A stretch of 64,000 nt of DNA from Basidiobolus meristosporus CBS 931.73 (GCA_002104905.1 MCFE01000007.1:1-64000); one strand, 5' to 3'. Positions 1 through 64,000 are shown, numbered from the stretch's first letter. Translations and numbers: made by a program. The notes: a model not told the origin generated them from the letters alone.

Positions 1-540
1 CACTCTTCCTACTCTGAAGCTGTCAAAAAGCCTGTTCCTGCTTCCTCAAGACATCCTGCTGCTCCTCCCAAGACTAAAAGAAAGTTTCCTGCCACTTCTG
101 ATTTACCTCCTGCTACTGACTGGACTGTCTGCTACTTTGCCAATTTGGAGTTTATTCCCATATCTGAGCATAGGATGTATCTCAAGCAACAAGGTTACAA
201 TTTATCCAAAATTGTTAACATGAGATTTATCAACCATCACACTCTGGAGGTAGTACTTGACAAAAGTATTGCAACACAATTCTCTGAAAATGTCTCTGAC
301 CAGTTTTACTGGGAACCTACTGACCATGCCTTTAAAGAGTTTCCTGATTCTCCAGTTTACAAGACCTTCTCATTAGAGGAATCTCTGCTCTCAAGATTCA
401 CTTCACTTATCAAAAACTCCCCTTCACCTGCTGTTACCCACTTCCTGAAAGATTATTATATCTCTCAAGCTTATCTACTTCACTCCCCCATGAACCTGAA
501 CTCCAGTGTACTCTGGGATACTGCCTTAACTTTAGCTTAG
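1..540 (+). CDS. Unit A protein, 5'-partial: Pro/Ser/Lys-rich linker plus a ~130-aa domain with an RRM-like beta-alpha-beta-beta-alpha-beta pattern (putative ORF1/Gag-like RNA-binding protein)
   Basis: Frame 1 is open from base 1 (HSSYSEAVKK...) to TAG at 538-540 and conserved in three copies. The fold assignment is inferred from hydrophobic periodicity only. Confidence 0.65.
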   Translation, partial: HSSYSEAVKKPVPASSRHPAAPPKTKRKFPATSDLPPATDWTVCYFANLEFIPISEHRMYLKQQGYNLSKIVNMRFINHHTLEVVLDKSIATQFSENVSDQFYWEPTDHAFKEFPDSPVYKTFSLEESLLSRFTSLIKNSPSPAVTHFLKDYYISQAYLLHSPMNLNSSVLWDTALTLA

Positions 541-669
541 ATTTATTCATATTCAACATAGTGTTTACTTTGGGAATCTTCTATTCCCAGCTGGCTTCTT
601 TATTTGTAGTTAGACTTGTCTGAAATCAAATAAAGATTTCACCTACTTTGGTGACTTTCCCTCCCCTAA
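1..669 (+). mobile_element. Unit A copy 1 (ORF1-like coding unit, runs off the left edge)
   Basis: High identity to 1437-2200 and 3649-4223; ends in the shared module at 592-669. Confidence 0.85.
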
Positions 670-851
670 ATTTTATATTTACCCCTGATGAGCTTTACTT
701 TATTGAAACAAACATTAGAGATGAAACAAAACATAAATTAGATTACTTATTAGAGAGGTTCTAGACCTCATAATTGGCTTCTTTATTTGTACTTAGATTA
801 GTTCTTAAGTCAAATAAAGATTTCACCAACTTGGTGACTTTCCCTCCCTAA
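670..851 (+). mobile_element. Unit B copy 1 (5'-truncated)
   Basis: Identical to 4339-4519 by eye; ends in a B-type module (775-851). Confidence 0.85.
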
Positions 852-1379
852 ACCAAGAACACTTAGCCTTGTGGTTATCCCTAACCCTTCCATACCCATG
901 GTTGTGGGTTCAAATCCTGGATCCAGCAAAATTTGATTAATAAATTGATGTGTGCTCATTGGGAGATGGCTTGATCAACCATTGGGCAAAGTAAAGGCTC
1001 TGATTGGCTGAAATCCTTGAAATGCTACTTGGCCAGATTTGCCTAGTAAATTTGGCCAGTGATTGCCCAGAAATACATCTCAGTTCCCCCAGTCTACTGG
1101 CCATTCCGGCCACAATTCAGCTACTGCAAACCAGTATAACTTAGCTCAGATATATTCAGATTCTCACTTCTCAGGCCTGGCTTTCCAGGAAACCACTCTC
1201 AGACCTAGCTAACTAGGAAATATAGTACCACTCAGCTTCTCAACTCTCAGACCTGACTTACCAGGAAGATATCTCTCAGACCTAGCTTTCTAGGAATAAC
1301 TTCAGATTAACTTGGCTTCTTTAGATACTTGTCATAAGTAAATAAAGATTTCACCACTTGGTGACTTTCCTCCCCCTAA
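852..1379 (+). ncRNA. Unit C copy 1: tRNA-headed SINE-like structured RNA
   Basis: A-box-like TAGCCTTGTGG at 864-874 and B-box GGTTCAAATCC at 907-917. Internal CCCTAACCC at 879-887, four CCTRG-CTWW-CYAGG hairpins at 1176-1294, shared 3' module at 1313-1379, no long ORF. Confidence 0.7.
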
Positions 1380-1397
1380 CCCTAACCCTAACCCTAA
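1374..1397 (+). repeat. Telomeric repeat (CCCTAA)4 at a unit junction
   Basis: Four perfect CCCTAA hexamers read directly. Confidence 0.95.
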
Positions 1398-1436
1398 ATA
1401 AAGATTTCACCAGTTGGTGACTGTCTCCCCCCCTAA
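1397..1436 (+). mobile_element. 40-bp stub consisting only of the RT-type (unit D) 3' end
   Basis: AATAAAGATTTCACCAGTTGGTGACTGTCTC7TAA carries the CTGTCTCCCCCCC variant otherwise seen only at 3605-3644. Confidence 0.8.
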
Positions 1437-2200
1437 ACCCTTTCTGCCTTTTCTGTTCTGCAAGAATCTATTGTCCCTGTGCCAACTGTTCCTGTCAACA
1501 AGACTCCCCAAGAGTCATCTGCTCCTGCTCACTCTTCCTACTCTGAATCTGTCAAAAAGCCTGCTCCTGCTTCCTCAAGAAATCTTGCTGCTCCTCCAAA
1601 GACCAAAAGAAAGTTTCCTGCCACTTCTGATCTACCTCCTGCTACTGACTGGGCTGTCTGCTACTTTGCCAATGTGGAGTTTATTCCCATATCTGAGCAT
1701 AGGATGTATCTCAAGCAACAAGGTTACAACTTATCCAAGATTGTTAACATGAGATTTATCAACCAGCACACTCTGGAGGTAGTACTTGACAAAAGTATTG
1801 CTAAAGAATTCTCTCAAAATGTCACTGACCAGTTTTACTGGGAACCTACTGACCATGCCTTTAAAGAGTTTCCTGCTTCTCCAGTTTACAAGACCTTCTC
1901 ATTAGAGGAATCTCTGCTCTCAAGATTCACTTCACTTATCAAAAACTCCCCTTCACCTGCTGTTACCCACTTCTTAAAGATTATTATATCTCTCAAGCTT
2001 ATCTACTTCACTCCCCCATGAACCTGAACTCCAGTGTACTCTGGGATACTGCCTTAACTTTAGCTTAGATTTATTCATATTCAACTTAGTGTTTACTTTG
2101 GGAATCTTCTATTCCCAGCTGGCTTCTTTATTTGTAGTTAGACTTGTCTGAAATCAAATAAAGATTTCACCTACCTTGGTGACTTTCCCTCCCCTAACCC
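1437..2200 (+). mobile_element. Unit A copy 2 (longest copy; 1-nt frameshift near the C-terminus at ~1975)
   Basis: Homologous to 1-669. Reads ttcttaaagatt versus ttcctgaaagatt in copy 1, which shifts the frame; the homologous stop is at 2066-2068. Ends CCCCTAACCC. Confidence 0.85.
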
Positions 2201-3648
2201 AAGTCAAGCTTAATAGCTGAGGTGCTAGCGCGGACGGGTGCAAACTCTCAGTTGTTGAATGCAAAAAGTTCAAATCACACCTGAGCCTTTTTTCATTTAT
2301 TTGATTTACCGGCTTCTCGGATTCAGATAAGATTAGTAGACATGGGGAACCCTGCAATTTAGTGCCACACCATGGTCATACCCTGCATGGGGTCTTACTG
2401 GTCCATGGCGGGATAAAATTTTAAGGATTTAATGGATGGATGGATGGATTTGGAGTCAGATTCAATCAAAAAATCAAATTGTTGACTAATTTAAAGAGGA
2501 AAAAATAAAAATAGTTAGTAAAGGTGATTGCACCCAAGTGAGCAATCAGCTGTGTTCTCAGTTCCTAATGGAGTGGTTCAAGGCTCTGTGCTTGGTCCTA
2601 TACTGTTTGCCATCTTCCTGAATGACTTCCCAAGACTCTCAGCTGACTGCCTGGTTACTCTCTTTGCTGATGACATCAGAATATCCTCCTCCAATGTGCA
2701 ACAAGACTCCCAGACCATCCACCAGTATCTGCAGAAGAATAATCTCCAGCTTTCCATTGCAAAGACAGTACCTTTGGGCTCTCCCATCAACTTGGAGAAC
2801 TCCACTCTACCTGCTCAGGTTTCTGCTACATATCTTGGCTTTCCTTTCCTTCCTACTGGACTAGACTCTGGAGCACACCTGAAGAAGAGAATTATCCTGG
2901 CAAGACAGGCACTCCACAAGCTACTGGCTGTTACTCCTCCTACAACTTCAGCTCCCAGCTGCCTCCTTCTACTCAAGCAGTTTGTCTTCCCTGTCCTGGA
3001 ATTTGGCTTACCACTTCTCTCTCTTACTTCTAGAGACTGCACTAAGCTTGACAAGTTTGCAGTATGGTGCATTACCTCCTTGGTGCCTCATTTGCCTGAA
3101 TGCCCCTACAGACATGCTATTCTTGGTGCTTTTGGGTTTATGCCCTATAAGATCAGACTTCTCTACCTTAGAACCAGATTATACCTCAGACTTCACAACT
3201 GCAACAACCCACTGATTAAGGCCTGGAAGAGAACACACCACACAACACCTGGCTCCTGCTGGAGAACTATACTTGGAGATCCTGAAGTCAAGAAGTTTGC
3301 TCACTATATTCTGCAGTCAGAAAAACCCAAGCTGGCCTACCTGAAGTACTTGACAGACCTTTGGCAGCAATATCTGCAGCAGCACACTCCCTTTATGATG
3401 AATATCAATCCTTATCACATTCCCCTCATTAATGTTGTTCACAAGGCATTCTTACCTCTCTTGCTACCCCCCTTCCCACTGAACAGTGTCTTGAGCACTG
3501 AAGAACTATCATCACTTCTTATTAACTTACCTACAAATTCCCCTCAGCTACACACTCTTGTATCAAAGCTACAACAGTAGCGCTGGCTTCTTTGTTTCAA
3601 CTGAAATAAAGATTTCACCTGTTGGTGACTGTCTCCCCCCCTAACCCT
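2201..3648 (+). mobile_element. Unit D: 5'-truncated non-LTR (LINE-type) reverse transcriptase unit
   Basis: RT motifs present; the shared 3' module starts 3 nt after the stop codon (3584-3648) and ends CCCTAACCCT. Confidence 0.85.
2537..3580 (+). CDS. LINE-type reverse transcriptase, C-terminal half (motifs 4-7, thumb, C-terminal extension; no CCHC or restriction-like endonuclease recognisable)
   Basis: GVVQGSVLGPILFAIFLND (motif 4), LFADDI (motif 5), KT, YLGFPF (motif 7) and FVFPVLEFGL (thumb); about 347 uninterrupted codons. Confidence 0.9.
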   Translation, partial: SEQSAVFSVPNGVVQGSVLGPILFAIFLNDFPRLSADCLVTLFADDIRISSSNVQQDSQTIHQYLQKNNLQLSIAKTVPLGSPINLENSTLPAQVSATYLGFPFLPTGLDSGAHLKKRIILARQALHKLLAVTPPTTSAPSCLLLLKQFVFPVLEFGLPLLSLTSRDCTKLDKFAVWCITSLVPHLPECPYRHAILGAFGFMPYKIRLLYLRTRLYLRLHNCNNPLIKAWKRTHHTTPGSCWRTILGDPEVKKFAHYILQSEKPKLAYLKYLTDLWQQYLQQHTPFMMNINPYHIPLINVVHKAFLPLLLPPFPLNSVLSTEELSSLLINLPTNSPQLHTLVSKLQQ

Positions 3649-4223
3649 GATTTGCCTCCTGCTACTGACTGGGCTGTCTGCTACTTTGCCAATGTGGAGT
3701 TTATTCCTATATCTGAGCATAGGATGTATCTCAAGCAACAAGGTTACAATTTATCCAAGATTGTTAACATGAGATTTATCAACCATCACACTCTGGAGGT
3801 AGTACTTGACAAAAGTATTGCTAAACAATTCTCTCAAAATGTCTCTGACCAGTTTCACTGGGAACCTACTGACCATGCCTTTAAAGAGTTTCCTGATTCT
3901 CCGGTTTACAAGACCTTCTCTTTAGAGGAATCTCTGATCTCAAGATTCACTTCACTTATCAAAAACTCCCCTTCACCTGCTGTTGCCCACTTCCTTAAGG
4001 ATTATTATATCTCTCAAGCTTATCTACTTCACTCCCCCATGAACCTGAACTCCAGTGTACTCTGGGATACTGCCTTAACTTTAGCTTAGATTTATTCATA
4101 TTCAACTTAGTGTTTACTTTGGGAATCTTCTATTCCCAGCTGGCTTCTTTATTTGTAATTAGACTTGTCTGAAATCAAATAAAGATTTCACCTACCTTGG
4201 TGACTTTCCCTCCCCCCCCCTAA
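3649..4223 (+). mobile_element. Unit A copy 3 (5'-truncated; ORF open 3649-4089)
   Basis: Homologous to copies 1 and 2; module at 4141-4223 with an expanded C run. Confidence 0.85.
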
Positions 4224-4519
4224 GCTGCTTACAAGTCCACACACCTTTCCTACTACACCTAATCCCAGGCTGGGTTCCAGTCTTGGATTATATTGATCAG
4301 AAACATCTACAATTTGTACTTCCCCCAAAACCCCTGAATTTTATATTTACCCCTGATGAGCTTTACTTTATTGAAACAAACATTAGAGATGAAACAAAAC
4401 ATAAATTAGATTACTTATTAGAGAGGTTCTAGACCTCATAATTGGCTTCTTTATTTGTACTTAGATTAGTTCTTAAGTCAAATAAAGATTTCACCAACTT
4501 GGTGACTTTCCCTCCCTAA
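4224..4519 (+). mobile_element. Unit B copy 2 (longer copy)
   Basis: Extends about 115 bp further 5' than copy 1; module at 4443-4519. Confidence 0.85.
4226..4432 (+). CDS. Unit B protein C-terminus, 68 codons, unknown family (CLQVHTPFLLHLIPGWVPVLDYIDQKHLQFVLPPKPLNFIFTPDELYFIETNIRDETKHKLDYLLERF*)
   Basis: Frame open from the unit junction to TAG at 4430-4432, 10 nt before the 3' module, as in units A and D. It has no start codon, so the ORF track missed it. Confidence 0.55.
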   Translation, partial: CLQVHTPFLLHLIPGWVPVLDYIDQKHLQFVLPPKPLNFIFTPDELYFIETNIRDETKHKLDYLLERF

Positions 4520-5046
4520 ACCAAGAACACTTAGCCTTGTGGTTATCCCTAACCCTTCCATACCCATGGTAGTGGGTTCAAATCCTGGATCCAACAAAAT
4601 TTGATCAATAAATTGATGTGTGCTCATTGGGAGATGGCTTGATCAACCATTGGGCAAAGTAAAGGCTCTGATTGGCTGAAATCCTTGAAATGCTAATTGG
4701 TCAGATTTGCCTAGTAAATTTGGCCAGTGATCGCCCAGATATTTCCCTCAATTCCCCCAGTCTACTGGCCATTCTGGCCACAAATCAGCTACCGCAAATC
4801 AGTACACTTTACCTCAGATATACTCAGATTCTCAATTCTCAGGCCTGGCTTTCCAGGAAACCTCTCTCAGACCTAGCTTACTAGGAAATATAGTACCACT
4901 CAGCTTCTTAACTCTCAGACCTGGCTTACCAGGAAGATACCTCTCAGACCTAGCTTTCTAGGAATTACTTCAGATTAACTTGGCTTCTTTAGATACTTGT
5001 CATCAGTAAATAAAGATTTCACCACTTGGTGACTTTCCTCCCCCTA
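4520..5046 (+). ncRNA. Unit C copy 2: tRNA-headed SINE-like structured RNA (most proximal unit)
   Basis: A-box 4532-4542, CCCTAACCC 4547-4555, B-box 4575-4585, hairpin array 4844-4962, module 4981-5046. Confidence 0.7.
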
Positions 5047-6398
5047 GGATCAATTTTCACTCCAGAAATTAGCTGATCTTTGATCATTTTGCGCAAATAA
5101 TCAAAATTGATGTGCCCAAATCTCCTGTGCCAAAGCATTGGTGTTTCTTCATTTAAGTTACTTATATTGGCTTCCAAATATGATGGAATATAAGTCAACT
5201 TATATAGATTCTGATCTCTGATGCCCAAAGCAATATGAGCACCATTTTGATCAGTGATCCTGCCTCCAGAATTGTCAAAGCTGAAACTGAGTCCTTCTGC
5301 TGTAGCCCTGCTTACAGGGAGTAGGTTCTGGGCTATTTCTGGTACATAGAGTACTTCTTTAAAGGTCAGTGTATGGCTTCCTTCACTGCTTCTAAGGTTT
5401 ACTTGGATAGTTCCTTCTCCCACTGCATCAAGTGTTCTATTGTCACCCATGAAAACCTTCTTAATTAGAATTTCTTGATATTGGGTAAAAAGTACTTTTT
5501 GGTGTGTAAAGTGTTGAGAAGCTCCAGAGTCAATATACCACATCTGAGAATCCTTGTTTGTGGTCATATTTAGTGCAGATATGAATAGTCTATCTTCAGT
5601 TGTTGCAGCATTTCCATATTCAGGCTTCTTTTGCTGATAATCTCTCTTTTTGAGACACCGGTCTGATGTGTGTCCTTTCCTTTTGCAGTAGTTGCAAAAT
5701 AGGTTGCTGTTGCCTTTGTAGGGTCTTGGGTACTTCCTTTGTTGGTTATCATTGCTTATTAAAGCATTTTCTTCTTCCTTCTTATTGGCGCTTGTTTTTT
5801 TTAATTCTTCATCCAGGAGCCTTCCATATACGTAATTTAAGGTCAAATCTTCAGTTCTGGACTCTAGGGCTGATACAAGGCCCTGAAACTTGTCTGTCAG
5901 GCTATTCAGGATGGTAACTATCACATCCTCATCAGTAGTTGGTACACCCACAGATTCCATCTCATCGACCAGCAGGGTAATTCTGTTAATTAGATTTTTC
6001 ATTTCTTCTCCTGGCAACATCTTTGTAGTAAAGAATTTTCTTCTCAGATACATTTTCTTGGCAGCTGAACATGACTGGTAGGTGTCTTCTAATGCCTTCC
6101 AGGCATTCTTTGCCATTTTTGCTCTTGAGCATTGAATTAGCAATTTGTCCTTGACATTAAGGCAAATGCAGTTAAAGGCACTTTGTTCTTTCTTCTGGTA
6201 CCTTAAGGCTTCCTCTCCCACGTTTTTAGGAGGGCATTCTTCTCCCATGGCAATATCCCAAAGGCCTCTTTCTTGTAGCAGCATCTTCATCTTCACCTTC
6301 CACACTTGGTAGTTAGATCCATCCAACTTTTCAGCAGAGGGAAAAATTCCAGTAATAGCAGTAGTAGACATTGCAGAGAGTGACAGCTCGGGGCTCAT
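5047..6398 (-). CDS. Copia Gag-Pol polyprotein, truncated before the integrase core
   Basis: EKLDGSNYQVWKVKMKMLL, zinc knuckle CNYCKRKGHTSDRC, protease WYIDSGASQH and LWHRRFGH; ATG lies within the PBS; no internal stops. Confidence 0.92.
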
Positions 6399-6402
6399 AA
6401 CC
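6391..6402 (-). promoter_or_regulatory. Primer-binding site GGTTATGAGCCC (copia-type)
   Basis: Directly follows the LTR CA end on the minus strand and resembles the GGTTATGGGCCC PBS of copia elements. Confidence 0.85.
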
Positions 6403-6734
6403 TGTTGTAAGAGTCTTGGAGATATTGGAAGTGATTGGGAGGACAAGTAGATTATGTGGTTTTCACTTAATAGTTTATTGAATGTAAAAGTAGTATTTAT
6501 ACTTTTACCTGGTCTTGGCATTACAAACACGTAGAATAGGTTAAGGAAGGTCCCAAGAACATGTGTGCAAAGTTTGGGGCTGTTTGGACAACTTATCAAA
6601 TTTTCATGTTCTGGGTAAATATTCTAAGTAAATCCCGACAAGGAATTTGGTCAGTATTCTCTAGGATTTGAAGGTGATGATCTAAGTGACTAAGTTAGGT
6701 GAATATTTAGGTGGAAATACGAATTTTTACAACA
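6403..6734 (-). repeat. 5' LTR of the copia element (332 bp)
   Basis: 8-bp terminal inverted repeats; colinear similarity to 56200-56540. Confidence 0.88.
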
Positions 6735-7333
6735 GGTTTCACCCCGAGCTCATGTCATGCATTTTCCTCTGCATCAGTGCTCTAAGACCTGTTCATTCTC
6801 AGATGGGTGATTATATTCTGGCGGCCAATAATTTATCCTACTCTTCACATCAACCTCCTGGAGCTAAATCCGTTCTCTCATCTACGAAATGCACACCCAC
6901 CTGATCTGAGCTCCCCAATCCATCTGGTCAATAAAGCTCAAATGAATTTGGTTCATATGCTAGATTTAGAAGGATACTCAGATTTTTCATGACATCATTT
7001 GGTAGTTTTGATATCACTCAGACGTATGCTGATGTCTGTGATATATGTATTAGGAAGTGTGGCGACTAAAGTGTTATATCTGAGTATCTTTTATGGCAGC
7101 CAGTTAACATATTGTCCATTCTACCCCTTAGAATACTCCTGATGCAACGTGTTGGAATGCAGCACTTTCAGAGTACTCTAAATGCTAATATTCATTATAT
7201 ATAGTTGGGGCTTCAAAAAGCGAAGTATCCCCTACAATCCAAATATAAATATCTCCCCAATCCTCGTCGGACTTGTAAACTCTCTCCGCGAGCGCTACAA
7301 TTGTGTGGGTGATCTATTGTATATATTGTTCCA

Positions 7334-10252
7334 ATGAATGACTCAGTAGCATCGTTCGTATCGTCCCTGCTGTTTAACTTGGGGACGGCTGGAGGACTTT
7401 ATGCGGCGTATTCTGTGGTACGCCACCTCGATCGCAGCATATACGAGCCAAGAACATATATGGTGGAAGAGGAGTAAGGATATCCATTACAACTTACTTC
7501 ACAGTGTCAATTCTTAGAAACCATTATCACTCAGGAAACGACCACCGAGATTAGGAAGAAGCCCATTTGCGTGGATTATATCCGTATACAAAACACCTGA
7601 TAGGATCCTTCTGCAACGGGTTGGCTTGGACGCATTCGTTTTCCTCCGATTCATAAGGATGTGCCTTACCATATCTGCCATAATGACTATTGTGTCTTTG
7701 GTTGTACTTCTACCTGTAAATACTATGAACAAGGGCAATGGTCGTGGTATGAACTATTTTAGCATCAGCAATGTCACCAAGCCATCCAATTTTTGGGCCC
7801 ATGTCGTACTGAACTATCTGTTCACCGGTATGATGTTGAAGTAACCCTCCCTGATATCGCTGCTAACTGACCTACGTTTTGTGCAGGAATTATCCTTTAC
7901 TTCATGTATAGGGAAACTAGTGAATATATCAGGCTACGACAGCAGTATTTAATGAGCCCTGACCATCAAAACAACCCAATGGCGTCTACAGTTCTAATAA
8001 CCGGTATACCCGACAAGCTTAATAACCCCGAGAGCCTGGCGAAGGTTTTTTCACTATACCCAGGAGGTATCCGAAGGATTTTCATCAACAAGTAAGATTC
8101 TACAAACGGGCTGGGATATCGTATCGTATCGACTAAACCAAGCATTGTGTAGAAATGCCAGCAAACTCAACAAGGATGTTATCAAACGCCGCAATATTCT
8201 GGGCAAGCTTGAGCAAGTGGAATCGGATTTCATAATGGACTGTTTGAAGGATCCCACCAAAACACATAAGCGGCCTACACATCGCCCCGGCTGGATCCCG
8301 TTTAGAGGACCCAAGGTCGACTCCATAGATTATTACAAACAAGAGTTGGCAAAAATCAATGCGCATATCCTCGAGCAGCAAAAAGATCCATCCAGGTTTT
8401 CTCGTAGAGCGTCTGCTTTCATTACATTCCGGTCCCAGATTTCGGCTCACTTGGCGGTACAAGCGCTAGCATACAATAAACCACTAGTTATGGAAGGCAG
8501 ATATCTCGAAGTCAATCCCGAGGAGGTTATATGGGAGAATCTTAACATGTTTTCCCTTGAGAGATATTTCCGTAAGGCAATAGCAATTGGCTCCGGAGCT
8601 GGACTGGTTATCTGTTGGTTTATTCCAAGTATGTCCCAAAAATTGCAACAGTAAGCATACTCTTACAAGACGAAACTAACAGTTAAATCTTTCTAGCCGC
8701 TTTTGTGACCTTCCTGTTCAATATTAACCGGCTTGCTGGAGTGATACCGCCATTGAAAGGTATTACCGAATGGAGCCCAGCAATCATTGGCATCATCCAG
8801 GGTATATTACCATCCTTGGGCATGTCTCTCTTGATGAATCTTCTCCCCCACGTTTTGTCAAGTAAGTTGCCTGTAATTATTTTTCGTCCCGAAGAGTTAT
8901 TGACACGGCTATAGTAATCTCTCGGTTTGAAGGATTGGTCCGTGATAGCGACATTCAAATATCAGTCATGTCCAAATACTTCTTTTTTCTGGTACCTTAA
9001 CGCTTCTACCATACATTCTAAACATATCACTTATTTTAACATATTATAGATCATCAACGTATTACTGGTCAATACATTTGTTGGTGGAATTTTCAATAGC
9101 TTGGAGGAGCTTAGCAAGAACCCGAGCGCAATAATAGATCGCCTTGCCACAAACCTTCCCAACTCATCTACGTTTTTCATCACCTACGTGATTCTAAATG
9201 GGCTCTCTGGAGGAGCTAAAGAACTCTTGCAAGCAGTTCCATTCTTATTAAGATTTGTAACAACCTCTCTACTACCGAAAACTCCTCGTAAATTGACCAA
9301 GTTGAAAGCTATGCCTCGAATCCAATGGGGCATTTTCTTTCCCCAACATACCCTGGTGTTCGTCATTGGTAAGAGTGTATCTGGAATGGCGTTACCAACA
9401 CCCTTTTTTTGGAAAGTATTAATAGCAATTTCTCTGTTTTAAGGCACTGTATACTCCACCATCGCACCATTACTGCTGATTTTCGTCACCCTGTATTTCC
9501 TGATATTCTACTTTGTGTACCACCACCAATTCCAATATGTCTACGATTTTAGCAAATTCCAATCGGGTGGCCTTCTGCTTCCCAAAGCCATGTATCAGAT
9601 GTTTGTTGGCCTATACATCTTCCATCTGACTTTGGCTGGGTTGGTCTCAGCCAAAGGGGCTTATGCGCAGCTGGTTATGCAAATAATCCTACTGGTTATT
9701 ACCATTGCAGCTAATCTCTATGGTCTACGCGGGTTTGGACCGTTGATCAAGTATCTCCCCATAAATGTTGTGGAAGACTCATCTCTTGTTGGACTGACAG
9801 CGGAGCGGGCAAGTGAGGAAGGATATGCCGAAACAATCAGTAGCATGAGAACGGACTCAGATTCGTCAATTATTCAAATGCAGCCACTAGGAAACGGTGA
9901 AAAGGAAGAGAAATTTGAACACGAGTCGTTTACGGGGAGCTCTCACGACTCCATGCAGCCTACGCTATATGTTAGTAAGCCCAGGGTAAGGTCCAAGGTC
10001 CCGGGACCGCCAATATATAACCAAGGACCTGACTCGGCATTCTTACACCCGGCACTCCGTGATCCTGTTCCAATTGTATGGCTACCGAAAGATACATTGG
10101 GGATTGCCGATAAAGAGGTGCATTCCTTGGAAATGCATGGCCAACCGGCCACTACTGAGTATTCATCTATAGACAATATTACCGGAAATATCCGGGTATC
10201 TATATGGACTGCCCCTTCCCTGCTGCACCTACAGCACTCCCACCACCGATGA
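7334..10252 (+). CDS. CSC1/OSCA/TMEM63-family (RSN1/PHM7-like, DUF221) calcium-permeable stress-gated channel, multi-exon
   Basis: N-terminal TM followed by YEPRTY; GLDAFVFLRFIRM, ASTVLITGIP, SAFITFRSQISA, PEEVIWENL, LPNSSTFFITYV and SGGLLLPKA; GT-AG introns link the ORF pieces. Confidence 0.92.
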
Positions 10253-13200
10253 TATGTGTTGTTGCTACGCATATACCACTTTGAGGCCACTCTATATATA
10301 ATATATCGAGCATCCTTGAAATTTAGCATCTCTGATTTCTACTTGCGTCTCCGGTAAGAAAGATACAAGGCTGAGCCACATTCTCTCGATCCACAACAAA
10401 GATAGTGGCATTGATACGGTTAAGGTGTGAGCTTCATATCGATCGATAACTACTTACCACGCTCATATATACTTTTATGTCGACCTGTCAGTATGCGTCA
10501 CATCGGTTAATTGAAGACATATGTATAGATGCCGAGTATTGTGGTGTTCAACCGAGAATCTACCGTTTAGAAATAAACAATGTATGTGGGAAGCACAAAT
10601 CCAGGCTGTGATATGGAATGGTATTTGTTGAAAGTTTGGCATGATTAGAAGCTCACTACTACAAAATTTCCGAGGAGAAAATATCTTGCAAGATATCGGA
10701 ATATATTTACCAATAACAACCAAGAGGCTAATATCATTGGAGGTGAACTAACCATTTCGAAGGTAGTGCCCGAGATAAGCACATGAGAATAGGAGGCTAC
10801 TGGATGCTATCAGGTAATATATTGATGGAACACCTCAACGATTAGTGTAGGACCTGTGGTCTCGAAAATGGTGGCTCTATAGTTCTAGGATCGAATCTAC
10901 CACTAAATCTTGGAGTAACCTACCAAACCCTTGTTGCAGAAATGTTTATCAGATATATTATCTCATAGCACCTGCAATGCAACATAAACTTCAAGATTCG
11001 ACAATTCCGTAACAAAAAGGCATGGTTTTGAGAACTTCGCCCGATGGGGAGCGGGTATTGTGAAGGATAATACCTGAATACCGAAGAGAACGTCAAATGT
11101 CTTGGATCAAAACAATATAGGTATTGGATTGGTAGTGTTGATTGCACAACTGTCGCGTAACTAATTGGTACTCCAATCGTTTCCCGCTTGGAAAGGTAGT
11201 ACAATCATAAGCAAACCTAGAACACGACACATCAGCCTGAGTGGAATATCGAATTGAAAATCCTGGGCATATTTCTTTTCGGAAATGCAGTGATATTAGT
11301 GCCTTCGGGCCGTAGCGCTGATGATTGTGCAAGTAATCTTAGAGTGGCTTCCAACAACCGATTTCCGATATCGACGCACAGTTAGTGTGCTCGATTATCT
11401 CTGATTTGTGAAGATGGTGGATTGATGACTCTCATTGCCAGGGCAATGGTGACCTACCATCTTGAGTGGACTCAGGCCTCGAAGGCACAAGACCTTACTT
11501 GAGATCCAGATTATCATTCTGCCTGCTCGCCACCATCTAACCAAGCACACCATTAGTCTTACGCTCTTGCAGAGATGTGTCAGAAACTCTGCTTCGATAA
11601 GGGTCTGGAAATTCCAGGTTGAAGAGGCATACGGTCAGCCATAGTGGCCTCAAGAGCCATCGGTCTAGAATATAATTTCAATTTATTGCATTCTACACTA
11701 CATCACACATTCTATGAACTTGGCAAACTAGCTGAATTCAGGGACAGTCCTGTATACATTACTTGGTGGGATTCCGAGCCCGACCCTCAGCCCAATGATT
11801 GGCCAGTCTCTGTAGGTCATTTGTGGGACGAACCTTCAAAGCCTTGGTCATATTACTTGCACGCAACTATGGAAATGACATTCGTAGCACAAAGTCTAAC
11901 CAGTTTTCATTTAAAAATGGTAGAACAGTCAAATGTTCACCATACATGTTAGGCATTGCAGACACGTGGCTCATTGGGGAGTATAGTTGGTCCATCGCAT
12001 TGGAATATTTGTTATGAGGTAATAGAGGGTTTGGAATGGGGGGCCCTAAAAATAGGCATTTTTTTCACATGCCTTATCTCGGGTTATCATTGGCCGTCTA
12101 GAGAGATGCTAAGTAGCGAGGAATAAGCCGTTGTCGGAGATCTGTGATCGGATACTCTACAGATCTTCCTCAACCCGATCCAGTGGTAATGTTATCAACA
12201 CAAGCGACATCAGTACTTACAACGCTTTAAACTCTCCTCCTAGCTCCTTTAAGGTTGCATTGGTATTGTAGATCAGAAGCACTACAGCCTTTGCTTGCAT
12301 TTCACAACGTCTAGTAGTATTTAGACCCTTAGATGGCCAGATTAGGCGGTAAACAAGCTTCGTTTCCTGAGTATAATCACTTTGTGTGTAGGATGTTTCA
12401 GTGAGTGCTCTTCATCGGAAGTGATCGCCTGAAATCGATTTCAATGGTTACTAAATGAAGGCGCTTCGGCAATTTTTCGCTACATGTCATACTAATAGAA
12501 AAGCTAAGCCCACATGGGAGATTCTGAAGGAATATTCCGGACTTGTATGTACGCTCCTGATTCAAGTTTTTTTGACTCACGTGAAATAGGGAATGTCAGC
12601 AATTCACATATGCTCAAGAGTGGCTCGTAGTCTCGCCATTAATTGTGAGGGGGCCTGCTCCTGAGAAACTTTAATATGCTTGAGTGATCTGGTAAGCATG
12701 GGCCTTTTGCCTAATTCGCCAAGGTTTGCCGTACTAGATTTGGCGACGAAATATACCTCCAAATCCCACCCATGTACAATGACAGATATAGTAAGCATTA
12801 ATAAGGTACCGAGATTGAGTACACGCTTCAGCCAATCCCTTCAAATGACTCCAGCAGTCCAATGGTGTACTTCGAAGATGATCTAATATTCGCTATTTGG
12901 ATTTCCCATGCCTAATATATGTAGTGTGGCTTTCCTAAGTGGGCCCAGGATATGAATGTCACGGTTACTTCTCATTCTCGCTGTATTCTCGTCCTTGCCG
13001 TTTTGAGTCAGACACAGGCTGTTCCAGTTGACAACAAATAGCATAGCCGTAGGTAGAGCTACAAATTCTCTCATTGCTGGTGTATGAGCTTCTCTGGGGC
13101 AATGGGTTTATTTTCCGATTCCAAACTCGCACTTGAGTGATTTATTGCCTTCGACATGGCACTTGGGCCAGCTGCTGCTTTATGTACTCCCCTTAAGCAA

Positions 13201-14217
13201 ATTCGGCGCCAGTCATTTCAATATCTCTGATGTTGATAGTAGCACTCCTCGCCTTAGTGACTCGCCAATTCCATTTGTTATGAGCTTTGTGACATGTGTA
13301 ATAAATCATCATCTGTACCCAAAATTGATGATTTTTCCGTACCACGGTTTTCCAGGCCTACAGTGACATAATTAGATCCCTTGCTCTCTTACCAATAGAG
13401 GAATGGGACCAATTTTTAGAGTAAAGATTGAGTACAAGGTGACCATCATTAGCCAATAGTTTGGCAGGTTTGAGCCATGCAAAGATGGTGAAAACCCATA
13501 GGGAATGTGAGATCTTAAATCCCCAACTACTTGGAACTCTTGCATCTCTTCGTAGGTTGGGTGTACTCGATGAAACAAACAAAGTAGGGGGCTTGAGTGA
13601 ATACCTGTGGCCCATGTATTGAACCGCCAGTGTCTGTTTATTCATCTGGTTCCGTTTGGGCGTGCGGTGAGCTAACGGTTGGGTGCATATTGGGATGCAA
13701 TCAGCGTCTCACGAAAGTCTCGTCACATTCTAATCAGTCAGTGTTACTTGACCCTATCTTGAGCCTCTTTCGTCAGAAGAAATATTGCATGTACAAATAC
13801 AACCACGAAGGGGGCTCATAGATTTTGCATACACCCTGGAATATGAAGCAACTGGTAAAGAATAAGGGTCAGAATAAATTCTAGCCATTTAAAGTTTATA
13901 TTTGTTTCATTATTGTTAATTGTACTTATTTACATTTCCTGTACGCCATTTCTTCCTAGATAAGCATGCCATTGATAAAAGCTGGCTATACCAAGAGATC
14001 AATAGAATTAAACTTTCGGATTCCGATAATTGATAGCCTCTTATCATCCAATTGATCCGAGGAGCCAATCAGCTACTCCCAACTGATCATGAGCCCAGCT
14101 CACCAATAACCAGAGAAGAGTTAAAGTGATATTTCAAGGCCTCCAAGCTCCCTAACTTTTCACGCTTCACTATTCTATATCACTCAGGCAATACTCACAC
14201 CAGGGAAGCTTGAAGTC

Positions 14218-16196
14218 ATGGATCCTTCTTTGCAGGCATCATATGATTTCTCCGAGTTTGATCTCAATCTTATGAACGAGTTTAGTCTCGACAACTCAGA
14301 GCTCCATATGTTACCTCATAACCACTCACAACCTCACCTGCTACATAATCAATTTAGCCACACAATAGACAAGGCTACTCACTTTCTACAGCCAGAAACA
14401 CCAAATACCCAACCCGCAGTCGAGCAATTTCAATATCCTCACCACCAGCCAACTCCAGCCCAACCAACACAGAGCTATGTTGAGCGTGAAGGATATCAAC
14501 AGGAGCAGCAATATCAAAATACTTCGCTAGCGTTCTCTACTACTATGAACGCGAATGTTATGCCTAGTCCACTATTTACTGCAACTCAGCGAAGTAACAA
14601 TGTACAACAGCTCCCAACACCAAGCAGCTCCGGTCAGCTTATTGGCAGCAACGACTGCACCTTTATGTCTCCTTTTACCTTTTTCGACCAAACCGGTGCT
14701 ATCGTGGAGGAAGGCATAGACGAGGACGAGGTACCAGAGTTTGGCTTCCGTAGGACAGTGGAATGTTACTAAATTGGTACATTTTCAAATATAGTTATTG
14801 TTCACACCATTAGTATCTCCGGCCATGACTCCATCCCAGCCCTTCTCGAACTCTCTCTCTGCCTCACTAGTCACTGAGACATTTTCCCCACTCACCTCCC
14901 CTGCTCTTGGGCCTAATCATGCAAAGTACACTCGTAGCTATAGCAGCATTCCAAACCTGAACCTAGGTAGCTCGCTAATGCATACCATGATTCAGCCACC
15001 GCCCCCACGTTCAAAATCGTTGCTAAGTAACAATGAAGAACAAAAGGCTATAGACAAATCGGTAGCCACAAAGGTCAATGGTAAAATTAAAACTCCCGCA
15101 TCGAGAGCTGTTACCCAGCGAAAACGTCCTTATCCAGAACGGCGCTTTTCGGCTACCCCTTCTTCGCTGAGCACATCAACTACTCTTTCCGCAGGATCGA
15201 CTGGTAAATTTGTTGTACTACTTCTATCCAGGTAATCGACACTAATCGCCAAACTTGCAGAGACTGAAAAATCAAATGAAGAGTCCGTGGTTTCACCAAT
15301 AACGCCGGCTTCTCTAATGAAACTAGATGGAAATCAAACTATCCGAAAGGCATCTGGAGGTGCACCCAGGCCATCTCCAGTTCAGCTGCCACTCACCTCA
15401 CCTTCACTGGGTCCTTCCCTAATGATGTCGCCTACGATGTGTACTACTCCGACCTCCCCAGCAGTCACAAGTGCCTTCAAATCACCAGGCCTTCAACCAC
15501 TTATCAGTCCAAATCTGAAGCCGTTACTACCTGGAGGTAAGTTGCGGACCTCACCATTAAAGTGACCTTGAAGCTCATCCGAACGCACTAGGGGGAACCA
15601 ACGATGTTGCTCTAAAGCTTGCAACCAAATCCAATTATCAGAACATTCTGGAAGGAAACTCAACGTAAGTATAAGATTGGTGAGATCTCCTAATCTCGAA
15701 CTGACTTTTTGAACGAATTCTTAGCTCTCTGGGACTAAGGTATAACACTGATATACATTCCGGTATTGAACTACGACGAACAAGTCACAAAGCAGCAGAG
15801 CAAAAGCGCCGCGACTCGCTTAAACAGTGCTTCGAAAATCTGAGAAGCGTGATACCCGAGATCGAGGAAAAAGCACCCAGCAAAGCCTACCTGCTGAAGA
15901 AATGTCAGTTAACTTTGATACCGATTTCATTTCACTGCAGTAGACTAAAGTGAGACTTTCTTTTAGCATACGACCACATCCTCACTCTGGAGACGCAGGT
16001 TAGGGAACGTGACCAATATATCACCATGCTACGGGATCAGCTCCAATCCAATGGAATAGCCCCACTAGATGGCGAAGTAGGGAAATCTGAAATGCCAAGT
16101 AGTGAAGACAGCCATCAATGTATCCCCATGAATGCTATATCCGCACTAGAATCATCTGACATACCTCTCACAACCAACGCATCTACGGTGAAATGA
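14218..16196 (+). CDS. bHLH transcription factor, Pho4/NUC-1/PalcA-like, multi-exon
   Basis: ATKSNYQNILEG motif, then ELRRTSHKAAEQKRRDSLKQCFENLRSVIP...SKAYLLKK (15770-15900); SP-rich low-complexity N-terminus. Confidence 0.8.
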
Positions 16197-18137
16197 AGGC
16201 CATGTTTTCGCCACGGCGCCATAGGCCTATTGTGTAGCAAAAGCTTGGCCGAAATATAGCGATTTCCACCCTCTTGCGGAGATCATCTAACCAAGAGGTA
16301 TATGTTTCTATTGAGTTTATTTACCGCCGAACGAGGCAATGTAAATTCAATGCAGCAGATATAGCGACTGCCGCCATCACCAATCCCATATATGCATAGT
16401 TTGATGAACATCCTCTAGGAAGAGTTCTAGTTCAAATGCCCTTCAAAGACTCGGGAAATGTATAAATCATAATTGAAAGTGAGCTATTGCATACCCCCAC
16501 TCCATGTATTGAATTCACTTGAGTTTGTTTGAATTGCTGTGCTTTAGATTCCCAACGAGGCAGATAGTATCAATTTCACGCCGATACCCCTTGATTTGTA
16601 TGTATCTTTGACATTTGTACATTGGCTTCATTCAGTTCCAACGTTTCATAATCATATTTGCGTTGGAACAACTCACATCAGTAAATCTACACATAGCTGT
16701 ATGATCAGCCGACATTAGGAAATGGCACCTCCCAACATTGTAAATCATCAGCTATTTAGGAGCATCAACCTCACCTTATCTGGCTCTGAGTGTCAGATCC
16801 GATAGGTGAAGCTAGATTCGGAGCAAGAACGAGCCCTAGCCAATTAGGCTACGTAATAGGGGTTATCTCTCGGATAATTCGAGAGAACAAGGAAATCCAT
16901 GACATTACGGCTTAGATAGATGTGAGAATTATCGGTGAGTGCGATTTCCCCCGAGGGCCTCTCAGATTAAATTTCCCGTTGTTCAACCATAAGTTTGTCT
17001 TTCCAGTTTAAGAAACTATCCATGTTACCATGGGTTTGTACTTGGGCTTTTGATTGGTCATTTAGGTCATTGTTAATAGGGATTTATGCCATAATTACCC
17101 TACATGAGATCAACTCTGCGCCCCACTTTCCATCTACCCCTATTATCGCCTTCCATGTTGGCGCAAGGAAAGGGACGACTTCGTGGAGATGTTGTCTCAT
17201 TCAGTCCTATAAGAGGATTCATGTGGGCCTTCCAACCCATTAACCTCAACAGCATCTCTATGCGTTCTGTGTACATCCTCATGCAGTAGTGCACTGTTGA
17301 TTGATGTTGGATATTAACCGCTGATTTAGGAGGACGCGGAGCCGATGGCTGGTGGGACGAAGAAGCTTCTCGAATTCAGCAATCATCGGAAAGGCAGCAA
17401 TAGCGGGCCCTGAGGATCCAAGTGCCCACAGTCTGAAGCATATTTAGGCTTTACATAACACCGTCCTCACCCTTTTGGTTAGCTAGAATCCGAGCATCAT
17501 ATGATACCAGAACACGATTCTGATAATCATGTAGGCTTGATTGTCTGGATTTGCAAGATTCCGACAAGTGTCGCCTGATGTAAAAATGACCAAGACTGAA
17601 TTCCCACTGCATCACCGTGTTGCTTACATGGGCCAGAGATTCACGTGTCTCGGCAATTGGCTCAGAGTGGACGTTGGGTTACATTTATATGGATTAGCTT
17701 TTGAAGAACATTCTCTAGTTCTCTGAGGGGTTCTGCTTTGCAACGATCTTGAATCATTCGGGTAATCAGATCTCTTGAGAGCATTCTGGACGTGTGCGTG
17801 GTAGTTGACTCCAGCCGAGATTCTTACCTCATCCTGACGACGTTTGTTACCGCGGCGCGCTCATAACCATCAATAGCCGGGTAGTAGCAAGGGATTGCCC
17901 ATTTGATCACACCGTCATACCCTCTGCAGGGATTTAACAAATAGTCGGATATGGATGTGGTTAATGTGATCTGGTTGTGGATTACAAATGCAGGAATGCT
18001 CATGACTTGGTTCTATCATTTTGTTCACAACAATGAGCTGTCCGAAAAGACCATAACTGGTGAGATGCTTCTGATTGATGGATCAGGAAAAAAGCGTGTT
18101 TTAATAAACCGTTGCTATCTATCCCTAGGCGATGGAA

Positions 18138-19122
18138 CTACATGGTATTCACCAAAGCCCTCGTGATTTCAGAAACAACAGGCAGGCAGGGGATGTCGAA
18201 CTTGAGATTCGCAATGTCATCAGCTCGTGTTTTGCCTAGGTTGACTATGGCCACTGGAACTTGACGTTCTCTGGCTGCCTTAACTATTCTGTATGAGGAA
18301 AGAGTGGATAAGGTGGTGCCTAGGACTAGTACTGCGTCGCTATTCCTTTCCATGGATTGGGCTCGTGTGGCCGTCTCGATATCCAGGTTGTCCCCGAAAA
18401 AGACGACAGATGGCTTCAATATACCATGGCATTGGTCACACTTGGGATAGGAAAATCTTGTATACGAAAAGTCACCAAGCTCAACGTCACCGTCGGGATT
18501 CATGTGGGGAAATTCACCTTTGGCCTGGAAACCTCTCAAAATTAGCTCCACTTCCGGGTTCATACGGGATAGCTCCATTTGGATTTGTTCTCGGCCATAG
18601 GTCCGTTTGCATTCAATGCAGTTCACCCTTTGTATGTTTCCGTGGAGTTCTAACAGGTTTTCAGTCCCCGCTTCCCGGTGCAGGTTATCAACATTCTGGG
18701 TAATTAAGCCGTTGGTGATGCCGGTTTTCTCTAGTTCTGTAATCGACCTATGAATATCGTTTGGCTTTGCACGAGTCATTTGAGAGTACCCGATGAAGGA
18801 GCGAGCCCAGTACCGCTGACGGGAGGTATGGTTTGATACAAACTGTTGGTGGAATATGGGTTTGTAGTTTTTGTTGGTTACATAGGTGCCCTCAGCTCCT
18901 CGATAGTCAGGGATCCCTGAATCGGTGCTGACTCCTTTGAGCACGTCAAGTAACAGAGATAATGTTAGTGACCTAAATGCAAGCCTCTGCTAACGGGGCG
19001 GTTTACAGAAGGTTGAACTTACCTGCTCCGGTAATCACCAAAATCCGCCCGACATTTGGTTTGATAAAGTCAAGCAGCTTAGTTGCTTCAGTGGTTACTT
19101 TTGCCCGTGGAACTGGAAACAT
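18138..19122 (-). CDS. Class II sirtuin (SIRT4-like NAD-dependent deacylase)
   Basis: VITGAG|VSTDSGIPDYRG, RQRYWARSFIGY, ITQNVDNLH, ELHG, CxxC...CxxC and LKPSVVFFG; one intron at ~18937-19022. Confidence 0.92.
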
Positions 19123-19699
19123 ATACACAATGAAAAGCTAAGAACAAGGACAAGAATAAGAACAGTAACAGTAACAGTAACAAGTGGACTAGCGTCCTAG
19201 ATTAGAAATAAAGGAGTGCTGGTCCAATTAAACAATAAGAGTCATTTAGAGATGGTGCTCATTATTGGAGGAAAGACATCGCTTGGACGATTTTCAGCAA
19301 TCTTACATAATCCATTGTGGTCATTGATAAGCGGACGACTGATCACACGACTGTACTCCCCGCCAAATTACAAAGATGAGATGGACACTATGTGTGGATT
19401 TCACTGCGGCTAAACGGGCGGGTGTAGTTTGGCTTATATCGGACCCTTTCGATACGATGGAGTACTGTAGTAGTTACAACCTCCGGACCAGACGGATCAA
19501 TGCTACTCAGACACGTCTATTTGACTGCAGAAGTTATGGAGATTATGCAAAGGTCGAGTCAACCCGATTTCTTCAGGGATGTTAATCAAGAATATTCATT
19601 TGACCAAAGATTTTGCTGGCACCAGCACAAAACAGTGGGTGATTTTCAGAAAACAATAGGGATTTTATTTGTATCCATAAACATCATTGTGAGACACCT

Positions 19700-20727
19700 A
19701 TGGAGAAGTTCGCCCAAAATCTATCTCAACAAGAGGAAGAGGTGCTGGCCTTATCCTCAATATATGGCGATCTGTTTACAAAAGAGCAGGACTCCGAGAG
19801 TTCTTACCTGTGCAGGGTACCTTTACAAACCGAGGAAGATTGGTACCGGGAGGTGAAAGTTAGAATCCATTTCCCACCTACTTATCCTTCGGATGAACCA
19901 CCTTTGCTAGAGCTTGTGCGTGGGAACCCTCGTTTTATGGATCATTTGACCTCCAAAGAGTTCTACGTTGATGACGACACCTTAAAGGAGCTTCTTGAAG
20001 GGCTATCTCAACTATGGGAGAATTGTGAGGTGGTGTTCACTTGGATAGAATGGATCAAGGAGTTTCTCGAAGAACGTTTAAGAGAAAAGGTCGAGCTATG
20101 GAAGCAAGAATTACAAGAGTTACCCGAGGAAAAGGAGCAGGCGGTGGTCGACTATGACCAGATTGATGAGGATGAGGAGGTTGCAGATGGCAAACCTTCC
20201 ACGGGAGCCGACAAGCCAGTAAATTGCCCCGAGATCTTTTCTGGCGAACCCTTGGTAGATCGCAAGAGTGTCTTTGTAGCCCATGTCGCCACGGTTAGAA
20301 GCGTCGAGGAGGTTAAGGCGGTGATGCAAACACTTTTGCAGGATAAGAAGGTCGCCCGCGCCACTCATAATATGTCCGCGTACAGAATTGTTCAAGAGGG
20401 GGATATCATGCTACAGGGTAAACACTACACATACACACTCACACAATAAGCTCATGTTGTATATGGATACTCATGGCTTGGCATATAGACAACGACGACG
20501 ATGGCGAAACCGCCGCTGGGAGACGTCTTCTGCATCTGATGCAAATATTGGATGTCAAAAACGTATTTGTGGTTGTGAGCAGATGGTACGGAGGAATCCC
20601 GCTACACGCTGACCGATTCAAGGACATAAATAACTGCGCCAGAGACCTGCTTGAGCAATGCGGTTACATCGAGGAGGAATCGTCCGATAAGAAGGCCTCA
20701 AAGTCCAAGAAGAAAGGTAAGAAATAG
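19700..20727 (+). CDS. YIH1: IMPACT/Yih1 (RWD + UPF0029 domains)
   Basis: RWD FPPTYPSDEPP; DRKSVFVAH, ATHNMSAYRI and DDDGETAAGRRLLHLM, VVVSRWYGG; intron at ~20418-20483. Confidence 0.93.
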
Positions 20728-21123
20728 ACTACCGCTCTGGGTCAAAGTTGCTGGATTGTTACGGAGATATATTTAAAGCCATAGCCGGTAACATGAAATA
20801 AATCCTCTTGGTAAAAGGATAGGTAACCTCAATCTGCCTAACAGTTGTACGCTAATTTCGCTACCAATAGACGAACTGACGACTCGAGCTATACAACTGA
20901 CATTGTAGCTTCATTTAGAACAACATTAGTTAGTAGATCATGTTTAACATCTATGGGAGGGAAGTACACGCGGTGTTGTAAACAAAAGGAATCTTATTCT
21001 AAGCGACCTTGTCAAGTGTGGCGTCAAAAAGAGATCGATGTGTTATTGATATTATAAGAGATAGGATGAAATGATACAAATAAAGCTCTTTGAAGTATGT
21101 TCTACCAGAAAACATTCAAGAAT

Positions 21124-24100
21124 CTAAGCAAGTGCGGATGTCAATGGGATTTTGCTTCCACTTGACGTCTGCGCGACGCTGACAATATCGGGAGGGAAAA
21201 GACTCTCTTCAGCATAATGAAAAGGATCGCAATTATCCAGAACAGGTAGCCAGCAGCTAGGAATACGTTGTGGCGTTAGCAGCTGTCGTTCCAAGCTTAT
21301 CAATCTGGGTTTCTTACCAGCCAAGACGTAGCTCAGAATAGTGAAGAAGAACTCTTGCAAGTAGCTGTTGCTTCGCGAATCAAGGATTCGTTGCATTTGA
21401 TCCTCCAATAATTTCAGCTGTAGATGGAGGTATCGGTTGAGTACTTGGGAGTTGTGATCAGTGGTTAGGCGCATACCTGATGATAATACTGATGGTCAAT
21501 GATTTCGCTGATTTTCTTGACCTCTTGATAGTTTGAGTGTATATCCTGACTAGTCCTGTGAGAAGCGTCAGGTCTTCTGGTTACTTTTTGATTAACCAGG
21601 GATGAGATACTAACTTCTTCTGAATATTGCTAACATTGGCTATGCGCTCCTCCATCCCCGTCAGCTTCTGGCGCATATCGGTGTACATATGCTCGAAGGT
21701 TTGACATTCGTCTTTAACGACCTTGGTTTTGGCCCAATTCTCTAGGAAGATAGAGCCGAGTCGTAGAGACGAGCTCCAAGTGCTCTTTACCGACGCTGGC
21801 GAAAGGTTGGATGACTCAGGGATCTTATAGCTAACTGATGATAAGGAGCGTGGACGAATAATGGGCGATACGGTGGGAGTTGCGGTATTCAAAGGGATAT
21901 CATCAGTTGTTTTGTTACCACGGTTAATGTATCGTTCAATGGTGTTGTATTTCTTTTTCCAGTCTCTCTATGGTTCATGTGAGGTTTAGCATTCGATTAA
22001 AGAACCAGGTAGCTAGCACGTATCAGTACCTCGAAATTCTCAATGTTGACCTTTGTGTACTTGATGTGTTGACTGCATTGATCAACAATTTGATCCATCC
22101 AGATCTTTCGGTAGAGGCTATTACTTGAGAGTTATTATATGCAACGGTTCGCAACGGTAGATAGTAACCAACCTGTTGTTCTCTCTTGCTGCAACGTTTA
22201 TCTTAGCAGTAACCATCTCAATCAATTTTGCGGGTGGTATAACTATACAGTTTGGTTAAAAATTGTTGGATCTTGAGGGCAGTGGGGACTAGTGAATAAC
22301 AACCTGTGGATTTGGAGACTGTCCCAGAAGCGGTTAGGTCATAATATTCCAGGTTCGATGCTGCACAAATATCAGTAATAATCCACAATTAGGCCAACTA
22401 AAGATGCCAACCTTGCTCTTCATCGGTGGCAATACTGAAGGTTTCTACGGGAGTATCTGTGAACTCATTTTCCTCGTTGATATTTGTTAGAACGGATTGA
22501 TCGCTAGCACTCTGTGCTGCTGTTTCGGGCTCCCTGGTGTCTAGGTGGTATTATCAGTAAGCGGCGATCGGTATCTGAATTGCAAAGCAACATGGCGTAA
22601 GTACCTGATATACTTTCCAATTGTTCCTCAGACCAGTCATTAGGAGATTGCAAATATTTCTGCACTAGTGAGGCGAGCTCAGTGGGAAGATCTCGAATAT
22701 CAATCAGGTTCTTGATGCCTTCTACAGGTAAATAGCTTTAGGACGGTATAAACAGGTTGGACCATCAATGGGTTTGGATACCTGAGTTCGATTGATTTTG
22801 ACTCTGATTCTGGTTTTGTGACTTGGCTTAATTGAAATGTATTCTAGTCACATCAATCACATAAGTATAACAGATTGCCAAATCAACTTTACCAGAATCC
22901 AGCTCTAGAGTGGATGCAGATGTTTTGACTTTTTATGGGTTAGCGACATGCTCAATAGAATGACAAACATGGTACATACTTTTCATCTTCTCGTTCAGCG
23001 CTTGCTCTTCTTTCAAATTAGGAGATTTCCCTACTGAGAGTAAACTATAAGCAGCAGGCTATGGTCAAGATTTTTACACCAAGTTCTCACCCTCAGCAAA
23101 GCTATGTTGACGTGAGTGGGATTGGGATGGAAGTCCACCAAGGAAGTACGGCGCCGTATCTCTTTCTGTAAACATGAAAGCAAAGTGTGAGCTAGTAATA
23201 ATGGCGAAGTTATGATTCACTCAATACCTTGACTACGCCTTAAATTGGAGAAATCGGCTGATGCTTTCTTGGTGGGTTTTTGAGAACTGCCCTCACTCTT
23301 ACCAGCCAGATTCTGAGAGTGTGTAGTAGTCGAAGAAGGCTCCAAACTTGCGGCTACAATCGTTGGTGCAGGTAAAGTTATAGGCGCACTGGGCGAAGAT
23401 GGCTCGATTGTAGTTGGCAGCTCTTCGACAGGAACGTAGTTGTGATTTCGCTCAGAAAACTTGATAGCTAGGCTTTCCTTTCGAGTCTACGACATCGCAG
23501 AAGCCATCAATGAGCATACAATCAAAAACACAAACTGCAATTTGAAATGCACGGTTAGCTTACCTTTTGTAATGGCTCACGATCGGGTTGACTATGGTCT
23601 GGGATATGAGTAAGGCTGCTAGTCTACGGTTTGGCCATTAATACGGCGGTGGCGTTTGAACTTCATCTTTAAGCTTGTATACCTTTGATATCATCGTAGA
23701 AGGCTCTGACATAGCTGATTCATCCAAACTAAACCTCCTACTTGGTTGCGCACTGGGCACATTTGTAAAATCTTGGTCCAAGGAGGGTCTAATTTTCTTT
23801 TGTGGCTGCTTGCCTTTCCGTCGAAAGATTCCACTACCCCAGGTCTTCTTGAACTTTGGTAATCTAAGAGAGGAGCTTTCTTTGATTTGGTGGCTCTGCT
23901 TTACAGAATCGTGCGGCTCGCTGTTGAAAGAGAATCGACTGGAAAGAGATAAACGGCGAATCTTCACATTCTCCCCATCAGAGATACTTTCTCTATTCTT
24001 GTGGGCCTTTATAGAGTCGCATTGTAGATAATAGCTAGACATCTCCGAGTTGTCAAATCCCCACCGACTACAAGTCCTGCTGATCGATATGTCAGGCAGA

Positions 24101-24894
24101 AATTCATCAGAACCTCTCTTTTTGTTGAATGAGTTGTCATCAAGGTTCGGGTCACTCATATCTTGCTCCATTTGATACTTGTTCTCTCTGTTTCGCACAA
24201 TATCCAAAGGGTTATAACACTCCTTGATAGCTATTAAATGAAAGATTTGGGCATATCGCTGGCTCATAAACTGTTTGTATTTATATGAGTTCTGCTGCGT
24301 AGCGTGTGAGGGTGTGAAAGCTTGCTCGACAGCAGAGATTCCTTAGAGTAATGGGGTGGTTAGTACTGAAGTGAACATTGCAATCATCCAAATTAGAGAA
24401 ATATGCAAGCCTCATACCTTCCCCACCCATACGGTCAGGCGTTTCTGCGTTAGTGTCTTTATTTGGAGAAGTCGCGTTGCTTTCCTCCTCCACGTTGGGG
24501 AATATCTCACGGACGTTGTTTTTGACTTTTCTATCGGTTTTTCTCTTTGTCAGGGTAGCGATTTTCAAAGCATCCTCAGATTTGACGCCCGCAATCAGAT
24601 CGCCGATACTTTCTATAGCATCATAGCAACAAAACCGTTTGGCGAACGTTACAAGAGAAAAGTAAAACGAGATGAAGAAATACCGGTGCTATGTCGATTG
24701 GCAGCGAAGCCTTTGACTGTTCGTTGTACCCATTCCTCTGAAAAACTTTCCAGCTTTTCTTGCTTTGAAGGGTGTGTGCTTTTATCGGGATGAAACTGGT
24801 TTGAATCGGGACTGCTAACGGAGCCTAAACTTGAAGAGAAAGCACGCCCTGGGTTCAGAGCTGAGGTGTTCTCCCCATCAAACTTAAAGCTCAT
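21124..24894 (-). CDS. Large multi-exon Ser-rich fungal protein with a YNPLDIVRNR motif (Mtc4-like motif, uncertain)
   Basis: Consecutive minus-strand ORFs joined by plausible GT-AG introns; family assignment is recalled from the motif only. Confidence 0.55.
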
Positions 24895-26045
24895 TTAAAA
24901 TGTAGAGGTAAGAGATGTGGATTTAGGTCAAGGAATATTACAATGCGCCTAGATGGAATTTACCATCTTTCACCTATAATGGAGCCAAGCGACGATACAT
25001 ATATGTTGATCCGAGGAAATTATCCTCGTGATCACCTCAGTCATTATTCCTCCGCAACTTTCACATCAGAATTCCGAGTGATTTGTATTTACAATATGTA
25101 CATGGTATCTAGCAGTCTGATGTTGACACTAAAAAAGATTTGTGGTCATTGTGTCTACTGATTTATGGACGGATTTCTTGAAGTGTGCATGCTTCATAAC
25201 CATTAACTATGTGAAGAATGCCCACTGTTTAAGCCATATTCATGTGACGATCCTATTATTTATTAATGCCAAAATGCTTAGCATCTAATTTAATGCATAC
25301 GCTTGTACTACATGAAGTGGCTTTAACCTTGAGAAGGCCATATTTCGGCATCGTGTAGACTCCTACATTGTTGTTGCTTGCCTATTCCATCACTAAGCAT
25401 CCTTTTAAAAAGGATTCATTTATCAACTTTGATTTACTAGCTTTTGCTGCAGCAATATTTCTCAGAGATGTTACGACCGTTTCTAAATGATATACATGTG
25501 TGTGCTAAGGTGGCTCAAGTGTATTCCTGACTGTATTTACGCAGTAAGCACGACGTATCCACTAATTGGCTAGATCTTCTCGACATTATAACACAGCGAG
25601 CTCTGGTAAAGATAGGTTAGGTGGTGGTGTTGACCACCAGCAAGACCACGAAGCTATTTTCTGCGCTTTCTAGCACAGCTCTGACTGACATTATGTCCAC
25701 ATTTCTATCTGATCGAATGACGCTCACCCTCAGTTAAAACCCAACAACAACAACTTGACCACCCATCTTTGTAGCGGTTATGCTCAAATGTTTGTTATTA
25801 TGGCCAGGTATCCAAGAGGAACACGGTGGAAAGTGAAGCAATAAAGGTGCGTTCAATATCTCGCCAATATCCCAAGGCCAAATTGTGCATGTGGTCTATG
25901 TATTTTTCCCAGGGTGTAACTGTAAAGAGTCTCTTTATTTCTTTTGGTTCAGTTACCACATTTTACACTGGACTCTACTAGATTGAGCAAAGCATTGTAC
26001 ATGAGATGCACAAGGTGGTGCCATCAAGAGAATGCTATGCGCAAA

Positions 26046-26915
26046 TTAGTACAATTTCAGGTGGCCAGTAACCTCATTAATGATCTCAACTGGGCCTATA
26101 GATGAAATTCAGAATATCAATATCGCACGAGAGCGCGAGTAGGAATATTGGCATGCTTACCTGGTCCTATAGCCAAAACAGTTCTAGATCCAGCAGCAAT
26201 TTGAGTTCTACCAGCATCCTGAATGCTGCGGGCGCAAAGACCCATACTTCTGGCCTTCTTCTGAAGCTCAAGCCTGGATGATTTCGTTGCTTAGTGTTTG
26301 CTCGATTTGGAACTGTGAGCATAAGTATTCCTTACATCTCGCCTTCGTTGTCACACTTCAGGGTGATCTTCGCTTGTCCAGAGTATTCCCAGTTTCTCAA
26401 TATCTGTTGGCGATTGCTTGTTTAGCCCATGAACCTGAACTAGTTGTTGCTGGATAAAGGAAATACCTCGGGAGACTTCTTAAGAGCCTCCTTATAAACA
26501 GCGAGAGTCGCGTGAGAGCACTTTATAAAGAAAAGAATATCGATCAAAAACCTCACAATTGTATGGCCTAGAGATCATGCGTGTTACCTGTGCGGCTACC
26601 TTTCCTTTACCCATTCCCAAATCCGTACGAATGACAAGAACCTACTTCCAAGTTAATACCTTCATCTTACGATCGAATCATAAGAATATTACCATTTTGA
26701 AGTCATCGTATTTCTCTGCGTCGATCTGTGGTTCAGCCTTTTCTTTCTTCTCAAAGTTCTAAGAGACACGTTAGTACCTGGTGTTGGGTCACCGAAGGTA
26801 AAATCACGCTTACAGGAGCTACGCAGCATGAATCATTGCTGCCTCGGAGTAGATAACCACCAACTGCACCAAGGATAAGTGCGGAGACGACTTGAATGGT
26901 AGGAAAGCCAGACAT
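26046..26915 (-). CDS. PTH2: Peptidyl-tRNA hydrolase 2 (six small exons; absent from the ORF track)
   Basis: Spliced translation MSGFPTIQVVSALILG...KM|VLVIRTDLGMGKGKVAAQ|CSHATL...WEYSGQAKITLK...IQDAGRTQIAAGSRTVLAIGP|GPVEIINEVTGHLKLY*. Confidence 0.93.
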
Positions 26916-27851
26916 ATTAGTAAAGACTAGTTAGCTGAGAGCAGTGTCCAAGCAATATTAAAAGATCAGATGATTCCAGTATGAGTACTATCAAAAAAAA
27001 GTCTTCTTGAATCAATATTATGAAAATAAATTGTTCAAGACAATCAGTATCAACTATGGTCTCGGAACCAAAGCTGGAGAAATATGAATATTTTATGTAT
27101 ATAAATAGCCAGGCACTGCTATATGATGCCTGAATAGTAAGCTCAAATTGAGTCTGTGAGAGGAGGTATCCAACATCCTAGACTATCTAATAGCTGGGGC
27201 GAGCTGAATCGCGCAGGGAAACTAGCTGTAAATAGCAACTATACATCTGAATACTCTCGCCTAAATGGAAACAATGTATATTATGTCAAATATAGATAGC
27301 AAAAGTTATACATAAAGCTTCTATGTCTGAAAGACGATACATGAACACAGTTCAGCTACATGCGTCAAAAATCACAAGGACAACTCCACAGATAGATCGA
27401 TTTTTTACACAAGCTTTTATCCAATAAGCTGAGCTCAGCCGTGTTCTACTTTACTCCACGTTCTGACCTATTATTGAGTTGACTCACTCCATACATTTAC
27501 AACTCAACAACGGGTATTCATTAATTGCGTAGTTGTTGCTGTTGATATCCGAACGTGTCTGCGTAAGTGCTTCAAATCCACCCCACCCATACGATTTTTC
27601 ACTCATGAGTGTGATGAATACCTGTGAACAGCCATCGATTTCCTATGAATTTCTCTTGAATGTAATATATTCATACGCAAATAAACATATGATACATTGA
27701 AGCAATCCCGGTATCTTGGAAATCACAGGAGACAACATATACTAGACATTGACAATACATATATTCATAGATATAGTAAGATACATCCTTGAGAAGGTTA
27801 TACATGGCAGTTGGGCCTTCATATTTCAAGCTTTCGATAGATACCGCCTGA

Positions 27852-28163
27852 TCAGTTTTCACGAACAAGATCATCCCAGAGCTGCTCATCAATAGCGGTG
27901 GCATTAAGTGTATGAGGTGTGGAGCTTTGGATGTGCGATTGAATCCCGGGTGACGCCCAGTCTTCATCGGAAGAAGTTTGGAGGACATGTGAAAGGAAAT
28001 TATGATGAGCAGATTCGATTACATGATCTTCCGACTCGGTTGCAGGCACACGGGAAATGCTGGAGTATTTAAAGCGGTTGAGTGCGAGGGAGGCCGAAGG
28101 CAACACCTTAAGGCGAGTGTTGGTGATTGCAAATGTGCGGACAGAAAGAGGGAGGAAGTTCAT
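27852..28163 (-). CDS. Small hypothetical protein with a mitochondrial-presequence-like N-terminus, paralog 1 (103 aa)
   Basis: Shares HHNxLxxxLxxSSxEDWxSxxIQxH and LWDDL with 29048-29335. Confidence 0.7.
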   Translation of the reverse strand: MNFLPLSVRTFAITNTRLKVLPSASLALNRFKYSSISRVPATESEDHVIESAHHNFLSHVLQTSSDEDWASPGIQSHIQSSTPHTLNATAIDEQLWDDLVREN

Positions 28164-29047
28164 ATCGTTAGATCGAACACTACTGACAAGAGTGGAATCC
28201 GTGAGGCTCAGTGCATTTATATGAAGGCAAACCAGAGCTGGTTTACAATAGGGTGTTATACCTTAAGATAGGGGTTGGCATGAATTTCACATTCTGATCC
28301 AATCCGAGGATCAGCCGTGAGAGACAAGGTTATATCCAACAATAACAGTCCTATGGTATGGTAAAACCCTGTGGTACGTATACAGCAAACTTATGCATGA
28401 TAAGTAGAATACGGTTTCAAGACAGAAAATCATTATCAACCATAGGAATTACATCGCAGACACAGTTGGTTATACGCAGTGGCATCTCAAGAAACCCTGA
28501 CGTATCCATGGATATTTGCATACATGGCATGTGGAACCAGAAAACCAGGCGCAGTTAATTAGCATTATATATGGCGAGATAACCCGTTGCTCATATCTAA
28601 AGGGTATTCATCACCTCCAGGTGACTCCAACCCATATGTATGCAGTATAATTTCACCATGTGAACATTGGACGGTACACATCAGCTCTGCATCACGCTAA
28701 CTACTACAGCTTGAACCTGACTCAAGAATGAAGTGGCCAGGACGTATTTGTGTTGTCAACATGTTAAGTGCAATTTGAATTGCTTTGATCATAGGGAAGG
28801 TACCTAGTGTTCTCATTTCCGAATATTTAGCCAGGAGCTGTCAACACTGGTTTTATTAGGATAGGTTCCCATGCATTTTCCGAGATTCACACTCAGTTGC
28901 ATTTCAGTAAAACGGCTCATGTAGGGTTTAGTAAACTAAACATCTGGAGGGATCTCGTTATAAGTGCTATCCATGCAGGGACATGAAGTGCCCACATCTT
29001 GAACTAAGAGCAAGATCACTACCCATCGTGTGCCACCCCATTTTGCC

Positions 29048-29335
29048 TCAATCTTGAATAAGATCATCCCATAGAGCGTCTTGAGAAAGGTTCATCGGCG
29101 CCAGTGTGGGTGCAGATACTAAGTGGTTTTGAATCACTTGTGAACTCCAGTCTTCTTCGGAAGACTCCCTCAAAATATCAACAAGATAGTTATGATGTTC
29201 TTGCTCATATGAAATACGCTCGACATCCTCACTTGAGCTTGGTGATATGCTGGTATATAGGCGTGCAAATGGGCTGGAGGAAACGGGGCGGAGATTCTTC
29301 AAAAGAGAAAATTGCTTGGCGGAGCGAAGGAGCAT
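29048..29335 (-). CDS. Small hypothetical protein with a mitochondrial-presequence-like N-terminus, paralog 2 (95 aa)
   Basis: Arg/Ser/Leu-rich N-terminus lacking acidic residues; conserved acidic C-terminal block shared with paralog 1. Confidence 0.7.
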   Translation of the reverse strand: MLLRSAKQFSLLKNLRPVSSSPFARLYTSISPSSSEDVERISYEQEHHNYLVDILRESSEEDWSSQVIQNHLVSAPTLAPMNLSQDALWDDLIQD

Positions 29336-30324
29336 GGTTGTTTGTTACCGTTTTGATATTTCTTGACGAACGTACTTTCTCGTGATCGTAGGATAGCTTC
29401 TTTTATAGGTTATGGAATGTAAGCTGGTCGTGGGACGGTATCATATGATATCTGTATGGATTGTTGGATGAAACAGCAATGTCGTAGATACCACAATGTC
29501 AGAGGTGGGGCGTATCTCATCAACCTTATCTCATATCCAATATTGGTTACAGTTCTCACAATTGTCAAACGTATCCCTATATTTATTGATACGATATATC
29601 AAACCCACCTATCCGGCATAATATAAACCACCAGATGCCCAGCTTTGCTGTATCTTCTTCTAAGCCATCATTTTGTATTCGCAATGCTACTTTATCGTGC
29701 ATTTCGATGCAATCTAGCCTTCTTGCTCCGAGAACTTCCGTTCCCCATGATATTAGCGAATTTCGCCGATACCAAATTATTCCGATACCCATAATCAAGT
29801 GCAATATCCGTATTACATGTTTCATACAAGCAGCCTGAAGCTGCCCGTGTCGATTCTACCCCAACTACGGGAGTGGAATCTCACTTGTAATTAGAATTTG
29901 ACTAGTACTTCAGCTATTCTAAACCACAAATAGCTCCTGCATTGGAGCATTGATGTTGACTGATGTGTAATACTTCAGTATGGAATAACATTCTGGAAAT
30001 TGTACATCCCATGGCATCCGGAAAACCACCCGAACCTTAACCTAATTTCGCTTCTGAAAGTTTAACGTTGGCATTTATGTCTAGCTAGAGATGGTTGGTT
30101 GGCAATTATCGGTCGATATCTGCTTCTAACAGATGAAAAGCCGAAGGATAATGCCATTTCGCTCCAAATTGCTGGAATATTCTGTATTGTCTGATTTTTT
30201 TACAAGCTGTGGAGACCCATACACGTGATGCTGCAAGATTTCGAGAAATTTCAACACACAGAGATGACACATTGCAGCTCTTCCCGGATAACCTTTACCA
30301 CGTCAGCCAGTAACTTCCTCAACC

Positions 30325-30993
30325 ATGAACGGAGAAGCGCTTTTGTTTTTATTCGCACTCGTATTGGCGGCCCTTCTTCTCTTCGGAATGGTCTTCTATG
30401 TATCTTTTTTGTATTTCCACTGCAAGCATTCATCAAAAACACCAAGGCTCGATTTTCCCTTCATCATATTGACATTAGGTTATCATGTTGACTGATCTAG
30501 AAAGTGACTACATTAACCCAATCGACCTGTGCAACAAACTCAATCAGGTATTCTTACACTGTCTACTCGCCTATCTCGTACTAGAACATGCTAACAAAGT
30601 CATCTTAGTTTGTGATTCCTGAGTACCTCGTCGAATATCTTATTTTCGCCGCTCTTTTCTTGAACGGTAGCTGGATAGCCATGCTCATTAATGTACCCAT
30701 CGTCGCCTTCAATACCAGACAGTATGCTCTTGCTTCAGCATCTTCGGTGCCAAACCGTTACTAAAGCCTCTTGATAGATTGCTTGGCGGCAAACATAGAT
30801 ATGATGCTACTGAGATCTTCCGAACCCTCCCCAATCACAAAAAAGAGTCGTTCATCAAGATGGGCTTTTACCTACTGTGCTTCTTCTATTACCTCTATAG
30901 GTTAGTACCATCATGCCGCCCTATCCGGGATAGCTCGTGCTCAAACAACCTCATTTTTTTAGAATGATTCTCGGCCTTGTCAACGATAACTAA
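30325..30993 (+). CDS. ERV14: Cornichon-family ER cargo receptor (five exons)
   Basis: MVFY|IIMLTDLESDYINPIDLCNKLNQ|FVIPEY...|YDATEIFRTLPNHKKESFIKMGFYLLCFFYYLY|MILGLVNDN*. Confidence 0.92.
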
Positions 30994-31386
30994 GTCTAAT
31001 AGAGAATGTACTGAGTATTCGTAACCTACATTTTCCGTGCAACTCTCTGATTACCGGAAATGGTCCAGTTGATTAGGTTATCACTGTATTTCAGAGTAAA
31101 TGGTCTAGTAATTTCACACAAAGTAGATCTTATTAAAACAAATGCATTCAACTATTCCATCCACATGTCTCCTGCGACGAAATACACTTGTAGACTCAAT
31201 ATATAGTTAGTCGCCGTACATGGGGAGTCGAGTCTACAGAGTCTTCCATCGAAATGATCGAGTAGGAATGGAAACAGTAATTTATTTGGTTTACATGTAG
31301 GTGAGTTAGGTTGCTGTGTGTTTGTGGATTCGGCCATAGGAAATTACTACGACCGCACGAATGAAGAGCAATTCGAAGCAGCCCCT

Positions 31387-31697
31387 TTAATTCTTGGTTT
31401 CCTCGCTTTCAGCAGCTCTAATGAATTCGTTTATGAAATCTTCCTCGTCAACAGTGGTGTCGACGGTAGGTAAAGGCTTCTCAGCGATGGGGGTTGCGGA
31501 TTGATTGGAGCCAGTATACTTGGTAGCAGCGTAAACGCCAGCACCTAAGCCAACAAGAGTACCTATGGCAAGCTTTGATGCATAGAGGCGTAAGAAACCT
31601 GCGTGTCAAGCAAATAAAGCCTTATGGCTATGGTAGATGGGGTACTTACGTATTCGTTCAGGATCTTCTTACCAGCGATAACGTAGTAACCACCCAT
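31387..31697 (-). CDS. ATP19: ATP synthase subunit k-like small protein (two exons; absent from the ORF track)
   Basis: MGGYYVIAGKKILNEY|LAIGTLVGLGAGVYAA...DEEDFINEFIRAAESEETKN*: one TM helix plus an EEDFIxEF motif. Confidence 0.78.
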
Positions 31698-32253
31698 ATT
31701 GTATCAAGGAATTTCTCAAAGGTTAGTTCTTGGACGACAAGTATATCTCGCCTACAAAACTGGTAGCTATCTGATCCGGGGTGTATTTTGGGGGGTATCG
31801 GGGAATCAAGTGAATGGAAATTTGGGGAAACCATCGGAGGTATCAAACACATAAATCCTTTTACCCCAAACCCCAAAATCACCTCGTAAGTACTAACTTC
31901 TGCGCTGATGAAAGTTGCTTCTTTAGCGACCCACGCTCTCAATCCAGTTGGGGTGGGGATGGTATATATGTAGGGCTATTTCTTGAAGCAATTAGAATGG
32001 TTGTTTTGAAAGTTTCTATGATGCTGAAGCTCGGAATGTTCATTTGCGGATAACACCCAACCATTACTGATATACAATGATCTAAGCTTATTAATCCGAA
32101 GTTACTAATTTCGTTGATTACATATTTTGATTGTAAATAAATTCCGGAAATTGCGTGTCTAAAATGGAATTAGTAAGCAATCTATGGTGTACTATTAGTA
32201 GGTTTGTGAAAAATTTAGATTGGTTTCAAATTTAAAAGAAACAAGATAGATAA

Positions 32254-33875
<1,622 letters not shown>

Positions 33876-34303
33876 GTATCTTCTACACAGAAAGAAGTAT
33901 GCTCCGTTCTATCCGCCAATTCTTATGCATCTAATGTTAACATTTCCAATAAAGACAACATAATTGTATCTATCTCCTTTGTGCGGTGAGGCAAAAATGA
34001 AGTACAGAGCGGACTGTCATTTGTCATGGAGCTAGCTTCGTGAGGTTGGGTAAAGCCTCGATAGTTCTTACGAGTTAGTATGAGAGAATGATTTCCTTGT
34101 CTGAGTTTTATATGCGTTGCAATCTTATGCTGAGAATGGGAGCGGGTGGTACTTCCTAACATGTTACATTTATTGCATAAAAGATAGAGTTGAAGCGTGA
34201 TTCAGTATTCTAAGAGGTTGATATATAACATGCGAGGTGAATTTGTCATAGCTGGTATTTTGGTAATATCGGAATGATGGGTTGTTTTGATAAAATATTT
34301 TGA

Positions 34304-36159
34304 CTATGTGCGACGATGCATCACTGAGAGTATTTCCTGAGTGGGCGATCTCCCATGGGACTGGTCAAAGGAGCTCAAGATGGATGAAGGGGATTCAATG
34401 AGATATTTCTCTTCAATCGACTTGACCCAGTGTTCGGCTTCTTCATTATTTTTCCTTTCAATTGACCGCGGTGGCACTTTGGGGGATAGAGTTTGTCCTG
34501 TCTCCCATTTGGTCATAATAATGCATAGTGTAAGCAGAGTGTGCTCGTAGAACTCGATTAGCTTTAGGATTTGCATATCGATCTTGAAGAGATGAGTTCT
34601 ATGGTTGGTGATGGCCCCTCGTTCGAAGAGTTTCATGTTGCGAGGGTCGTTGACAAGCACATTGTGCCAAACACCTGCGTTTAGTTGCTGGTCAATTGGG
34701 TCGAAGATCTTTTTGTGTAGCACCAGGTGAAGGTGCATTGGGTGATGAACTGGTGGCATCTGAGAGACCAGTGAGAGAAGGCCGTTGTTTTCCCAGAATT
34801 TCTCCGAAGGATCTTTCAGGATATCACCGACAGTGTAGGAATCGAACTGTTGGCGACCTAGGAAAAATCCAGGAACCATGGACCACAAATGGGTAACACG
34901 AGGCTACAAGTAAGATAATTTGTTATCAACGAAGGATTCAAGAGATGGCCGATAATCTGGTCTTACAAAGTGTCTTCCAGTAATTCTAGAGCGAAGCGAG
35001 GTGGAGATGGCATAGTTGATATATAGGCATTTAGGGTCTAAGTGGTATAGAGTCGAGGTGCGATTAGAGCCTTCAACCGAATAATCGTAAATCCAGTTAT
35101 CCTCGAAGCTTGAGAAAGCGCTCCGTGCAAAAAGTGCACACCAAAAGGAGCCACCTTTCCTTCGAGATAAATCCCAGCGATCATTCAGTTGAAATGGTAG
35201 AAGACTGTTCAGCCAGACCCAATCCAACCAGCAAACAAGGTGCACAAATACCAGAAAGAGTTGGAGTAAACTAAATGGGTGCACGATGATTCTGGTTCCC
35301 GGGATTAGTCCGAACAGATAGTTGAGGGTTGAGCCTCTATGCGAACCAGATATAGATACTATTGCTTTGATCCAGCGAGCATTGGTGTTACATTTGAAAT
35401 AGTCAATGGCAAGGAGGTATTGCAGGTAAGAGCAGGTTTGCACTCCATAATCCTTGCCTGTGAGTGAATGTTAACATCTGGCGCAGAAAATCCAGCACAA
35501 AAGGAGAAGCTCGAAACAATACCTATGAGCACGACTGGGTGTTTTTCATCCCAAAGGCGATGGTGACCAGGATAGCTTGAGCCGTATTGCGAATGGCAGA
35601 ATTTTCGAGAGTGTTCCTTTCCATAATCCTATGTTGAAGAATAAGTAAAGCGCCAATAACCTAATTGCTACCTACAGACATACCACTAGGCCTCCTTTAA
35701 GTTGATAGAAAATCTGGCAAGCCCTATCTGAGTATGAAGTCAGTATTGATCTTGTAGAGCGCTTGTATGCTATCAGCTATATCAAATACCATGTAAAGAC
35801 TAGAAGAGAATGTTCGGTTAGTAAAACCCACTGGAAGAAAGAGTTATTATACGTACCCCGATGGAGCTAGGTTCAAGGGGGATGGCTTCTGGTAGGGCCA
35901 TACGTATATCCGACCAGTAGTCCAGCAAGGTAAACTCCGAATCCTTGGTAAAGGGGTTTTTGATCTTGCATTTGCTGTAGCTGAATAACCCAGGGACCAG
36001 AAATATGTTGTCTTTATTGGGTCCGTCAAGTATTATGCGCTCCGTAGAGCCACAGACTGCAACATCAGAGTTTTCGAGATGGGTACCTTGACGGTTCTTT
36101 TGTCGAAAGGTATTGGTCTGTAACAGGTGATTAACTCTATTACTCACGTAGTCAAACAT
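34304..36159 (-). CDS. Alpha/beta-hydrolase resembling bacterial family I.5/I.6-type lipases, with altered catalytic residues
   Basis: IFLVPGLF, S-SIYDRACEIFYQL, WDEKHPVVLIG|KDYGVQTCSYLQYLL, WIKAIVSISGSHRGST and WENNGLLSLVSQMPP. Confidence 0.72.
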
Positions 36160-38553
36160 ACTTCAAAGAGAGTCAAACAAATGAGAGTATATGTATGTGT
36201 ATTTACAGAAGACAGGGTGGAGGTGGTATGTGGAAGTTAATATATCAACTCCAAAAGTAGGGGGTGAAGGTGTTCTTGTAATAGTAGTAAGGGTTAGAGA
36301 TAGCCTTCTGTTTGAGATAAGACAAGTATAAATATGGGATTTAACGTTGAGTGCAATGGAAACGACGAATTCCAATTTAGATAGCAATATAAATCATAGA
36401 GTGAGGTTGTCACAATCATATTGATATCTAGATATAAATAGGGTAATCACTCTACACGCCCGTTCGAATTTAGCTTTCCGAGTACGTTGGGGCTACCAAT
36501 CAAGCTACTATCATATGAAATTCTACTGCTTTTTCCTTTTCCACAAATCACCAACTTCCATAGAAATGAAGGCCAACTGAGCTAATTTGGAAGCGTATGG
36601 TTGATGAAGACGTCCACCACGTTGGAAGGTATGTGCCCACACGTGAAGGGAAAAGCTTAAACTTTTGGATCCGCTGGTGAGACCGGCCATTGGACAGCAG
36701 TACAAGCTTTTCCCACTGCGTTGCTTCAGACAAGATACGGTAGCTTTTGGATCTGACTAAGGCTCGGATGCCATCGCAATTCCAGAGTGCTTGAAAATGC
36801 AGATATCGATACCTATTTAGTGCGCGTTTAAAGTCTAACTTGGTGTCTCAGTCAACGTTAAGCTAGTATCGGAGATAATAACAGAGATCATGTCCGTGAC
36901 CAATAGCCAAGGTGCAATCTAATGCTGGAATCGGTTTGAGACCGGATAAGGCCAGAAATGATGGCATTAATCCATTCTAACAAGCTCTCTGGAAACTAAA
37001 CTCGTTATGAGTACCACAAATGTTGGTCCAAGCAAGGGAGTCCGGGTGTCCTCTACCATGCCAGCGATGACAATAGGGTTTGACGCTGGAACTGTCCAGT
37101 TTAATTTTCAGCTATCCGAGCATGGGCGGAGGTTCTATCAAACGATGATCCGTATCTTGATCTACGACATTGAGTGTCACGATAAGCAGCGCTTTGAGAT
37201 TCCGAATTGCCTTTCTTGAGGCTTCTTCAAGATTTTGATTGTCAAAAGACGCCATTAGTCAGCCGAGAGAATTGAAAGATAGCATCTAGGCTGTGCCTAT
37301 CGATACGATGCTTCACTGATACAATTTACACTTGTGACTCAATAGGACGCTGTGCTTCTTGCATCCCATTCACTGATGCCGCAGCCATCACTAATGGATC
37401 AGAGGGAGGCTTGGCACACTTCAGAGTAGCTCCGACATCCTACAACGATCACTGTTTGCTGTAGTTCGGCATGCGGGATTCCCCTGAAATCACGATAATG
37501 CAGCGCAGAGCAAAGGAGAGCAACGAGAAATCACAGGATCTGATGTTTTCAACCAACAACCGGTCTTCTTTCTTCAAGGAGCGTCACATCTTTAACTGTC
37601 CCACAATGATGACATCAGCCTCAGGAAGAAGTCCGAATGAATCAGCCACGTTATAACGGGAGGATGGTCAAGTGAATTTGCCGGTAATGAGAAATACAAC
37701 CAAAGCGATTTTTCATTTCAGGCCATCTTCCGAAACTCATATTCCCAGCGCCACCCAGCCTGTTCAACGGATTCTACAGTGAATGCCACGGCCTATTGTT
37801 CCCAAGTTTGAGGGGGAGCCGTCTTATAGAGCATATTTCTCCTCAAAGCGTATCATTGAAGGACATAAACCACCATTCCCAGCTCTAATGAATAAATATT
37901 TCTATTTCGGAGGTCGCCGTTTTCTGCTTCATCTCTCCTGACACAAATGTATTGTCACCCATCATTAAAGCTTTTGCAAGGCGTACTGAACCCTCCTACT
38001 TTTGAGCCAAAACCGTCCTCAATCCCTTATGGACACGAGTATAACTACTGGCAAGCAGACCTGCAGTTATGTATGCCTAACCAATTTATGTGCTCTGCAC
38101 ATTTCCCTTCAAAATCTCCTAACAATAGCAAAGCAGTTAAATGCACTTCCCGAAATCGTACTTTACATACGTTACGAATTAGACCGAGAAGCATATTAGA
38201 AGTATTCTAAAAGAATGGGATATCACTGCTCCGAGAATCTGTTCCACTATATAGTAATGTAATGTATCATGTTGGTGAATTGTACAAACGTTGACCGCCT
38301 ACTGGTCTGCAAAACGACTATTCAATGTATGAATTCCATATTTATCGGTGATTTAAGTATGCAGCAGAATATTCGTTATTCGTTCCAGTATGGTAAGGTG
38401 GTTCACATTTAAATCCTACCAAGGTACATCAACCCTTTGCCCATTTACAACTCCTACAACTTTCCTTTGGACTCTTTTCAACATATCTTTGTACATCACA
38501 ACTGTTGTGCACTGTAGTGATTCAGTCAATTCCGTCCTAGCCACTTGTAAACG

Positions 38554-39429
38554 ATGAAACCGTTCGTAAATTTCGTCCTTGCCGCAGTGATTTTGACCAC
38601 TGTGGCTAGTGCACAAGGGCCAGTAGCCAATGTTCCTAATAAAGATCCCATGAAACTCGATAACCCAGTGCCAACAAAAGCCGATGCCAAGCCAGCCGCC
38701 GCAAGCCCAGTTGGTCCTGAGCCGGTCTCCTCGTCTGCTCCTGCTCCTGCGCCTGCCCCCGCCCCTGCCCAACCTTCAAGTGTGGAACCAAAAGTCGAGC
38801 CAGCACCATCAAAGGAAGCTCCTAAAGTAGAATCCACTCCGGAACCTCCGAAACCGGACACACCCAAACCAGAACCCACCAAATCAGAACTGCCAAAGGT
38901 AGAGATCGCCGTACCTACTCCTGCCAAGCCAGAACCTGCCAAACCAGAGCAACCCAAAGCACCAGAACCAACCAAACCTGCACAACCAAGCCCTCATACT
39001 CCTCATCAACCAAATCAAACTACTCCACCAATTGTCAACAAGGGGAGCCCACCTGTTCGCACCACAATCGTAACGAATCCGGATGGCTCCAAGTCTACAT
39101 CAACATACACCCCAGATGTAAACTTTCTAGCAAATAGCAAGCCTAATGATTCGAGTAGTGGAGGTACCAATGTTGGTGGTATTGTCGGAGGCGTCATTGC
39201 TGGTTTTGTCGTCCTAAGCGCACTGGGGGCTTTTGTATATCGAAAGATCGCTCGTCGCTCATGGAGGGAATACAACGATGAGGAATACATGGCAACTACT
39301 TCACAGGAGCACTTCAGTACCTCCATGGCCTATGCTCAGCCAAGTCCGTACTCGCCTTCTCATTCCCACCAAGGCTCTGACCCATTCAAGAACACGTTAG
39401 ACCAATACCATCGAGGTCATCACTTGTAG
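38554..39429 (+). CDS. Type I membrane protein: signal peptide, Pro/Ala/Lys/Glu-rich stalk, single TM helix, short cytoplasmic tail (Mid2/Wsc-like architecture)
   Basis: MKPFVNFVLAAVILTTVASA signal, PAPAP and KPE repeats, VGGIVGGVIAGFVVLSALGAFVYRK TM. Confidence 0.82.
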   Translation: MKPFVNFVLAAVILTTVASAQGPVANVPNKDPMKLDNPVPTKADAKPAAASPVGPEPVSSSAPAPAPAPAPAQPSSVEPKVEPAPSKEAPKVESTPEPPKPDTPKPEPTKSELPKVEIAVPTPAKPEPAKPEQPKAPEPTKPAQPSPHTPHQPNQTTPPIVNKGSPPVRTTIVTNPDGSKSTSTYTPDVNFLANSKPNDSSSGGTNVGGIVGGVIAGFVVLSALGAFVYRKIARRSWREYNDEEYMATTSQEHFSTSMAYAQPSPYSPSHSHQGSDPFKNTLDQYHRGHHL

Positions 39430-40481
39430 ATATGGTAATATTTCCGCTCCAACGCAGCAAGCCAAGGGCTCTTCAGCATGAAATCAATCATTCGAGTCGA
39501 CTAGCCACCCTGCTATAACATAGACATTCCTTGGGCTATGTCAAGCTAAACATTCCCACAGTTTCATTACCAACTACTCTTAATTTTGGACTCTTGGCAT
39601 AATCTCGTGATCTCTGGTTGTTTTGCCCGGAAATTATGTAGAAGTGACGCAAATAATAAGACCGTTTTTTAGTTAAATATCTATATCTTTATTCTCGTAT
39701 CATTACGATATATATCATTCACCGTTATACCATCTTGTTATTTCAACTGGTTATAAGCCTCTTGTTACTTCAGTTAATTTTCTATTTATGAAATATGTAT
39801 GAGTATCTTTGCTTGTAGTCCTGAGTATTCCGCCCAGATGATCCAAGTTTGTGACTAAATAAAATATCGAATATCAGGTTTTATCACTAATCAGCTGATC
39901 CTTGCATTCAAGGATTGATCACCCTTTCTGACTTGCGCAGGAGACTCAACCATGAGCAAATGCTAGGCTTGTACAAATGATCATGGGTTGCAGACACACC
40001 CTTGGTGAATACCGTGACAGCAAATGTCTCAACACCTTGAGGTGGCTATGCCGTTTAGAGGCCCACCGATAGATTTCGTCCATTATGTGCAAGCATGCAT
40101 TGGCAACGGCTCGAAAGTATCCAGACAATCAGAGTAGGACAGTGCCACTGGAAGGAAATAGCGGGCTGCAGCAGACGGGAATGACCTGAAATCCTCGAAG
40201 GTTCTATAGCTCATAATAGAATAGCAAATCTATTCAATTGGGTTGGCCAATCACCAGTCCGTTGATGTACTACCGTATTTCCTAATTAAACCTCACTTAA
40301 GAGCCTCCTTGGATTATTCAGTCCACATAACACCTTTTCAACATAACTTCTCTTGTTGGTATCAGGAAAGATTCACTCGATTACACTTATTTGTTAATAT
40401 CCAACTTATTCTACTACGCTTCCATATAGCGGCCCGCTCAAAGAACCTTTGTGTTTTCCCGATTAGATAGAAGCGTATTTC

Positions 40482-42657
40482 ATGGGATTTTTCTCACCTT
40501 TTCAACAGCCGCCTGTCAATGTAGCTTTGGATGATGCTCGACTAGAGCAATTAAAACATTTATTCCCGGATGGCGGTAGGTATCCCACACATCTTGATTG
40601 CCACGCAATAAGAAATTTACGCTGTGCTTCTTTATCTCACTAGATGTTGAGTATTTTCGAGAGTGTCTGAAATTCTACAAAGATCAGCATGTTGAACGCA
40701 TTACAGAGAAGATCCTATCCAACCAGTTTGGTTACTACCCAAGACGCCCACCAACCGGTAAACCAAACGCTAGCGAAGGCCAAAATTACTTTCTCAAGAA
40801 GCTCAATGAGATCTTTCCTGATTGCGAAATTCGCTGTATCCGAGAAAAAATCAAGAATCTTACGCACAGTCACGTTGAGCAGGCCATCGACTATCTACTG
40901 GATTTGGATAAGAATGCGCGCAATGGATACCCTCAGCGGCTCAAGCCTGGCATTATTGACCGTGCCGACTATGTTCGATCCTCCTCATATATCAAAGGAG
41001 CCAAACATCGACTCTATAATGAATTCCCTTTCGCTTTCAAGTCCTCTATCAAAGCAGTCATGGCCGAACTGAACAATGACTATGTTCAAAGCTATGACTC
41101 ATTGAGTAGCATGAGCTCACTAACTTGGTGGACATCGTGGCTCACATTTATGCAGCGCAAACCATATAACTCTCCTGAAATGTACGATCCGGAGCTTTTG
41201 AAGGACGTGGATATGATTTTGAGTAGAGAACGCATAGCACAGACCAAAAAAGACGAAGACATAGCTAAAAATTTGAACTTCTCTGAATACCAGAAACACA
41301 ACGAACTTTTCGAATGTGGGTGCTGTTTTAGCTCTTTTGTCTTTGAAGATATGTGCACCTGTCGTGAAGGGCATATGTTCTGTTGCGATTGCCTGAGTGC
41401 TTATACAAAAGAAGGTCTATTTGGACAAGGCAACTTACGTGGCAAGCCTATTCCATGTATGGATTCCAGCGAGTGCACATCGACCTTTTCCCTTGAGGAA
41501 CTTGAGCGTGTCCTTTCATCTGACATATACCATGCATATGCCGATTCTATTATTGAAGAAGAGTTCAAGCAACTAAATGTAGAGCTTGTAAAGTGCCCCT
41601 TCTGCTCGTATTGTGAGTTCGACGATGATCCACTAGACCTCCGGAGACTACGTCTTTACAGGATCTTCATCTATTTGGGAATATTGGCATATGCTTCCAC
41701 TTGGATTGCCACATGCATTATGGATATTCTGGAAGCAGTCTTTTGCTCCTGGAGTGGCACATTTGTCTTTGGATGTGTTGCCGGCATCGCTGGAATTCAA
41801 ATACGTCGGGTTGTGTCCATCGTCCAGCGCCAGCTAGTTCGTAGACGCAAGAAATCAAATATCCTCTACTGCCAGAACCCCCGTTGTGGCAAATGCTCAT
41901 GCTTGGCTTGCGGGCAAGAACACAAACCCTTGCATCGCTGTCACGAAAAAGAACAGGATAAACTGCGCTTGTATGTGGAGCAAGCAATGGCCGATGCTGT
42001 TAAGCGCACGGTAAGCTCGCTCGAACTCATAATCCTACACTGTACGTCACTTAACTACTTCTACTCAGTGTCCCAAATGCCAATTATCTTTCACGAAATC
42101 CGATGGCTGTAACAAGATGACTTGTCGTTGCGGTAAAGTAGAATGATATAATTCTGGCGATGTATTCTTCGCTAAAACGTATGATTCTTTAGGATATCAG
42201 ATGTGCTATATCTGTCGCAAAGATATACGCCAAGAGTCATATTCACATTTCTGCGATCATTTCCGTGACATACCAGGACAGAGCTGCACTGCATGTAACA
42301 AATGCGACCTATATAAGGTTCAATCGGAAGAAAAAGCAGTCAAGGAGGCAGCCACCCGAGCCCATGCTGAATTTTTGGCCGCCAATCCTGAAATCACACA
42401 TAGCAGTAGTGCTGATTTGGACCACATTGGCCCAGGCTCCTACACTCTCGCAAACGGTCAGTACAGTATAACCACCTGCTTAGTATTCTCAAATGTACTA
42501 ACTGTGCTACAACAGCCATCTCTATTGACTACATTATCGAGCAAATATGTGATCTTTTAATTGACCATTTTTTCCATTGACCTACTTTTGTATTGCTACC
42601 CAAACCTCACAACCCTTTGCGCAATCTTACCATTTCCATCGTTTCTTTAGCGGTTGA
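40482..42657 (+). CDS. RBR E3 ubiquitin ligase, RNF216/TRIAD3-like (CUE-like repeats, RING1, IBR, RING2)
   Basis: LFPD and IFPD repeats, ECGCCF...CREGHMFCCDC, CPFCSYC...CQNPRCGKCSCLAC...H..C, EQAMADAVKRT|CPKC...KSDGCNKMTCRCG|MCYICR. Confidence 0.9.
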
Positions 42658-43124
42658 GCTCCATTCAGATCAACAACTGAACTTAATCCTACCCAAGGAT
42701 CTGCGCACATCATTGGAGTAACTTATAATTCTTTATCAAGGATAGGCCGTTGTAAATTCTGTACCATTTATTGTACGACACAATTTAAATTCGAACTCGG
42801 GCCTACTATTTGGTTTACATCAAACATGAAAAATATGATTCGCCTCTAGTGCAGCTAATTTTCCTTACCTTCGACCAAACTTCGCTTTTGAAGGGTATTT
42901 TTCATTGTTCATATTCAATAATAAATATAACATACCTGGTAGCAGTTACTTCGGTTGCTGTTGCTTGGTCAAGAGAATTTCTGAAGCACCTAGTCCGGGT
43001 GGCCCTCGGTTATATGGTACACCCGATCGCGCAGAAAGGCCCGATGGTTCGAGCCTCACTTGTCCATTCTCGTAGCCATACTTGGTTTTGTTTATTTGTT
43101 GGAATTTGCTGTCCTTTTCGCAGC

Positions 43125-43865
43125 CTAGTTGTACATTAAATCGGATCTAAGGACGTATTTCACACCGCTGATTACTTCTTTCGCTTCGTGGAGTAAGCAC
43201 TTGGCGCCGTGGCGATGGAGCAAAGCGCTACCCCGTACTGGCTTATAAGACAGTGGTGGCTCCTTAGCCTTCATCGAATAGAACACCGTCTCCCCGCCAC
43301 GAAGAGGAAACGCGGAATCGTCACCACCTCCGTTAAGGTATATTAACAAAGTGAATTCGCTGGAGCGTCCCTGGGTGTCTTTTACGCTATCGTCGTAATG
43401 GGGATCGAACTTCTGGCCCGGGTGATACTTGTAGAGCCGAATATTGTCATTTAAACCAACTGCAGTCTTTGCTCCCACGGTCCAGCTTTGGCACAGCTCC
43501 TTGATACCACTATCCCAAAGGTACTGGGCAAACGAGGCGTCCTTGATAGAGAAACGGTCGTTGTCACGGAACGCCTCCCCTTTCTTGGGAATCAATCCCT
43601 TTACCGCCGGCTCAAACTTCAACGTCTCCTCGCTGAATGCTATTATTTCCCTGCACTCCTTTTCGGTAAAAAAATGGTCGATGACATAGATCTGTGAGCT
43701 CATCAGCTCCTCCAACTTCAAACTTTTTTTAGCAGAGAGTCTAGGCCATATTAGGGCTGGACTGTCAGTTGCTTCATTCGGTTTTCGTTTACGCTGTACG
43801 GTGTTTGGTTGTGATTTTGCCTGAGTCTTGCTCGAGAGTGACTTATTTCCTTTCTTGGGTGCCAT
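43125..43865 (-). CDS. 2OG-Fe(II) oxygenase, prolyl-4-hydroxylase-like
   Basis: NIRLYKYHPGQKFDPHYDD, TLLIYLN, GGETVF, LLHEA and KYVLRSD; single exon. Confidence 0.9.
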   Translation of the reverse strand: MAPKKGNKSLSSKTQAKSQPNTVQRKRKPNEATDSPALIWPRLSAKKSLKLEELMSSQIYVIDHFFTEKECREIIAFSEETLKFEPAVKGLIPKKGEAFRDNDRFSIKDASFAQYLWDSGIKELCQSWTVGAKTAVGLNDNIRLYKYHPGQKFDPHYDDSVKDTQGRSSEFTLLIYLNGGGDDSAFPLRGGETVFYSMKAKEPPLSYKPVRGSALLHRHGAKCLLHEAKEVISGVKYVLRSDLMYN

Positions 43866-44702
43866 CGAGCAGGATATCCTCTGTCTAACAAGCCGAGGCA
43901 AGCGCGATAGAGTGTCCGAAGAGAATTTTTAAGGGATGAAAATTGGTACTTGAATTGAGCAAAGCTGTTTAGGGGAAAATCGACTATCGTTGGTAACGGT
44001 GATAGACGTTTTGCTAGTAGATTCGATTTATTCAACATGGATACAATAACATGCGTATTATCAATGATTTATGTCACTTTCTTTCAAGTAATCGATCTCA
44101 ACATAACATTTCCATCCATGCCCCTAGGCCAATGGGGAAGTGGGGCGACAATCACGAAACTATTCATAACTGTCAGCGCTAACAAACATCAGACACTGGG
44201 ATCCATAATGAAATAGATCTCACAATGTGCCACCACGAAAGGTTAGGTAGGTGAGAATATCACTGTGAAACTGTCAAATAGGGGGTTATGATCGCAAATG
44301 GCCAGTAAATACAAGCGAGAGGATTGGTCGTGACTGTATAGTGACCAGCCTTGGTCAATGTACACGATTGAACTAAGCACTGTCCCGAAGTAGTTAACGG
44401 AATTAGAGGTTTGACTCTCACCTTGAAATCCTCTGATACCAGGTTATTTGGCGCGAAATACACGAAATTCACTATAAAACTCAATGATATTTTGCAGTAT
44501 TGCTGAATCGTTGTTGGAAAAGAAAAGTCCACCAAAAACATGAAGTCAAAATTACACCCTTTGCTGTATATTTGTCAGCTATACATATCAAACATGTTTG
44601 TATATGACGTGGAGATAGGATACAGGCTACTAAACTAGTAGATAGAAGAACAAATATGTACAAGGACGGTAGTCGCAAAAACCGGTTAGAGGCGCGAAAC
44701 AG

Positions 44703-45104
44703 CTAGCGGCTACAGTCGCAGAGTTGCGGCTTATGATAGGACATGGACTTCGAGAGAGAAATGAGATATAGCGGGCTAGTCGACATCAGTAGCAAGTCAA
44801 GGGCAGCGAATGGTTTTTTCAGAAGTCTTGTTATCACGGAATCATAATGCAACCTCGTATTTTTGGAGCACGGCTCAGGCAGCTCCGCTTCAGCTATACA
44901 ATAGCCCCTGCGATCGACATGAATAGTGACAGATATCCCTTCCAGTAGGGTAAACGAGAAGATTCCCCAAGGGATATTTGGATTCATTGGGTCAGGACCA
45001 TTTATTTTATTTACTATTAGCGAGTCTTCGTTGATGCCTGAGCGAATTTCTCTGAGAGCTTGGATAAGGTCATGTTCTTGTATTGATTTGTTGTTGGACA
45101 GCAT
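44703..45104 (-). CDS. GSKIP/DUF727-like small protein (exon ends uncertain)
   Basis: ALREIRSGI...FTLLEGISVTIHVDRRGY...FAALDLLLMSTSPLY pattern. Confidence 0.5.
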   Translation of the reverse strand: MLSNNKSIQEHDLIQALREIRSGINEDSLIVNKINGPDPMNPNIPWGIFSFTLLEGISVTIHVDRRGYCIAEAELPEPCSKNTRLHYDSVITRLLKKPFAALDLLLMSTSPLYLISLSKSMSYHKPQLCDCSR

Positions 45105-46696
45105 GATATGGCTTGAAGGTACGTGGGTTGAGCGGTCGTTGATTGGAGGGAAGAGGTCTTTGAGTGAAGTAGGAGGAACCTACGGATATATATACTCGAA
45201 TGAGCATGCACTCTGTTGGAAAGATACATGGAAATCAGGGTTGTCTTCGGATATCCAAATATACATTTTGGGGGTTGAGCTTGAGTCCAGCCTCAGTTGA
45301 GCTGAGAAAAGCAGCCATATGATTGGTCACCTGTGAATCTGAGATTGACCACCAGTCCATCACGGGAGAAGTTCCCATCAATTGGATTAATTCATCTAGG
45401 CTGAATAGGGGATAGAATACCAATTAGTTATAGAAGAATTTAGTGTTGTGTGCGACTCGCAACCCACCGTGTTGCGATAGGGAAGTCGAAAGGTGGTTCG
45501 AGTGAGCTGACAGTGAGTCTTGTTTTTATTCGGTAGCGACATTTTTTTACAACACTTGTGGATTCGAAGCCTGGTATCCTTCGTTGCATTCATAATGTCC
45601 ATTGTTAATTGGTTATGTCTAAGACATCGGTCAGCGAGATTTCAGAGAGTTCGCAGCAATCGCTATGCGGACTGACACAACGGTTGCCATGACACATCAC
45701 ATGATCGCGCACAATAGAAGTACTGTGGATTAATGTAAATCTACAATAGAAGATGCCGCGGACGTGGGCCATCTAGGTCACACTTACGTCATTCTTCCCT
45801 TCAACTAGAAATATCAACAATGCACTGAAGTCTCACTATGAACAAAAATGGCTGCGCGTTGCATCATTGCCTATCAATGTCGATTGCGCAATGGCTGTTT
45901 GTCTATGGATTCCGGCGCAGCACGACGTATCTGAGTTGAAATCATAAAATTAGAATAATATAGATGCTGCCAATATAGTATATATTCATCCATTGGCTTA
46001 GGCAATCATTAAGAAATCACGGAGCTGAGTGTACTGTCTGAAGGATCCCTTGCCGCAATGATTGGAATCACGGTGCTGTGTAACGCTGGAACATAGGTGG
46101 AATTGCCTTCGTGAATTTCTTTCCTCAATTTATAATGATATTGCAGTTTGCGGCAACGGTTTCAAATTGGATTTAGCCCATTGGAGATTTAATTTACCAA
46201 TTTGCGATATAATTGTAATGAGGTTTGGCGCATCATTTAACAAAGAAATAACACCCCGTCATATTTGCAGTTGATTATTGTCGAATAATTGCACAACAAT
46301 GCAGCACCGGTCTGAAATTTCATCAGCACCGAGGTTGGGGTAACAGGTGGATATAGACAACATTGGGCATTCTTGCCGTACTGTGCTACTTGGTTACAGC
46401 CCAGTACCATGGAGTATCCGTGTTGGTCACCGCACGATTATTCTATGATAGCAACTGACCCTTGCTAAGTGTACCAGTGTATTTATTAATCAAAAATATA
46501 CATTAAATGGATTTATGAAGCTGGATAGTACAAGTCGATACAGAGGTGTTCTCGAATAATACTCAGAGAAAGAAGGTTGAGGCGGAGGCGGTGGTGATGA
46601 TGGTGAATGAAATATGTATGCAGTATCTGAAATATATGCTGAATGCTTGAATTGATCTGAATTGTAAAGGATGCGTGGTGCTGATTCAGTATGAAT

Positions 46697-49350
46697 CTAC
46701 GCAACCCCAAGCATCCAATAGGGTGGTGCGATTTCACTTATGTTCTGTGCATTTCGCCGGATCAAGTGCTCCCTATTGTAGATACTTGGAGTTACCTTAA
46801 TAAAGCGATCCAGATAATCATGATCATCATGACTACCGTGGGCGATATTGCGGCGTGCATCCGAAGTGTAATGAGCGCTTTGGGCTATATGTGTGAGCGA
46901 CCAAATCAATTTCTCATCGATATCTTCTAGCTCGGATGTTCTTGGGTCGAAATCCTCCCCATTTGTGATTCGGTGGATTCTTCCGGTTGTGGGATCAAGA
47001 TGCTGCGTTAGATGGTTTACAATGGCTCCACTTAACCGCCTGCCGTCCTTGGTTGAGTGTTCCCATAGGTTGTTCGAGATGTAAGCGTTTTGAACGATAC
47101 GTGCCAATAAAGACCAGTAATAAAGATTCTGCGTAGAGTGGTAGCGGTAGAGTGCAGCTGCCATATTGGGATTTTGGTTTTTCTCGGATTTTTGGAATTG
47201 CACAACATAATCCAACTCAAATGGTTGATTACTTCCAAGGCCAAACTGCTTACCAACGCGCATACGCGACCAATTCACTGTATGCAAAAACAATCGGACA
47301 TCATTGACAAACGCTGATAGCGAGGTGACTTGAAGATCTCTAAATGTGCCACGATGATCGGCATGACGGGTGGTGTTTTTGGCCTCGGTAGAGGAGATGA
47401 GTCGGATCAAATAGCGGTTGGCGAGAGAAACAAGTTGGCTGTATTCCTTATGGTTGAGTGCGTTGGCGCGTTGCAAAAGCCTGAATGCATCCAAGATATA
47501 TGAGAAATCGGTGTTCTCAGGTATACTTTCCAGACGCTCCCAAAGAGGTGTGATCGGGTTGGAAAACTGCTCCCAGACTTTTGACATGGAGTCGTCGTAA
47601 TCTTGTCCTTCTTGAAACTCCGATATTTTATAGGTCCAGAGTCTTGATTGACCCAGTATCCATCTGCGAACAACGTTGGCGGCCCAAGTATAATACTTCT
47701 CCTCTCCGGTGAAGTAGGAAGCAAGTGTAAGAGTGGTAACATTATGGAAAAGCTCCTGTAAATTAACAACCACTCTTTTAGCTGGGTGGCTGCCTGACGC
47801 TAGGTTGACCTCCTCCAACAGAGAAACGTTTGACCGAAAATGAGTTATCATGGCGTCGACCATCTCATTCGCTTCATTCTGCAAAGTAGAGATTACTGAA
47901 TGGGTCCCAGGTTCACCAGACCAGTAAGAAAACCGCTCTTGTCTAAGCTTGGTCTCGTTGTAGACAAGTAGGGTATCGGGAGAGAAGAATTTGCGGACAA
48001 TTTTCTCATCAATAGCATCAATGAACTGCTGAATAGCTAACAGTCGATTGTAGGCACGCATTCTTGTAGCCTCTTTTGTATTGATCTCCTGGTTTGCTTG
48101 GCCTGAAAATAGTCGGAAAACCCAACCTGCGGTTTCATATCCACCCTTTTCTGAGGAGTCCGGTCTTTCTCGAACTTCCCAAGGCACCACCTCCTGAGTT
48201 ATGGTATCGCGTGACTTGTAAGCACCCAATCTCCACAACAACTCAAGCTAGCAAACATTATATTAATACGATATGCACTCTTTCTTGATGACATTAAAAG
48301 TTACCTTTGGGCGCCTTCCATAGCGCATTTGCATGTTGAATGTCTCGGTTGAGTCGTATCTAAAGATTATCTGAGGCTCTTGAGAAGCAACAGGTTTTAC
48401 TTGGGGATTTTCTAGCAGCTCCGTGTTGTTCAATACTCTAGCCATCGGCACAATGAAATACTTATGACTATCGCCGTATCGTTCAAGGCGACGGACGATT
48501 TCGTTGAACGAAGACTCGGTAAAGAAACAATTTCCATCAAAGGGCAGAATCCATTTGGCATTTGACTGCTTCCCATGAGTCAAAGCATAGTTGCGACCGC
48601 CATTCTGTAAGTGACATGTCATGTTAATACAATCGAATAATTCGTGACGCTCCATGAGCGAAATAGACTACTTACATTGTTCATAACGTATAAGTTCTTA
48701 TCATGGTATGTGTAATCGATGACACGCAGCTTTCCCATATTTCCGAGACTCGAGAATTCATCAGAACGAAAGAAGTCTTGAATAGGGAAATCCTCGTAAC
48801 GAAAGTCTCTCTTAATGTATTCAGCTTCTTCAAAGGGTATCCGAATATACTTCTGATTATGACTCTCCAGGAGCTTCAAGATGGCAGCCTCTTGTTCCGG
48901 GTCGACAATTCGGTTTACGATCCACCACTTTTCGGTATTCGGGAATTGGACTTCATTTTCAAGGATGAAGCGTACGTTGTTCAAGGTTTGGCCTGGCTTG
49001 TGGCGGGGGGGCAAGTCATTGCCCAGAATACGATAAAAAGCAAAGCCTTTTCGGTGAAGCTCGGGGGAGGGAGCCTTGGTTGCCGGTAGTTTATATGAGA
49101 TATAGATATAGCCGCACAACGCACCAAATACACAGAAGAATAATACGTGTAGTAATCTCTGCAAAAATATCCGACGTTTAATTATTCGAACGCCTTTGAT
49201 ACGATAATAATCTTTCTCGTCGTCGTCGTAATAGTAATAGTATTGAGGGAGATCTTGCTGTCGTGTTGAGCGTCTCTGGCCAAGCGTACCATTTCCATAA
49301 CCTATAGACCGCACTCGTCTTGGCTTCGGTATGATTGTGGAGGTACCCAT
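46697..49350 (-). CDS. Type II membrane protein with a glycosyltransferase-like N-domain and a C-terminal alginate-lyase (PL5-like) toroid domain; three exons
   Basis: TM, YRILGNDLPPRH, LYVMNN|NGGRNYAL, KWILPFDGNCF, YGRRPK|VELLWRLG, TTLTLASYFTGEEKY and GTFRDLQV. Confidence 0.8.
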
Positions 49351-51994
49351 TGTTTTAGTACTAAACAGCTGAGCAAGTAAGCGTCCTTTAACTCGGAGTA
49401 TACGTTCTAATTACGCTAAGATCGTGGTATTTAACGGTAACTTGAGAAGTATGGGTTGGCTGATAGTGCTCTGTGTCCTCCTCTTCCACAGAAATAGCGA
49501 TACGAAGAAGTACGGACAGCCATGGCAGGCAAGTGATCTTAGTTATAAAAGATTTTAGGTTACACCTTTCGCTGAGTTTCACCGATCTCTTCACTAGGCT
49601 AAACTCCAATCAGGTTTACCAATCGTACGTACTGTAAATATAACTAATTTATGTCATTTTTTATTGACTATAAGGATCAAGAAAACCCATATAAAATAGC
49701 GAACTCCATTTGCGGGTGTAAATTAAGGTTTTTTTGCTATCCACCATTCAACGTAAGCACTGTTCCCAAACTAGTTCAAATCCCCACCACATTCGCGCAT
49801 CCGATCTATATATCACCAACTAATCAGCCGCAACTGGCGCTGCTACATTAACCAGGATTTGGATGCCAGGGATTTTCAGTTGGCGTATTTTTATTGTATA
49901 CTGTTTGCCATCTGCTATTTTTGGTAATGGCTATTATTATAAGCAGGCTCCGTCCGAACAGCCTATGGCAATGCCAACATCTTGCTAGCGATCTCAAGTG
50001 TGATCATGATTCCTCAGCGCCAACCAATTAAAGGCACATGCTATATCGCAATCCACAGGCAGAAATAATTTCTTGATTTCAATAAGGTGGATATGTATGA
50101 GTTACTCAGCCTTCATTAAACCTGCTCAATATTGAGGCCCATGATAATAGATCGAGAAGGAAAGTCCTGTTCCAGCGGTGCCTGAGTCTACAGCAACCAA
50201 GGCGGATAGCTTGGCAATGATGTTATACGACACTCAAGATGCTGGGGCTTGCACCCGGCCTTGATTGTCACCAATACAATTGTCGCGGCGGTGGCTATAT
50301 CTGAGCTACAACAGCGAAATGGTCATGTTTACTGATTGATTGCTCCAAGTATGTCGTAATGGGTCAAATTTAGGCGTTCTTCATGCAACGTTGGAGAATC
50401 AAGATATGCAGGTTACCTGAAGATTCCTTGATATGCGGTACGGGCGTACCTGTGTTATTGAAATTAAACGAGGGACTCAAAAGGAAAATAAGTCCATCTA
50501 CTGAGTCGTCTGCTAATAGTCATCCATGTGGTGTCATTTGCCAATTACGAGCACAGTGGTCATAGACAGAGAATGGATCTTATTGTAACCAACTTTATAT
50601 TAAAATGGTGTAGTTTGTATTTCCATAGTCTTGTCACTATCATATTCTGGACCATTCCCATCTATCCAACAATGCCCTGTATCATCAGCCAATTCAGTCC
50701 ATTTGAACCGTCATTTCAGAGACCTTTTGTGCCCTAAAACTTGAAATATCAACAGGCCAGCAAGAAAGAGGCTTTCGGTACACCCACATGCTTAGATTAT
50801 CGACATTGGCGCCAACAGCCTTCCCTCTCATTCATTGGTAGAGGTTGGATGCCAAATGCAACACAACTAAATTCTGTATCATGTCACTTCTTTTAGAATT
50901 AACTCTTTTGTATGACGATTACACATCGGCCAAGCCTCGCCGATTGCGATTCTTTGCCCGTGGTGTGAGATTGGAGCTACAGCGGTTCTCCAGCAGTAGT
51001 CCAACAGAGTTGGTCAGAGAGTAGAGTGGACATCATATATCTTGCTCTTATCCCCAATCAGTCAACATTAAGGTTCTGTGATACATGTGATCTCTGATTC
51101 TTCCTACACGACTCATCCGTGCATCTTGTCGGGATATACCAACACAAGGCAAACAACAACATCACCTTGCATGCTGTTGGTGTTAACAACCAAAATCCGG
51201 CTGCAGAGAATGCCGGATGTGGTAGTAGTAGGCTTGGGCGCTCGGAGGGCGCTCTAATTCATTCTTGGTGAACCTATACCATTGTCGGGGAGGCTCTCCC
51301 ACTAGGTATTTGGAATCCGTTGATAGTCCTTAGCTCCATCAGGCGTGTGTTGGATGGCTTCAGGTATAGGCAGTGAGATGCGAGGAGTTGATTTGCCCAG
51401 TTGTTCAGGGGTTGTTTGCATGTTTCAACCTGTTCAAATTTACGTAAAGGAGTCCTGAGATTCACTACGGTTCTCAACTTGCACATTCTATCTGAATGAC
51501 TGCAGCAAATCAGATCTATTGCTCCATTCTTAAACCTGAGCGTATCACATCTGATATATTACTTATTTAAGTTATCTGTGAGTTGTTTCTCATATGGCTC
51601 TATAATCAAAGAGCAATCAAAAATAGTCACAGAGATACATAAACTTCCGGAACCAGTCACGAGCGTGGATTGTGCCTCTAGATTTTTATGCAAAGCCAAG
51701 TCGAGGTAGTACAGGTTTATATCAGCCATCAATTCCCTCAGTGTTGGAACAGTTCTTGACCAGTCTTACGATATTTGCTTTGAGCCTTTACAACCACGCC
51801 GCCTTTTACCTTTCTAAATATCTTTCGAAGTGTCTGCCAAACGATCTGACGAAGCAAATTTCTTCGAAAGCGATGCCTTAGATTTTAGTAAAGAAATCAG
51901 TCCCAGCATAAGATTGGTTTCTGAAGACACTAGAGCTCGAGAAGAGAACGGGGCAAACACAAACGATTGCCTGTCACCCTCAATTGCGCGCAGA

Positions 51995-54900
51995 ATGACT
52001 CAAGAACACATATCGAAGGAGGGGGTCAGAGCTGAACCCAAGTATTTAAGGTATGAGCGAAGCCACGGATAGCATGGAAAGCTTTGAAATATTAATCGGG
52101 AAGTATTCCTTCCGCACGGCAGAGATATCACCTCAATGGAGAACATTTCAACCATGCTACAAGGGCTTTCCAATTATGTCACAAGCCTCCCAGAATCCTT
52201 GGCCGGACTGAGAAAGAGCCAGTCACAATCGACAGAGGATTGCTCTGGAACGCAAGACTCGCCCTACGCAGACACGATGGAACCTCCAATTATTTCCAAG
52301 AAAAGGGTGGTGCTATATGCTTCGTTTGATTGGATTTGGGGGGTCTTTCCAAGCCATTCACCGAGGACATTGCAAAGGTTTAACATAAGAGTGCAAGTGA
52401 ACATCTCGTATTTCCTTAACAATGACCGATATATTCCATTAAATAGGCGGCTATGTCTAATGCTTGGCTATGAAGATGGATTCCAAATCTGGGATATAAT
52501 GAATATCAATGACATTAAAGAAATATTCTCATATATACAAGACAAATTACAAGTAACATGCATCAAAGTAAGATTCCAATTCTACTGACACCTACACTAA
52601 GTGAAGATTAACATCGTCCCAACCTTTCCTAGCCACTTCCAGAGCCGAGGTTTCGAAGAAATGTCTTGGACGAGTTCAAAGGCTATCGTACTCTCATTGC
52701 AGTGGTGTAAGTTCTATGGCCCATACCAAGCAAGATTTATGTGTAACATCTGTTCCATTGAAGTTCGGAGCCATTGACGGACCACGGCAACGTTGATCGA
52801 AAGTCGTCCAAGCTAGATTTTTTTTCACTGAAAACACACTCGAATATCAAAACTGTCGAGTATAAGCATGCAAGATTAATGGATATCAAATGCAATGACA
52901 GCATAATTGTTCTGGTATATATCAGTTCATGTCTGTAAGTCAGAGCGCGGTTGTGCTAACCAGTCCTGTGTAATTTGCAGGCATTTAAACCAAATAAGAT
53001 CTTGGTGTTGTCTCCCTATACCTTGAATACTCTGTCGGCAATCGAAAACAGCATTAGTAACCCAATTACTGAGGCACCTGTGATTGCGCTTGGCGATCGT
53101 CTTATAGCATACGCTACTTCCTTGAGGACCCATATAGACGAAGGCTCCGGCCGTGATTTTACTGATAGGGTCTTTCAGGTTGAAAAGGTTGCCAAGAATG
53201 TAGTTCATGGAGTAAAGACAATAGGTGGCTCTACATTTCCCACAAGCAGGAAATTTCGTCAACATTAATGGTGAGCATTATACTAGGTGATTTAGGTTAT
53301 AAAGCTTTGTCCAGCTATTTCGCCGGATCCGTGTCACCCGACCAGCCAAGAATGGCCGATCCCAAGGGACAAATCAACGCAGGTGCCAGAAATAAGGACA
53401 TACTGAAATCCGACGAGGCTAGTGGAATGGTAAGGACATTTCACGATTCATACGAACAATGGTCACTGAGACACAAAGGCATTACACAGATTATCATACA
53501 AGACGCTGCTCATCTCAAGCACGGATCTGCACCGCATTCTATGAGAAACTCATTGCACCACTTCAAGGCCCACAATCATAGGGTTGCTGCGATGACCTTT
53601 AATCATAGCGGAAATCTTCTTGCCACTGCTTCTACCCAGGGAACCAGCTTCAAAGTGTTTGAAATTAACAACAATGGAATAGTCAACAATATGTATGATG
53701 CAGGCCTGTAGCCGGCTTTACTCGAAACTCGACTAATATCATATATAGGTATAAGCTATCCCGTGGATACACCTTTGCACGTGTCGCCCATATTACATTT
53801 AGCACCGATTCCAAATGGCTGGCTGTAGGCACCAGTCGAGGAACAACGCGTATCCTTTTTGTGTTTTCGCTTGATGTCGAGTTACTCTTCTCCAGCTATT
53901 GCAAACTTGACTCGCGCCTTAGATGTATTTGCAATCAATCCCTATGGAGGGCATACGAATGTTGCTTCCCATGTTCGTACTTCTGTCGCAAACGAGAAAA
54001 GCAGATTTAATCGCAGAGCTTATGCCGTAAGTCTGTCAAACCAACTGAGTAGCTCTGTTAGAAATTACTTAAAATGTTTAAGGACAAGGCCATCAACCTA
54101 GCGCCTGTCACCAGGTTGAAGCAAAAGGGAGCCGCGGTAGAAAACGATCGAACTTTGAGTGTCAGTCATCCCGAATCGAACACCTTCGAAGAGGGTGTGC
54201 CATTGGGAAGAGCAAACTCTCAGGTGGTATTTATAACCAAATCGCAATGGCCATCAAAAGTAAACTCTGGCCGTAAAAACGCACCCTCACAGGGGCAACA
54301 GAAGATATTGACATTTACTTCTGATGGGAACCTCACTTTACACCAACTCAACACCAAAGCAAATACTATAAAAAGGAGAATCAAAGGCAGGTTGGGAAGG
54401 CTTCCAGTGGGCATGATCTAAAGAACTAACAGCGTAAACAGGTCGAACGCTCACCGCCTTGGAGCTTACAGTCAATACCGAAGATGTTGCAGAATGGAGC
54501 TTGGCGCGTGGACAGGATTGGGGTCAAGTTTACACCATTATAGATGCCCCTACCTTAAGCCAAAAGGAAGGGCAACCCTCTTTGGTAGGATGGATTCTAC
54601 AATCTGAAACATCCACTCATCCGGTTCATATATCTCCATTATGGTTATCACCACAATTTACCTTTCAAACTTACGACCCTGAAGCAACTAATGGCGACAA
54701 GTCTCTTGGACTGCCCCCCAGCCGAACCCTTAACTTCAAGATGGACAATCCCCTTCCTTATGGAGTATATCGGCCGAAGAACATGAATGAAAGCTCAAAT
54801 TTCTCTGAGGAAGACCTTGAGAATCACTTATTACATGCCATGGGCTCAAAGATGGAAATTCACTCAATGCTACGGAGTAAACAGCCTGCTTCAAGTGATA

Positions 54901-55160
54901 TCGATTCCCATGCAGGTTACGGTTTCAGTTACACTACACTGCGAATGAGCATGTATACTCACACCCCTTTAGATCCAGGGTTCACGTTGGCTGGATGTAA
55001 GGATATAGAGATAGATGGAATTCCTTTGTCCTCCACAAATCTCGCCCCCGAAGAATATAGTATAGAGTTTGAATATGCCAGTGATACAGGCATTGAGAGT
55101 CCGCCAGTCAAAAATCAGAGTACCGATTGGAATGGCAGGAATGGGAAGCCGACCTCCTGA
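51995..55160 (+). CDS. BCAS3-like WD40/PROPPIN-related protein, multi-exon
   Basis: LMLGYEDGFQIWD, IALGDRLIAYA, FKAHNHRVAAMTFNHSGNLLATAS, SRGYTFARVAHITFSTDSKWLAVGTSRGT and LWLSPQFTFQTY. Confidence 0.85.
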
Positions 55161-55850
55161 TTGTTGATCCTCTGCCATGCGCATTCGATTCTTGGAAAGC
55201 ACTTTGTATATGTTCGATGAGTGGGGTGCATTTTTCTTGATAGATCATCACCTATAATATTACTAGTTGGTTTGTGAAATATATAGCCACTATCCAGATC
55301 ATCAGCGATTGCTATTATCCATATATCTGGGGATTCGATTTTTGTTTGAATATCGGATTCAACTATGCCTTCAGTTGCTAATCAGTTCTCCCTCCTATAG
55401 ATTTTCCTTTTGATATTAGGCATGATAATAAACAAGTGTGACAGTTAAATAAGGTTTAAAACCAATCTCCGGTTTAGCCAACTTACATTACGATATAATG
55501 TTGATGATGCCACATGTGTACTGCTGAATGGCCAAACCCAACCTCAAAGCACTCTACGGGGGAGGCGATTGTTGCAAGCAAGTAGTTTAGCACCTGATTA
55601 GTCGTATATATAGGTATGGTACTTTCACCCATTTAAAATTGAGGATTATTGACTTGCTGACTATTTTGTATAATGTAGGCTAATTCTATGAAACGATGAT
55701 TGCCCAAAAGACCCTAGGACTTGCACACGACCTTTGGGAAGTTTACTAAAAAGTGTATATACTTTATGTCAATTGAATGTATCAATAGGCCAGAGTCACA
55801 CTTTCCTCCTGATACTCCAGCTCACTTTCAACAGTATTAAGGGTAAGATT

Positions 55851-56167
55851 TATTGTAAATATTCCGCTTACACCTAAACCATTCATATAATGTGAGATTC
55901 TACTTGGCTTATTGCCAAGTTATGAATCGTTTACTTGAGATTTAGTTCGTAAGATATTGGCTAATTCTAAGAATTAGTGAAGGCCTGGAAGTTATCGATA
56001 TTTTTAAACTTGCCTAAAAGCCCCCAAACTACGTGCACAGCTTCCTGGCACCCTCTTTGAAGCATTCGTTTCATTAGTATTACGAAACTCTCCTTGAATT
56101 ATAAATACTCTAATCGAACACAATAAAACATCAAATCACCTCCAATACTCTCTAGAATTTTACAACA
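55851..56167 (+). repeat. Degenerate solo-like LTR related to the copia LTR at 6403-6734, inverted orientation
   Basis: Reverse complement begins TGTTGTAA...GAGAGTATTGGAGGTGATT, has central GTGCCAGGAAGCTGTGCACGTAGTTTGGGGGC and ends TTAGGTGT...TTTACAATA, matching LTR landmarks. Confidence 0.65.
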
Positions 56168-56199
56168 ATACTTGTGAATTCCATGCTTACACTAGCTTC

Positions 56200-56540
56200 T
56201 ATTGTAAGAGTTTTGAGGATGCTGAAGGTGATTGGGAGAGCAAGTAGATGATGTGGTTTTACAGGCAAGGATTTATTCAATATCAAAGTAGTATATATAC
56301 ATTTACATGGCCTTCGCAAAACAAACACGTATAATATGTTTAGGAAGGTCTCAAGAACATGTGTGCAGAATTTGAGGCTGTCTGGGCAACTTTGAGAAAT
56401 TTCATGTTCTGGGTACCAGATCTTTGGATGAAAATATTCTTAGTAAATTCCAACAAGGAATTTGGCCCTAACATTTGCAGACAATGATCTAAGTGACTAG
56501 GCTAGGTGAATATATAGGTGTAATTAGGAAATTTACAACA
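56200..56540 (-). repeat. Solo-like LTR related to the copia LTR at 6403-6734
   Basis: Colinear matches such as TTGTAAGAG, GGAAGGTCTCAAGAACATGTGTGCA, TTCATGTTCTGGGTA, ATGATCTAAGTGACTA and the TTTACAACA end. Confidence 0.85.
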
Positions 56541-57932
56541 AATGACAGCTACCCAGAGTACAATATTTCTCAGAGTCGTCCAAAAGACCGCATATTGGAA
56601 TGTTGCTAAGCATGTTTTGTGTGTTCATCTTTTACATTTATGTGCTTGAAGACCTTTTAAGTATATATAATATTTGTTCTGCCAAGGTCTTTTGCGTTTA
56701 ATAAGTCATTTTAGGCAAAACCACATAGCATACTAGTTTTGTCTATCACTTCCAACATCTTCATACTCCTCACAATAGAATTTGGGATATTGGCTTAACA
56801 TGGAATTTCCATAGGGCATGAGTTCACATTTGATCAACTATTTGTGGAGATTTAGGATTTATGACCAAGTATTTCAAGTATAACGGGAGGTTTCTGTCCA
56901 AAGCTCACTTCACTCAAATGGGAATTCTCATTTCTGAGAAGCAAGTAGAGCTGGGATACTGAAGTGGTCAGTGATTGTCTTGGGAACAGAGCTTTTAATA
57001 TGAAGGTCTCTAAAGTTGAAATAGATTTTTCTTGCCTGTGCAAGAGCTTTGTAAAAATTATGATGAAATTTGTCAAGGAAAGTAGTGGAGAGATATGTGC
57101 AAAGGGTCTAGAGTCTTTTCTCTCTTTTCAGTAATTTTGCAATTCTGATGAACTAAAAAATAGACGTTGCAAAGTTCGTTGGTTAAGTGTGAAACCCTAA
57201 TGTATAAATATCGAAGTTCAATGCTTGAATCATAGTTCAGTCAGGTTCCTACTGTTGCGCATTAATATACGATACATGATACACAAAGATTTACTCGGCT
57301 CCTTGAGTAGTGCCACCTTTCTTTTCCAAACAGAAATGGATCAAAATAAAGCTAGATTCCAAATACTGCATTAGAACACGGTTAGTATCGACCATGATGA
57401 TAGAAAAGTTTTACTTTGGAAGTTAGCACATGCAGGCTTAACAGAAGTGGCTTTTTGGGCTATTTGCCCATATTCATTTGTGCATTGGAACCATGTGAAA
57501 TACCTAGACACTAAACTGATTTTAATTAGATAAGGCGGTCCCCCAATTTCTGACGAAACTGGGCATCTCCACAAACAGTCACTACGTAATTTGCCAGGAC
57601 AGTTCAGCAATACCCAGCGACTCAAGGACCCATTCGAAATAAGCTCATGGTGTGCTATTGACATATGCAACGGATAATTTGGTGGCTTCTGGCATAACAT
57701 AAATGGAAGCTGAGAGCGAAGCTTTAGGATGCAGCGAGGATACTGATACGCTAAGTTGCTCAATTCTTGTCTGGTGGAAGTAACCGCCTAAATATGGATC
57801 AATTTCCACCCTAATCTGGCTCGATAGCGGTTAGATGTAAGGATTCGATCAACCCACCCCTCTTCCGCACAGACTATACGGGCCTTTCGTCTACCAAGAC
57901 CAGCCAATCTTAATTCTAGGATTCCCTATATC

Positions 57933-58193
57933 CTAACAGATATGATATAGTGTGGTGAATAATTCCGACGCAAGTCTAGAAACCGGGAAGGGCAGCATGA
58001 TCTGTCGATCGATAATCATCGCCATTGTGTCAAAAGTATCCCCCTCATCATCAACAACCGTCGGAAGTCGAAAAGGTGAGACACTCGTTTGCAGTGAGCG
58101 AGTATGTGACCACTGATTCCTATCTAGACAACGAGAATCCATGAAGAATACATGCGCATTTAATACAGCAATGATCGGATGCTGAATTGCATC
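57933..58193 (-). other. Possible exon or decayed coding fragment of unknown family
   Basis: Long open frame with protein-like composition (MEDSYLEALSYWRKVAHSINDAIQHPIIAVLNAHVFFMD...); no family recognised. Confidence 0.25.
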
Positions 58194-58658
58194 GTTGATG
58201 CTGTGTGCTACCTTCCTCCAATACGATAGAGCCTCCAAATAAGAATCTTCCATTCTAAAAAGATACGTATAGATTTGAATCGATTCTAAATAAATACTGG
58301 AGAAAATTTGGCAACTAGTGTTCGCTCGCCTGTTATTTAGCCCATAATTGTCGAGTCTTATCGCTGACATTTCCGAGCTTCCTGCTTGTGACGTAAAGGC
58401 CCATTCGGACCCAAAACGTTACATGGTGCGAATAATCATACTTGATTTAGGATTCTACCTGGTGAGATTTATGTTGCTAACTATGGAAACCATGGTTGGG
58501 AATCCAGCATTATTTGGTAAACTCCCAGCGGGAGGCCATTGGCTCGGGTGGTAATTGGGTTGAGAAAAGCGATTCAGCTCGGGTATATAAGGAATTGCTC
58601 TGCCACGCATCCCAGTAGCTTGTGCCAGCATATCCAACGTAGTCCACTCTCAAAGTAA

Positions 58659-59221
<563 letters not shown>

Positions 59222-62200
59222 ATGACCTCATCGAATCGGTAGATCCAAGAATATTCCTTGCATTCCAGATCATCCATAGAATTTCAAGATTGTAAATTCA
59301 GCATCCATTATCATACGGTGATTTGTAATGCTCATGCATGTGAGGTTTCGAGCTTTCTATCATAGGAGTTGTAAGCACTTGTACGGTGCCACTCTGTATA
59401 TAATTCCCATTCCGATCGCTTCAGCCATGGTGAAATCCGAGGACTAACCCACAAACACAACAAGCTAAACATGTATAAAGTGTAAAGTCTCGTAGTTTCG
59501 AGCATATTAATGAATTCCAATAAATACGACCGTCGAGTCCGCCATTCAGGGCTTCTCTAACCCATGGCCTGGAGCATCAACCATGTGGAAACACTTGGCT
59601 ATTGGCCTATCACCAGACTAAAATTAAATATATCGCGCCAAGTCGAGCCCAGACGCTAATTGGTAGGATATACAATTTTCAGGTTGGATCAGTTATGCTG
59701 TGTGCCAGGTTGAACCGTGGATCTGAAACTTAGAGCATGGACCTTTTTGGGACGGTCCTCGACAGCCTTTTTTCGAGATGGTCAGACACACAAATGAGAC
59801 ATTCGCCAAATTCATTTAGATCCTCTCGCTTGCCATGAAATATGAGGTGCATAGTTCAATAGCAGTCGTCAGAGCAGCTGGGTCTTCAATCCCCAGCTAG
59901 GTCTTTCAATCCTCTTGTCAGCCTAAGATGTTTACTTGATTCAGCTGTGCACCCATCTCATGATCTGCGATTCGATGTATCTGAAACCCTGCGGTGTCCG
60001 TGAAAATATCCAAAACACTGCTTAAATGTAGTAAATTTGACCGAATCCCCTATGCGTCGAGGTTGCCACCCAAGAGGCCATTAGTCCAATTGCAACGACT
60101 ATTTGGCCTATACAGGCCAGCGTTTCGATGCTGTGATTGGGCGCGGCTCTGAGGCGACGGTGGTGTCAACCTCAAGACGCTATAATGACCTAAGGTTTCA
60201 CAAGAACGGAAGAGATCATGAAACTGGGCTCTAGCATAACCCCTCTCGCACCAATTTACATGGGCGCCGCTCGTTGCGCCATGCAATCCTGTGTCGCTCG
60301 GGTACTCATTGACCGTCGAAAGACCCTAGTTGCTCTTGGTCTTATTCAATACTTACTAATTCAATAACATAACTGGGCGAATGCATGATCCCTGGAAGAT
60401 CTGATCATTAGAAGGTTACAAATGTAAATCATTTACCCCCAGGGCATAACAAAACAATAGATTCTTCCGGGTTATCGAACCATCAGCAATGTGGTGGAAA
60501 AGCCTGGTGTGCACATGAATGGCAACCTGATGTTTAAAAATCCAACTTCCAGGCTGCGCATAAACGTCAAAAAACTGACTCAGTGTTGTACTCGATCACA
60601 TACGTGTACTCGTGATTGGTAATGATCGTTATTAATTTGGAGAATACCACTCAGATGCCTAAATGGCTAAATAGCAGACCCCCACATGCACATGTCCATC
60701 CATGCCCCAAATTGAGGCTGCGCATACCGTTCTTGAATATTCTCAAGCCGAACCTTTGCAGACACATCTAGTGGACATGGCGTTTAGTTTACTCGTTTGG
60801 ACACCATGGATAAATCGGAGCATGCAACTTTTGTCTCTGAGCGATTGGTGGAGTTAGTTGCCCAATCGCCTGTCAAGTAGAGCAGCAAATGCCCGATTCT
60901 ACTAGGCATTCCTGATCTCCTCCGACTCGAAGCGATCCGATATGGGTAGCCTATTCTTGTTCTAGGCGTGTCAGAACCCAAGAGAATTGGCTGTAGGATG
61001 GAATCATCTGAACTGGGTTAGTTGTGGTATAAGAACCATCCACTCTATTTGCCATATGTGGCCGGAAAGGGATGCAGTGGCCAGTAAGATCCGCCCCCAT
61101 CCCGGATAAATATCATATCTTAAATATCCCTACTGGCGGTCTAATTACGGCCAGATGGTCAAATCACATTGTTGGCCGCCAAGTGTTTCGATTTCTATGA
61201 TCTGGACAAAGCACTCTTGACACCCCAAATTGGGCGATGGCCTCCGCTGTACATGGTTTCGAACTGCTCGAGAATCCAGAGTGTGATAGATATGCATTCA
61301 ATATATGCAATGACTAATTTAACCTCATGCCATCAGGTTAGGCCAAAGCAATTATCCGAAACAAAACAAGCACAGCATCATAATTGTCGCGTCAGATATG
61401 CACCATTCTATGAAAGTCAAATGGGCATATTCCGTTGGAACTGGAGGAAGCCCCCAAAAGAATTATATTGTGACGCCCAGATCCAGAAGAATCTGAATCA
61501 TCTTGGGCGGTATCGGCTTTGATCATTTGGCTCAGCACCCATGGAGCCAGCATGCTGGTCACTTGACACCGTAGCAGGTTGTCACCACCAGCCATTTCAG
61601 ATACGCTGATGTGGAATGGGAGTGGCTTAGCCAAATCCGTCCATACACTGGGTCTTTTCAACCGCTCTATGCTACGGAGAATTGTTCTATTTCAATGAGC
61701 GTCTCCAGCGTCGCACCAGAGTAGGATTAACCCATATACCCAGATGATTGATCTGAAACCCCTGGGGTTACAATGTCTCAAGGTTGTTGAGTGGACCCGT
61801 AGTTAGCACAAGCTTGAATCTACTATCATCATTGTTGAACGTCAGTTCGTCGATTTAGCAGCATCCATGTGAAAATCAGCCAGGATGCCACCACCCAAGC
61901 ATACGATCTATCACTATCCGGATCGGAGGCCTGACAAATGGACCAGTAGCGGAGAGCCTAGGTACGTTCAATCTAACGGTCATATTGGCAAGTCGCAGCC
62001 TGTGATCAGACAATTTAGCGTGTAATAGGTGTGAATGGGTTTGAGGTTAGATGTTTGTCTGCTCAAGCACCAAGATACGACGGTGCCATTGTTCCCAATA
62101 GAGAGGTTTACCAATACGATGGGCTGATTTATTAAACCGCTTGATTCCTCTTGGTTAATTAGGTTTTTTTGTCTCACCTAGGTGTCGTTGCATCCTTAAA

Positions 62201-64000
62201 CCTCGCTGACAACACCCTACCGCAAATGCACTTGCATATCCTGTGATTTCAAATCAACAACCAAAGGTTGCACATATACTATCAGCATTGGAAATGCTGA
62301 TGCCAACCTACACATATATAGCAGCATAGTTTCAGTGCCTAATGCAGCATCATTTACCCAACTGTGTATCGGATGCGTAGTAGCAGGTTTATGTCGATCA
62401 TCAACTCCTCAAACACTCTGCAGTACCAGAGTATGCCATGCTATCTCTATTTTGCATCAAACAGAGGGGAGGAGTCATCCCGATTTCTCGCCACACATCG
62501 ATCGTCACACACTGCATACGAATCCATGAATGGGTTTAAGAAGTTGAGGACCTAGAGTACCACTAAATGAGGTAACCAACAAATAGTAGCCAGATCAAAT
62601 ATGTTCGGTGCACCGTACCTGGTGCTTGGTAATATGCACGATGGTGGGCCTCTTGGGCATGACTTGTCGACATTTGGGCAATGAAGTGGCCTGTTTCATC
62701 ACGGCCTACCCGATAAGCCATGGTGCACCCACCGCTGCGTACCAAACGAGCGCTGTGTGGTGTAGTATGGAAATTTGCTGAGTGGCTGAGAATTCATTAG
62801 TTGGATATACTGATCAAGATCTGATGTGGAAAATCTATTATCACGGCCTCGTTAATATGTCAATCCGGTTCTATCACGAAGACCTCTGGAAGTTGGGGCA
62901 GCGAGATCTGAGGCCATTTAGACGATTTTGGGCCAAGAGCCTGGGGTAAATTGGAAGGCATAGTTTATTTGAAGGGCTATCTTAACTGCAAGGGAATCAT
63001 GGCCCCTAATATATACAATTATCGGCTAATCAGCGAGGCAAAACTGAAAGGCACCAAATATGTAGGCATTAAGAAAACCCTTGGAACCCAGAAAAGCCTA
63101 TCAACCACCCAATTCTCGAGATTGGCTTAGTATCAACACCTCGCCAAGCGTTGGTCCTTTCAAAAGCACTGCCCCCGAGATCCGACAAATCTACGTATCG
63201 CAGGGAATATGCTTCACCGAGTGGGCGTGAATGCTAATATTGATTTTGTATCGTACGTAGGAGATTCCAGTTAGCCTCCACTCATCTTCCGTGGTGGAAA
63301 GTCGACCATTGGTGGATTTGTGGAATTGGCGACAATCTGGAAAGGTCCACAAACTCCGAAAGCACTTCCGAACGCATGAAAATACAATCACCAATGTGTT
63401 TTCACTACGTCCTGTCGACACCACGACACCAAACTTTGTTTAGACACAGTATTTCCACAGTTTGTGTGGCAAAAACAACGGGCTGGGAATCAATTCCCTC
63501 TAGACCATGCTTCTGCATCCAGTTTCGAAGTTGGGAATGAATTGTGGGAATATCCGTAAGGTAGAAAGGGCGTACTAGATTTTGTCGAAAGTTGCTGATG
63601 TTGGAATAAGCACATGTGGAGTCACCATCGTTTATCAATTAGTGAGTCGTATGGGCCCTCCAAATATTGGATTCCGCATTCCATTATCCGTGTATGAGGG
63701 TTTTGATACTCGCGCTCATCTTGCACGCAAGTGTTGCTGTGGCTGTCCTTTTTGGTCGAATTCACACACCCTATGCCACGGTCTAAACCCGAAACTGCAC
63801 AATGTAAAAGATTTCATAACTCGATACATCCTCAGATATGTCCTGATATTGAATCTACCACCTGGGTCCCCTGACCAGTCTAGCATAATTGCAGAACCTT
63901 TTGGAAGTTTTATTAGGACTAATTTGGCAATATTTAATAGGAAGCGGATCTTCCATGAGATGGATTTTTCGGAAGCCAAGTCCCTATACTTCCTGTAGTC

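Follow-up and report, generated by a model that had tools for sequence, protein, structure and literature searches.

The telomere-repeat-specific elements TRAS1 and SART1 of Bombyx are R1-clade, APE-type LINEs, and the reverse transcriptase (RT) of SART1 recognises a structure in the 3' UTR. Athena and the Terminons of bdelloid rotifers, together with Coprina of fungi, are Penelope-like elements that lack an endonuclease and can carry many extra ORFs, and they have been proposed to prime by base-pairing with the G overhang. UnaL2 and UnaSINE1 of eel are a stringent-type LINE/SINE pair with a common 3' stem-loop, and HAL1 is an ORF1-only derivative of L1. In Drosophila, HeT-A, TART and TAHRE are telomeric LINEs of the jockey clade (PMC4700185), and MoTeR1/2 (Magnaporthe), FoTeR (Fusarium) and Cnl1 (Cryptococcus) group with SLACS and CRE in a single clade, their one ORF carrying a C-terminal restriction-enzyme-like (REL) endonuclease (CCHC...RHD...E...PD) (PMC12857005). 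The system described here, from Basidiobolus meristosporus CBS 931.73, resembles known kinds such as HeT-A/TART, TRAS/SART and Athena, yet differs from MoTeR, FoTeR and Cnl1. It is highly probable that it represents a telomere-specialised community, in which complete APE-type LINE lineages and a trans-copied SINE and ORF1-only element have a common 3' module. The initial annotation could not name the system; it can be named as stringent-type LINEs specialised for telomeres, which share their 3' tail with a SINE and an ORF1-only derivative, and no published description of this telomere-tailed LINE/SINE/ORF1-only system was found in the literature.

The window is a stretch of 64,000 nt (MCFE01000007.1:1-64000) from a 267-kb mini-chromosome with arrays at both ends, and the region 1-5046 is the inner 5 kb of one such terminal retroelement array. 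The nine units proposed here by the initial annotation, all on the + strand, are confirmed together with their boundaries. The module core AAATAAAGATTTCACC is found on the + strand at 628, 812, 1340, 1396, 2156, 3604, 4177, 4480 and 5008 (0.08 matches expected from shuffled sequence). TTGGTGACT..TC comes after each of the nine core copies, and no module copies were found in the other 59 kb of the window. The reported polarity also holds, with 5' ends toward the terminus, a C-strand telomere unit at each 3' end and one 3' signal.

At the outer edge, A1 (1-669) is an ORF1-only element whose 5' end is removed by the contig start. The C-terminal part of its ORF1 (1-540, stop codon at 538-540) precedes a 3' UTR with the module and a final CCCCTAA, and the unit matches positions 1136-1801 of a natural 1.8-kb copy (L042) at 97.6% identity, with a protein match too. 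B1 (670-851) is the final 182 nt of a second LINE family, which comprises the ORF2 end, 3' UTR, module and CCCTAA and shows 98.3% identity with the 3' end of a copy in L066 that encodes an RT. C1 (852-1379) is a full-length SINE of 527 nt with candidate A and B boxes, body and LINE-type module, and the first repeat of the (CCCTAA)4 at 1374-1397 is part of its tail. The stub at 1396-1436 is a module-only D-type tail left by extreme 5' truncation, which reads GACTGTCTCCCCCCCTAA in its tail and is 97% identical to D positions 4732-4766; A2 (1437-2200), a 5'-truncated ORF1-only element with a frameshift near 1975 and the tail CCCCTAACCC, comes next.

The following unit had been annotated as one RT unit at 2201-3648. 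A truncated LINE is indeed present at 2528-3648, but the unit as a whole is a composite with a foreign insert and an inverted monomer. The insert (2201-2425, + strand), which occupies the 5' end of the unit, is a 95% copy of the internal locus C973:15912-16133 over its aligned part (2201-2422); T runs are present in it, and neither a tRNA nor an Rfam family was found. A single 100-nt 5' monomer of the D family is inverted at 2426-2527 (- strand) with 98% identity to the D reverse complement, and its match lies on the strand opposite to D in every other contig. The D fragment itself (2528-3648) is a 5'-truncated autonomous LINE with the last 350 ORF2 codons, from the RT fingers/palm motifs through the C-terminus (stop at 3578-3580), then the module and CCCTAACCCT. 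It aligns with positions 3655-4771 of a full-length natural copy at 99.5% identity, which places the 5' truncation at position 3655 of about 4,795. Inward of D lie A3 (3649-4223), again a 5'-truncated ORF1-only element, with a tail of nine C followed by TAA; B2 (4224-4519), identified by sequence comparison as the final 296 nt of the second LINE family; and C2 (4520-5046), a full-length SINE with the tail end ...CCCCCTA, which is the innermost unit. A truncated copia-type LTR element on the - strand (5047-6599; Pfam matches to gag, protease-side beta-barrel and pre-integrase) is the inner edge of the array and lies outside the system.

The shared module is about 75 nt in length, is composed of two hairpins, a C-rich tail and CCCTAA, and is common to at least 7 families. 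In the alignment of the nine tails the core is invariant, and each tail is predicted to fold into hairpin 1 (CUUUAUU...AAUAAAG) and hairpin 2 (CACC-loop-GGUG), followed by a single-stranded pyrimidine tail rich in C with one CCCUAA at its end (z-scores -2.7 to -4.1). No compensatory changes were seen in the core stems, so the predicted hairpins derive solely from folding energy and sequence conservation. A relative with 58% identity, from an unrelated public run, contains the same two hairpins and then CCCTAACCCTAACC. To our knowledge, the shared 3' hairpin module has no counterpart in Drosophila. A 3' hairpin in place of poly(A) recognition, together with an ORF1-only derivative that is probably mobilised in trans, recalls the stringent LINE/SINE pairs and HAL1. 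Unlike UnaL2/UnaSINE1 and HAL1, which are dispersed and make target-site duplications, the present elements occupy chromosome ends, and their tails finish with the telomere unit as terminal repeat.

Full-length D contains a terminal telomere tract, 3-8 monomers of 100 nt that may function as a promoter, ORF1 (about 500 aa), ORF2 (922 aa) and the module, with ORF1 and ORF2 only 3 nt apart on one unit (L060, L059). RVT_1 was detected by Pfam in the 922-aa ORF2 (E=1.7e-24) and in the window fragment (E=4e-11), and the best solved-structure relatives of ORF2 are L1 ORF2p. B had been taken for a second protein and is instead the tail of another autonomous LINE, whose copies, followed upstream, enter an RT ORF that contains a YADD motif. 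The description of the unit bodies as unrelated does not apply to B, which is the end of an ORF2 about 51% identical to that of D. ORF2 identity among the lineages D, B and F is just 44-51%, and the module core is nevertheless shared. On sequence grounds, D and B are diverged complete APE-type LINE lineages, with at least one more elsewhere in the genome. Likewise, MoTeR, FoTeR and Cnl1 are fungal non-LTR elements at chromosome ends with variable 5' tandem repeats, and MoTeR2 is a non-autonomous partner (PMC12857005). In contrast to these, two ORFs and an N-terminal APE endonuclease are present here, and no REL domain was found by Pfam in the 922-aa ORF2.

These full-length copies bear directly on the segmented retroelement proposed by the initial annotation, in which RT, RNA-binding protein(s) and a non-coding partner would be obligate segments on separate RNAs, none of them autonomous. 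The RT piece and the ORF1 piece do lie in separate window units with a common tail. However, the RT family carries its own ORF1 directly upstream of an ORF2 with both APE and RT, on one unit from 5' monomers to module; D in the window is merely 5'-truncated, and B belongs to a second RT-encoding LINE. We regard a segmented element as very improbable.

The full-length ORF1-only element A is 1.8 kb long and consists of about nine 101-nt monomers, a 242-aa ORF and the module. Its earlier description as ORF1-like was correct, since the C-terminal domain of the protein matches that of D ORF1 at 35% identity (E=1e-21) and can be aligned to four LINE ORF1s. The structure model contains a long helix, a beta-alpha-beta-beta-alpha-beta domain and a helical domain, with RRMs as top fold matches (Z 6-8). 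The protein is modelled as a coiled coil, an RRM-like domain and a helical C-terminal domain, the RRM assignment being of middling strength. Most full-length copies contain no stop codon in the ORF, and the differences between copies are distributed over codon positions as 56:27:103, with 54% synonymous versus 23% expected; the ORF is under purifying selection. Because its protein is homologous to LINE ORF1 and is under purifying selection, A resembles HeT-A or HAL1. HeT-A is also an abundant gag/ORF1-only element, and it is dependent on the RT of a partner (PMC4700185).

C had been described as a non-coding RNA headed by a tRNA. It is SINE-like and carries candidate A and B boxes; no tRNA is found by ARAGORN, and Rfam gives no match. 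In C1 the A box near 864 and the B box near 907, about 43 nt apart, were read directly in the sequence; the A box TAGCCTTGTGG fits the consensus for such boxes at 10 of 11 positions, and the B box is GGTTCAAATCC. An identical fixed 5' start is found in at least 12 copies, the spacing is 527-534 nt, and the module core is that of D, B and F. C is best described as a SINE with candidate A and B boxes of tRNA type, and Pol III may transcribe it. The combination of putative Pol III boxes, body and the 3' tail of a partner LINE is like that of the stringent LINE/SINE pairs (SINE tails: PMC5786205).

Across the assembly, 1,515 module copies are clustered at contig ends beside terminal (TTAGGG)n with their 5' ends outward, and distally the outermost 5' ends adjoin (CCCTAA)n tracts of 150-240 nt. 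For example, contig C1034 carries outward-facing arrays at both ends. Module strands are strongly unequal (117 forward vs 1,398 reverse) and some arrays are inverted, as might be seen if the stack had been assembled from chimeric long reads or collapsed repeats. However, hundreds of contig ends show this architecture, their junctions being distinct, and a relative occurs in an independent public run, and such an artefact is extremely improbable. The few arrays that are internal or inverted (contigs C613 and C781) are exceptions and count against a telomere-specialised community.

Another possibility is that a few old insertions were multiplied chiefly by DNA-level processes (subtelomeric recombination, break-induced replication or tandem duplication), with only a minor contribution of retrotransposition at ends. 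Exact 120-nt tandem D tails on contig C2 (not the SINE copy of that name), the inverted array on C781, the A-B-C order present twice within the window and the complete identity of B1 and B2 over 182 nt are all in keeping with this. However, the 5' ends of B1 and B2 differ and A1, A2 and A3 (mutual identity 96.7-97.2%) have three distinct 5' ends, as the initial annotation had stated for the units in general. C1 and C2, each a complete 527-nt copy, are 94.5% identical; their difference of 5.5%, set against the identity of B1 and B2, indicates that the B-C block was not duplicated as a unit. Moreover, almost all of 112 junctions are unique and nearly each unit has its own 5' start, the SINE excepted; units measure between 43 and 2,249 nt, their lengths peaking at 527-534 nt, and unit order varies among chromosome ends. 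Genome-wide, over 1,500 candidate matches to the D family share about 99% identity, with open frames of 350 to 922 aa and an open 922-aa frame in many. Spread by DNA-level processes is therefore improbable as the main route.

In a community of LINEs with trans-copied partners, the LINE ORF2 protein would recognise the module, and the terminal CCCUAA would pair with the TTAGGG-3' end. Reverse transcription would then proceed outward and often halt early, which is proposed to cause the 5' truncations; telomerase would recap the new end afterwards, and repeated cycles would produce a head-to-tail stack with 3' ends toward the centromere. A and C would be mobilised in trans via the module. Likenesses to Athena, the Terminons and Coprina are an RNA 3' end made of the telomere repeat's reverse complement, an orientation with 5' ends toward the terminus, and short telomere stretches between units; from these elements this system differs in its LINE-type RT, APE domain and LINE ORF1 (PLE-type RT and no endonuclease in the former).

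The junctions are informative on where such attachment may occur. A single CCCTAA is present at 83 of 112 unit ends (74%). At the junction of the C2 SINE with copia, copia stands at ...GATCC, with neither a telomere tract nor a TTAGGG-like target; an intact copia copy continues across the break point from ...GCTGGG into GGATCAATT, and the distal half of the broken copia is absent. No target-site duplications were found at unit-unit or SINE-copia junctions, as expected if elements were added to ends and not inserted. The SINE-copia junction without a telomere tract argues for attachment to short or broken ends. The 83 single-repeat ends are unlike simple priming at the tip of a telomere of about 200 nt, and in this respect count against the proposed mechanism.

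Alternatively, the same community could use its APE to nick the G strand within double-stranded telomere repeats, as TRAS1/SART1 do, followed by target-primed reverse transcription and no free-end priming. At the N-terminus of D ORF2, Exo_endo_phos_2 was matched at E=4e-4, short of Pfam's cut-off, and the domain profile matches the structures of the L1 endonuclease (1e-11) and the TRAS1 endonuclease (1wdu; 9e-9). The catalytic positions N, Y, D-N (GDxN), D and D-H (SDH) are kept in the alignment and conserved among lineages 48-63% identical, and internal arrays do occur. However, the metal-binding E is replaced by a conserved D, units do not have telomere tracts at both flanks, most junctions hold the single CCCTAA, and the SINE-copia junction offers no suitable target, duplication or distal copia half. 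Exclusive nicking is a serious possibility, even if an unlikely one; since the APE domain is apparently intact, some or all insertions may begin at a nick instead of a free end. APE-type endonuclease with RT, coexistence with telomerase-type repeats and a fixed orientation to them are features in common with TRAS1/SART1. Unlike TRAS/SART, which have poly(A) and enter at a defined nucleotide in long TTAGG tracts, the present elements have no poly(A), their tail is the telomere unit, and mostly a single repeat lies between units.

As a system of chromosome ends, the arrays are like those of HeT-A, TART and TAHRE in their head-to-tail terminal arrangement, 3' ends toward the centromere, frequent 5' truncation and probable healing of broken ends (PMC4700185). 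In contrast to Drosophila, where elements end in oligo(A) and telomerase repeats are missing, units here end in CCCTAA, (TTAGGG)n caps are kept and a SINE of putative Pol III type takes part. A further and rather doubtful suggestion, which we make tentatively, is that the LINEs, the SINE and the ORF1-only element form a second end-building system beside telomerase, with nick-free priming on short or broken 3' ends, and that such healing of breaks anywhere in the Basidiobolus genome allowed or drove its fragmentation into hundreds of stable mini-chromosomes. If this is true, the truncated copia at 5047 would be a healed break, and the 267-kb contig that bears the window would be one such mini-chromosome.

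Nine units follow one another on the + strand of positions 1-5046, and reading of 1-6000 agrees with the initial annotation on their borders: A1 (1-669), B1 (670-851), C1 (852-1379), a stub consisting of the 3' module only (1397-1436), A2 (1437-2200), D (2201-3648), A3 (3649-4223), B2 (4224-4519) and C2 (4520-5046), with (CCCTAA)4 at 1374-1397. A common 3' end closing with CCCTA(A) had also been proposed, and alignment of the tails confirms it for all units, in the order GGCTTCTTTATT...AAATAAAGATTTCACC-loop-GGTGA, pyrimidine run, CCCTA(A). The 16-nt core AAATAAAGATTTCACC has 9 copies in the window, on the + strand only and all inside 1-5046 (0.08 matches in shuffled sequences), and the partner motif TTGGTGACT..TC lies 3' of every core copy. 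Throughout the analysis, natural copies and not consensus sequences were compared. A1, A2 and A3 share 96.7-97.2% identity and have three distinct 5' ends, B1 and B2 are identical and of unequal lengths, and C1 and C2 (527 nt each) are 94.5% identical.

When folded as RNA, each tail gives two hairpins and a single-stranded C-rich CCCUAA end, with z-scores from -2.7 to -4.1. RNAalifold on nine family representatives detected 13 conserved pairs and 0 compensatory changes, so what backs the hairpins is folding energy and sequence conservation across lineages whose proteins are 44-51% identical. In Rfam searches over 1-6000, every match was far under the gathering score, among them one of K10_TLS to hairpin 1 of B. 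Genome-wide, copies of the same family have between 3 and 10 C bases before TAA (9 in A3, 4211-4223), which suggests slippage on the tail when it is reverse transcribed or replicated.

The module occurs in 1,515 copies in the genome (assembly of 89.5 Mb in 1,366 contigs), and the loci sampled from this genome include seven families bearing it. By manual count, the first 100 module matches include about 30 of the SINE type. The module copies listed lie about 5-22 kb or less from contig ends finishing in (TTAGGG)n, and among them the 5' ends are turned toward the terminus. Arrays on two contigs depart from this arrangement. One is a four-unit array in the middle of a 218 kb contig (C613:95,393-98,724); in the other (C781:58,172-61,288), two arrays, one on the + and one on the - strand, abut by their tails, beside a terminal array. 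Both cases may stem from fused ends, from inverted duplication or from chimeric assembly. The window covers the initial 64 kb of a contig of 267,059 bp, at whose opposite end a mirror-image array occupies the - strand. With arrays at both ends, this contig looks like a near-complete mini-chromosome, in line with an estimate from microscopy, quoted in PMC3281927, that puts the small chromosomes of Basidiobolus ranarum at about 60 to many hundreds.

Genome-wide, the strands are used very unequally by the module (117 forward vs 1,398 reverse) and by (CCCTAA)5 (73 forward vs 7,145 reverse), indicating that the telomere is at the right end in nearly all telomere-bearing contigs. Many of these contigs have a length near 20 kb or near 170 kb, and we suspect that both the right-end bias and the recurrent sizes are a product of how the assembly was made.

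The D unit in the window is 5'-truncated, starting at position 3655 of about 4,795, and its 350-codon ORF is the C-terminal part of a reverse transcriptase (RT). The family counts over 1,500 candidate copies, which are about 99% identical, and a 922-aa frame is open in many of them. Two full-length copies at contig ends (loci L060 and L059) have the same layout: terminal (CCCTAA)n is followed by 100-nt monomers (three or eight), a short leader with (CCCTAA)2, a roughly 500-aa ORF1, the 922-aa ORF2 and the module. ORF2 contains an RT domain (E=2e-24) and, at the N-terminus, an APE-type endonuclease, the profile of which matches the L1 and TRAS1 endonuclease structures. Alignment with relatives shows that N, Y, GDxN, D and SDH are retained in this endonuclease, and that the metal-binding Glu is changed to a conserved Asp. 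The distant matches of ORF2 are unnamed APE-RT proteins at 25-31% identity. With ORF1 and ORF2 (APE, RT) in its full-length copies, D is an autonomous two-ORF LINE.

Several features were noted in the 5' region of these elements. CCCTAACCCTAA is found inside the leader of both full-length D copies (L060, contig C443, rc 543-554; L059, contig C425, rc 1063-1074), 44 nt past the last monomer and about 80 nt upstream of the ORF1 start; it is a candidate telomere-protein site that may serve as a promoter element. A relative outside this genome (L075, 58% identical) is without CCCTAACCCTAA at the corresponding place and reads GCAGTCACA followed directly by TTTTGATC. A TATA-like CCATCCATC(C/T)AT(A/T)AAT is present in the 101-nt monomers of A (L042 rc 455-1366), the 100-nt monomers of D (L060 rc 196-500) and the outside relative, in its 5' region (L075 1-80). 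Each copy has 3 to 9 monomers, and the start of full-length D copies coincides with a monomer boundary.

The 5' part of the D unit in the window is composite. A foreign insert of 222 nt (2201-2422), with T runs, is copied from one internal locus (C973:15912-16133; 95% identical), and 3' of it lies one inverted D monomer (2426-2527). This looks like a chimeric retrocopy, formed via template switching or a twin-priming-like 5' inversion in reverse transcription. ARAGORN identified no tRNA in the insert, in the C973 locus or anywhere in the window, and the insert matches no Rfam family.

Upstream, longer copies of B include an RT ORF of 560 codons that has a YADD motif, so B is the tail of a second LINE lineage, and not a distinct second protein as it had been annotated. 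A third lineage, F, adjoins B in one sampled locus (L066), and ORF2 identity among D, B and F is 44-51%. ORF2 relatives that are 48-80% identical are present in ENA and Logan assemblies. The 58%-identical relative has the same two hairpins at its 3' end, followed by CCCTAACCCTAACC, and carries the monomer motif CCATCCATCCATAAAT in its 5' region. From these sequences, we infer that the module would be an old, conserved trait of this LINE group.

In long copies of A (about 1.8 kb), roughly nine monomers of 101 nt come first, then an ORF of 242 codons, the 3' UTR and the module; there is no ORF2. The earlier reading of the A protein as ORF1-like was correct: over its last 160 residues, this protein shares 35% identity with the C-terminal domain of D ORF1 (E=1e-21), and similarity is found only there, with none to the truncated D ORF of the window. 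This C-terminal part aligns with the ORF1s of four LINEs, with W, Y, R, IVN, LE..D and FLK invariant. In the structure predicted by AlphaFold, a helix of 40 residues and a disordered linker come before a beta-alpha-beta-beta-alpha-beta domain (pLDDT near 90), which is followed by a helical domain. Foldseek with this model returned nothing under E=0.07, and VIA-align of the beta-alpha domain gave mostly RRMs at a middling level (Z 6-8.4), which is suggestive of an RRM-like fold. Most full-length A copies contain no stop codon. In 11 A copies, all compared with one common reference copy and hence non-independent, the differences by codon position are 56:27:103, and 54% are synonymous vs 23% expected. 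These biases indicate purifying selection on the A protein during the spread of the family.

The SINE C has A-box-like and B-box-like motifs, and its 5' end and length are fixed; no published precedent for a SINE confined to chromosome ends was found in literature searches. The initial annotation had combined all these units into a segmented retroelement, with the RT and the other parts on separate RNAs. This is contradicted by the D family, in which the RT unit has its own ORF1 on the same RNA, and by B, which is another complete LINE, while A and C match a well-established pattern in which non-autonomous elements take over the 3' recognition tail of a LINE.

Among 112 non-redundant unit 3' ends, 83 carry one CCCTAA, 15 carry two, 4 carry three and 3 carry four, and 7 stop at CCCTA. 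The 5' ends of the outermost elements are directly capped by 150-240 nt of (CCCTAA)n. At the inner side of the array in the window, SINE C2 ends with ...CCCCCTA and is joined at GGATCAATT to a copia-type element (5047-6599, - strand; gag, Pol beta-barrel, pre-integrase), which ends exactly at the array boundary and whose family is very abundant (over 2,400 candidate matches, about 98% identical). Across the break point, intact copia reads ...GCTGGG followed directly by GGATCAATT, so C2 sits at a site unlike telomere sequence, no duplication is present, and the rest of the copia element is absent. Another chromosome end (L024) adjoins the same copia family elsewhere in the element, past a short degenerate telomere stretch. 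These junctions fit a process in which cDNA would be joined to very short or broken chromosome ends and the new ends would then be recapped; insertion within a long telomere tract fits them less well. Insertion may also depend on a nick made by the endonuclease, which is conserved.

Duplication at the DNA level does exist locally, as exact 120-nt D tails in tandem on contig C2. As the main process it is argued against by truncation points that vary by copy, by junctions that are nearly all unique, and by C1 and C2 being 5.5% apart while B1 and B2 are identical. The tandem tails (L012-L015, C2:259,990-260,260) form three repeats, each beginning CTTACCTAC, and the D sequence TTAACTTACC overlaps the CCCTAAC of the tail at the repeat start, which suggests recurrent template jumps or slippage at TAAC microhomology.

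MoTeR, FoTeR and Cnl1, the non-LTR elements associated with telomeres in fungi, belong to one clade with SLACS and CRE and have a single ORF and a restriction-enzyme-like endonuclease (PMC12857005), whereas the Basidiobolus elements have two ORFs and an APE-type endonuclease. In function, the latter resemble HeT-A/TART (PMC4700185), TRAS/SART and Athena/Coprina, and they mix traits of each. An APE-type two-ORF LINE is also present in silkworm, a telomere-unit tail is also present in rotifer and fungal Penelope-like elements, and Drosophila HeT-A is a parallel to the ORF1-only partner under selection. No description of this system in Basidiobolus was found by full-text literature searches. It unites an APE LINE, a telomere-unit tail, an ORF1-only partner and an end-confined SINE, which are otherwise found separately.

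To our knowledge, telomere-dedicated retroelements are known from few lineages, and each case informs the relationship between telomerase and retrotransposons. The Basidiobolus system, spread over hundreds of ends in about 1,500 very young copies, would open direct tests of how an RT chooses RNAs by a 3' hairpin, of the need for an endonuclease at a natural DNA end, and of the ability of retroelements to stabilise new chromosome ends.
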